Source: Anabaena sphaerica FACHB-251 (GTDB taxonomy: Bacteria; Cyanobacteriota; Cyanobacteriia; Cyanobacteriales; Nostocaceae). From it: a DNA stretch of 32,000 nt. The notes under the pieces are model-generated. The model made no database searches and had not been told where the DNA came from. It worked only from the letters and a program-made list of their open reading frames with translations. The translations under genes were made by a program, and so were the position numbers. The stretch is from contig NZ_JACJQU010000009.1 in NCBI RefSeq assembly GCF_014696825.1, forward strand, positions 166,094-198,093, written 5' to 3'. Below are positions 1 through 32,000 of this stretch, in pieces. How positions within the stretch are numbered: the first letter of the stretch is position 1; every line of letters starts with the position of its first letter.

Positions 1-1022
1 ATGATGATAATTTTCCCTAACAAAGTATTTTCCGGTGCGGTTTCAAACCACTGAAAATCAACTTCTCCAGCATTATCAAACGCAAAGTAACTAGAAACAT
101 CCCAATCTCTTTGGGCGCGATCTATGACGATTAAAATTGGTTCTATGTACGTTTGCGTGGGGCTAGGAAAAATATCACTACTAGCCACAATTACAACCGG
201 ATCTTCCGCAGCCCGTAATATTTGCCAACCTGGTAAAGCTACCCAAGCTTGTTCACCAGTAAATTTAACCATGCGAAATGGACTAACTTCTGTAATTATA
301 GGTACAGCTTTTACATCTTGAGGTGTCAGTGGTAATTCACCCACCACAGGTACAAGCCGGGGTAATTCTTCATCCGACTCTAGCCGGAAGAATGGGAGAA
401 TTGGGGCAGGACGTTGGGGAACTACGGTAAAATCAGTTAATAGTTGTTCGATTTGTTTCCTAGCTGTGGGCGAGTGAACAAAGCGCAAACCCCTAGCAAT
501 TAAGCGCGATCGCTCTTGTAAATCAGAGTTCTGTCTGGCTAATTTCCAAGCTTGGTAAGCTACTGCATCCCCTGGATGCTTGGTAAACCCCTCTGGTGGG
601 GTAGAAAAGCGAGAAAAATCTTTAATTGCTTTGGCTATATCCCGCGCTTCATCTACGTCAAGTTTATGGATAAAAATCAGATCAGCGGCAGCGGCTCGAT
701 CTTCTTGAGTCAGCAAACGTAGTTCATAGAGAATATCACTAGCCCTTGCACCATAGTACGCCCGTGTTGCTTCGGATGCGCCAAACTTTTCTAAAGCACT
801 GTAAACCTGAGCGCCAACAATTACCTGATTTTGTTGAATTGGCTCAAATCCAGTTGATTCAAAGATTTCTTGGGGATTGTAACCGTTTTTTAGGAGGTAG
901 GCGATCGCTACTCCCCATTCCACCCAGTTACCTTGTTTTTGTCTCAATTTGACTAATAATTCTTGTGCTGTATCATTAGCAGTATTCGCAGGATCTTGAG
1001 TGTTGGATGGTAGTTCAGTCAT
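1..1022 (-). CDS. raf1: RuBisCO accumulation factor 1 (Raf1); the C-terminal end runs off the left edge of the window
   Basis: Absent from the ORF track because no stop codon lies in the window. My reverse-strand translation from the ATG (complement of 1020-1022) stays open to position 1. It reads MTELPSNTQDPANTANDTAQELLVKLRQKQGNWVEWGVAIAYLLKNGYNPQEIFESTGFEPIQQNQVIVGAQVY...DLQERSRLIARGLRFVHSPTARKQIEQLL...GEQAWVALPGWQ...DFQWFE, which I recognise as the conserved cyanobacterial Raf1 pattern. Confidence 0.8.
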   Translation of the reverse strand, partial: MTELPSNTQDPANTANDTAQELLVKLRQKQGNWVEWGVAIAYLLKNGYNPQEIFESTGFEPIQQNQVIVGAQVYSALEKFGASEATRAYYGARASDILYELRLLTQEDRAAAADLIFIHKLDVDEARDIAKAIKDFSRFSTPPEGFTKHPGDAVAYQAWKLARQNSDLQERSRLIARGLRFVHSPTARKQIEQLLTDFTVVPQRPAPILPFFRLESDEELPRLVPVVGELPLTPQDVKAVPIITEVSPFRMVKFTGEQAWVALPGWQILRAAEDPVVIVASSDIFPSPTQTYIEPILIVIDRAQRDWDVSSYFAFDNAGEVDFQWFETAPENTLLGKIII

Positions 1023-1285
1023 AATCGAAATAGCAAGCTTCTATTTAATATGGTGATTAGTAAGTTTTAAACTGTTGACTTTAGTGCTGGCATTAGCTTT
1101 AAGTTTCTGAGCTTATCAATCAAGATGTAATTAAAATATGTTACAGCTTAATCTAAGGAGCAAATCTTATTTTAATCTCTAAGTGCCTGCACAAAAATTT
1201 TATGTTGATTCAGTGACTGACCAGGATGATCAACTCAGCCTTGAATGGAATATAACAAAATCGTAAAGAACATATAAAGAAACTT

Positions 1286-2230
1286 ATGGATAACCACAAT
1301 CTCGAAATTGAGCAAGTGCGCTCTCAATTGAGTAGTCGCGAACGCTCAAAAAAACTTAAAATTCTGGTAGTTGATGATGAACCAGATAATCTGGATCTAC
1401 TTTATCGCACCTTTCGCCGTGATTTTAACGTCCTTAAAGCTGACAGTGGTGTAAATGCTCTGGAATTATTGGAACAAGAGGGTGAAGTAGCAGTGATCAT
1501 CTCTGATCAGCGAATGCCAGAAATGAAAGGAACCGAATTTCTGAGCAGGACTTTACCACAATTTCCCGATACAGTCAGAATTATCCTCACTGGATTTACT
1601 GATATTGAAGACTTGGTAGAAGCGATTAATGCCGGTCAAGTTTTCAAATACATCACCAAACCTTGGGATTCTGGAGAATTAAAGGAGGTGGTGCAAAGAG
1701 CAGCCGCGACCTATGATTTGCTTAAACAGCGAACGGAAGAACTACGCCGCGCTAATGCCCAAATGCAGCTTTTGACTGTTTTGGTGGAAGTAACCCAAGC
1801 TGCTTCTAACTTGGAGGAAATCCTCAGTCCCATTGCTAAAGCCTTTAGTGAAACTTTTACGGCTGATGGCTGTATTTTACAACTTATAGAAGGAAATACT
1901 TTGGTGGGAACCCAAGGGGTTTACAGTGAGAAGGGCGTGATTGAAAATTGGCTCTCCCAAGATCCACTCTTCAAAGCAGCGATAGCTACTGGTCAAATCC
2001 AATCTTCACTAAATATACCTAAAGACCCTAATCTCAGTAGTCTTGCTCACTACCAAGAAGCTGGAGTCCAAGCACATTTAATCATCCCGATTATTTATAG
2101 GCAGCAGATGTTAGGGGTATTATCGCTACAGTGGCAACAACCTTGTAATTTAAGAGCAGATGAACTTAACCTCATTCATCTGTCAGTACAATTAGTAGCG
2201 ATCGCTCTTTCCAGCAGCTATAGCAGGTGA
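1286..2230 (+). CDS. Response regulator: receiver (REC) domain plus C-terminal GAF-like domain
   Basis: 314-aa ORF. REC hallmarks are KILVVDDEPDNL, VIISDQRMPEMKG and KYITKPW. The C-terminal half (GCILQLIEG...MLGVLSLQW) is GAF-like. Confidence 0.85.
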   Translation: MDNHNLEIEQVRSQLSSRERSKKLKILVVDDEPDNLDLLYRTFRRDFNVLKADSGVNALELLEQEGEVAVIISDQRMPEMKGTEFLSRTLPQFPDTVRIILTGFTDIEDLVEAINAGQVFKYITKPWDSGELKEVVQRAAATYDLLKQRTEELRRANAQMQLLTVLVEVTQAASNLEEILSPIAKAFSETFTADGCILQLIEGNTLVGTQGVYSEKGVIENWLSQDPLFKAAIATGQIQSSLNIPKDPNLSSLAHYQEAGVQAHLIIPIIYRQQMLGVLSLQWQQPCNLRADELNLIHLSVQLVAIALSSSYSR

Positions 2231-2267
2231 TAGGTGATAGGTGACAGGTGACAGGTGACAGGTGACA
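2226..2267. repeat. STRR-type heptamer tandem repeat, (GGTGAYA)x6
   Basis: The run ggtgata ggtgata ggtgaca ggtgaca ggtgaca ggtgaca is read directly. The TGA stop of the upstream regulator (2228-2230) lies inside the first unit. Confidence 0.95.
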
Positions 2268-2400
2268 GCACTAAAAGTCCTTTAGTATCTGAGTATCTGA
2301 TTTTTATGAATGGCTGAAGCCTACACTATTAGTTCGTGAACTACCACCCTGTCCATTGCTATACAAGACCCAGATTTATAAGAAAATAGGCCGTGATATT

Positions 2401-2425
2401 AATCCAAAATCCAAAATCCAAAATC
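2401..2425. repeat. Heptamer tandem repeat, (AATCCAA)x3 plus a partial unit
   Basis: aatccaa aatccaa aatccaa aatc is read directly. It lies just upstream of the likely menG ATG at 2428. Confidence 0.9.
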
Positions 2426-2427
2426 GG

Positions 2428-3138
2428 ATGACCAATCACCAATTACCCATTAACGACGAAATCCGCAGCATTTTTGACCGTATTGCCCCGGTTTATGACC
2501 AATTAAACGATTACTTAAGTCTGGGACAACACCGGATCTGGAAAGAAATGACGGTCAAATGGAGCGCAGCTAAACCAGGAGATACTTGTTTAGATTTATG
2601 CTGCGGTAGTGGTGATTTAACCTTTCGATTAGCACGACGTGTGGGAGTGACGGGAAAGGTCTATGGTGTAGACTTCTCCTGTAACTTACTGGCAACCGCC
2701 AAAGAACGTTGCCAAAGATATTACCCTCAACCTCCTATCACTTGGATAGAAGCTGATGTCCTTAATCTACCCTTTGACGACCATCAATTTGATGCCATCA
2801 CAATGGGCTATGGTTTAAGAAACGTAAAAGATATTCCTCGTAGTCTCCAAGAAATATATCGTGTCCTCAAACCTGGTGGTAAAGCAGCAATTTTAGATTT
2901 TCATCGGCCTAGTAACGAAATATTCCGCGCTTTTCAGCAGTGGTATTTAGATCACCTCGTCGTTCCTCTGGCAACTCATTTAGGTGTCAAAGAAGAATAT
3001 GCTTATATCAGTCCCAGTTTAGACCGCTTCCCCATGGGTAAAGAACAGGTGAAGATAGCACAAAAAGCTGGTTTTGTCAATGCCACACATTACCCCATTT
3101 CTAACGGTATGATGGGAGTGTTAGTAATTCATAATTGA
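2428..3138 (+). CDS. menG: Demethylphylloquinone / 2-phytyl-1,4-naphthoquinone methyltransferase (UbiE/MenG family, SAM-dependent)
   Basis: IFDRIAPVYDQLNDYLSLGQHRIWK, the SAM motif LDLCCGSGDL, and GYGLRNV are typical of UbiE/MenG. The track ORF starts at a TTG at 2356 and reads through the heptamer repeat. The ATG at 2428 (MTNHQLP...) is the more plausible start. Confidence 0.85.
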   Translation: MTNHQLPINDEIRSIFDRIAPVYDQLNDYLSLGQHRIWKEMTVKWSAAKPGDTCLDLCCGSGDLTFRLARRVGVTGKVYGVDFSCNLLATAKERCQRYYPQPPITWIEADVLNLPFDDHQFDAITMGYGLRNVKDIPRSLQEIYRVLKPGGKAAILDFHRPSNEIFRAFQQWYLDHLVVPLATHLGVKEEYAYISPSLDRFPMGKEQVKIAQKAGFVNATHYPISNGMMGVLVIHN

Positions 3139-3173
3139 TAATTCATAATTACTAAGTAATATTAAGTTGCTAG

Positions 3174-4532
3174 TTGGGAGTCAGGAGTCAGGATACAGAA
3201 GGCAAAAGGCGGAGGGTTAATTTCCCCAGTCCCCAGTCACCAGTCCCCAGTCACCAGTCCCCAATTCCTTGTCCTCTTTCTCTAATCCAAAATCCTGTGG
3301 ATTGGTCTCATCTTTGGCTTTACGTATCACCCCCCGTTCTGGGTGGAGTTATCGGCTATTTCACCAACGATATAGCCATAAAAATGCTATTTCGCCCCTA
3401 TCGAGCTATTTATCTGCTGGGGCGCAGAGTGCCTTTTACTCCTGGATTGATTCCCCGCAATCAGGAGCGTTTGGCGAAAAATATTTCTAATACCATTATG
3501 GGATCGCTGTTAACGCCAGAAGAATTACAAAAGCTGGCGAAGCGACTCTTACAAACAGAACGGGTACAAGGCGCGATTCTCTGGTTATTGCAATTGGCGA
3601 TTGAACAAATCCAAGGTGATAAAAACCAGAAAAGTGTGAAAATTGTCGCGGGAATTTTACGGGATTTGTTAGGAGAGTCGCTACCACGTCTCCTAAAAGT
3701 TTTAGCACGACAGGAAAATTTTTTAGAAGCACAAATCAATCAGATTTTTGACCAGATATTACTGGAATTTCAACTCACTGAAGAACAATCTACACGGTTA
3801 GCTGATTGGTTGTTGCAAGTGGTTTTACCACCTGATGTTCTAAGACAGGCAATAGTTGATTTTTTGACGGATCGGACAATTCAAACTATTGATGACAGCT
3901 TTCGAGAAAAAACCAGCGGTACTTACTGGGTAGTCGCGAATCTATTTGGTTTACGTAATACTCTCACCCGGTTACGGACTTTTTGTTTAGATGAAAAAGA
4001 GGCTACTAATAAACGCTTGCAAGAATTAACCCAAGAGTTGCAAATGCGCGATCGCCTCAAAAAATTATTACAAGATTTATCTTTACAAAACTTACCTGTT
4101 GGCACAGTCCGTCAACTCAGAAAAACCACCAGGGAGAGTGTGCGTCATTATTTACAAAAAAGTGGTGGCAATTTATTACAGGAATTAACCGAATCCGCAG
4201 ACTGGGAAAATATTTCTGTCTTGTTGCTGAATCGTTTGCGAAATTCACCAGTAGTCAATACTTCTTTAGAAGTAGTTTCTCAAGAGTTAGCTTCTATTTT
4301 AGAACGTTATTTAGAAAGAGATTTAGAAGCAATTGTCGCCCAAGTAATTCCCATTTTATCTATAGATCAAGTAATTGTTGACCGAGTAAAATCAACTTCA
4401 CCTGCTGATTTAGAAGCAGCAATTGAAGGAATTGTCAAAAATGAACTACAGGCAATTGTGACTTTAGGCGGTATTTTAGGTTTTGTTGTTGGGTTATTTC
4501 AGATAGGATTTTTAGTTTTGAGTCGATATTAA
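3174..4532 (+). CDS. DUF445-family membrane protein; the true start is probably downstream of the track start
   Basis: [22 protein letters not shown] near the N-terminus and a C-terminal [27 protein letters not shown] are the DUF445 (YheB-like) signature. The first 40 or so codons of the track ORF (TTG start) are translated heptamer repeat. An in-frame GTG at 3297 (VDWSHLW...) is a candidate start. Confidence 0.75.
3224..3265. repeat. STRR1-type heptamer tandem repeat, (CCCCAGT/CACCAGT)x6
   Basis: ccccagt ccccagt caccagt ccccagt caccagt ccccaat is read directly. It is preceded by ggagtca ggagtca at about 3177-3190. Confidence 0.95.
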
Positions 4533-4637
4533 CTTAGGACTTAATTTTAAAAAATTTTGAGTCGGGGATGTATAAACCCCGTACTCAGCATAGAAAGTAG
4601 GTGTAGTTCATAGCTTTATAGCCAGAATACACAAAAC

Positions 4638-5040
4638 TTACTCCAAAATTGGTATAAAGCCGATATTTGTCCTGATGGACACAAGATTGGGCAGAAATTC
4701 TCGAAGGATAACTAAAGCGCAATTTCGCCGAATTTGCGATAAATTGGCATCTCTGGATTTAGTAGTGCTGATTTACGTTGCTGTAAACCAGCGGTAATTA
4801 AACTTAATCCAGTGCGTTATCCTCAGAGTTTCGCTGAGTTCTTTATTAAGTTGTTAACTGATGAAGGGGATCTATTTTTAGCCCCCTTCGCTTTTTCCAA
4901 AAGAACGGGTTTTCTTGATGTAACTCAACACACCACTAGGTATCTTTTGAACTGAATGAGGTTGATGGAAAGGGAAGTTGCTTTTGACTTAGCCAATAGT
5001 CAATACTTGAGCAGTTGTGGTTCTACTAATGTCGTGGGTG
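4638..5040 (+). pseudogene. Decayed, 5'-truncated beta-class N4/N6 DNA methyltransferase
   Basis: One reading frame gives ...CPDGHKIGQKFSKDN*SAISPNLR*IGISGFSSADLRCCKPAVIKLNPVRYPQSFAEFFIKLLTDEGDLFLAPFAFSKRTGF...LLN*MRLMEREVAFDLANSQYL. This parallels the methyltransferase pattern ...DNGGAIPxNLLxIxNTxSNDxYLRxCKxxGxKPHPARFPxxLPEFFIxxLTxxGDxVLDPFAGSNTTG...ERLxRKWIxFE. There are in-frame stops at 4713, 4740 and 4953, the AdoMet motif is degraded, and no DPPY motif lies upstream. Confidence 0.6.
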
Positions 5041-5092
5041 CAATCAAAGTTGTTGCACTGGCAACTTTAGAGTTTAGACTTCTCAAGCTGAT

Positions 5093-5305
5093 TTATATAT
5101 CACCATTGACTTGCATTTGATGCACTTGATCAGCTAACTCTTGACGACCTTGATCGTCCAGCTTATCAATTGCTAACATCCCCATGAGAATAACCTCTTT
5201 TAAGGTTAAACGTGTAGAATGTGCCTGTTTTTGCACAATCTCTTTAATGATTGGACTCACGCCAATTGCGGTACTAGCTCTAGCCACGGAAATAAGAGGA
5301 AACAT
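5093..5305 (-). CDS. Hypothetical 70-aa protein, possibly a relic associated with the decayed methyltransferase
   Basis: Support is the ORF alone; no family was recognised. It converges on the methyltransferase remnant. Confidence 0.25.
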   Translation of the reverse strand: MFPLISVARASTAIGVSPIIKEIVQKQAHSTRLTLKEVILMGMLAIDKLDDQGRQELADQVHQMQVNGDI

Positions 5306-5526
5306 TAATGACTTCGCATAAATCTTAGCACTTTAAACGACGTTATTGTATATAGAATAAAATTTAACAATTATCTTTATATGTAATATTTTATACTAAA
5401 AACCACAGAATTACATTCTGATGGGGGATATTGATACAGCGTAAGGAAAGTAAAATTTTCCTGAATTCAGCCAGATATGGCTGTCATAAGGAAAAGTAGT
5501 GAGTACTTACAAGGAAAGAAAAAACG

Positions 5527-6663
5527 ATGAAGGAACCTTATCTGTTGGCAGCAAGCTTGTTAACAGGATTGACAGTACCAACATCGGCTCTCCCAAAGAT
5601 GTCGAGTCTCCCACCAGAAAATACTGGATTTCTGGAGGATTTAAACCCACGTTCACAGTTCCCAGTAGGTGAAAAAGTTACCTCTAAAGTTGACATTTCT
5701 TTACCAGAATTCAGTAGTCAAACTATATCCAAACCAGGGAGTTCACAGTTACCAGTACGCCAGAAAAGCATCTTTTTGCCAGAATTCAGCAATCAATCTG
5801 TATCCATATCTGAAACTTCCTCAGTACAGATAGAAAAAATCAGTCCCAGGGTTGACATCTTGTTGGCAGAATTAGCAAACAATGTTTTTCCAGCACCTAT
5901 AAAAGCATCATTGAACTTCAGTTCTCAGAAAACCAAGCAAACTCGACTATCTGGGAGTCAAATGTACTATCTAAGATTGGCATCCCTGAAAACTGGTCAA
6001 ATTTACACCCGTGTAGATGATGAAGATTTACACTCATCTAGGAAGTCAGACAAAAAAGATAAACTCAGTTATCAAGATTGGAAAAGCTTGTTAGCTATGG
6101 AAGCTAGAGCTATTTCCCAAGGACAAGGTACAAATCGTTTGAGTATCTTGGTGGGTGATTCTTTGAGTATGTGGTTTCCTAAAGAAAAACTACCTGCTGG
6201 TAAATTGTGGCTGAATCAAGGAATATCAGGAGATAGTTCTACAGGTGTTTTGAGAAGATTAACAGCATTTTCGACGACACGGCCAGAAGTAATTTATGTA
6301 ATGATTGGGATTAATGACTTACTCAAGGGTGCTAGTGATCAGACAATTTTACTCAATCATCGCCGGATTATTCGTAGCTTGCGCCACACTCACCCAAAAA
6401 GTCAAATTATGGTGCAATCAATTTTGCCTATTCACCGAACTCAAATTCCCAACAGCCGTATTCGTCATATCAACGCCCAAATTGGCTTAATTGCTAGACA
6501 AGAAGGTGCTAATTATCTAAATATCCACAATTGGTTTACAGATTTTGACGGGAACTTACGTTCGGACTTAACGACAGATGGTGTGCATTTATCACCAGCA
6601 GGATATGCTGTATGGCAAGCCGCCCTATACAAGATAGAATATATAGTCGCTCAACGGCTGTGA
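5527..6663 (+). CDS. SGNH/GDSL-family hydrolase with a signal-peptide-like N-terminus and a Ser-rich repeat linker
   Basis: SGNH blocks are present: block I ILVGDSLS, block II NQGISGDSS, block III VMIGINDL, block V DGVHLSPAGY. The N-terminal region carries repeated LPEFS(S/N)Q motifs. Confidence 0.85.
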   Translation: MKEPYLLAASLLTGLTVPTSALPKMSSLPPENTGFLEDLNPRSQFPVGEKVTSKVDISLPEFSSQTISKPGSSQLPVRQKSIFLPEFSNQSVSISETSSVQIEKISPRVDILLAELANNVFPAPIKASLNFSSQKTKQTRLSGSQMYYLRLASLKTGQIYTRVDDEDLHSSRKSDKKDKLSYQDWKSLLAMEARAISQGQGTNRLSILVGDSLSMWFPKEKLPAGKLWLNQGISGDSSTGVLRRLTAFSTTRPEVIYVMIGINDLLKGASDQTILLNHRRIIRSLRHTHPKSQIMVQSILPIHRTQIPNSRIRHINAQIGLIARQEGANYLNIHNWFTDFDGNLRSDLTTDGVHLSPAGYAVWQAALYKIEYIVAQRL

Positions 6664-6689
6664 GGTAGGTGACAGGTGACAGGTGACAG
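6663..6689. repeat. STRR-type heptamer tandem repeat of the GGTGACA family
   Basis: aggtagg tgacagg tgacagg tgacag is read directly after the hydrolase stop codon. Confidence 0.9.
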
Positions 6690-6723
6690 TAAGAAGAGAA
6701 TAGGAGCAAATCAATTGTGAATT

Positions 6724-7572
6724 TTATGGGGCTGCAATATGCTGTAAAACTTGATTTAATTTACCGCTGCGATAACCTTCTAAATCTAAGGTGACGTAAA
6801 TAAATCCTAAATTCTGAAACGTACTCACAAGGGTGGGTAAGTCTGTTTTTAAGACAAAATCTGCAATTTTTTCTGGTGGTAATTCAATTCTGGCCGTGTC
6901 CCCTTCGGAACGTACCCGCAAGTTATCCCATCCCAAATTTCTTAAATAAATTTCTGCTCTACCAACTCGCTGTAATTTGGCTATGGTAATTTCTTCACCG
7001 TAGGGAAAGCGAGAACTTAAACAGGGTTGGGCTGGTTTCTCCCACCAAGGTAAACCGAGTTGTTGGGAAAGTTGACGGACTTCGGCTTTGGTAACACCTA
7101 TTTCTGCTAAGGGCGATCGCGCACCTCTTTCTTTAGCAGCTTGAATTCCGGGGCGATAATCATGCAAATCATCAGCGTTTACCCCATCTACCACATAAGG
7201 ATATCCTAACTCTAAGGCTAAAGGCTTGAGTGTGTCGTGTAATTCACTTTTGCAAAAATAGCAACGGTTCACAGGGTTTGAGGTGTAGTTGGGATTTTCC
7301 ATCTCGTGAGTATGGACAATTTTATGGGCTATCCCAATAGTTGCTGCTTGTGCTGTCGCGTCTGCTAATTCTTCTGGTAGTAGGGAAGGAGAAACCGCAG
7401 TTACAGCCAAAGCGCGATCGCCCAACACGTCATAGGCAATCTTCGCAACTAATGTACTATCAACTCCCCCAGAGTAGGCTATCAACGCCTGCTCCATTTC
7501 CGCAAATAAGGCTTTTAATTGTTCTAGTTTTTCTGTTAACATCATCCTGTCAAAACCCATAAGACTTGACAA
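6724..7572 (-). CDS. larE: LarE-type ATP-dependent sulfur transferase (PP-loop ATP pyrophosphatase, TIGR00268-like)
   Basis: It has the PP-loop AYSGGVDSTLVA, NRCYFCK, and the LarE-type PCLSSRFPYG motif. The true start may be one of the internal Met codons (MMLTEKLEQL). Confidence 0.75.
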   Translation of the reverse strand: MSSLMGFDRMMLTEKLEQLKALFAEMEQALIAYSGGVDSTLVAKIAYDVLGDRALAVTAVSPSLLPEELADATAQAATIGIAHKIVHTHEMENPNYTSNPVNRCYFCKSELHDTLKPLALELGYPYVVDGVNADDLHDYRPGIQAAKERGARSPLAEIGVTKAEVRQLSQQLGLPWWEKPAQPCLSSRFPYGEEITIAKLQRVGRAEIYLRNLGWDNLRVRSEGDTARIELPPEKIADFVLKTDLPTLVSTFQNLGFIYVTLDLEGYRSGKLNQVLQHIAAP

Positions 7573-7716
7573 CTACTATTGTAGTCATCCGTTGTCCCCA
7601 TACTCTGTCAAGGTAAATCCCGATTCTGACAAATAATTATCAAAAATCGTCATCCTGTAAATCCTTCAATCCTGAAAATCCTGATATGGCTTGCGCCACG
7701 CTACGCTATCAGACAA

Positions 7717-9564
7717 TTAACTATATTTTGCCACCATACTACCTAAAAGTTGTAAATCTATGGGTTTAGAAATATAGTCATTAACACCAGCAGCTAAACA
7801 AGTTTCTCTATCCCCTTTCATAGCCATTGCTGTTTGGGCAATTATGGGTATATTCTGATATTGGGGATGTTTTCGTAATTGTTCCACCAAGCTCAAACCG
7901 TTAGTATCTGGCAGATTCACATCCATTAAAATTAATGCTGGTGTTATCTGTGGCAGATTTATCCACATTTCCTGAGCATTTTTAACACAAATTACCTGAT
8001 AACCCAATCTACCTAGATAAATTCGCATTAATTCAGAATTTGCTAAATCATCTTCTACTAACAAAATTTCTCGTGAGGAACTGATGGGAATATGAGAGGA
8101 AGACAAAGAACCAGAATAATTACTTACCTGTTGACTCAATTCTAAATCCTTTTGTGCCTTTGCTTCTATTGCTTCCAACACTTTCCCTGTTGGTTTGAGG
8201 GGAAGGAAGATAGTAAAAGATGAGCCTTGATTTACTTGCGATTCTAACTCTAAATAACCACCATGAATTTGGGCAAGTTGCTGTGTCACCACCAACCCTA
8301 AACCAGTACCTTCGTTGCTACTAGAATCGGAATTAATAATTTGACTATAGGGACGAAATAGTAAAGATTGGTTTTCTGTAGAGATGCCAATTCCAGTATC
8401 CCAAACTGTAAACCGTAAAGATAAATCTTGTTTAGCTACCCGTAAACCGACACTACCTGAATTTGTAAATTTGACAGCATTGAAGAGTAGATTCAGTAGC
8501 ATTTGCTTGAGTCGCAAAGGATCGGCTAATAAATTTTTTACATCTGGTTCTATTTCTAAACGGAGTTTTAAACCTTTATTAGCGGCTTTCTCTTTGACTA
8601 AAGCTAAAACATTGCGACACAATGTGGGTAGATCAACTACTTCCCATTGTACTTCTAGCTGGTTGGCTTCAATTTTGGAGAGATCCAAAATATCATTAAT
8701 CAAAGCTAACAAATGCTTACCACTGGATTGGATGATGTGTAAATACTCTTGATGACGCTGTTTGTCTGGTTCGTAACCTTGAGCTAGAAGCAGATGGGTA
8801 AAGCCAATAATAGAACTTAAAGGTGTGCGGATTTCGTGACTCGTATTGGCCAGAAACTGGTTTTTAAGTTGATTGGTGCGTTCTAGTTCCTGATTAAAAT
8901 GAGCTAATTGTTGACAACGTTGTTGCCAAGATTGGATTTGCCTCAGTTGTGCCAAGGCTGTATTACAATGCTGGATTGTTCTTTTGATCAATTGCGATCG
9001 CACGGGAGTCAATAATGGCTTACTTGGGACACCATTAGAGTTGGGGTTTGGTATGGCAATGATTACCCATGCCATTACACCGCTATGATCATCAGCTAAA
9101 CGCCAAGCACTCGGAGGTGTTTGTTTCTCCATTTGCTGCAAATCTTCTAGTCTGATGGTAGTGTCTAATCTCAAGTGCAGCTTTGTCCCTTGTTGGCATC
9201 TGATTTCTGGAATTGATTTTCCTGGGGTGAGGGAACTAGAAACATAGCAAATCTTACCCACTATGGCTTGTGGTTGACATTGAGCTATGCTTACGGCACA
9301 CTGCGTGAACGCTACCCAACTGGCATTCAAAACGTTTTGGAGTTCGTTGACTACAGTTTGATAAATTTCTGCTTCTGTCGTTGTTGCCTGTGCCATCGTA
9401 TTAGCAGCCGCAAGGAGGCAATCATTGAGATGACTCTGTAACTGATTCAAGCTGCTCTCCAACCACAAGTTATCCCGCAGTTGCTGGATTGTATGTAAAA
9501 GTTTTGGCGTTCCATCTGTCTGGGAGTTGTGTTCTGGTAAGCTTGAAGACTGCTGCATGGTCAA
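7717..9564 (-). CDS. Hybrid sensor histidine kinase / response regulator
   Basis: H-box SHEIRTPLSSIIGF, the N/G boxes LLFNAVKFT and GTGLGLVV, and a C-terminal REC domain (ILLVEDDLANSE...LMDVNLPDTNG...ISKP). Confidence 0.9.
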   Translation of the reverse strand: MTMQQSSSLPEHNSQTDGTPKLLHTIQQLRDNLWLESSLNQLQSHLNDCLLAAANTMAQATTTEAEIYQTVVNELQNVLNASWVAFTQCAVSIAQCQPQAIVGKICYVSSSLTPGKSIPEIRCQQGTKLHLRLDTTIRLEDLQQMEKQTPPSAWRLADDHSGVMAWVIIAIPNPNSNGVPSKPLLTPVRSQLIKRTIQHCNTALAQLRQIQSWQQRCQQLAHFNQELERTNQLKNQFLANTSHEIRTPLSSIIGFTHLLLAQGYEPDKQRHQEYLHIIQSSGKHLLALINDILDLSKIEANQLEVQWEVVDLPTLCRNVLALVKEKAANKGLKLRLEIEPDVKNLLADPLRLKQMLLNLLFNAVKFTNSGSVGLRVAKQDLSLRFTVWDTGIGISTENQSLLFRPYSQIINSDSSSNEGTGLGLVVTQQLAQIHGGYLELESQVNQGSSFTIFLPLKPTGKVLEAIEAKAQKDLELSQQVSNYSGSLSSSHIPISSSREILLVEDDLANSELMRIYLGRLGYQVICVKNAQEMWINLPQITPALILMDVNLPDTNGLSLVEQLRKHPQYQNIPIIAQTAMAMKGDRETCLAAGVNDYISKPIDLQLLGSMVAKYS

Positions 9565-9742
9565 CTAGACAGCCAAAGAAATTAAACCTTGGCAGAAAAA
9601 TATGAACTGGATTTTATGTATTTTAACGGATAAATCTTTCTTAATTGTAAAACTTAACTGATAGTGTCAATTGTAACGGTTAATTAAACATTTCTGGAAT
9701 TAAATTACACATTTATTTTTTTCTGCATAGAAACTTAAAACA

Positions 9743-10609
9743 ATGGATGCACAACTAGCTCAATTAATTATTAACGGGATTGCTGTGGGCAGCATTATTG
9801 CTCTGGCAGCGGTGGGACTGACACTAACCTATGGAATTTTACGATTATCTAACTTTGCTCACGGTGATTTTCTCACCTTGGGAGCTTATCTGACTTTGGT
9901 AGCAAATGCCTTGGGGCTAAATATCTGGCTATCAATGATTTTAGCAGCAGCGGGAACAGTAGCGGTGATGTTACTGACGGAAAAATTGCTGTGGTCAAAG
10001 ATGCGCTCGATTCGTGCTACTTCCACAACACTGATTATCATCTCTATTGGACTAGCTTTATTTCTCCGCAACGGGATTATTTTTATCTGGGGAGGTAAAA
10101 ACCAAAACTATAATCTCCCTGTCATCCCTGCTTTAGAATTTGGGGAGTTAAGAGTACCCCAAAATCAGTTATTGGTATTAGGGTTAGCTGTGCTGGCGAT
10201 TTTGTCCCTCCACTACCTGCTACAAAACACCAAAATTGGTAAAGCCATGCGAGCAGTTGCTGATGATTTAGACTTAGCTAGAGTTTCTGGCATCAACGTT
10301 GACAGAGTAATTCTCTGGACTTGGGTAATTGCTGGTACTTTTACTTCTTTAGGCGGTAGTATGTACGGTTTGATTACTGCTGTACGTCCGAATATGGGCT
10401 GGTTTTTGATTTTGCCCTTATTTGCTTCTGTAATTTTGGGAGGTATCGGCAACCCCTACGGTGCGATCGCCGCTGCTTTTATCATTGGTATCGTCCAAGA
10501 AGTCAGCACCCCTTGGCTGGGTTCACAGTATAAACAAGGTGTAGCCTTATTAATCATGATTTTGGTGCTGCTCATCCGTCCCAAAGGTTTATTCAAAGGC
10601 ACGATTTAG
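9743..10609 (+). CDS. Branched-chain/neutral amino acid ABC transporter permease (LivH family)
   Basis: 288-aa polytopic membrane ORF. LSNFAHGDF, GKAMRAVADDLDLARVSGINV and the overall pattern are typical of LivH-type permeases. Confidence 0.85.
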   Translation: MDAQLAQLIINGIAVGSIIALAAVGLTLTYGILRLSNFAHGDFLTLGAYLTLVANALGLNIWLSMILAAAGTVAVMLLTEKLLWSKMRSIRATSTTLIIISIGLALFLRNGIIFIWGGKNQNYNLPVIPALEFGELRVPQNQLLVLGLAVLAILSLHYLLQNTKIGKAMRAVADDLDLARVSGINVDRVILWTWVIAGTFTSLGGSMYGLITAVRPNMGWFLILPLFASVILGGIGNPYGAIAAAFIIGIVQEVSTPWLGSQYKQGVALLIMILVLLIRPKGLFKGTI

Positions 10610-10620
10610 CAGTTAGTTAT

Positions 10621-10673
10621 CAGTTATCAGTTTCATCGAGGGCGGAAAAACCTCACCATGCACCTGATAACTG
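10621..10673. repeat. Inverted copies of a CAGTTAT heptamer repeat forming a 10-bp stem; possible terminator of the permease gene
   Basis: cagttatcag (10621-10630) is the exact reverse complement of ctgataactg (10664-10673). Tandem cagttag/ttatcag units begin at 10610. No T-run follows the stem. Confidence 0.5.
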
Positions 10674-10721
10674 TTCATTGTTAACTGTTCACTGAGTTGA
10701 GCAGCACCGAGCAACTTCTAA

Positions 10722-10838
10722 TTATTCAATGATGTGGAAATAATAAGCTGCTACCAAGAAGTTGATCGCCAACAGTAGCAATGCCCAACCTGTACGGAAA
10801 GCGTAAGAAGGTTTAGCAGCTTTACCTTTAGAAGTCAT
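10722..10838 (-). CDS. psaX: Photosystem I subunit PsaX (38 aa)
   Basis: Below the size cut-off of the ORF track. The reverse-strand translation is MTSKGKAAKPSYAFRTGWALLLLAINFLVAAYYFHIIE*, matching the PsaX core I recall (FRTGWALLLLAxNFLVAAYYFHII). A GGAG lies 8-9 nt upstream of the ATG. Confidence 0.85.
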   Translation of the reverse strand: MTSKGKAAKPSYAFRTGWALLLLAINFLVAAYYFHIIE

Positions 10839-10930
10839 AATTTGATTCTCCTGATTTGATGACTTTTTAACAAATACCAAACATAAGCGCCAATTCCCCA
10901 GAATCTTTAAAAATATTTGTGTGAGAACAG

Positions 10931-10965
10931 GGGACTAGGGACTGGGGACTAGGGACTGGGGACTG
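10931..10965. repeat. STRR1-type heptamer tandem repeat, (GGGACTR)x5, the complement of CCCCAGT-type units
   Basis: gggacta gggactg gggacta gggactg gggactg is read directly between the lipA stop and the psaX start. Confidence 0.95.
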
Positions 10966-10987
10966 GGAAGAGGTAAACTTTTTACTG

Positions 10988-11893
10988 TTACCTGTCACCT
11001 TCCTCACCAGCGTGGTAGGAACTACGCACCAACGGACCAGAACGAACATGACTAAATCCCATCTCTCTGGCTATGTTACCTAGTTCATCAAATTCTGCTG
11101 GTGTCCAGTATTTTTGTACAGGCAGATGTTCTAAGGATGGGCGCATATATTGACCAAGTGTTAAGCGATCGCACCTTACAGCCCGCAAATCTGCCATTGC
11201 CTCAATGACTTCTTCCCTACTTTCACCGTGTCCCAGCATTAAACCTGACTTGGTGGGTATACTGTCATCAATTTCTTTAACTGTTGCCAGCACTCTTAAC
11301 GAGCGATCGTACTTTGCTCCGCGTCGCACTGGACCAGTTAATCTCCGTACTGTTTCCACGTTATGGTTGTAACACGCTGGTTTCGTAGTAACAATCATTG
11401 CTATCCGCTGCTTTTGACCAGTTTCACCCACACCTGCACCACCCCAAAAATCTGGTGTTAGAACTTCAATTTGCGTTTCTGGGTTGAATTGGCGAATTGC
11501 TTCCATTGTCTTGACAAAATGACCAGCACCCCCATCTGCTAAATCATCACGGGCTACAGAAGTCAGTACCACATAGCTCAATCCCAAAAGCTGTACTGCT
11601 TCTGCTACCTTTTGCGGTTCTTCCGGGTCTAGGGCCATGGGCGCATGACCTTTATCTACTTGACAAAAAGCGCAAGACCTGGTGCAAGTTTGTCCCATGA
11701 GTAAAAAAGTTGCCGTTTTTTGGGCGTAGCATTCCCCCCGGTTGGGACAGCGGCCTTCTTCACAAATTGTATGAATTTGACGCTGCTTAATAATACGTTG
11801 TACGGTCGAGATTTCACTGGCTTTGCCAATAGAATGGCGTAGCCAGCTAGGCATTGCTGCAATTTCTGATTTGAGTTTTTGTGAAGAAGTCAT
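10988..11893 (-). CDS. lipA: Lipoyl synthase (radical SAM)
   Basis: [12 protein letters not shown] (auxiliary cluster), [10 protein letters not shown] (radical SAM CxxxCxxC), and the C-terminal RSSYHA motif. Confidence 0.95.
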
Positions 11894-12156
11894 ATAATCC
11901 GTTGATTAACCTGACAAGATAAAAAATTACCGTGAAAACTTGTAATATAATACCTATAAAGGTAAAGCTACTAATAGCTTACAAACCATTGTTCACAACG
12001 CAAGCAGCAGTTTGACACATTACTTGCAATTTTGGCACTTATACAGAAATATACTCTCCCCCAATGTACACAAATCTTGTATATAGTGGGAGAATTCTTA
12101 ATGTCAATCGGCGAATCAGCCATCTAAACTTATAGTCTCTGGTAGAGTAATCAGTC

Positions 12157-12729
12157 GTGGCCAACAAAATTTTAGTTATCGATGACACTACAGTTGTCAG
12201 AGTAAAAGTACGTGAAATGTTGCCTGCGGGCAATTTTGAGGTATTGGAAGCAAAAGACGGTTTAGAAGGATATAATCTCATCCTCAAAGAAAACGTCAGC
12301 TTGATCATGTTGGATTTTATTTTACCGAAAATGAGTGGCTGGGAAGTTTTCCAAAAAATTCAAGCCAACCCAGAATTAAAGAAAATTCCTTTGGTGATCA
12401 TGTCTGGTCGCAAGGAAGAAGTAACAGAAAAAATCCCTGAACCATTTGAGTATTTTGAATTTCTGGGCAAGCCTTTTGACCAAAGACAGCTGATTAATGC
12501 TATTAAATTAGCTATGGCAGCTGCTAAAAAAGATCGTCGAGATGCTGCAACTCCAGTAGCTGGTGTAAAAACAGAGCAAGTGGCAGTTAAATCTGCTTCT
12601 ACACAAGGTGCTTCTTCAGCAGAAATTCAGGCTCTAAATGCCAAAATTGTCAAAATGCAAGCTGAAATTGATAATTTGAAGAAACAGCTAACTCAGGTTG
12701 TGACATTTATTAAACAGAAAATCAAATAA
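12157..12729 (+). CDS. CheY-like response regulator with a C-terminal coiled-coil tail
   Basis: GTG start. The REC domain shows ILVIDDTTVVR, MLDFILPKMSGWE and GKPF. The tail EIQALNAKIVKMQAEIDNLKKQL is coiled-coil-like. Confidence 0.85.
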   Translation: MANKILVIDDTTVVRVKVREMLPAGNFEVLEAKDGLEGYNLILKENVSLIMLDFILPKMSGWEVFQKIQANPELKKIPLVIMSGRKEEVTEKIPEPFEYFEFLGKPFDQRQLINAIKLAMAAAKKDRRDAATPVAGVKTEQVAVKSASTQGASSAEIQALNAKIVKMQAEIDNLKKQLTQVVTFIKQKIK

Positions 12730-12804
12730 GTCTTATTGGCTCTTTCTATTATCTTTGCCACCCAAAATACTTCAGTCTATAAAATCAGTTATAGACTGAC
12801 CAAA

Positions 12805-12848
12805 CCTGCAATTTTTTATTTAATTGAAGAAAATGGCAGGTTTTTTTT
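12805..12848 (+). terminator. Rho-independent terminator of the response regulator gene
   Basis: cctgcaatttt ... aaaatggcagg forms a stem with one mismatch and is followed by eight T residues (12841-12848). Confidence 0.6.
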
Positions 12849-12970
12849 GACTTTTATTTCTATAATTTAAATAGATGAATCCTGTTTATTAAAAGCTATC
12901 TGCACCAAAAATTATAAATTTAACTTAATCATGAAAATCATGAAATCCTATAAATACTGATTCTGACATG

Positions 12971-13006
12971 ATCAAAAATGGGCAATGAGTTAATTACTCA
13001 TTACCC
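12971..13006 (-). terminator. Probable rho-independent terminator of ndhB
   Basis: gggcaatgagt / actcattaccc forms an 11-bp stem with one mismatch immediately after the ndhB stop. On the minus strand it is followed by ATTTTTGAT. Confidence 0.5.
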
Positions 13007-13016
13007 ATGAATCAAT

Positions 13017-14579
13017 CTACAATTCTTCTGCTTGCTTAGTAATAATTACATTTGCTTGTGTACTCGCCACTTTTGCGGCTTGCAAAATGGGAGTATTCGC
13101 AACTGAATTATTCGCTAAAGTAAACAACGGATTGGACAAAATACCCGCGATGGAAGTAGCAATTAAAGTTGCTATCAAGCCAACTTGTAAAGGTCTTAAA
13201 CCTGGTAAATCCCAACGCACTTGAGGATAATTCTTCACTACGTCGGACATTTCTTGGGGTTCTTTAACCACCATCATTTTAACTACACGAATGTAGTAGT
13301 AGATGGAAACAACGCTGGTAACTAAACCTAGCAGAACTAACCAGTAAAGACCAGCTTGCCAACCTGCCCAGAATAAGTAAATCTTCCCGAAAAACCCAGC
13401 TAGTGGGGGAATACCACCCAAGGATAACAGAGAGATACTTAAACCGAGTGTGAGCAGTGGGTCTTTCTGATACAAACCTGAATATTCAGCAATTTGATCT
13501 GTTCCCGTCCGCAGAGAGAAGAGAATGATGCAGGTAAAGCCGCACAGGTTCATGAACAGGTAAACCAGTAAGTAAAATATCATACTGGAATAACCTGCAT
13601 CAGTACCAGCAATTAAACCAATCATCACAAAGCCAGCTTGGGCAATGGATGAATAAGCTAACATCCGTTTCATGCTGGTTTGGGCTAAAGCAACTACGTT
13701 ACCCAAGACCATACTGAGGACTGCTAGGGCTGTAAAGACAAATCTCCACTCGTCAGCGACGAGGGGGAAAACTACCGTCAATAAGCGGATAGCAAGTGCA
13801 AAACCTGCTGCTTTGGAACCGACAGATAAGAAGGCGATGACTGGGGTGGGAGCGCCTTCATAAACGTCTGGTGTCCACTGGTGGAAAGGTGCAGCGGAGA
13901 TTTTGAAACCAATTCCCGCAATGACGAAAACAAGGGCAATTACAAAACCAAGAGATTGACTGACGTTAGCTGCGGCGATACCGTTAGCGATCGCACTCAA
14001 TTCTGTTTGTCCACCGGATAAACCATACAGCAGTGATACACCGTATAAAAACACTGCTGTGCTGGAAGCTCCAATTAACAGGTATTTCAGGGCTGCTTCA
14101 TTAGAACGAGGGTCACGCTTGGTATAACCTGTTAACAAATAAGAGGAAATACTCAGGGTTTCTAGGGAGATGAAAATCATCACCAACTCACTAGCACCTG
14201 ATAAAAACATTCCTCCCAAAGTCGCAGTCATCAAAATGGCGATAAATTCTGCTAAAGCAGTACCACTCTGCTCTACATAGCGAATCGACATCAATATAGT
14301 CACAGCAGCAGACAGAGCAATGATACCGCGAAAGACAATACTGAGGTCATCACCATTAAAGCTCCCAGTAAAGCCGATGGGATTGGTGGAATCCCATTGT
14401 AAGTATAGGGCGACAATCGCAGCTGATAAACCAGCGATCGCCAGATATCCAATCCAGCGTGAAGATGTGCGCCCCAAAATCAAATCAACAATCAAAACCC
14501 CCAAGAGGGTGAGAATGACAATTCCCTCTGGTAAAATCGTTCCAGCATTTAACTGGGATGCAATATTAGCAAAATCCAT
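13017..14579 (-). CDS. ndhB: NAD(P)H-quinone oxidoreductase (NDH-1) subunit 2
   Basis: 520-aa polytopic ORF whose sequence is characteristic of NdhB/NuoN throughout ([28 protein letters not shown]). Confidence 0.95.
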
Positions 14580-14801
14580 GAGATGTATAGGTTTTGTCGA
14601 TTAGAGATCAAGGCTAACTGAGTTAATTCTATCTATAGTTCTTGACCAAAATTGCATTTATCCGTATATTTTAAACTCACAGATGCTGGTTGACCATTCA
14701 ATCTAAGTAATTATACTATTAAACCTCGTGTTATATTTTAGCTGATACAATGTCTGGATGAACCAAAAGAAAAATTCAGAATATTGCCAGATCGTTTGTA
14801 C

Positions 14802-15602
14802 CTAGAGACTAAACACTTTTTTCAAAGTCTTGATTTTAGTTGTATTAAGACCACATTCAAGCTTAGAAATAGGATTTAAGCTTTTCCATTTACCTTTACT
14901 AGCACTGCAAATAATATCTGCTGCTGTTTCTATATCAACCTTGTCAAAGCCATCTATTTTATTTTGGGATAAATAATCTAACCGACTAAAAATTTCATCT
15001 CTTGTGGCAATTTTAATACTAATGCTCTCTGGGGGTGGTAAAGGTTGTGAAGTTGATATTGGTGGAGATACAAAGAAAATTTTAGATAGATGATCTAATT
15101 TTTTTCCCTTAGTAATACCGCATTTTAAAGTAGTTATCGGGTTTAAATTTGACCAACTTTCTCGATCTGCTGCTGCAATTTTGTCAGTAGCTATTACAGG
15201 GTCTACACCTTTTAATGCACTAGCTGGTTCAGCAATTAAATATCGCAGTGCTGCTAAAATAATATCTCTTGAAGCTGTAGTTAAATTAATTTTTGGTATA
15301 GCTTCTCTAGCTAAAATTTTCGCTTGTTCAATATTTTGAGATTCTGGGGAAATGACTATACACCAAACACGATCTAAACCAGCTTTTTGAGCAGCCGCAT
15401 AAACCAATTGATTGCTAACTATTTGATATTTGTAATCAGCAATTTCTTGAACAATAGCCGGAATCCAATTGCGTCCATTAGCTTGTAAAATAGCTTCTGC
15501 TGCTGCTGTAACAATAAATTCTGATTCAGAGATTTTTTCACTAGGCTCAATTTCTTTTAAAAGCAGGTGCTTGAGTTTGCCAATATTATCAAAATCGCTC
15601 AT
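14802..15602 (-). CDS. ParB/Srx-like N-terminal domain protein lacking the GERR box, with a duplicated HhH-like C-terminal module
   Basis: WIPAIVQEIADYKYQIVSNQLVYAAAQKAGLDRVWCIVI aligns to the ParB N-domain pattern PIxV...YxIIAGERRxRAAxxAGLxxVPxIV, but GERR is replaced by SNQL. Residues 105-176 and 194-264 are clear duplicates. The start overlaps the upstream gene's stop (ATGA at 15599-15602). Confidence 0.6.
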   Translation of the reverse strand: MSDFDNIGKLKHLLLKEIEPSEKISESEFIVTAAAEAILQANGRNWIPAIVQEIADYKYQIVSNQLVYAAAQKAGLDRVWCIVISPESQNIEQAKILAREAIPKINLTTASRDIILAALRYLIAEPASALKGVDPVIATDKIAAADRESWSNLNPITTLKCGITKGKKLDHLSKIFFVSPPISTSQPLPPPESISIKIATRDEIFSRLDYLSQNKIDGFDKVDIETAADIICSASKGKWKSLNPISKLECGLNTTKIKTLKKVFSL

Positions 15603-16951
15603 AAAATAAAGTATTCCTTCGCTAAATCGAGATAATGTTGTGCAGCAGTAGAATGTTTAAAAGCAGCGGGTATACGATCAAATGCCGCACCTGATACAAT
15701 TGCATAACTTGGTAGAATGAATATTTCTGTATTGGTATTAGCTTTTGTATAGTTAGGCCAAAAGTAAGGTTGTAAATTAATTTGTTTTGATTCTCTTATA
15801 ATAATATCTTGAATTTCTTTATTTGCAGTTTTAAGCTGAGGAGGAGAAATACTTTCTCCATTAAAAAATATAGGTAATGCTATTGGTCCACCATCAGGTC
15901 TAGCTGCTTTAACTTTTGGGATAAAATCTTTAATCACTTTAGCTGCATTCTCTAGAGAAGCTAAATTGTTGTGTTTGGTAGGTATAAGCACAGCATCACA
16001 GGCATACAGGCTACTTTGACTAAAAAACATCCAATTTGTAGGACAATCAATAAATATGTAATCATATTCAGTTTTGAAAATCTTAATAGCATCTCTTAAT
16101 CTAGCAGAACCTTTATCAATTTTTGCAACCAAGTCTTGCTCTGTAAATAATCCCATTTTTGGATCTGCTGGTATAACATCAAATTTTACTGTCTCTCCCG
16201 ATTTGAATTTGACTCCAAAATGTTTAATGGTATTGCGAATATCTAAAGTTCTATCAGCTAGACAATCATATAAACTTATTTTTCCTAATTGTAATCCAAG
16301 GGAATTAGTTAAATCTCCTTGTTGTGGGTCAAAGTCAATTACAAGAACTTTTTTCCCCTTTCGGGTGAGAATTGCTGCTAAATTAACAGTTGTTGTGGTT
16401 TTACCAACACCACCCTTATTGTTGTAAACACAGACAGTCAATGCTTTCGGTGGATTATCAATCAAATTTTTGATGTGAGCAACAATATCATGAATATTGT
16501 CTTTTTTAATTAAAAGACTAGAAGTGGCAGGTACAACAACTTTTCCATGTTTTCTAAATAGCTGGATATGAACTGAATTAGTAATAATGCCCCATTGAGA
16601 TTTTTGACAATTCGGAGAAAGTAAATATCTTTTGATTTGCTCTCTAGCTCTGATGTATTGAGGAGTCCCGTCCGATAAATTAATATTTGCTCCTGCACCT
16701 GTTGCTCGTGCCTTGACTTCGATTAGTAAATAGGGATTAGTTTTGGAAAATGAGAAATTATCACTAACAGCATTCTTGCGAGCGGCAAAATCTACTGTCC
16801 CATTTCCTGTAGAAAATGCTGGAATCTGCTCTTGTTGATTAAATCCCAGTGATTCTATCAGAGGGTCTACAAAACTTTTGCTGATCAGAGCTTCATTACT
16901 CTCATGTGGTAAAATACCATCTAAAATTTGATTCCAGTCTATAGTTACCAT
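15599..16951 (-). CDS. Fusion protein: N-terminal HsdR-N/PD-(D/E)xK restriction-endonuclease-like domain plus C-terminal ParA/Soj-type ATPase
   Basis: The N-terminal 165 or so residues read FVDPLIESLGF...GTVDFAAR...PYLLIEVKAR...QIKRYL...QWGIITNSVHIQLF, the HsdR_N-like D...ExK pattern. The C-terminal part has the deviant Walker A NNKGGVGKTTT (16397-16417), A' VLVIDFDPQ, and Walker B YDYIFIDCP. Confidence 0.7.
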   Translation of the reverse strand: MVTIDWNQILDGILPHESNEALISKSFVDPLIESLGFNQQEQIPAFSTGNGTVDFAARKNAVSDNFSFSKTNPYLLIEVKARATGAGANINLSDGTPQYIRAREQIKRYLLSPNCQKSQWGIITNSVHIQLFRKHGKVVVPATSSLLIKKDNIHDIVAHIKNLIDNPPKALTVCVYNNKGGVGKTTTTVNLAAILTRKGKKVLVIDFDPQQGDLTNSLGLQLGKISLYDCLADRTLDIRNTIKHFGVKFKSGETVKFDVIPADPKMGLFTEQDLVAKIDKGSARLRDAIKIFKTEYDYIFIDCPTNWMFFSQSSLYACDAVLIPTKHNNLASLENAAKVIKDFIPKVKAARPDGGPIALPIFFNGESISPPQLKTANKEIQDIIIRESKQINLQPYFWPNYTKANTNTEIFILPSYAIVSGAAFDRIPAAFKHSTAAQHYLDLAKEYFIL

Positions 16952-17038
16952 TACTTAATTACCAAACAAGAATTTGTATGAAAACTATGGCTTTTTTAGT
17001 TTAACCACATTTGTTACTGGAAGTAAGCCTGTATCTTC

Positions 17039-17115
17039 ACTTATTTTAAATATACTTATTAATATACAAACAGGAAAACTGATAAATTAGGATAAGTATT
17101 TTTATAAGTATTTTT
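17039..17115. promoter_or_regulatory. Cluster of four ATAAGT/ACTTAT motifs upstream of the ParA-fusion operon; candidate operator, iterons or centromere-like site
   Basis: acttat occurs at 17039-17044 and 17054-17059. A tandem 12-mer, ataagtattttt ataagtattttt, lies at 17092-17115. The two pairs are in inverted orientation, 90-165 bp upstream of the ATG at 16951. Confidence 0.35.
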
Positions 17116-17845
17116 ACTAGATATAGCTTAATTACAGTTGCTTGTTTAGGAAACCCACTAGCTGAAGATTGCGGAATAACTAAAAGATTTGCTTGTGCAA
17201 ATCAACATTCATAACTATTTTGTCCGTCAGGGTGTAGTATTTAATGAAGCTAAACCTCAGATACTTAGTTAGGAATTAGCATTGCTTTTAATGTAATAAT
17301 TAAAACAATTTGTAAGAATAATACGTAATTAGCCATAAATATTTTACTCAAATTTCCTAAAACGGATCATCAAGCGTTCAGAAGCGATGCTTCCAAAGTG
17401 CTATAGCTTCGCTCTCTTCGAGACGCTTCGCGAACGCCGCAGGCATCGCACTTTAGCTAAAGTTAAGTGAGGTATTCTTTGTCCCTCAACCGGCTCCACA
17501 GGCAGAGTCAGGTAAAGTAGAATTTATAATTGCTCAGAACCTCCAGTCCTCAACGAAAGAAGGCATCACCCCAGTTACACTTCAGGGATATTTTGAAAAC
17601 TGTAGTCGCCAATTGTGCGTTAGATAAGTTAAAGATGGAAATATCTAAGCAATTTACATTTTGCATTGCCATTTCCAGTCTTCTGGGGCTGACTGTACCT
17701 AAAGTTGAAAGAATTTTCACCCTTTTGGGCAGTTTGTGTAAGGATAAAATCACTGCTTAGGCGTGATATTTCATCTTGACATTTCGCCAAAATTATCTCA
17801 ACTTGACTGTTTAGCTTCAAAGCTATTCTTTTTTTTGAAATTTCC

Positions 17846-20497
17846 ATGTCAACTCTCGTCATCGTCGAATCTCCAACCAAAGCTCGTACCATTCGCAACT
17901 ACCTGCCCAAAGACTATCGGGTAGAAGCGTCAATGGGTCACGTGCGTGACCTCCCCCAGTCGGCTAGTGAAATTCCTGCTGCTGTCAAAGGGGAAAAATG
18001 GGCGCAGCTTGGGGTGAATATAGAAGCCGACTTTGAACCGGTGTATGTCGTCCCCAAGGACAAAAAGAAAATTGTCACTCAGCTGAAAGATGCCCTCAAA
18101 GGTGTTGATGAATTGATTTTGGCAACTGACGAAGACCGGGAAGGTGAAAGCATCAGTTGGCATTTATACCAATTGCTGAAGCCAAAAGTGCCTACTAAGC
18201 GAATGGTGTTTCACGAAATTACCCAGGAAGCTATTAAAAAAGCTTTGACAGACTGCCGTAATATTGATGAGCAATTGGTTCGCGCCCAAGAAACTAGACG
18301 AATTTTAGATCGACTGGTGGGATACACCCTATCGCCCTTGCTCTGGAAAAAAATCGCTTGGGGATTATCCGCAGGAAGAGTGCAATCTGTAGCGGTGCGG
18401 CTGTTGGTCAATAAGGAACGCCAACGCCGTGCTTTCCATGAAGGTACATATTGGGATTTGAAAGCCAGTTTATTGCAGGAAAAAAGCCCCTTTAGCGCCC
18501 AGTTGGTGACTTTTGGAGGTACTAAAGTTGCTACAGGCAGCGATTTTGATCCCACAACGGGACAAATAACCGCTGGACGCAATGTGGTGCTGCTGAATGA
18601 GGAACAAGCTTTAGAACTGAAGGAACGTCTGGAGGGTAAAACCTGGACTGTGACGGATATGGAAGAACGTCCAGTTACCCGTAAACCTTCACCACCGTTT
18701 ACTACCTCGACGCTGCAACAAGAATCTAACCGCAAGTTGCGTCTTTCAGCACGGGATACAATGCGGGTTGCTCAGAATTTGTACGAGCAAGGGTATATTA
18801 CCTATATGCGTACAGATTCGGTGCATTTGTCAGATCAAGCGATCGCTGCTGCTCGCAGTTGTGTGGAACAAAAGTACGGTAAGCAATATCTCAGCCCCCA
18901 ACCCAGACAATACACCACTAAATCCAAAGGCGCACAAGAAGCACACGAAGCCATCCGCCCCGCTGGTAGCACTTTCCGCACACCCCAAGAAACGGGTTTA
19001 GGCGGAAGGGAATTTGCAGTATATGATTTAATTTGGAAGCGTACTGTAGCTTCACAAATGGCTGATTCTCGCCAGACCCAAATTACTGTCCAACTGCTAG
19101 TTGAAGATGCAGGTTTTCGTTCTTCTGGGAAACGCATTGATTTTCCAGGCTACCTACGCGCCTACGTCGAAGGGTCTGATGATCCCGAAGCCGCATTAGA
19201 AGACCAAGAAGTAATTTTACCACCCCTCAAAGTCGGAGATCATCCCACTTGCACAGAACTGGAAGCTGTGGGACACGAAACCCAGCCTCCCGCTAGGTAC
19301 ACCGAAGCTAGTCTGGTAAAAACTTTAGAAAGTGAAGGTATTGGTCGTCCTAGTACCTATGCCAGCATTATTGGTACGATCATCGATAAAGGTTATGCTC
19401 AGTTGGTGAGTAATGCTTTAATTCCTACTTTTACGGCTTTTGCTGTCACCGACTTGCTGGAGAAGCATTTCCCCGATATTGTTGATCCTAGCTTTACCTC
19501 GAAAATGGAGCAAACCCTCGATGATATTGCTACAGGTGAAGCTAAGTGGCTACCTTACCTCCAGAAATTTTATCTGGGAGAACATGGTTTAGAAACCTTG
19601 GTGAGAGAACAGGAAAGTCAAATTGATGCGACTAAAGCCAGAACTGTAGAACTAGAAAACTTAGATGCTAAAGTCCGCATTGGTAAATATGGTCCTTACA
19701 TCGAAGTAGAAAATGGTGAAGGTGTGGTGACAGCGTCTATTCCTAAAGACCTCACACCCGCTGACCTCAACCCCAAACAGGTAGAAGTCCTGCTGCGCCA
19801 AAAAACTACCGGGCCTGACCAGGTGGGACGACATCCCGAAACTGGTGAACCAATTTATGTGAAAATTGGCACTTATGGACCTTATGTGCAGTTGGGTGAT
19901 AAAACCGAGGAAAATCCTAAGCCTAAACAAGCTTCCTTCCCCAAAGGGGTAACACCGGAAAATCTCACATTAGAGGTAGCTGTGGGGCTGTTGGCATTAC
20001 CTCGAACCTTGGGAGTACATCCGGTGACGGGAGGAAAAATACAAGCTAGTTTAGGACGGTTTGGTCCCTATGTGGTTCATGACCAAGGCAAGGAAGGAAA
20101 AGATTATCGTTCTCTCAAAGCGGCTGATAATGTATTGACGATTTCCCTAGAGCGTGCGTTGGAGTTATTGGCAGAACCAAAAAAGGGGCGTAGTTCTAGC
20201 AGCAGTAAATCTAAAGCAGCTTTACGGGAACTGGGTACTCATCCAGATGATGATGCATCTGTAAATATTTACGATGGCCCTTATGGTCCTTATATTAAGC
20301 ATGGCAAAACTAATGTCAGTCTTCCAGAAGGTCAGTCAGTGGAAACTATCACCCTGTCAGCTGCACTAGAATTGCTGCAAGCTAAAGCATCTACTAAATC
20401 TACAAGCAGAACAAGTAAATCAACGACTTCTAAAACTAAGTCAAGTACGACCAAATCATCAACTACTAGAGGGAAAAAGAAAGAAGCATCAAATTAG
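17846..20497 (+). CDS. topA: DNA topoisomerase I (type IA)
   Basis: Toprim N-terminus ([22 protein letters not shown]) and active-site region [10 protein letters not shown]. The four C-terminal G(K/T/R/P)(Y/F)GPY(I/V) repeats contain no Cys, so they are not zinc ribbons. The protein ends in a Lys/Ser/Thr-rich tail. Confidence 0.95.
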
Positions 20498-21106
20498 GGA
20501 CTAGGGAGATGGGAAATTCCGAGATTTTACTCCTTACCCTTTCCCTTATCCTTGTGATAATCTAATAAGTAAGCAAGAACACAAAACCAAATTTTCACTT
20601 GGTTTATGGGGCCGTTCAGTCAGCGTAAAACTCAGTCCCTTTAGGGCTGAGATAGAAGCTATTTGTGCGATTTTAATCGCTCAATTCTTTGACTCTGCTT
20701 GCTTAGTATGTGATATAATTAGCGCAAGACCGAAAGTTAGTATAACTAAACAACGTAAAAACTTAACTAGATTGGTTGAGTGCGTAGTCTCACATAAAAG
20801 TGTAGCAGTTTAGAAAAGCTAGATTGAGGGCATACTTCCGCTAAACAGAAACTTTGTTGTGTACGGTAGGGCATACCGAAACTTAGGCTTGGGGAGAAGA
20901 TAACTCTACTTTGGTTGGCGCAATCCTGTCAGAGTAAGTAGTAACTTCGGTAAACCAAGAATCTCACTGTCTTTAGACCTGAGAGTGCCAAGTCTTAGAA
21001 TACAGGAATGTATCAGCCTGATTAGAAACGAAAAGTGCGACAATTAGCCCGTTTCTATGATCCTGTTAATCAAAATTGAGGTAGTATCTCAGGAGCGTTC
21101 AGTTCA

Positions 21107-21244
21107 ATGGACTATATAGAAAAGGTACTGGAAAAGCTTAAAGAATTAGCGCGGAAGCTAGTTGAAGCCTTGCTGGGGCCAGAGGCTGAACCGGAGCCGG
21201 AACTAATTCCGATTCCTGTGAATGAACGTTACCGTCGGCGCTAA
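21107..21244 (+). CDS. Possible small ORF (45 aa) upstream of aroQ
   Basis: [45 protein letters not shown], with AGGAG 10-16 nt upstream of the ATG. Support is the ORF and ribosome-binding site only. Confidence 0.3.
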
Positions 21245-21722
21245 TGACCTCAAGGTATTGGAGTTAACCTTGGCAATTTTAAGTATTTTAGTACTGCACG
21301 GACCAAACCTCAATTTACTAGGACAGCGAGAACCGGGAATTTACGGTTCTCTCACCCTAGAGGAAATTAACCACTTGTTAGCAGCGGAAGCTTTCAAGTT
21401 AGAGGTTAAGGTTACCGCCTTGCAGTCAAATCATGAAGGAGTTTTGCTGGATGCAATTCACGGGGCATTAGGACAATACCAGGGAATTGTGATTAATGCC
21501 GGGGCATATACTCATACCAGTCTAGCTCTCAGAGATGCGATCGCTGCTGTGAATTTACCTGTAGTAGAGGTACATCTGAGCAATATTTACCGCCGAGAAG
21601 ACTTTCGTCATCATTCTTACATAGCCCCCGTGGTAATTGGCCAAATCAGTGGTTTTGGTGTCCAAAGTTATTTGTTGGGTTTACAAGCACTGGTACATCA
21701 TCTGAAAAAAGATGAAGTTTAA
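21222..21722 (+). CDS. aroQ: Type II 3-dehydroquinate dehydratase
   Basis: [39 protein letters not shown] and HLSNIYRRE are canonical AroQ motifs. The true start is probably the TTG at 21270, preceded by GGAG, rather than 21222. Confidence 0.9.
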
Positions 21723-21769
21723 GAGTATGTGTAGATTTTGGCTTTTGGAAGAAATACTTAAATAAATAT

Positions 21770-21804
21770 AAAATCCAAAATCTAAAATCTAAAATCTAAA
21801 ATTT
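21770..21804. repeat. Heptamer tandem repeat, (AAAATCY)x5
   Basis: aaaatcc aaaatct aaaatct aaaatct aaaattt is read directly, ending 2 nt before the next gene's ATG. Confidence 0.9.
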
Positions 21805-21806
21805 AT

Positions 21807-22739
21807 ATGCGTTATTCTCTCGTAAATCGGGTTAGAGGCACTTTCCTGGGAGCATTGCTAGGGGAAAGCTTAACTACTCAGAATGCTTGTAATTTAGGGG
21901 AAATTGCGGTTCTGGGTAGTGAAAGTTTAATTATATTGGGTAGATTAGATGTAGATGATTGGTTAAAGCGTTGCCAAAAAGCATCCGTTGATTTAGAAAG
22001 TAGTAATACTGCTTGGGCAAAAATAATTTTAGCCGCCTTACCAGTGGCGATTTTTTTTCACGAAGATCCTATTAAACTCAAATACAATTTGCTGCAAGTA
22101 TTACACATTTGGAATCCGCAGCCAGTGGTAACAGATGCGGCTTTAATTATGGGATATGCGATCGCCAAATCTCTGACAGAAAAACTCGATCCTTTGACCC
22201 TTATTTCCCAAACTATTTCTTTTTTGGGAGAAACCGAAACATTATTACCACAAAAATTATTAAAAGTCAATACTTTATTAGAGCAAGGGGCGGGATTAGA
22301 ACAGGCGCGAACCGAATTCAGTAGGCAAGAAAAAATAAGTAACAATATTGCATTAGCCTTTTACTGCTTTCTGAGTACCTTAGAAGATTTCCGGCTGACA
22401 GTTTTGCGGGCTACTGATAATTCTGGAAGGCAAGACTATTGGTATTTAGGCTCTCAGTCCACAGTTGCGTTTACTGGAGCCTTATCAGGGGCATATAACA
22501 GTACATTAGGTATTCCTGTCAATTGGCAAATTTTATTATCATCTGGCGATCAACCAGTATGGGGAATGAGCAGCTTTTCCCAGATGTTAAAGTTAGCTGA
22601 TGCCCTTGTGGCAGTCTGGTCAGGTGCGTATAATATGACTCCAAATACCAAGGAGTTCACAAAAGAAGGATGTGACATAAATTGGGAATTGGCTCCACTT
22701 TCTATCTTCGCTGCACCTCGTGTAATTCGCCCGCGTTGA
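21807..22739 (+). CDS. ADP-ribosylglycohydrolase-like protein with substituted metal-binding motifs
   Basis: The N-terminal NRVRGTFLGALLGESL resembles DRxxGxLLGxAxGDALG. The C-terminal GSQSTVAFTGALSGAYNSTLGIPVNW resembles GGDTDTxAAIAGALAGAxxGxxxIPxxW. The Asp/Thr ligand positions are replaced. Confidence 0.55.
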   Translation: MRYSLVNRVRGTFLGALLGESLTTQNACNLGEIAVLGSESLIILGRLDVDDWLKRCQKASVDLESSNTAWAKIILAALPVAIFFHEDPIKLKYNLLQVLHIWNPQPVVTDAALIMGYAIAKSLTEKLDPLTLISQTISFLGETETLLPQKLLKVNTLLEQGAGLEQARTEFSRQEKISNNIALAFYCFLSTLEDFRLTVLRATDNSGRQDYWYLGSQSTVAFTGALSGAYNSTLGIPVNWQILLSSGDQPVWGMSSFSQMLKLADALVAVWSGAYNMTPNTKEFTKEGCDINWELAPLSIFAAPRVIRPR

Positions 22740-22746
22740 AAAATCA

Positions 22747-22854
22747 GGCGTTGCTAAGAGTATGATTTTGTTTCACGCAGAGGCGCTCCAGTCACAGAGA
22801 GTAAGAGTTTGAAATCATTGATTTTTCAATTTCATACCCTAATTCAGCAACGCC
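22747..22854. mobile_element. MITE-like element of about 108 bp with terminal inverted repeats
   Basis: ggcgttgct..gtatga (22747-22765) pairs with tcatac..agcaacgcc (22832-22854). The interior contains tttcacgcagaggcgc...cacagagagtaagag, resembling short dispersed repeats I associate with Nostoc intergenic regions. Confidence 0.45.
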
Positions 22855-23100
22855 AAAACTTTGTACCTCACGAGCATGGGAACTGCTATATGTATATTTG
22901 GAGTCAACTGCTACAATTGACACAAGCCAATCAGTGAGAGGTTAGTTAATCAACAGTAAATAATCGCTGTGGTATATATAGTCGTTTGGGTTGTCTTGGG
23001 AAAAAACTGTATATAGTAGGTGAGGTTAATAATTCATGGAGCAGTAGTTACGATTGTCTTGTTTTAGGCTATCAAAGTAAGCAACTACCAGCCAGAGGTA

Positions 23101-25767
23101 ATGAAAACGCAGCGATTTTTGCAGTCCTTGACCCGGCAATTGCGGCAATTGCGGCGACAGTACAAAGTGTTATGCCGTCAAGGAAAGTGGCTTGGTTTGG
23201 TGAGCAGTTCCAGGAGTCAAAGTAGTCATAAAAAACTTTTCAGAACGATTATTCGGAATATACTGTTGTATTTATTACCCACTAGTGAGGAAGGTGGACA
23301 CCGACAAGGAAGGAAAGCTCCTCAATCAACTGCAAAATCTTTGACCAGTAATCATGGCATTTATGCAGTTGTTTTCCGCTGGTTACATCAACAGCGTTCT
23401 GCGGTGATTTTGGTCATTGCTGTGGTAACTTTAACAGGTGTAATGGGGCATGAATTATACAACCAGCCCCAGATGAAAATTGGGACTATTGCACCACAAA
23501 CCTTTATTGCTCCATATTCTGCAAGTATCGAAGATCAGCAACAAACGGAAGCAGAACGCAAATTAGCACAGGCGAATTCTCACCCTGTATTGATGATAAA
23601 TACCCAGAAAAATGAGCAAATTAACGAAAATTTGCGCCAACTGCTGGAAGATGCGAATGAACTTCGTGCTATTGCTGGATCTTTTCCTTTTTTCGATGTT
23701 TCAATCTTGTCTATTCCTACCCAGCGATATCTTCGTTCTTGTGTGCCATCAGAATGGGAAAAGCTAAAACTAGCTTTAGAAAATTATCAGAAACAAATTT
23801 ATCCGTCGATACCTAAGTCAAGGACAGCAGACAGATACCAATTTTCTAGGTCGTTGCCTAGTCCTTTGTCACGCTTATCGACAGATGCAATTAAAGAGGA
23901 AAGTAAGATTGGCAAACCTGATTTTGATCAAGCATTAGCAGAACTAAAAGCTTATAGCATCACTACCCCAAATAAAAATCTATCTTTACTTATGACCCAA
24001 ATATCCCAAATCAGAGCAGGATATGGTCAAGCTAGTGCCAAACTTTTACAGATGGAGGCTGAAAGGAAACAAGCAGTATACGGGGAAACGGTGCTTTTGG
24101 ATCTGTCAGATGAAGACTGGACAAAAACACAAATGGGAATCCATCAAAGCGCAGAACGGATACTTACCCAAGGCATACCACCAGGACTACCGCGCAGTAT
24201 TTTACAGGATGCGGTGAATCTACAACTACAACTCTCTGTACCTGGTGAAGCTGAATTCTTAGCAACTAAAGTATTGTTGACTGTACTGCGGCCGAATCTC
24301 CAGCAAGATGTAGAACAAACAAAACAACAGGCTCAACTAGCAGCAGAACAAGTGGCATCTGTAATGCAAAAGGTGCGTCAAGGAGAAGTGATTCTCAAGA
24401 AAGGGGAGCGGATTACAGCATGGAAATTTGATGTCCTGGATTATTATAACTTGAATCGCCGAGAGGTGAATTGGCTGGGTTTGAGTCTTTTAGCAGGTTT
24501 GGTTATTGCTGCTATTGGCGTTTTTGCGTGGGTGGAACGGCGGCTTGGTAGTCATTTGCGAGAAAGCGATCGCTTGTTGATATTACTCCTAACTCTGAGT
24601 ATTCCTAGTGTTTTGGCGATGGGTGTACCTTATGCTACGTGGAGTGCAATCGGTTTATTATTGGGAAGCTTTTACGGCGGTACTTTGGGAGTGACTGTGG
24701 TAGGGCTAATGTCGTTAATACTACCCATTACTATAGAGATTAATAAGATTGGACTAGTCGCTGGTGCTGCGGGGGGAATCTTGAGTAGTTATTTGGCTCA
24801 AAGGTTCAAATCCCGCGAAGAATTGGCGTTATTAGGTATTGTGATTGCTTTAACTCAAGGAAGTATTTATTTATTTCTGAATATACTTGTTGGTGCAGCA
24901 TTTGTTCACGCTTGGTATACGATTCTGCAAAATGCGCTGTTATTTGGTTTATCTGGTTTGGCTTGGAGTATTATCGCTTTGGGTTTAAGTCCTTATCTGG
25001 AAACATTGTTTGATTTAATTACGCCTATCCGATTGGCAGAACTAGCTAATCCTAATCGTGCTTTGTTAAAGCGACTGGCTACGGAAACTCCGGGAACTTT
25101 TCAACATACTTTGTTTGTGGCGACTTTGGCGGAGGCTGCGGCGAAAAAGCTGCGCTGCAATGTTGAGTTGGTCAGGGCTGGGACACTATACCATGATATT
25201 GGCAAAATGCACGACCCATTGGGATTTATTGAAAATCAAATGGGGGGTCCAAATAAACATGAGACGGAAATTAAAGATCCTTGGAAGAGTGCAGCCATTA
25301 TTAAGAAGCACGTAACTGAGGGTTTGGTAATGGCTAAGAAGCATAGTTTACCGACGGCGATTCAAGCTTTTATTCCTGAACATCAAGGAACAATGGCGAT
25401 CGCTTATTTTTATCACCAGGCACAGCAAATGGCTAAGGACGACCCTAGTATCATATTAGATCAAGCTGATTTTTGCTATGATGGACCTATTCCCCAATCT
25501 AGGGAAACAGGAATTGTCATGTTAGCTGATTCCTGTGAAGCCGCGTTGCGAAGTCTTAAAGATGCGACTCCAGAACAAGCATTAAGTATGCTGAATAATA
25601 TTATCCGTGCTAAATGGCAAGAGGGGCAATTGGTAGATTCGGGATTGACGAGGGAGGAAATGCCAAAAATTGCTCAACTTTTTGTGGAAGTTTGGCAACA
25701 ATTTCATCATAAACGTATTGCTTATCCTAAGTCAAAAACTAGTAATGATAAATCGGGTAATAGTTAA
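23101..25767 (+). CDS. 7TM-receptor HD-domain phosphohydrolase (7TMR-HDED/PgpH family)
   Basis: It has a large extracytoplasmic N-domain, about seven transmembrane helices (residues roughly 455-640), and then an HD domain (TFQHTLFVATLAE, LYHDIGK, PEHQGT, MLADSCEAALRS). Confidence 0.9.
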   Translation: MKTQRFLQSLTRQLRQLRRQYKVLCRQGKWLGLVSSSRSQSSHKKLFRTIIRNILLYLLPTSEEGGHRQGRKAPQSTAKSLTSNHGIYAVVFRWLHQQRSAVILVIAVVTLTGVMGHELYNQPQMKIGTIAPQTFIAPYSASIEDQQQTEAERKLAQANSHPVLMINTQKNEQINENLRQLLEDANELRAIAGSFPFFDVSILSIPTQRYLRSCVPSEWEKLKLALENYQKQIYPSIPKSRTADRYQFSRSLPSPLSRLSTDAIKEESKIGKPDFDQALAELKAYSITTPNKNLSLLMTQISQIRAGYGQASAKLLQMEAERKQAVYGETVLLDLSDEDWTKTQMGIHQSAERILTQGIPPGLPRSILQDAVNLQLQLSVPGEAEFLATKVLLTVLRPNLQQDVEQTKQQAQLAAEQVASVMQKVRQGEVILKKGERITAWKFDVLDYYNLNRREVNWLGLSLLAGLVIAAIGVFAWVERRLGSHLRESDRLLILLLTLSIPSVLAMGVPYATWSAIGLLLGSFYGGTLGVTVVGLMSLILPITIEINKIGLVAGAAGGILSSYLAQRFKSREELALLGIVIALTQGSIYLFLNILVGAAFVHAWYTILQNALLFGLSGLAWSIIALGLSPYLETLFDLITPIRLAELANPNRALLKRLATETPGTFQHTLFVATLAEAAAKKLRCNVELVRAGTLYHDIGKMHDPLGFIENQMGGPNKHETEIKDPWKSAAIIKKHVTEGLVMAKKHSLPTAIQAFIPEHQGTMAIAYFYHQAQQMAKDDPSIILDQADFCYDGPIPQSRETGIVMLADSCEAALRSLKDATPEQALSMLNNIIRAKWQEGQLVDSGLTREEMPKIAQLFVEVWQQFHHKRIAYPKSKTSNDKSGNS

Positions 25768-25774
25768 TAGATAA

Positions 25775-25838
25775 GCGATCGCTTTTTTTGCTATCAGAGC
25801 CAAATTAGGCGATCGCACCTCTTCAAAAATGCGATCGC
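25775..25838. repeat. Three HIP1 octamers (GCGATCGC) within 64 bp; the first is followed by a T-run and may act as a weak terminator
   Basis: GCGATCGC occurs at 25775-25782, 25809-25816 and 25831-25838. The first lies in aagcgatcgcttttttt. Confidence 0.8.
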
Positions 25839-25848
25839 CCTCATCTGT

Positions 25849-26112
25849 CTATATTTTGTTTTTTAGCAAATCAACTATAACCGTACTCCATTTAACTTGA
25901 AATCCACAATGATTATTTTTACCTGTGTAGGGCAGTATTACACTTAATCCTCTACCCAATATAGTTGGTTGCCACAGATTAGCAGCTTTGTACTGTAACT
26001 GCATTTCTTGAAGTAGTTGATTAACCTTAATAGCACTAATTTTTTTACTAGTGAGTTTTTCTAATTCTCTACCAATTTCTGTGGGAGTTAAGAATTGAGT
26101 TTGCACTGTCAT
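25849..26112 (-). CDS. Small (87 aa) putative DNA-binding protein, divergent from the NB-ARC operon
   Basis: LTPTEIGRELEKLTSKKISAIKVNQLLQEMQL looks like a helix-turn-helix. GAGG lies 9 nt upstream of the ATG. It shares an intergenic region containing palindromes. Confidence 0.5.
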   Translation of the reverse strand: MTVQTQFLTPTEIGRELEKLTSKKISAIKVNQLLQEMQLQYKAANLWQPTILGRGLSVILPYTGKNNHCGFQVKWSTVIVDLLKNKI

Positions 26113-26150
26113 TTGATGTAACCTCGGTAACGTTAGTTAGAGGTTATGAT

Positions 26151-26252
26151 TTGGGAATTTCCCAAGGCAAGAATCGGTTAACTAAGGCTGGAAGTCTTGT
26201 ATAATAGTAAATACAGAGTTTGGGAACTTGTTTATCTTTGGGAATTCCCAAA
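26151..26252. promoter_or_regulatory. Divergent promoter region with two palindromic operator-like sites, TTGGGAA(N0-1)TTCCCAA
   Basis: ttgggaatttcccaa lies at 26151-26165 and tttgggaattcccaaa at 26237-26252, with a half-site gtttgggaac at about 26218-26227. A TATAAT at 26200-26205 has TTAACT about 16 nt upstream. Confidence 0.55.
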
Positions 26253-26283
26253 CTTTTTTACAAAAAATTATTATACTCAGTCT

Positions 26284-26628
26284 ATGAATAAACCTAAGAA
26301 AGAACCTAATTTCAGTGCTGCCGCTAAACAGCGTACCAGTCGCTTTTTAGAAGAATTACTATCTTATGTTTTGGATAACCCCGATGATCTAGACATCAAA
26401 TACAGATGGGAAGATAAAGATAGTAATAATCCCAAATTAATTATTTATGAAACTCCACGGAGATTCTTAGTAAAACTAGCCAAATTAGACAAAGATGATT
26501 ACTTTTACGAAGTTATTAGAAATTTGATCCATTTGGAACTATGTGAAGATAGACGCACAAGTACACAGGGAAGCACTAATTGGCACTTTGCCTTGAAACT
26601 TTGGAGTAAAGATAAACAAAAAATTTGA
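26284..26628 (+). CDS. Hypothetical 114-aa protein; may be a detached or frameshifted N-terminal module of the downstream NB-ARC protein
   Basis: The track ORF starts at a TTG at 26197 but reads through the promoter and palindromes. The first ATG is at 26284 (MNKPKKEPNF...). The stop TGA at 26626-26628 overlaps the next ORF's TTG at 26625-26627. No family was recognised. Confidence 0.5.
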   Translation: MNKPKKEPNFSAAAKQRTSRFLEELLSYVLDNPDDLDIKYRWEDKDSNNPKLIIYETPRRFLVKLAKLDKDDYFYEVIRNLIHLELCEDRRTSTQGSTNWHFALKLWSKDKQKI

Positions 26629-29411
26629 GAGCTTTTGATAAACTTTGGGAATCTCAAAGACTTGAGAAATCAAAAAAATTAGATAATCATCAAACTAAAT
26701 CCAAAATATTAGGCAAGCTTTCTCAAGTACCAGAACAACCTTTAAATTTCCTACCACGTCCTCATGAACTCAATAAAATCAAAAGTTTATTACTTGAGAA
26801 TGAAAACCAAAGAGTAGCCGTTACAGGAATTTCTCATCGTGTGGGTTTACAAGGTATGGGAGGAATTGGCAAATCAGTTTTAGCCGCAATTTTAGCCCAT
26901 GATGAAGACATAAGAAGTGTTTTCCCTGATGGTATTTTGTGGATAACACTTGGACAGCAACCAGCACTAACCTTAAGACAATTAGATTTAGCTAAAATGC
27001 TGGGTGATAGTTCGCAAATATTTCAAGATGTGCAACAAGGTAAAGTCTATTTAGGTGAATTATTTGCAAATAAAGCTTGCTTACTAATTATTGATGATGT
27101 TTGGAAAACTAAAGACGCGCAAGCCTTTAATATTTTAGGTCAGCGTTGCAAGATGTTGATTACAACACGGGATAGTAGGGTATTAGAAGGAGTAGGTGCT
27201 GTTAATCATCCAGTAGACTTGCTAACAGTTCCAGAATCACTAGCATTACTAGCTTTATGGGCAAAACAACATCCAGAAACTTTACCTCCAGAAGCACATC
27301 AAATAGTAGAAGAATGTGGTAGATTACCCTTAGCATTAGCCATGATTGGGGCAATGTTAAAAGGTAAGCCAGACCCTTGGAAAAATGTATTATATAAACT
27401 TCGTAATGCTGATTTAGAGAAAATAGAAGCTGAATTTCCTGAAAATTATCAATATCCAAACTTACTCAAAGCAATACAGGTTAGTGTTAAAGCATTAGAA
27501 CCTGATTTACAAAAACGATATCTAGATTTTGCTGTTTTTCCAGAAGATACACTAATTTCTGAAGCAGTTTTACAAACTTTTTGGCAATCGGAAGGGTTAA
27601 ATGAACATGATATCCAAGATCATATTAATTTACTCGTAGAAAGATCCCTAATTCGTCGTGATGAGAAAAATTGTTTAACTTTACATGACCTTCAATATGA
27701 CTATGTACTTAAGCAAGCTGGTGATTTATCCATACTACATAATCGTTTATTAGCTGCTTATTCTCAATATTGTTCTCATGGTTGGCATACAGGAATAAAT
27801 GATGGTTATTTCTTTCAAAATTTGGCTTACCATTTGAGAGAATCAGGACGCAAAGATGAACTGTATAGACTTTTGACACAATCACCTGATTGGATGGAGG
27901 CAAAATATATTGCTTGTATAGGTGATGCAGCATACGTCGCTGATTTGCAATTGGCAATAAATAATTTTACTGATCCTTTAACCGCAGATGAATTATTAAT
28001 TTTAGTGCAACTACATACAGCACGGCAAATAGTTAATCAAAGAGTTAGTTTATATAATAATGATGATTTAGCTACCTTAGTTTGGTTGGATAGAGAAGAA
28101 GAGGCTTTAAATCATGCTCGTTTAAGATTAGAGATTGAAGAAAGATTTTATGGATTAATCACTATTTATAAATCTCTTTATGAAAAGAAAACACCTAAGC
28201 CAGAAATTTTAGATGAAATCTGGGAAATTATTAAATCAATGGATGGCTTAATTAAACTTGAAGCGTTTTGTGATTTGGCTAATTTAATTTGTAAAATAGG
28301 GACTGATTCCAAAACCTATAACGCTATTTTATCTCAAACATTTGAGTTATTTGAAAATAAAAATTATCTATTAAATTCTTGCCAAGATGACTGGGCTAAA
28401 ATGAAATTTCTTCAAATTCTAAGTAAATTGGCTTTATTACTATTTATTCTTGGAAAAGATGAACTTGCATATATAACTTTTGTTGAAGTTCACGAAGCCA
28501 TAAAATTATGCAAAAAAAATTTTCAACTACCAAAATTATGGATTACTCTAGTTATAAATCTAGCCGAAGCTAATTTTTTTCATCAAGCTTACAGCATATC
28601 ACAAATAATTGAAGGAAATTATTTCAAAATAAATGTACTCAGTCATTTAGCCAAAACATTATTTAACAAGGGAATGCAAGCAGAGGCTAAATTATATCTT
28701 GCCGAAGTACAGGAAATCGCCACGTTATTAAATGACAGTGTTGGAGCAGAACAAGCACTTATAGAAATAGTATCAGCAACTGCTTATGCTGGAGATATTA
28801 AGCAAGCTCAAGAATTTTTATTAATGATAGGTGATAATGGTTGGTATACACACGCTTTAATGCAATTATCAATAGCATTAGCTAGATGTGGTAATTTCTT
28901 AAAAGCTGAAGAGTTTATTCAAAAAATTGAAGATAGAGGAATAAAAAACAGTGAAGATAGAGAAATAATTGAAACACTAGCCAAGATTGATTTATTATCC
29001 AACGCAGAAGAAATAGCAAATAAAATCAAGTATATACCAGAAAAAATAATAGCTCTTACTAGCTTAATAAAATCACTTCATAAAAAAGGGCAAAAGGATG
29101 AATCTGAAAACCTATTTTCAACAGTCAAGATACATTTGGAATTAATGCCTGAAAATATAGGTGAGGAAAATTTATTAGCTGTTTGTACTGCACTAGCTAA
29201 AATTAAGCAATTTGCACATGGACTAGCTAGGATAAAAGTAGATGATATAGATATTTTTATAGAGACATTAACAGACTGGGATACGGCTTTTGAAGAAGTT
29301 GAAAGTGGTTTATCTATCGTGATTTTCAGAGAAGTAATCCGTATTGCCAGTTGGGTAAGTCCTCACTGGCAGGAGATTTATCAGATTTTTCCTAATGTCA
29401 AAAGAGACTAA
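26625..29411 (+). CDS. NB-ARC (Apaf-1/R-protein type) STAND NTPase with a long alpha-helical repeat C-terminus
   Basis: P-loop GMGGIGKS (26853-26876), Walker B LLIIDDVW, RNBS-B LITTRD, GLPL-like CGRLPLALAMIG, MHD-like LTLHDL, then an HD2-like YFFQNLAYHLRESGRKDELYRLL...DWMEAKY. The roughly 500-aa K/E/L/I-rich C-terminus looks helical. There is no ATG before the P-loop. Confidence 0.85.
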   Translation: MRAFDKLWESQRLEKSKKLDNHQTKSKILGKLSQVPEQPLNFLPRPHELNKIKSLLLENENQRVAVTGISHRVGLQGMGGIGKSVLAAILAHDEDIRSVFPDGILWITLGQQPALTLRQLDLAKMLGDSSQIFQDVQQGKVYLGELFANKACLLIIDDVWKTKDAQAFNILGQRCKMLITTRDSRVLEGVGAVNHPVDLLTVPESLALLALWAKQHPETLPPEAHQIVEECGRLPLALAMIGAMLKGKPDPWKNVLYKLRNADLEKIEAEFPENYQYPNLLKAIQVSVKALEPDLQKRYLDFAVFPEDTLISEAVLQTFWQSEGLNEHDIQDHINLLVERSLIRRDEKNCLTLHDLQYDYVLKQAGDLSILHNRLLAAYSQYCSHGWHTGINDGYFFQNLAYHLRESGRKDELYRLLTQSPDWMEAKYIACIGDAAYVADLQLAINNFTDPLTADELLILVQLHTARQIVNQRVSLYNNDDLATLVWLDREEEALNHARLRLEIEERFYGLITIYKSLYEKKTPKPEILDEIWEIIKSMDGLIKLEAFCDLANLICKIGTDSKTYNAILSQTFELFENKNYLLNSCQDDWAKMKFLQILSKLALLLFILGKDELAYITFVEVHEAIKLCKKNFQLPKLWITLVINLAEANFFHQAYSISQIIEGNYFKINVLSHLAKTLFNKGMQAEAKLYLAEVQEIATLLNDSVGAEQALIEIVSATAYAGDIKQAQEFLLMIGDNGWYTHALMQLSIALARCGNFLKAEEFIQKIEDRGIKNSEDREIIETLAKIDLLSNAEEIANKIKYIPEKIIALTSLIKSLHKKGQKDESENLFSTVKIHLELMPENIGEENLLAVCTALAKIKQFAHGLARIKVDDIDIFIETLTDWDTAFEEVESGLSIVIFREVIRIASWVSPHWQEIYQIFPNVKRD

Positions 29412-29448
29412 CTTTAAAATCTTTGTTGTTTCTGGTATAATATAAAAT

Positions 29449-29487
29449 AACCTCCAAAGTAATATAATTTCTATTACCTTAGAGGTT
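29449..29487. terminator. Hairpin between the convergent NB-ARC gene and glmS; possible bidirectional terminator
   Basis: aacctccaaagtaat (29449-29463) pairs with attaccttagaggtt (29473-29487) at 13 of 15 positions. A/T-rich runs flank both sides. Confidence 0.45.
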
Positions 29488-29500
29488 AATATTCTACTTT

Positions 29501-31378
29501 TTATTCCACAGTTACAGACTTCGCCAAATTCCTTGGCTGATCCACATCTAAACCCCGCCGTGCTGCAATATGATAAGCTAACAATTGCAAAGGTATAACT
29601 GTAAGAATAGGCGATAGAATTTCCTCCACTTCAGCCACAGGAATTAAATCATTAAAGATTTCCGCAGCTTCCCCATCATTAACAGAAGTCACCCCAATTA
29701 AACGGGAATCTCTCGCTTTCGCTTCTTGAGAATTAGAAATCACCTTTTCATATACACTACCAGGCATAGCGATCGCCACGACAGGAACTTTCGCATCTAA
29801 CAATGCAATGGGTCCATGTTTCATTTCTCCTGCTGGATATCCTTCCGCGTGAATATAGCTAATTTCCTTTAATTTCAAAGCCCCTTCTAAAGCAATGGGA
29901 AAATTAATTCCTCTCCCTACAAAAATGAAATCTTTTGTTTCTGCAAAGTCATGAACTAAATGCTCAATATATCTCTCTTGAGTTTCTAAAATCGCTTCAA
30001 TTTCTGCGGGTAACTGACGCAAACCTGCAACTATTTCTGCTAATCTAGCAGCAGTAATTGTTTGCCGCCGATAAGCTAAATCTAAGGCCAAACCATAAAA
30101 CGCCATCAACTGGGCAATAAAAGTTTTTGTCGCTGCAACACCAATTTCAATACCCCCATGAGTATTGATAATATTCGCAACCATGTTACCCAAGCTACTT
30201 TCTGGGCGGTTAGTGATGCCTAAAAGTCGCGCTTGATACTTAGCCTGTCTTCCATGTCTACGTTCCTTTTCCATCGCTAAAGCTGCTAAAGTATCCGCAG
30301 TTTCCCCTGATTGTGTCACACCAATAGTTAAAGTATTAGCTGTCAAAGGTGCAGGTGCATAGCGAAACTCAGAAGCATACTGTACTTGAGTAGGAATTTC
30401 CGCCAATTGTTCTAACAAGTATTTACCGACTAAAGCCGCGTGCCAACTTGTACCACAAGCCACAATTTGAATTTGTTCTAAATCTGCGTAAAACTCCTCA
30501 GCTAAACCCAGCGTCACAGGTGTTGCTGAACTAGCAGGAAAATAAGCTTCTAAACAAGCCCTAACTACTCCTGGTTGCTCATAGATTTCCTTGAGCATAA
30601 AATGTTTGAAACCCTGCTTTTCCACCATGATGGGATTCCAATTCAAGGTGCGGGGATGCTTTTTCAAGCGATGTCCAGCAAAGTTATACACTTCAACACC
30701 CAAAGGAGTCAAACGAGCGATTTCGCCGTTTTCGAGAGGCAATACAGCACGGGTATAGGGGACAATCGCCGGAGTATCGGAAGCACAGAAAAACTCACCT
30801 TGGCCAAAGCCAATCACTAAAGGCGCTTGTTGGCGAACTACAATCAACTCATCAGGAAAGTCAGCAGAAATGGCAGCTACAGCAAAAGCCCCTTCTAACT
30901 TACTCACCGCTGCCAGCACTGCATCTAAAAAAGCAGAAGGGGAGGCAGAATTTTCAGGAGAATGTTTTAAACATTCTGCGATGAGATGGGGAATAACTTC
31001 TGTATCTGTTTCTGAACGAAATTCGTGTCCTAGCCCCTTCAGGTGTTCCCGTAACTCCCGATAATTTTCAATAATGCCATTCTGCACCACTGCTACCCGC
31101 AGCGCCGTATCCATGTGTGGATGAGCATTATATTCTTCTGGTTTACCATGAGTTGCCCAGCGAGTGTGACCAATACCAATTTGGGCAAGATTTTCGATTT
31201 GTTCCAGTTTGGAACGCAAATTCAGCAGTTTACCCTTAGCCCGCACACAATGAACGTCACCTTCCCAAATGGTGGCAATTCCAGCTGAGTCATAACCTCT
31301 ATACTCTAGCTTTTCTAGCCCAGCTAGTAAAATATCTGTCGCCGCTTGAGTGCCTATATAGCCAACAATTCCGCACAT
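29501..31378 (-). CDS. glmS: Glutamine--fructose-6-phosphate aminotransferase (isomerizing)
   Basis: N-terminal MCGIVGY (Ntn Cys), two SIS domains, and the canonical C-terminal DQPRNLAKSVTVE. Confidence 0.97.
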   Translation of the reverse strand: MCGIVGYIGTQAATDILLAGLEKLEYRGYDSAGIATIWEGDVHCVRAKGKLLNLRSKLEQIENLAQIGIGHTRWATHGKPEEYNAHPHMDTALRVAVVQNGIIENYRELREHLKGLGHEFRSETDTEVIPHLIAECLKHSPENSASPSAFLDAVLAAVSKLEGAFAVAAISADFPDELIVVRQQAPLVIGFGQGEFFCASDTPAIVPYTRAVLPLENGEIARLTPLGVEVYNFAGHRLKKHPRTLNWNPIMVEKQGFKHFMLKEIYEQPGVVRACLEAYFPASSATPVTLGLAEEFYADLEQIQIVACGTSWHAALVGKYLLEQLAEIPTQVQYASEFRYAPAPLTANTLTIGVTQSGETADTLAALAMEKERRHGRQAKYQARLLGITNRPESSLGNMVANIINTHGGIEIGVAATKTFIAQLMAFYGLALDLAYRRQTITAARLAEIVAGLRQLPAEIEAILETQERYIEHLVHDFAETKDFIFVGRGINFPIALEGALKLKEISYIHAEGYPAGEMKHGPIALLDAKVPVVAIAMPGSVYEKVISNSQEAKARDSRLIGVTSVNDGEAAEIFNDLIPVAEVEEILSPILTVIPLQLLAYHIAARRGLDVDQPRNLAKSVTVE

Positions 31379-31532
31379 TTTTTATACCACTTTAGTTACA
31401 AGATTATTATTATGTTGTCACTTGCACCCTATTAACGCGAATATTGGCTTGACAACTTTTCACTATTCATGGTTCCTGAATTTATTAACTTATAGTTAGT
31501 TGTCAACATAAGCATAAAGGGTTAATTATATC

Positions 31533-31564
31533 AAATAAAAAGGAGTAACTTAGCAAGTTGCTCC
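31533..31564 (-). terminator. Rho-independent terminator, probably ending the psaC transcript
   Basis: On the minus strand, GGAGCAACTT-GCT-AAGTTACTCC forms a 10-bp stem with one mismatch, followed by TTTTTATTT. Confidence 0.55.
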
Positions 31565-31642
31565 CTTAATCACTAGCTCAGGTATCAATATATAACCATG
31601 ACTTATCCAAAAAGTCGGGTATCTGGTTATTAAAAAGTTTTA

Positions 31643-31723
31643 AGTGCTGAGTCCTGAGAGAAGAAGCAAGAATCATGTTAGTCGATGGATTTCTTGTTTC
31701 TCCCTAGCTCAGTCCTCAGCACT
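31643..31723. repeat. Long-range inverted repeat in the psaC 3' region
   Basis: agtgctgagtcctgag (31643-31658) pairs with ctcagtcctcagcact (31708-31723) at 14 of 16 positions, enclosing about 50 nt. Confidence 0.6.
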
Positions 31724-31754
31724 ATTTTACTGAGTATTTTAAATTCCCAGTATT

Positions 31755-32000
<246 letters not shown>

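What the first reader, a model, noticed from the sequence alone, without database searches (positions are those of the whole stretch)
14802..16951. Two-gene module: nuclease-fold-ParA fusion plus a degenerate ParB-like partner, isolated between ndhB and topA
Two minus-strand ORFs overlap by 4 nt (ATGA at 15599-15602), so they are almost certainly co-translated from one operon. The 450-aa product joins an N-terminal domain with the HsdR-N/Mrr-type PD-(D/E)xK pattern to a complete ParA/Soj deviant-Walker ATPase that retains the signature lysine (KGGVGKT). The 266-aa product opens with a ParB/Srx-like domain. Classical ParA proteins have no N-terminal extension, or an HTH; I know of no described function for a restriction-endonuclease-fold ParA fusion paired with a ParB-like protein that lacks the CTP box. 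The window contains no replication, integrase, transposase or conjugation genes. The pair sits alone between core genes, in DNA that is visibly more AT-rich and free of HIP1 sites. I see three hypotheses. (a) It is a DNA-surveillance or defence module: a DNA-bound ParA ATPase gates a nuclease domain, and the ParB-like partner acts as sensor or ATPase activator. (b) It is a relic of a plasmid or ICE partition cassette. (c) It is a ParA-type cargo-positioning system. I favour (a) or a domesticated form of (b), but the sequence alone cannot decide.
Basis: partly seen in the sequence, partly recalled or inferred. Interest (0 to 1): 0.85.

Follow-up and report, generated by a model that had tools for sequence, protein, structure and literature searches.

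The report
Nuclease-fused ParA with ParB-like partner
This is a real, strongly conserved two-gene operon found across cyanobacteria, in which a DNA-cutting domain is fused to a ParA-type ATP switch and paired with a ParB-derived DNA-binding protein that has lost its CTP site; no paper in the library searched describes the combination, and its role (restriction-like DNA surveillance or replicon maintenance) is still open.

Summary
Two minus-strand genes (450 aa and 266 aa, ATGA overlap) lie between ndhB and topA in Anabaena sphaerica FACHB-251.

**Fusion protein.** It joins an HsdR-N-type PD-(D/E)xK domain to a complete Soj-like ParA ATPase. D54, E78, K80 and QxxxY are invariant.

**Partner.** It has a ParB/Srx fold in which GERRFR is replaced by SNQLVY, followed by a duplicated small helical domain.

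**Not a local island.** The pair is an ancient, co-evolving unit found in many cyanobacterial orders. Distant relatives occur in Leptospira. It is nearly always chromosomal, among housekeeping genes, with lineage-level synteny. It evolves as slowly as its neighbours (dN/dS 0.1-0.4).

**Accessory signs.** Distribution looks patchy, and split or IS-disrupted copies occur. GC3 is low in every locus examined. Rare divergent plasmid copies behave as swapped cassettes. Four of 15 chromosomal loci have methyltransferase, restriction or defence genes adjacent. One relative adds a HEPN domain.

**Verdict.** The leading reading (about 0.4) is a ParA-gated, restriction-like DNA-targeting module. A ParABS-derived replicon-maintenance system is the main rival (about 0.25). 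A decaying relic is excluded. It matches no known defence model and no paper found. It is a new variant of a known kind.

The parts
15599..16951 (-). Gene for the 450-aa fusion protein (HsdR-N-type nuclease domain + ParA ATPase)
   Evidence: ORF. 100% identical to an A. sphaerica FACHB-251 'AAA family ATPase'. AF2 pLDDT 91.8, pTM 0.91.
16448..16951 (-). N-terminal PD-(D/E)xK domain, aa 1-168 (HSDR_N / HSDR_N_2 type)
   Evidence: Sub-threshold HSDR_N match here. Relatives pass the Pfam gathering scores. Alpha-beta-beta-beta-alpha-beta topology. Only 146 representative clusters in 1.84e9 proteins match the domain profile, and full-length hits almost all carry it directly before a ParA domain.
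16712..16792 (-). Catalytic motif D54 ... E78-V-K80. Q105xxxY109 follows at 16625-16639.
   Evidence: Invariant in the 22 close homologues. D54/E78/K80 are kept in 17 of 20 very divergent members, including plasmid copies, Leptospira and the HEPN fusion.
15602..16447 (-). ParA/Soj-type deviant Walker ATPase domain, aa 169-450
   Evidence: AAA_31 E=2.2e-33. Foldseek E=4e-17, TM 0.8 to ParA-ATP, Soj and McdA.
16397..16417 (-). Deviant Walker A K179-GGVGK184-T, with signature lysine K179
   Evidence: Invariant in all alignments.
15599..15602 (-). ATGA stop/start overlap coupling the two genes
   Evidence: Sequence read. An overlapping or 5-13-nt-spaced junction is seen in most other loci. Exceptions are L001 (IS insertion) and L105 (split fusion gene).
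14802..15602 (-). Gene for the 266-aa ParB-like partner
   Evidence: ORF. 421 homologues, all named ones cyanobacterial, on the same contigs as the fusion. AF2 pLDDT 89.6.
15303..15575 (-). ParB/Srx-fold domain, aa ~10-100
   Evidence: Foldseek probability 1.0 to ParB-CTP/CDP, Noc, PadC, KorB and sulfiredoxin. Pfam ParB_N is only 19.4 bits against a cut-off of 26.3. dN/dS 0.13-0.18.
15399..15428 (-). Position of ParB Box II (aa 59-68, YQIVSNQLVY). The CTP-binding GERRFR is replaced by SNQLVY.
   Evidence: Family alignment.
15063..15287 (-). Partner repeat 1, aa 106-180: small helical domain ending in ...LKCGITKGKKL...; putative DNA-binding
   Evidence: Internal duplication, BLASTP E=1e-13. Helices in the model. 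The unit occurs in 1 or 2 copies in family variants.
14805..15020 (-). Partner repeat 2, aa 195-266. A Pro-rich linker, aa 181-194, lies at 15021-15062.
16952..17037 (-). Conserved 5' region upstream of the fusion gene (promoter, leader or operator), including GTAACAAATGTGGTTAAA at 17000-17017
   Evidence: Conserved among five Nostocales loci that otherwise have unrelated upstream genes. The 18-nt motif was found once each in the window and four related loci (L089-L092), always just upstream of the fusion start.
17044..17116 (.). Cluster of ATACTTAT (two direct copies, 12 nt apart start to start) and ATAAGTAT (inverted) motifs; candidate operator, untested
   Evidence: Not found in this form in the other loci.

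Best explanation
The pair is a cyanobacterial two-component DNA-targeting module, most likely restriction-like and used for DNA surveillance or replicon exclusion.

Shown:
- The large protein is a rigid fusion of an HsdR-N-type PD-(D/E)xK domain, with an intact and deeply conserved catalytic motif, to a complete Soj-like ParA ATPase.
- The small protein is ParB-derived (ParB/Srx fold), has lost the CTP-binding box, and carries one or two copies of a small helical domain. Some variants add a Rho_N/SAP-type tail.
- The two genes are translationally coupled in this window (ATGA overlap).
- They co-occur and co-evolve over the whole depth of the family.

Inferred mechanism:
1. ATP drives the ParA domains into the usual sandwich dimer on double-stranded DNA.
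2. Dimerisation brings two nuclease domains together on the DNA, so that cleavage is licensed only in the ATP-dimer state.
3. The ParB-like partner is bound to DNA through its duplicated helical domain. Like ParB partners generally, it controls where the ATPase is recruited or switched off. That spares or targets particular DNA.
4. Self-protection would come from host methylation or from partner-bound sites.

The biological role (anti-plasmid or anti-phage restriction versus competition between replicons) is inferred, not shown.
For: Architecture and active-site conservation.

The N-domain is found essentially only in front of ParA. One relative adds a HEPN RNase, and two add SF1 helicases, one of these with a DUF559 endonuclease. 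This is the kind of effector accretion typical of conflict systems.

The partner always follows the fusion gene, even in the 30-45%-identity subgroup.

Adjacent conflict genes in 4 of 15 chromosomal loci. A Type II N6/N4 methyltransferase overlaps the partner's stop codon in L001. A C5 methyltransferase is the next gene in L102. Neither methyltransferase has a recognisable restriction enzyme beside it. A BsuBI/PstI restriction-enzyme fragment and a complete PDC-M07 system are in L085. A SoFic-like Fic protein and a STAND NTPase are in L106.

Accessory-gene hallmarks. Only a subset of Nostoc strains appears among the named carriers. Several copies are split, truncated or IS-disrupted on long contigs. 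GC3 is 0.09-0.18 below the local median in all 11 loci examined; within the window that low GC3 is shared only with an NB-ARC STAND gene.

The plasmids that carry the pair already have ParM and/or other ParA partition systems.
Against: There is no match to any PADLOC system beyond the Walker-A stretch.

Eleven of 15 chromosomal loci have only housekeeping neighbours.

Lineage-level synteny exists: Cylindrospermum/Nostoc/Goleter, and Phormidium/Argonema. Substitution rates and dN/dS equal those of the neighbouring housekeeping genes. That pattern is more typical of a cellular function than of an arms-race gene.

No nuclease activity, target or phenotype is known.

A nuclease on a protein that binds the nucleoid non-specifically needs a self-protection mechanism that I could not identify.

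The enrichment of defence neighbours is modest. My rough estimate is P about 0.01, and cyanobacterial genomes are rich in such genes.
Confidence: 0.4

Rival explanations
1. A divergent ParABS-type partition or maintenance system for replicons. The ParB-derived partner binds a centromere-like site through its duplicated helical domain and stimulates the ParA ATPase on the nucleoid. The nuclease-fold N-domain plays an accessory role, such as site-specific DNA binding and autoregulation (as the N-terminal HTH does in type Ia ParA), or nicking. Chromosomal copies would be domesticated, or would act on the multicopy chromosome.
For: The ParA domain is complete, and the partner looks DNA-binding and is ParB-derived.

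Full-length copies exist on three cyanobacterial plasmids, next to a small site-specific recombinase on the two Nostoc plasmids.

Two co-resident Nostoc UHCC 0870 plasmids share a 90-92%-identical backbone, but their fusion and partner genes are only 52% and 58% identical. That is the pattern expected of an incompatibility or partition determinant.

Inheritance is vertical, at housekeeping-like rates.

A conserved operator-like 5' region travels with the operon.

The mechanism that maintains the roughly 8 chromosome copies in Anabaena is stated to be unknown.
Against: Partition does not need an intact nuclease active site conserved down to about 30% identity.

No repeated centromere-like array was found near the operon, and the conserved motif occurs once per locus.

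Only 3 of 72,556 plasmids carry the pair, and those already encode ParM and/or other ParA systems.

The partner lacks the CTP switch. Its short N-terminal tail has no invariant basic residue: K9 is N, E or Q in some members.

Distribution is patchy and pseudogenes occur.

Methyltransferase adjacency and the HEPN fusion are unexplained by partition.
Confidence: 0.25
2. A nucleoid-associated DNA repair, recombination or chromosome-copy management nuclease. It would, for example, process recombination intermediates or entangled genome copies in polyploid cells. ParA would provide the nucleoid scanning, and the ParB-like protein the regulation.
For: It is chromosomal and vertically inherited, evolves slowly, and sits in housekeeping neighbourhoods.

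In four lineages it is adjacent or close to DNA-metabolism genes: topA here, holB/tmk in L083 and L103, dnaN in L091, and polA and ruvC within 8 kb in L105 and L102.

PD-(D/E)xK domains also serve in repair (established knowledge).
Against: The proximity to DNA-metabolism genes is anecdotal and not consistent between loci.

Distribution is patchy and inactivated copies are frequent.

Plasmid copies, the HEPN fusion and methyltransferase adjacency are not expected.

The domain belongs to the HsdR-N type, not to a known repair nuclease family.
Confidence: 0.12
3. A selfish addiction (toxin-antitoxin-like) cassette. The nuclease-ATPase would be the toxin and the ParB-like protein its neutraliser, stabilising whichever replicon carries it.
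For: It is a translationally coupled two-gene unit that moves as a block together with its own conserved promoter region.

It is present on plasmids near stability functions.

GC3 is low, distribution is patchy, and chromosomal positions vary even between close relatives.
Against: The proteins are large and slowly evolving, with lineage-level synteny.

In L001 an IS separates the two genes, yet the partner survives next to a truncated fusion.

There is no similarity to known toxin-antitoxin families.
Confidence: 0.08
4. A ParA-type positioning system for a protein cargo, analogous to McdAB for carboxysomes.
For: ParA/MinD ATPases with a small downstream partner commonly position protein cargos. 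Cyanothece McdA is among the best structural matches to the ATPase domain.
Against: The partner has a ParB/Srx fold with DNA-binding-type modules (Rho_N/SAP in variants). It is not a disordered or coiled-coil McdB-like protein.

There is no consistent neighbourhood with any cargo genes.

The nuclease domain is unexplained.
Confidence: 0.05
5. A decaying relic of a plasmid or ICE partition cassette with no current function.
For: It looks isolated and AT-rich in this window. Rare plasmid homologues exist.
Against: dN/dS is 0.10-0.40 on every domain, comparable to housekeeping neighbours. Catalytic and ATPase motifs are invariant. The two-gene unit is intact in most lineages sampled.
Confidence: 0.02

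Closest known systems
Type I (ParABS) partition systems: Soj/Spo0J and plasmid type Ia/Ib ParA-ParB
   Same: A deviant Walker A ParA ATPase is followed by a co-translated gene for a partner with a ParB/Srx-fold N-domain. Rare copies sit on plasmids next to a recombinase.
   Different: ParA carries an N-terminal HsdR-type nuclease domain in place of no extension or an HTH.

The partner lacks the GERRxR CTP box. It fails the Pfam ParB_N threshold. It has a duplicated small helical domain in place of the recognised HTH plus C-terminal dimerisation domain.

No parS-like array was found.
HsdR nuclease domain of Type I restriction enzymes (Pfam HSDR_N / HSDR_N_2), and Mrr-like Type IV enzymes
   Same: Same PD-(D/E)xK subfamily, with D...ExK...QxxxY and the TNG-type strand. 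Relatives pass the Pfam gathering scores. In both cases a nuclease is coupled to an ATPase that works on DNA.
   Different: The ATPase is a ParA dimerisation switch, not an SF2 translocase. There are no HsdM/HsdS partners. A methyltransferase lies adjacent in only 2 of 15 loci.
ParB/DUF262-containing restriction and defence nucleases (GmrSD, SspE, BrxU; from my own knowledge of the literature, plus the paper listed)
   Same: They combine a ParB/Srx-fold domain with a nuclease in a DNA-targeting system.
   Different: In those enzymes the ParB-like domain is an active NTPase fused to an HNH/DUF1524 nuclease in one protein. Here the ParB-like domain has lost the NTP box and sits on a separate protein. 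The nuclease is PD-(D/E)xK and is fused to ParA. No sequence similarity was detected.
PADLOC candidate system PDC-M28 (component B: a ParA-like ATPase model of 438 positions, with the Walker A region at about positions 125-167)
   Same: A ParA-type ATPase with an N-terminal extension of about 120 aa, flagged as a defence candidate. The lengths are similar.
   Different: Only the 41-residue Walker-A stretch matches (E=1e-8). The N-domain and the rest of the protein do not, so this is not the same family.
McdAB carboxysome positioning system of cyanobacteria
   Same: A cyanobacterial ParA-like ATPase with a small downstream partner and a variable genomic location. McdA is a good structural match to the ATPase domain (PMC7182216).
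   Different: McdA has no nuclease domain. McdB is a disordered or coiled-coil protein that binds carboxysome shells, not a ParB/Srx-fold protein.

Membership tests
ParA/Soj/MinD deviant Walker A ATPases | Deviant Walker A xKGGxGK[ST] with signature lysine, Walker A' (DxD) and Walker B Asp | tested here: met
   KGGVGKT (K179, K184), D206-F-D208 and D302 are invariant or nearly invariant across the family. AAA_31 E=2.2e-33.
ParA/Soj/MinD deviant Walker A ATPases | Soj/ParA three-dimensional fold | tested here: met
   Foldseek E=4e-17, TM (target) 0.79-0.84 to ParA-ATP, B. subtilis and H. pylori Soj, and McdA.
ParA/Soj/MinD deviant Walker A ATPases | ATP-dependent dimerisation, non-specific DNA binding and partner-stimulated ATPase activity | not testable with these tools
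   Requires biochemistry. Only the motifs could be assessed.
PD-(D/E)xK nucleases, HSDR_N / HSDR_N_2 subfamily | Match to the Pfam model above the curated cut-off | tested here: inconclusive
   This protein scores 14.1 bits against a cut-off of 25.1 for HSDR_N. Family members P0355 (31.6 and 28.6 bits) and P0304 (29.5 bits) pass, and several fragments carry precomputed PF13588/PF04313 hits. Membership is therefore transitive.
PD-(D/E)xK nucleases, HSDR_N / HSDR_N_2 subfamily | Catalytic D...(D/E)xK on strands 2-3 of an alpha-beta-beta-beta-alpha-beta core, followed by QxxxY | tested here: met
   D54 lies on strand 52-57, and E78 at the end of strand 75-79 with K80 just after it. Q105/Y109 lie on helix 97-110. 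D54/E78/K80 are retained in 17 of 20 divergent members.
PD-(D/E)xK nucleases, HSDR_N / HSDR_N_2 subfamily | Structural match of the isolated domain to solved nucleases | tested here: inconclusive
   The whole-model Foldseek list is filled by ParA hits. A profile search of PDB sequences found nothing. The isolated domain could not be submitted separately.
PD-(D/E)xK nucleases, HSDR_N / HSDR_N_2 subfamily | Mg-dependent DNA cleavage | not testable with these tools
   Needs an enzyme assay.
ParB/Srx superfamily (ParB N-terminal domain) | ParB/Srx fold | tested here: met
   Foldseek probability 1.0, E=3e-6 to 1e-3, to ParB, Noc, PadC, KorB and sulfiredoxin. The match to sulfiredoxin has rmsd 2.9 over 87 columns.
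ParB/Srx superfamily (ParB N-terminal domain) | Pfam ParB_N above the gathering score | tested here: not met
   19.4 bits against 26.3. Plasmid variants score 15-17 bits.
Canonical ParB CTPase clamp | Box II GERRxR and Box III ENxQR CTP-binding motifs | tested here: not met
   GERRFR aligns to SNQLVY, and no arginine is conserved at these positions in 24 homologues.
Canonical ParB CTPase clamp | Central HTH parS-binding domain and C-terminal dimerisation domain | tested here: inconclusive
   The region after the N-domain is a duplicated small helical unit. Long Foldseek alignments to ParB have rmsd of about 19 and are not reliable there. There is no sequence match to solved ParBs.
ParABS partition locus | Cis-acting centromere (parS or iterons) at or near the operon | tested here: not met
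   There is no repeat array. A conserved 18-nt motif occurs once per locus, and an ATACTTAT cluster occurs only in the window. Distant sites elsewhere in the genome could not be examined.
ParABS partition locus | Typically plasmid-borne next to replication functions, or origin-proximal on the chromosome | tested here: not met
   Only 3 of 72,556 plasmids carry it. Chromosomal positions vary, and only L091 is near dnaN.
Known or candidate anti-phage defence systems (PADLOC-DB v2) | Full-length match of the components to a system model | tested here: not met
   Only a Walker-A-stretch hit to PDC-M28B; the partner has no hit.
Known or candidate anti-phage defence systems (PADLOC-DB v2) | Enrichment next to known defence genes | tested here: inconclusive
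   Four of 15 chromosomal loci have R-M or defence genes within two genes of the pair. The other 11 are purely housekeeping. The sample is too small, and the cyanobacterial background rate is unknown.
McdAB | Partner is a small disordered or coiled-coil McdB; locus is often near carboxysome genes | tested here: not met
   The partner is a folded ParB/Srx protein. No ccm or rbc neighbours were seen in the sampled loci. Raf1, at the far end of the window, is about 14 kb away.

The most novel reading that the evidence does not exclude
The pair founds a previously unrecognised class of DNA-targeting immunity or replicon-exclusion system, built from partition-system parts. A ParA ATP-dimerisation switch would gate an HsdR-type nuclease. 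A CTP-independent ParB derivative would act as the DNA-bound licensing or self-marking factor. Host or adjacent methyltransferases might supply protection. The class would be ancient and widespread in cyanobacteria, with outliers in Leptospira.
Probability: 0.33. Interest if true: 0.85.

Novelty: new variant of a known kind. Interest (0 to 1): 0.62.

Why it matters
ParA/ParB systems are the textbook machinery for positioning DNA and organelles. None is known to carry a nuclease.

If the ParA switch really gates a conserved HsdR-type nuclease, that would be a new way of coupling an ATP-dependent DNA-binding switch to DNA cleavage. It would also be a new example of partition parts being repurposed. 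A recent parallel is the report that chromosomal ParMR in Anabaena became a cytoskeleton (bioRxiv 10.1101/2025.06.27.661541).

There are practical reasons to care as well. An unrecognised restriction-like barrier could help explain why many filamentous cyanobacteria are hard to transform.

If the system instead turns out to be a replicon-maintenance system, it would bear on an open question: how polyploid cyanobacteria keep and distribute their genome copies.

The family was invisible to the recent ParB survey, because the partner fails the Pfam ParB_N threshold that the survey used (PMC12704722).

Tried and rejected
It returned one true family member (L001) among 80 loci. Synteny was therefore built from exact-protein contig look-ups.

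A four-sequence subgroup was used instead.

3. Profile searches of PDB sequences gave no hit for the N-domain and only chance-level hits for the partner.

4. Foldseek on the whole fusion model returned only ParA-type hits. The N-domain fold could not be matched independently.

5. Viral contigs, the curated phage collection and PHROGs gave no hits for either protein.

6. Centromere search. No repeat arrays were found around the operon. The CAAACGG/CCGTTTG inverted repeat in the 5' leader of three Nostocales loci is not maintained in the window or in L091, so I rejected it as a conserved structure.

7. HIP1 depletion was rejected as evidence of foreign origin, because gaps of similar size occur elsewhere in the window.

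8. Low GC3 was rejected as evidence of recent transfer into this genome, because it is family-wide.

9. No tRNA gene lies anywhere in the window, no Rfam family matches 12000-21000, and no convincing terminator flanks the operon.

10. Five literature searches found no description of the architecture.

11. I first assigned the partner's repeats to Rho_N/HeH. I corrected this after seeing that Rho_N is a separate C-terminal tail present only in some variants.

Full report
**1. The observation**

The window is from Anabaena sphaerica FACHB-251. Both proteins are 100% identical to entries from that genome.

ORFs 15599..16951(-) of 450 aa and 14802..15602(-) of 266 aa are present. They share an ATGA stop/start overlap.

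They lie between ndhB (13017..14579, minus strand) and topA (17846..20497, plus strand). The rest of the window encodes ordinary chromosomal functions. These include Raf1, UbiE, two-component proteins, a branched-chain amino-acid permease, a radical-SAM protein, dehydroquinase, a 7TMR-HD protein and a GlmS-type amidotransferase. There is also one NB-ARC STAND NTPase. None of the long ORFs matches a mobile-element family. There is no tRNA gene in the window, and no Rfam family matches 12000-21000.

The pair is AT-rich. GC is 0.34 against 0.40 for the window. GC3 is 0.18-0.20 against 0.30-0.42 for 16 of the 17 other long ORFs.

The HIP1-free stretch (14442-18838) is real but not exceptional, given 20 sites in 32 kb and other gaps of 3-3.9 kb.

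**2. Anatomy of the fusion protein**

Residues 172-338 match AAA_31 at E=2.2e-33, and the protein also matches several ParA/MinD families. The deviant Walker A (K179, K184), the DxD box (D206, D208) and Walker B (D302) are invariant in 22 homologues of 57-87% identity.

The AlphaFold model is confident (pLDDT 91.8). Its pTM of 0.91 means the two domains are predicted to pack in a fixed orientation. The ATPase half superposes on ParA-ATP, Soj and McdA with TM about 0.8.

Residues 1-168 have helix 20-34, strands 42-47, 52-57 and 75-79, helix 97-110 and strand 120-124. This is the alpha-beta-beta-beta-alpha-beta core of PD-(D/E)xK nucleases. D54 lies on strand 2, E78 at the end of strand 3 with K80 just after it, and Q105xxxY109 on the following helix.

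The Pfam HSDR_N hit is sub-threshold in this protein (E=0.045). An exhaustive profile search with the N-domain alone found only 146 representative clusters among 1.84 billion proteins. Two of the ten hits scanned against Pfam, P0355 and P0304, pass the curated HSDR_N or HSDR_N_2 cut-offs. The assignment to the HsdR-N subfamily is therefore sound but transitive.

In an alignment of 20 very divergent members (down to about 30% identity), 17 retain D54/E78/K80. These include the plasmid copies, Leptospira and a HEPN fusion. N125 and Q130 are invariant. The motif is lost in P0405 and in the two relatives where an SF1 helicase precedes the domain; one of the two also carries a DUF559 endonuclease.

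Conservation this deep argues for catalysis rather than a structural remnant. That is an inference.

**3. Anatomy of the partner**

The model has pLDDT 89.6. Residues ~10-100 adopt the ParB/Srx fold, with Foldseek probability 1.0 to CTP/CDP-bound ParB, Noc, PadC, KorB and sulfiredoxin. At sequence level, ParB_N scores 19.4 bits against a cut-off of 26.3.

The Box II segment aligns as YQIVSNQLVYAAAQKAG against YDIVAGERRFRAAKLAG of Spo0J. No arginine is conserved there in 24 homologues. A CTP switch is therefore very unlikely.

The C-terminal two-thirds is an internal duplication: aa 106-180 and aa 195-266, at E=1e-13. It consists of small helical units ending in ...LKCGITKGKKL..., joined by a proline-rich linker.

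Variants elsewhere have one unit plus a Rho_N/SAP-type tail that passes the Pfam cut-off (two Nostoc plasmids and Chroococcopsis). Another variant appears to have two units plus a terminal segment with only weak HeH/Rho_N similarity (Acaryochloris pREB8). This explains the 'Rho termination factor' annotations.

A DNA-binding role for the repeat is plausible but not shown. There is no sequence match to solved structures.

**4. Distribution and evolution**

Full-length fusion and partner homologues co-occur on the same contigs. Carriers include Nostoc, Goleter, Cylindrospermum, Scytonema, Microcoleus, Tychonema, Kamptonema, Phormidium, Argonema, Microseira, Planktothrix, Hydrococcus, Chroococcopsis, Leptolyngbyaceae and Synechococcus sp. 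OH30.

A 30-45%-identity subgroup is found in metagenome contigs and in Candidatus Synechococcus spongiarum. It has the same arrangement: a 474-503-aa fusion followed 5-6 nt later by a partner-HMM-positive protein of about 310 aa. Still more distant fusions occur on large, chromosome-sized contigs of saprophytic Leptospira.

I examined 15 chromosomal loci. The position differs between lineages, even in an 87%-identical relative (DEAD helicase - pair - ackA). Blocks of synteny do exist:
- pair-rtcA-FAD-binding gene in Cylindrospermum, Nostoc and Goleter;
- holB-pair-pyrD in Phormidium and Argonema.

A 5' region of about 85 nt travels with the operon in Nostocales.

In the three syntenic Nostocales loci, the partner (78-81%) and the N-domain (74-79%) are as conserved as RtcA (77-80%) and the FAD-binding protein (81-84%).

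dN/dS is 0.10-0.40 for every domain, against 0.08-0.14 for the neighbours. A decaying relic is excluded.

The ParA domain of Cylindrospermum is mosaic. It is 53-54% identical to other Nostocales but 63% to a second lineage in Microcoleus/Oscillatoriales. Its N-domain and partner are typical Nostocales.

**5. Signs that the module is accessory**

- Named Nostoc carriers are a subset: mostly lichen-associated strains, plus N. punctiforme NIES-2108 and DSM 114159. I could not verify absence from model strains.
- Several N-domain-only ORFs lie on long contigs. The fusion gene is split in Synechococcus OH30. In Chroococcopsis an IS4/5-family insertion separates a 3'-truncated fusion from the partner.
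- In all 11 loci compared (the window plus ten others, chromosomal or plasmid-borne), the pair's GC3 is 0.09-0.18 below the local median, and usually the lowest in the locus. In the window the only other gene like this is the NB-ARC STAND NTPase. This persistent bias remains unexplained.

**6. Plasmids and phages**

Only 3 of 72,556 plasmids carry the N-domain: two plasmids of Nostoc sp. UHCC 0870 and Acaryochloris pREB8. All three have the full pair. They also carry ParM/StbA and/or short ParA systems. On the two Nostoc plasmids the pair lies next to a small site-specific recombinase.

The two co-resident Nostoc plasmids share a 5.2-kb backbone at 92% identity and a recombinase region at 90%. 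Their fusion and partner genes are only 52% and 58% identical. The pair is therefore the exchanged, replicon-specific cassette.

Nothing was found in viral contigs, curated phages or PHROGs.

**7. Neighbourhoods**

Eleven of 15 chromosomal loci are purely housekeeping. Four have conflict-type genes within two genes of the pair:
- L001: a Type II N6/N4 methyltransferase overlapping the partner's stop codon.
- L102: a C5 methyltransferase as the next gene. Neither methyltransferase has a recognisable restriction enzyme beside it.
- L085: a BsuBI/PstI restriction-enzyme fragment directly upstream, and a complete PDC-M07 candidate system further downstream.
- L106: a SoFic-like Fic protein upstream and a STAND NTPase downstream.

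I assumed that 1-2% of genes are defence-related and that about 12 of the loci are independent. On that basis 0.5-1 such loci would be expected. The excess is suggestive (roughly P about 0.01, my estimate) but not decisive.

**8. Interpretation**

Partition-type parts (ParA plus a ParB-derived partner that looks DNA-binding) are combined with a nuclease that appears to be active. Several features favour a DNA-targeting conflict role over pure partition:
- the conserved active site;
- accretion of a HEPN domain, and in two cases an SF1 helicase, in relatives;
- methyltransferase and R-M adjacency;
- patchiness and pseudogenes;
- low GC3;
- the presence of other partition systems on the carrier plasmids.

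Other features pull the opposite way:
- vertical inheritance at housekeeping rates;
- mostly housekeeping neighbourhoods;
- no match to PADLOC models;
- the cassette-swap pattern on co-resident plasmids.

I commit to an ATP-dimerisation-gated, restriction-like nuclease controlled by the ParB-like adaptor, at about 0.4. A ParABS-derived replicon-maintenance system follows at about 0.25. Smaller shares go to repair or copy management, addiction, and protein-cargo positioning.

**9. Novelty**

No paper in the searchable library describes a nuclease-ParA fusion or this partner.

The 2025 survey of the ParB-CTPase fold used the Pfam ParB_N gathering cut-off. This partner fails that cut-off, so the survey would have missed the family.

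I rate it a new variant of a known kind: a ParA/ParB-type two-component system with a fused nuclease.

Noticed in passing
window 26856-29408 (+): An 851-aa NB-ARC / APAF-1-like STAND NTPase with helical repeats. It is the only other long ORF in the window with very low GC3 (0.18). It has no PADLOC match.
   Followed up: partly
all loci: window, L001, L081, L083, L085-L091: Family-wide low GC3. The fusion and partner genes are 0.09-0.18 below the local median GC3 in every chromosomal and plasmid locus examined, whatever the host GC content. Unexplained. Candidates are low-expression codon bias for a nuclease, exchange through an AT-rich plasmid pool, or the gene body acting as a binding site.
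   Followed up: partly
L081:8001-9371 (Cylindrospermum sp. NIES-4074): Mosaic fusion gene. The N-domain is 75-79% identical to other Nostocales. The ParA domain is only 53-54% identical to them and is closest (63%) to a second lineage in Microcoleus / Oscillatoriales USR001. The partner is typical Nostocales.
   Followed up: partly
L001:9286-12451 (Chroococcopsis gigantea): An IS4/5-family element (DUF4096 transposase ORFs) is inserted between a 3'-truncated fusion gene and the partner. A Type II N6/N4 DNA methyltransferase gene overlaps the partner's stop codon. An orange-carotenoid-protein-like gene follows; I recognised it by eye and did not test it.
   Followed up: partly
L102:10600-12006: A C5 DNA methyltransferase (Type II MTase model, E=4e-96), with no adjacent restriction enzyme, lies 456 nt downstream of the partner on a 1.2-Mb contig.
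   Followed up: partly
L105:8001-9971 (Synechococcus sp. OH30): The fusion gene is split into 198-aa (HSDR_N_2 + start of AAA_31) and 232-aa (AAA_31) ORFs, followed by a 214-aa ORF at the partner's position. This is a likely frameshift pseudogene in a deep-branching thermophilic lineage.
   Followed up: no
proteins P0344, P0327, P0346, P0317: Distant relatives add modules in front of the N-domain + ParA core. P0344 adds HEPN_Swt1. P0327 adds an SF1 helicase (AAA_11/AAA_12). P0346 adds DUF559 plus an SF1 helicase. The helicase forms have lost D/E/K. P0317 appears to have two tandem N-domains.
   Followed up: partly
L086 and L087 (Nostoc sp. UHCC 0870 plasmids unnamed9 and unnamed4): The two co-resident plasmids share a 92%-identical 5.2-kb block that includes the 3' end of a ParM/StbA gene and about eight hypothetical genes. 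They differ in the nuclease-ParA/partner cassette (52% and 58% identity). Plasmid unnamed9 also has a third, short ParA-like gene.
   Followed up: partly
L089:7722-7826: Five tandem copies of a 21-nt unit (AAAGGTTCATCCACAAAGCTC), starting about 280 nt upstream of the fusion start in a Nostoc MAG. They overlap a called 52-aa ORF and are not seen in the other loci.
   Followed up: no
window 16952-17116: A conserved Nostocales 5' region, with GTAACAAATGTGGTTAAA at 17000-17017. Just upstream is a window-specific cluster of ATACTTAT/ATAAGTAT motifs at 17044-17116. Either could be an operator.
   Followed up: partly
L083:10172-11053 (Phormidium ambiguum): A 293-aa ORF with no Pfam or PADLOC match lies 14 nt after the partner. 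It is absent from the otherwise syntenic Argonema locus L103.
   Followed up: partly
window 16952-17845: The intergenic region between the fusion gene and the divergently transcribed topA is unusually long (894 bp). It contains a GC-richer patch around 17380-17560 and several short ORFs of 62-89 aa of unknown significance.
   Followed up: no

Follow-up and report, generated by a model that had tools for sequence, protein, structure and literature searches.

The described system closest to the locus analysed here is effector-ParAB, a computational prediction, with a predicted immune role, by Li, Burroughs and Aravind (bioRxiv 10.64898/2026.10.19.760177, 22 Oct 2026). According to the sections of that preprint that bear on the present case, the system is enriched in cyanobacteria, and its commonest form is an REase-ParA fusion accompanied by a ParB predicted to be inactive; in related systems, the effector slot is also held by HEPN, caspase and TOPRIM domains; and static ParA/ParB coating is proposed as the main action, the effector being regarded as a 'force multiplier or back-up effector'.

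When examining the window, that is, the whole stretch of 32,000 nucleotides of Anabaena sphaerica FACHB-251 DNA that was analysed, we found that the first 165 residues of a 450 aa ParA-type ATPase (15599-16951, minus strand) are confirmed, by profile comparison and structural modelling, as a restriction-endonuclease-fold domain of the PD-(D/E)xK HSDR_N_2 type, and that a second, ParB-like gene follows. The main features, with the evidence for each, are these:

14688..17523, no strand: inserted cassette of ~2.8 kb that separates ndhB from topA, comprising both genes and 572 bp upstream of them (comparison with the same-genus genome G158)
16457..16951, minus: N-terminal PD-(D/E)xK domain, HSDR_N_2 type (restriction-endonuclease fold), residues 1-165 (Pfam, hhalign, AlphaFold2, VIA-align)
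15599..16456, minus: linker helix and ParA/MinD-type ATPase domain, residues 166-450 (AAA_31, E 2.2e-33; CbiA; MipZ)
14802..15602, minus: partner gene encoding a degenerate ParB_N-like protein of 266 aa (sub-threshold ParB_N match, E 1.1e-3)

To the extent that the preprint sections cited above describe it, the effector-ParAB architecture includes, as does the present cassette, an enzymatic domain directly N-terminal to ParA, an operonic ParB-family partner, a C-terminal tail on ParB that varies between HhH and Rho-N HeH (here found in homologues of the partner) and a HEPN variant (P0198 in our family); the cassette differs in that the partner in the window has no Rho-N tail and carries instead a second copy of its own middle module, a region without a Pfam match. 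Because the fusion and its degenerate partner match this architecture, the cassette belongs to a known kind, and its assignment, from sequence comparison, as a member of the REase subtype of the already predicted effector-ParAB class is well supported. The preliminary description of this DNA had taken a nuclease tethered to a ParA ATPase for an unusual regulatory logic; that novelty has to be given up, as the combination of REase-ParA with inactive ParB already appears in those sections of the preprint.

The other relatives are more distant in architecture. The HsdR subunits of type I restriction systems (EcoR124I, Vibrio vulnificus HsdR; Pfam HSDR_N, HSDR_N_2) share with the fusion the fold, the D and ExK residues, the QxxxY motif on the next helix and the tethering of a non-specific nuclease to an NTPase. 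However, the NTPase of the window is a ParA/MinD dimerising switch whereas that of HsdR is an SF2 translocase, and neither HsdM nor HsdS is encoded here, nor does anything point to self-recognition through methylation. Identity with a type I restriction subunit was rejected on the basis of the lack of any ResIII or helicase match and of hsdM/hsdS in the two-gene cassette. Type IIG/IIL enzymes (BpuSI, DrdV, the MmeI family) provide the best structural matches to the nuclease domain but contain a fused methyltransferase and a target-recognition domain, neither of which is present here. With canonical ParABS (Soj/Spo0J), the cassette has in common the deviant Walker A motif, a ParA closest to Soj and an operonic ParB_N-related partner; by contrast, it has an added nuclease domain, is accessory rather than core, coexists with two ordinary ParAB pairs, and encodes a partner that scores below the ParB_N cut-off, yields no HTH match and, judging from a weak alignment, may have lost the arginine box. 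Canonical ParABS identity was rejected on account of the sub-threshold partner without HTH and the absence of the cassette from most relatives.

The locus and its distribution

In the same-genus genome G158, the gap between ndhB and topA is 452 bp long and the cassette is absent; homology to the window stops at 14687 and restarts at 17524. The GC content of the inserted segment is 0.34, compared with ~0.42 in the flanks. The segment contains the two genes only, with no replication or integration genes, and is flanked by housekeeping genes, with no recognisable defence island at the locus. It contains no HIP1 sites, where ~1.8 would be expected in 2.8 kb, which is weak evidence, and a promoter and terminator scan stayed at chance level.

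The cassette was detected in 55 of the 401 cyanobacterial genomes searched, including 8 of the 45 in the organism's own family, and was not found in the one other same-genus genome searched, where ndhB and topA are direct neighbours. Genome G312 harbors a decayed (pseudogene) copy at the same site. Copies also occur on three cyanobacterial plasmids, of which the one fully examined, a 35.7-kb Nostoc plasmid, encodes its own ParA and ParM and carries the cassette next to an integrase; none was found in phage genomes. The window's genome holds two canonical ParA (265 aa)-ParB pairs elsewhere, and a search for related loci with ParA P-loop patterns returned mostly generic ParAs, L001 being the only relevant locus. 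Among the conflict-type variants of the family are a HEPN_Swt1 fusion (P0198) and fusions with DUF559 and an SF1 helicase (P0189 and P0220 are helicase-fused). The cassette is, then, an accessory, patchily distributed insertion of the island type.

The nuclease domain and its catalytic motifs

The domain of the window itself scores 20.7 bits against HSDR_N_2 (PF13588; cut-off 25; E 4.7e-4) and matches HSDR_N with an E of 2.7e-3. HSDR_N_2 is also matched by 11 of the 16 domain-only homologues (best E 3.5e-8), two members of the family match MmeI_N, and the Pfam HSDR_N_2 cut-off is passed by distant fused homologues (P0219, 38 bits; P0207, 28.6 bits). In a profile-profile comparison with hhalign, in which the reference profile consisted of nine genuine cyanobacterial HSDR_N_2 domains, the family was aligned with these domains with a probability of 98% and an E of 2.3e-13. 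Against a single HsdR-like protein encoded in this genome, hhalign gave no significant match (E 0.13), with ExK and QxxxY lined up. No match was obtained when PDB chains were searched with the nuclease-domain sequence, singly or as a 16-sequence profile, and none to the nuclease domain or the partner in an NCBIfam search; no PADLOC model matches either of them, the PDC-M28B match being confined to the P-loop.

The AlphaFold2 model of the domain (pLDDT 96.6) has the canonical alpha-beta-beta-beta-alpha-beta order, with helices at residues 20-34 and 97-110 and strands at 42-47, 52-57, 75-79 and 120-124. When this model was compared with known structures using VIA-align, the best match was BpuSI (3s1s; Z 12.5, rmsd 3.4, 140 residues aligned), followed by DrdV (7lvv; Z 10.2), the Vibrio HsdR fragment (3h1t; Z 10.1) and EcoR124I HsdR (Z 7.8). 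BpuSI also ranked first with Foldseek (E 2.1e-4), and the structural neighbours in the Atlas bear HSDR_N, HSDR_N_2 and BpuSI_N.

Within this fold, the following residues could be mapped, the codon positions of D54, E78-V-K80 and Q105-IKR-Y109 having been checked separately; conservation was counted over 57 sequences, namely, the query and 56 cluster representatives with identity down to ~27%:

16790..16792, minus: D54, motif I aspartate, strand beta2, aligned with the invariant D of HSDR_N_2 (57 of 57)
16712..16720, minus: E78-V-K80, motifs II and III, end of strand beta3, aligned with the invariant E-x-K of HSDR_N_2 (E78, codon 16718-16720, 55 of 57; K80, codon 16712-16714, 54 of 57)
16625..16639, minus: Q105-IKR-Y109, QxxxY motif in the helix after motif III (Q in 55 of 57, Y in 52 of 57)
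16892..16894, minus: E20, conserved glutamate with which helix alpha1 begins, aligned with an E that is invariant in the HSDR_N_2 domains (45 of 57)

The preliminary description had proposed, from the letters and translations of the window, a D...E-x-K triad in residues 1-165, and D54, E78 and K80 indeed lie where it placed them. The order of secondary-structure elements that it suggested agrees with the model as well: the first helix ends just before L35-G36-F37, D54 is on the second strand and E78 on the third, with K80 adjacent, and these are followed by the proposed helix and the WGI-like strand, here WGIIT. Neither of the two outcomes that it had named as refuting came about: the PD-(D/E)xK profile match is significant at the level of the family, and D, E and K are kept among the homologues. 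The HsdR folds are also recovered by structural comparison.

The QxxxY motif (Q105/Y109) and the conserved helix-1 glutamate E20 were absent from that description. Q105/Y109, which sits in helix 97-110, is aligned by hhalign with Q-L-K-S-Y of HSDR_N_2. A metal-binding role of E20 is putative. The QxxxY motif was defined in RecB-family and HsdR nucleases (PMC2475608).

Few columns of the family alignment are as well conserved as D54, E78 and K80, which are aligned with the D, E and K residues that are invariant in HSDR_N_2; the pattern, as seen in these alignments, exceeds chance. Degeneration of the triad is confined to rare variants with additional N-terminal sequence, namely, P0189, with its fused SF1 helicase, and P0193, with an N-terminal extension of ~85 residues. 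We infer that the domain is probably an active enzyme; conserved residues of catalytic appearance may also support metal-dependent DNA binding without cleavage.

The ATPase and the ParB-like partner

The nuclease domain is joined, via a conserved linker helix at residues 153-165, to a ParA domain that starts at residue 171, so that the putative effector lies directly N-terminal to ParA. A PDB search with the full-length profile matched ParA-type chains only, and the solved sequences closest to the ParA part are Soj and ParA. The full-length AlphaFold2 model (pLDDT 94.6, pTM 0.93) depicts the fusion as a rigid two-domain protein. The first ATPase motif maps as follows:

16394..16417, minus: deviant Walker A motif KGGVGKTT, with the signature lysine K179 and K184 (from the translation)

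In the wider family alignment, G180, G181, G183, K184, T185, D208 and D302 never vary, and conservation of K179 reaches at least 90%; the ATPase motifs of ParA are intact. In these cyanobacterial genomes, labels such as 'AAA family ATPase', 'ParA family protein' and 'cellulose biosynthesis protein BcsQ' hide the nuclease domain, which has gone unannotated and scores just below the Pfam threshold.

The partner gene overlaps the stop codon of the fusion by 4 bp. Of the 27 full-length short loci, 26 have a partner directly after the fusion; of the 18 longer loci that are intact, 17, among them the most distant, have one beside the fusion or nearby, and we regard the pairing as obligate. In an alignment of 19 members, 18 of which are true partners, 8 of the 18 match ParB_N weakly; among these true partners, 11 have a Rho_N tail (best E 4.9e-9) and one has HhH. 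No HTH was found by Pfam in the partner from the window. The arginine box of ParB reads I-A-G-E-R-R; opposite this site, as placed by a weak Pfam alignment, the partner family has the consensus V-I-x-N-x-F-V-Y-A. The partner is a candidate for a catalytically degenerate ParB-like protein.

Functional implications

We consider it fairly probable that this two-gene cassette, an HSDR_N_2-type nuclease joined through a linker helix to ParA and followed by a translationally coupled ParB-like gene, is a predicted defence system of the effector-ParAB type directed against mobile elements. On this reading, the ParB-like protein would mark target DNA by means of its DNA-binding tail, whether the target is a phage, a plasmid or DNA of unusual structure, and would engage the ParA domain; ATP-bound ParA would then assemble on the marked DNA, as a sandwich dimer or in a higher-order form, and this assembly would put the fused nuclease domains on their substrate, leading to cutting. 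Either the invader would be destroyed or, as a fallback, the host's own genome would be damaged, with dormancy or death as the consequence. More tentatively, and with distinctly less confidence, we suggest that the ATP-driven sandwich dimerisation of ParA itself licenses cleavage, such that two otherwise inactive monomeric REase domains would be joined on ParB-marked DNA to produce a double-strand break in an ATP-gated, FokI-like manner, with the partner setting the cutting window through ATP turnover. Such ATP-gated dimerisation is more specific than the role of 'force multiplier or back-up effector' given in the sections of the preprint considered here.

The nuclease fold might instead serve as a non-cleaving module for the recognition or anchoring of DNA, in which case defence, if any, would be brought about by ParA-ParB coating of the target. 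PD-(D/E)xK domains are at times reused for binding, the helicase-fused P0189 tolerates loss of the triad, and static coating is the main action proposed, with the effector optional, in the relevant sections of the preprint (bioRxiv 10.64898/2026.10.19.760177). However, the near-invariance of D54, E78, K80, Q105 and Y109 is the pattern of an active enzyme, whereas relics usually lose such residues, and the presence of HEPN, caspase and TOPRIM enzymes at the same position in related systems, as far as these sections describe them, argues for an enzymatic slot, so we regard a purely binding role as unlikely.

We attach similarly little credence to the idea that the cassette is a module for the maintenance or competition of mobile DNA, derived from ParAB and concerned with stability, incompatibility or addiction (in the last case, the nuclease would kill cells or rivals that have lost the element or never had it), rather than with host defence. 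The ParAB descent of the genes, the plasmid-borne copies with an integrase beside the one examined, and the low-GC island in the chromosome would all fit such a module; yet a ParA apart from the cassette and a ParM system are already encoded on the 35.7-kb Nostoc plasmid, the chromosomal island is devoid of genes for replication or integration, the partner lacks the HTH of partition ParBs and, by its sequence, perhaps the arginine box, and decayed copies persist without evident consequence. The location between ndhB and topA and the wide occurrence in filamentous cyanobacteria could also be taken to indicate a housekeeping factor for chromosome segregation or repair in these filamentous, polyploid organisms. 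That explanation is highly improbable given the small fraction of genomes with the cassette, overall and within the family, its absence from the same-genus genome searched, the pseudogene in G312 and the canonical ParAB pairs elsewhere in the genome; the housekeeping partition version was rejected as largely refuted by the patchy distribution together with the island insertion.

Immunity mediated by ParA and a linked effector was, as of late 2026, a class proposed only computationally. If the nuclease of the predicted defence cassette is active and gated by the ATP cycle of ParA, this would be the first experimentally tractable case of immunity by a ParA-type ATPase acting through a fused effector: the two proteins are of modest length (450 aa and 266 aa), the models are confident and the point mutants are clear (D54A, E78A, K80A and K184A). 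The cassette is common in filamentous cyanobacteria, organisms whose defence systems have seen little experimental study.

A restriction-endonuclease fold in the N-terminal domain

The fusion gene, whose N-terminal domain has a single copy in this genome, and its ParB-like partner are located in the window as follows; all features are on the minus strand and were placed by translation.

15599-16951, minus: fusion ORF, 450 codons
16457-16951, minus: N-terminal domain, codons 1-165 of the fusion ORF
16790-16792, minus: D54 codon
16718-16720, minus: E78 codon
16712-16714, minus: K80 codon
14802-15602, minus: ParB-like partner ORF, 266 codons (Pfam ParB_N, E 1.1e-3, below the cut-off)

The preliminary description placed a D54/E78/K80 triad in an HSDR_N/Mrr-like N-terminal domain, and the three codons are indeed found where it quoted them. 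Scanned alone against Pfam, residues 1-165 yield two suggestive matches, HSDR_N_2 with E 4.7e-4 and HSDR_N with E 2.7e-3. These are below the threshold (for HSDR_N_2, 20.7 bits where 25 are required), so the fold was subjected to four further tests. HMMER, run exhaustively over 1.8 billion cluster representatives, retrieved only 100 relatives at E <= 1e-3; of those that are full-length, almost every one is a fusion to ParA. Among 16 domain-only relatives, Pfam detects HSDR_N_2 in 11 (best E 3.5e-8), HSDR_N in four and MmeI_N in two, and two distant ParA-fused representatives, P0219 and P0207, exceed the cut-offs for both HSDR_N_2 and HSDR_N. When the family profile was aligned by hhalign with a profile of nine genuine HSDR_N_2 domains taken from cyanobacterial genomes, the match reached 98.0% probability (E 2.3e-13, 89 columns). 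In this alignment, E20 is paired with the E column of the reference, D54 with D, E78-x-K80 with E-x-K, Q105-x3-Y109 with Q/Y and T124-N125 with T-N-G; among these, the invariant residues of the reference are E, D, E, K, Y, T, N and G.

The AlphaFold2 model of the domain, built from a 48-sequence alignment (mean pLDDT 96.6, pTM 0.91), has helix 20-34, strands 42-47, 52-57 and 75-79, helix 97-110 and strand 120-124, an order that is canonical for the alpha-beta-beta-beta-alpha-beta core. D54 is carried by the second core strand, and E78/K80 lie where the third one ends. Foldseek ranks BpuSI, a type IIG enzyme, first among PDB entries (E 2.1e-4), ahead of other proteins of the restriction-endonuclease fold, EcoR124I HsdR and Hjc resolvases. 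VIA-align superposes the model on BpuSI residues 6-167 with Z 12.5 (140 aligned, rmsd 3.4), on DrdV with Z 10.2, on a Vibrio vulnificus HsdR fragment with Z 10.1 and on EcoR124I HsdR, the comparison proposed at the outset, with Z 7.8. Structural neighbours of the ESM Atlas model carry HSDR_N, HSDR_N_2 and BpuSI_N; in a survey of the PD-(D/E)xK superfamily, HSDR_N/HSDR_N_2 and the BpuSI group constitute families 48 and 49 (PMC3424549). The assignment to a restriction/HsdR-like nuclease fold is thus borne out by profile and model alike. Another Atlas structure neighbour is a 439-residue ParA cluster, commonest in Spirochaetota, the N-terminal part of which matches the domain model with TM 0.81, so the fusion is not confined to cyanobacteria.

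Retention of the catalytic motifs

Conservation was assessed in an alignment of the query with 56 cluster representatives, extending down to ~27% identity.

Conservation of selected positions in the 57-sequence alignment of the N-terminal domain
D54: 57/57
E78: 55/57
K80: 54/57
Q105: 55/57
Y109: 52/57
G121: 57/57
N125: 56/57
E20: 45/57

In a similarly composed alignment of 47 relatives, column identity averages only 27%, so the tabulated positions are among the most conserved columns, and the triad is clearly maintained across the homologues. The preliminary description did not include Q105-x3-Y109, a QxxxY motif on helix 97-110 at the position corresponding to that of HsdR and RecB-family nucleases, in which Sisakova et al. 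defined it on the helix directly after motif III (PMC2475608).

The triad is degenerate in two full-length sequences: P0189 (1268 aa), which carries an SF1 helicase (AAA_11/AAA_12) upstream of the N-domain and ParA, and P0193, with an N-terminal extension of ~85 residues that has no Pfam assignment; the third deviation at K80 is in P0168, a 123-residue fragment. A related helicase-fused form, P0220 (1065 aa; AAA_11/AAA_12, N-domain and ParA), has a separate DUF559 nuclease, and P0198 (668 aa) combines HEPN_Swt1 with the N-domain and ParA; both kinds of architecture are rare in the family. In the standard architecture, all motifs are retained, as would be expected if the enzyme were active, and we infer from this that the domain is probably an active nuclease. 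One main rival explanation of the same fold is DNA binding without cleavage.

The ATPase and the ParB-like partner

Pfam identifies the C-terminal part as an ATPase of the ParA/MinD type (AAA_31, E 2.2e-33; CbiA; MipZ). It has the deviant Walker A sequence KGGVGKTT, and the solved sequences closest to it are those of Soj and ParA proteins. G180, G181, G183, K184, T185, D208, D302 and D319 do not vary among 47 full-length relatives, and conservation of K179 is at least 90%, so the ATPase, its motifs intact, appears to be functional. The model of the full-length fusion (pLDDT 94.6, pTM 0.93) indicates that the nuclease domain packs against ParA in a defined, rigid manner via a conserved linker comprising P141, helix 153-165 and P167-P168.

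The partner ORF starts 4 bp before the stop codon of the fusion gene, and the two form an obligate pair: among full-length loci sampled with short flanks, 26 of 27 have the partner directly downstream, and it is adjacent or nearby in 17 of 18 intact loci with long flanks, including the most remote (27-33% identity) and one in Chroococcopsis gigantea where two small opposite-strand ORFs intervene. At the exceptional locus, L120, the next gene encodes an ABC-transporter ATPase, and the vicinity yielded no partner. This unrelated ATPase is one of the 19 members of the partner alignment, leaving 18 homologues, of which 11 have a C-terminal Rho_N-type HeH domain and one an HhH. Unlike those 11, the window's partner lacks a Rho_N/SAP-like tail; it repeats a middle module of ~70 residues, as do the partners at five other loci (L123, L133, L121, L118 and L119). 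The family consensus V-I-x-N-x-F-V-Y-A stands at what may correspond to the place of the G-E-R-R arginine box of ParB.

An accessory and mobile cassette

In G158, a genome of the same genus, only 452 bp separate ndhB (93% identical in DNA) from its divergent neighbour topA, compared with 3.3 kb in the window; homology between G158 and the window stops at 14687 and restarts at 17524, so the cassette is an insertion of ~2.8 kb. Its GC content is 0.34, against ~0.42 in the flanks. No HIP1 sites were found in the cassette, which, given the number expected, is weak evidence. The ndhB-topA region is a variable spot, with 452 bp in G158, the 2.8-kb cassette in the window, a decayed copy of it with several stop codons in a second genome (G312) and an unrelated 755-codon ORF in a third (G020).

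The N-domain was found in 55 of the 401 cyanobacterial genomes searched. These include eight of 45 from the family to which the window belongs; the search of the single other genome from the genus gave no hit. The query shares 60-62% identity with copies from a different family of the order but only ~50% with those in the sampled genomes of its own, which hints at horizontal transfer between cyanobacterial families. Three cyanobacterial plasmids carry copies of the cassette. Of these, the mobilisable 35.7-kb NZ_CP091922.1 of Nostoc sp. UHCC 0870 was examined in full; it has the copy at 21543-23606 next to a site-specific integrase, along with a separate ParA, ParM/StbA, a ParDE pair and a dynamin-family/patatin-like gene cluster. 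The cassette was not found in the phage genomes searched. Elsewhere in the Anabaena genome, which has 23 AAA_31-type ATPase matches in all, two canonical pairs of ParA (265 aa) and ParB (323 and 366 aa) are encoded (C2:49419-50515 and C31:17480-19402). Given the insertion, the decayed copy, the patchy presence, the plasmid copies and these ordinary pairs, the cassette is accessory and mobile, not a core partition system. In the other main rival explanation, the cassette would serve in the maintenance or competition of a plasmid or island.

Relation to effector-ParAB systems and possible function

A survey of ParA NTPases in immunity by Li, Burroughs and Aravind (22 Oct 2026; bioRxiv 10.64898/2026.10.19.760177) defines an 'effector-ParAB system' in which an effector, most commonly a restriction-endonuclease domain and otherwise HEPN, caspase, TOPRIM or phosphoesterases, lies immediately N-terminal to ParA, with an operonic, predicted inactive ParB whose C-terminal domain varies (HhH or Rho-N HeH); the systems are over-represented in multicellular bacteria, e.g. 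cyanobacteria. In their proposal, invader DNA is marked by ParB, which draws ParA into a static coat, and the effector serves as a 'force multiplier' or, as a back-up, for suicide; the system is a computational prediction, and no experiment is reported. Every feature testable here agrees, the variable tail in homologues of the partner; our locus is a member of this known, computationally predicted kind, and P0198, with its HEPN_Swt1 domain, fits the scheme for HEPN variants. The preliminary description was accordingly right to suggest that a nuclease is tethered to an ATPase switch that binds DNA, but the arrangement is no longer undescribed, and the novelty of the architecture is modest.

In the presence of ATP, ParA/Soj proteins form sandwich dimers, which bind DNA non-specifically, and ParB controls their ATPase activity. 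By analogy, the ParB-like protein might pick its target, either invader DNA or, in abortive infection, the host chromosome, via its tail, and ATP-bound ParA would assemble there, so that the fused nuclease domains would be concentrated, possibly paired, on the substrate and then cut. Overall, the original observation is confirmed, and its interpretation is supported as far as computational evidence can go. The value of this locus is that it provides a clean, testable example of the system, with explicit predicted catalytic residues.
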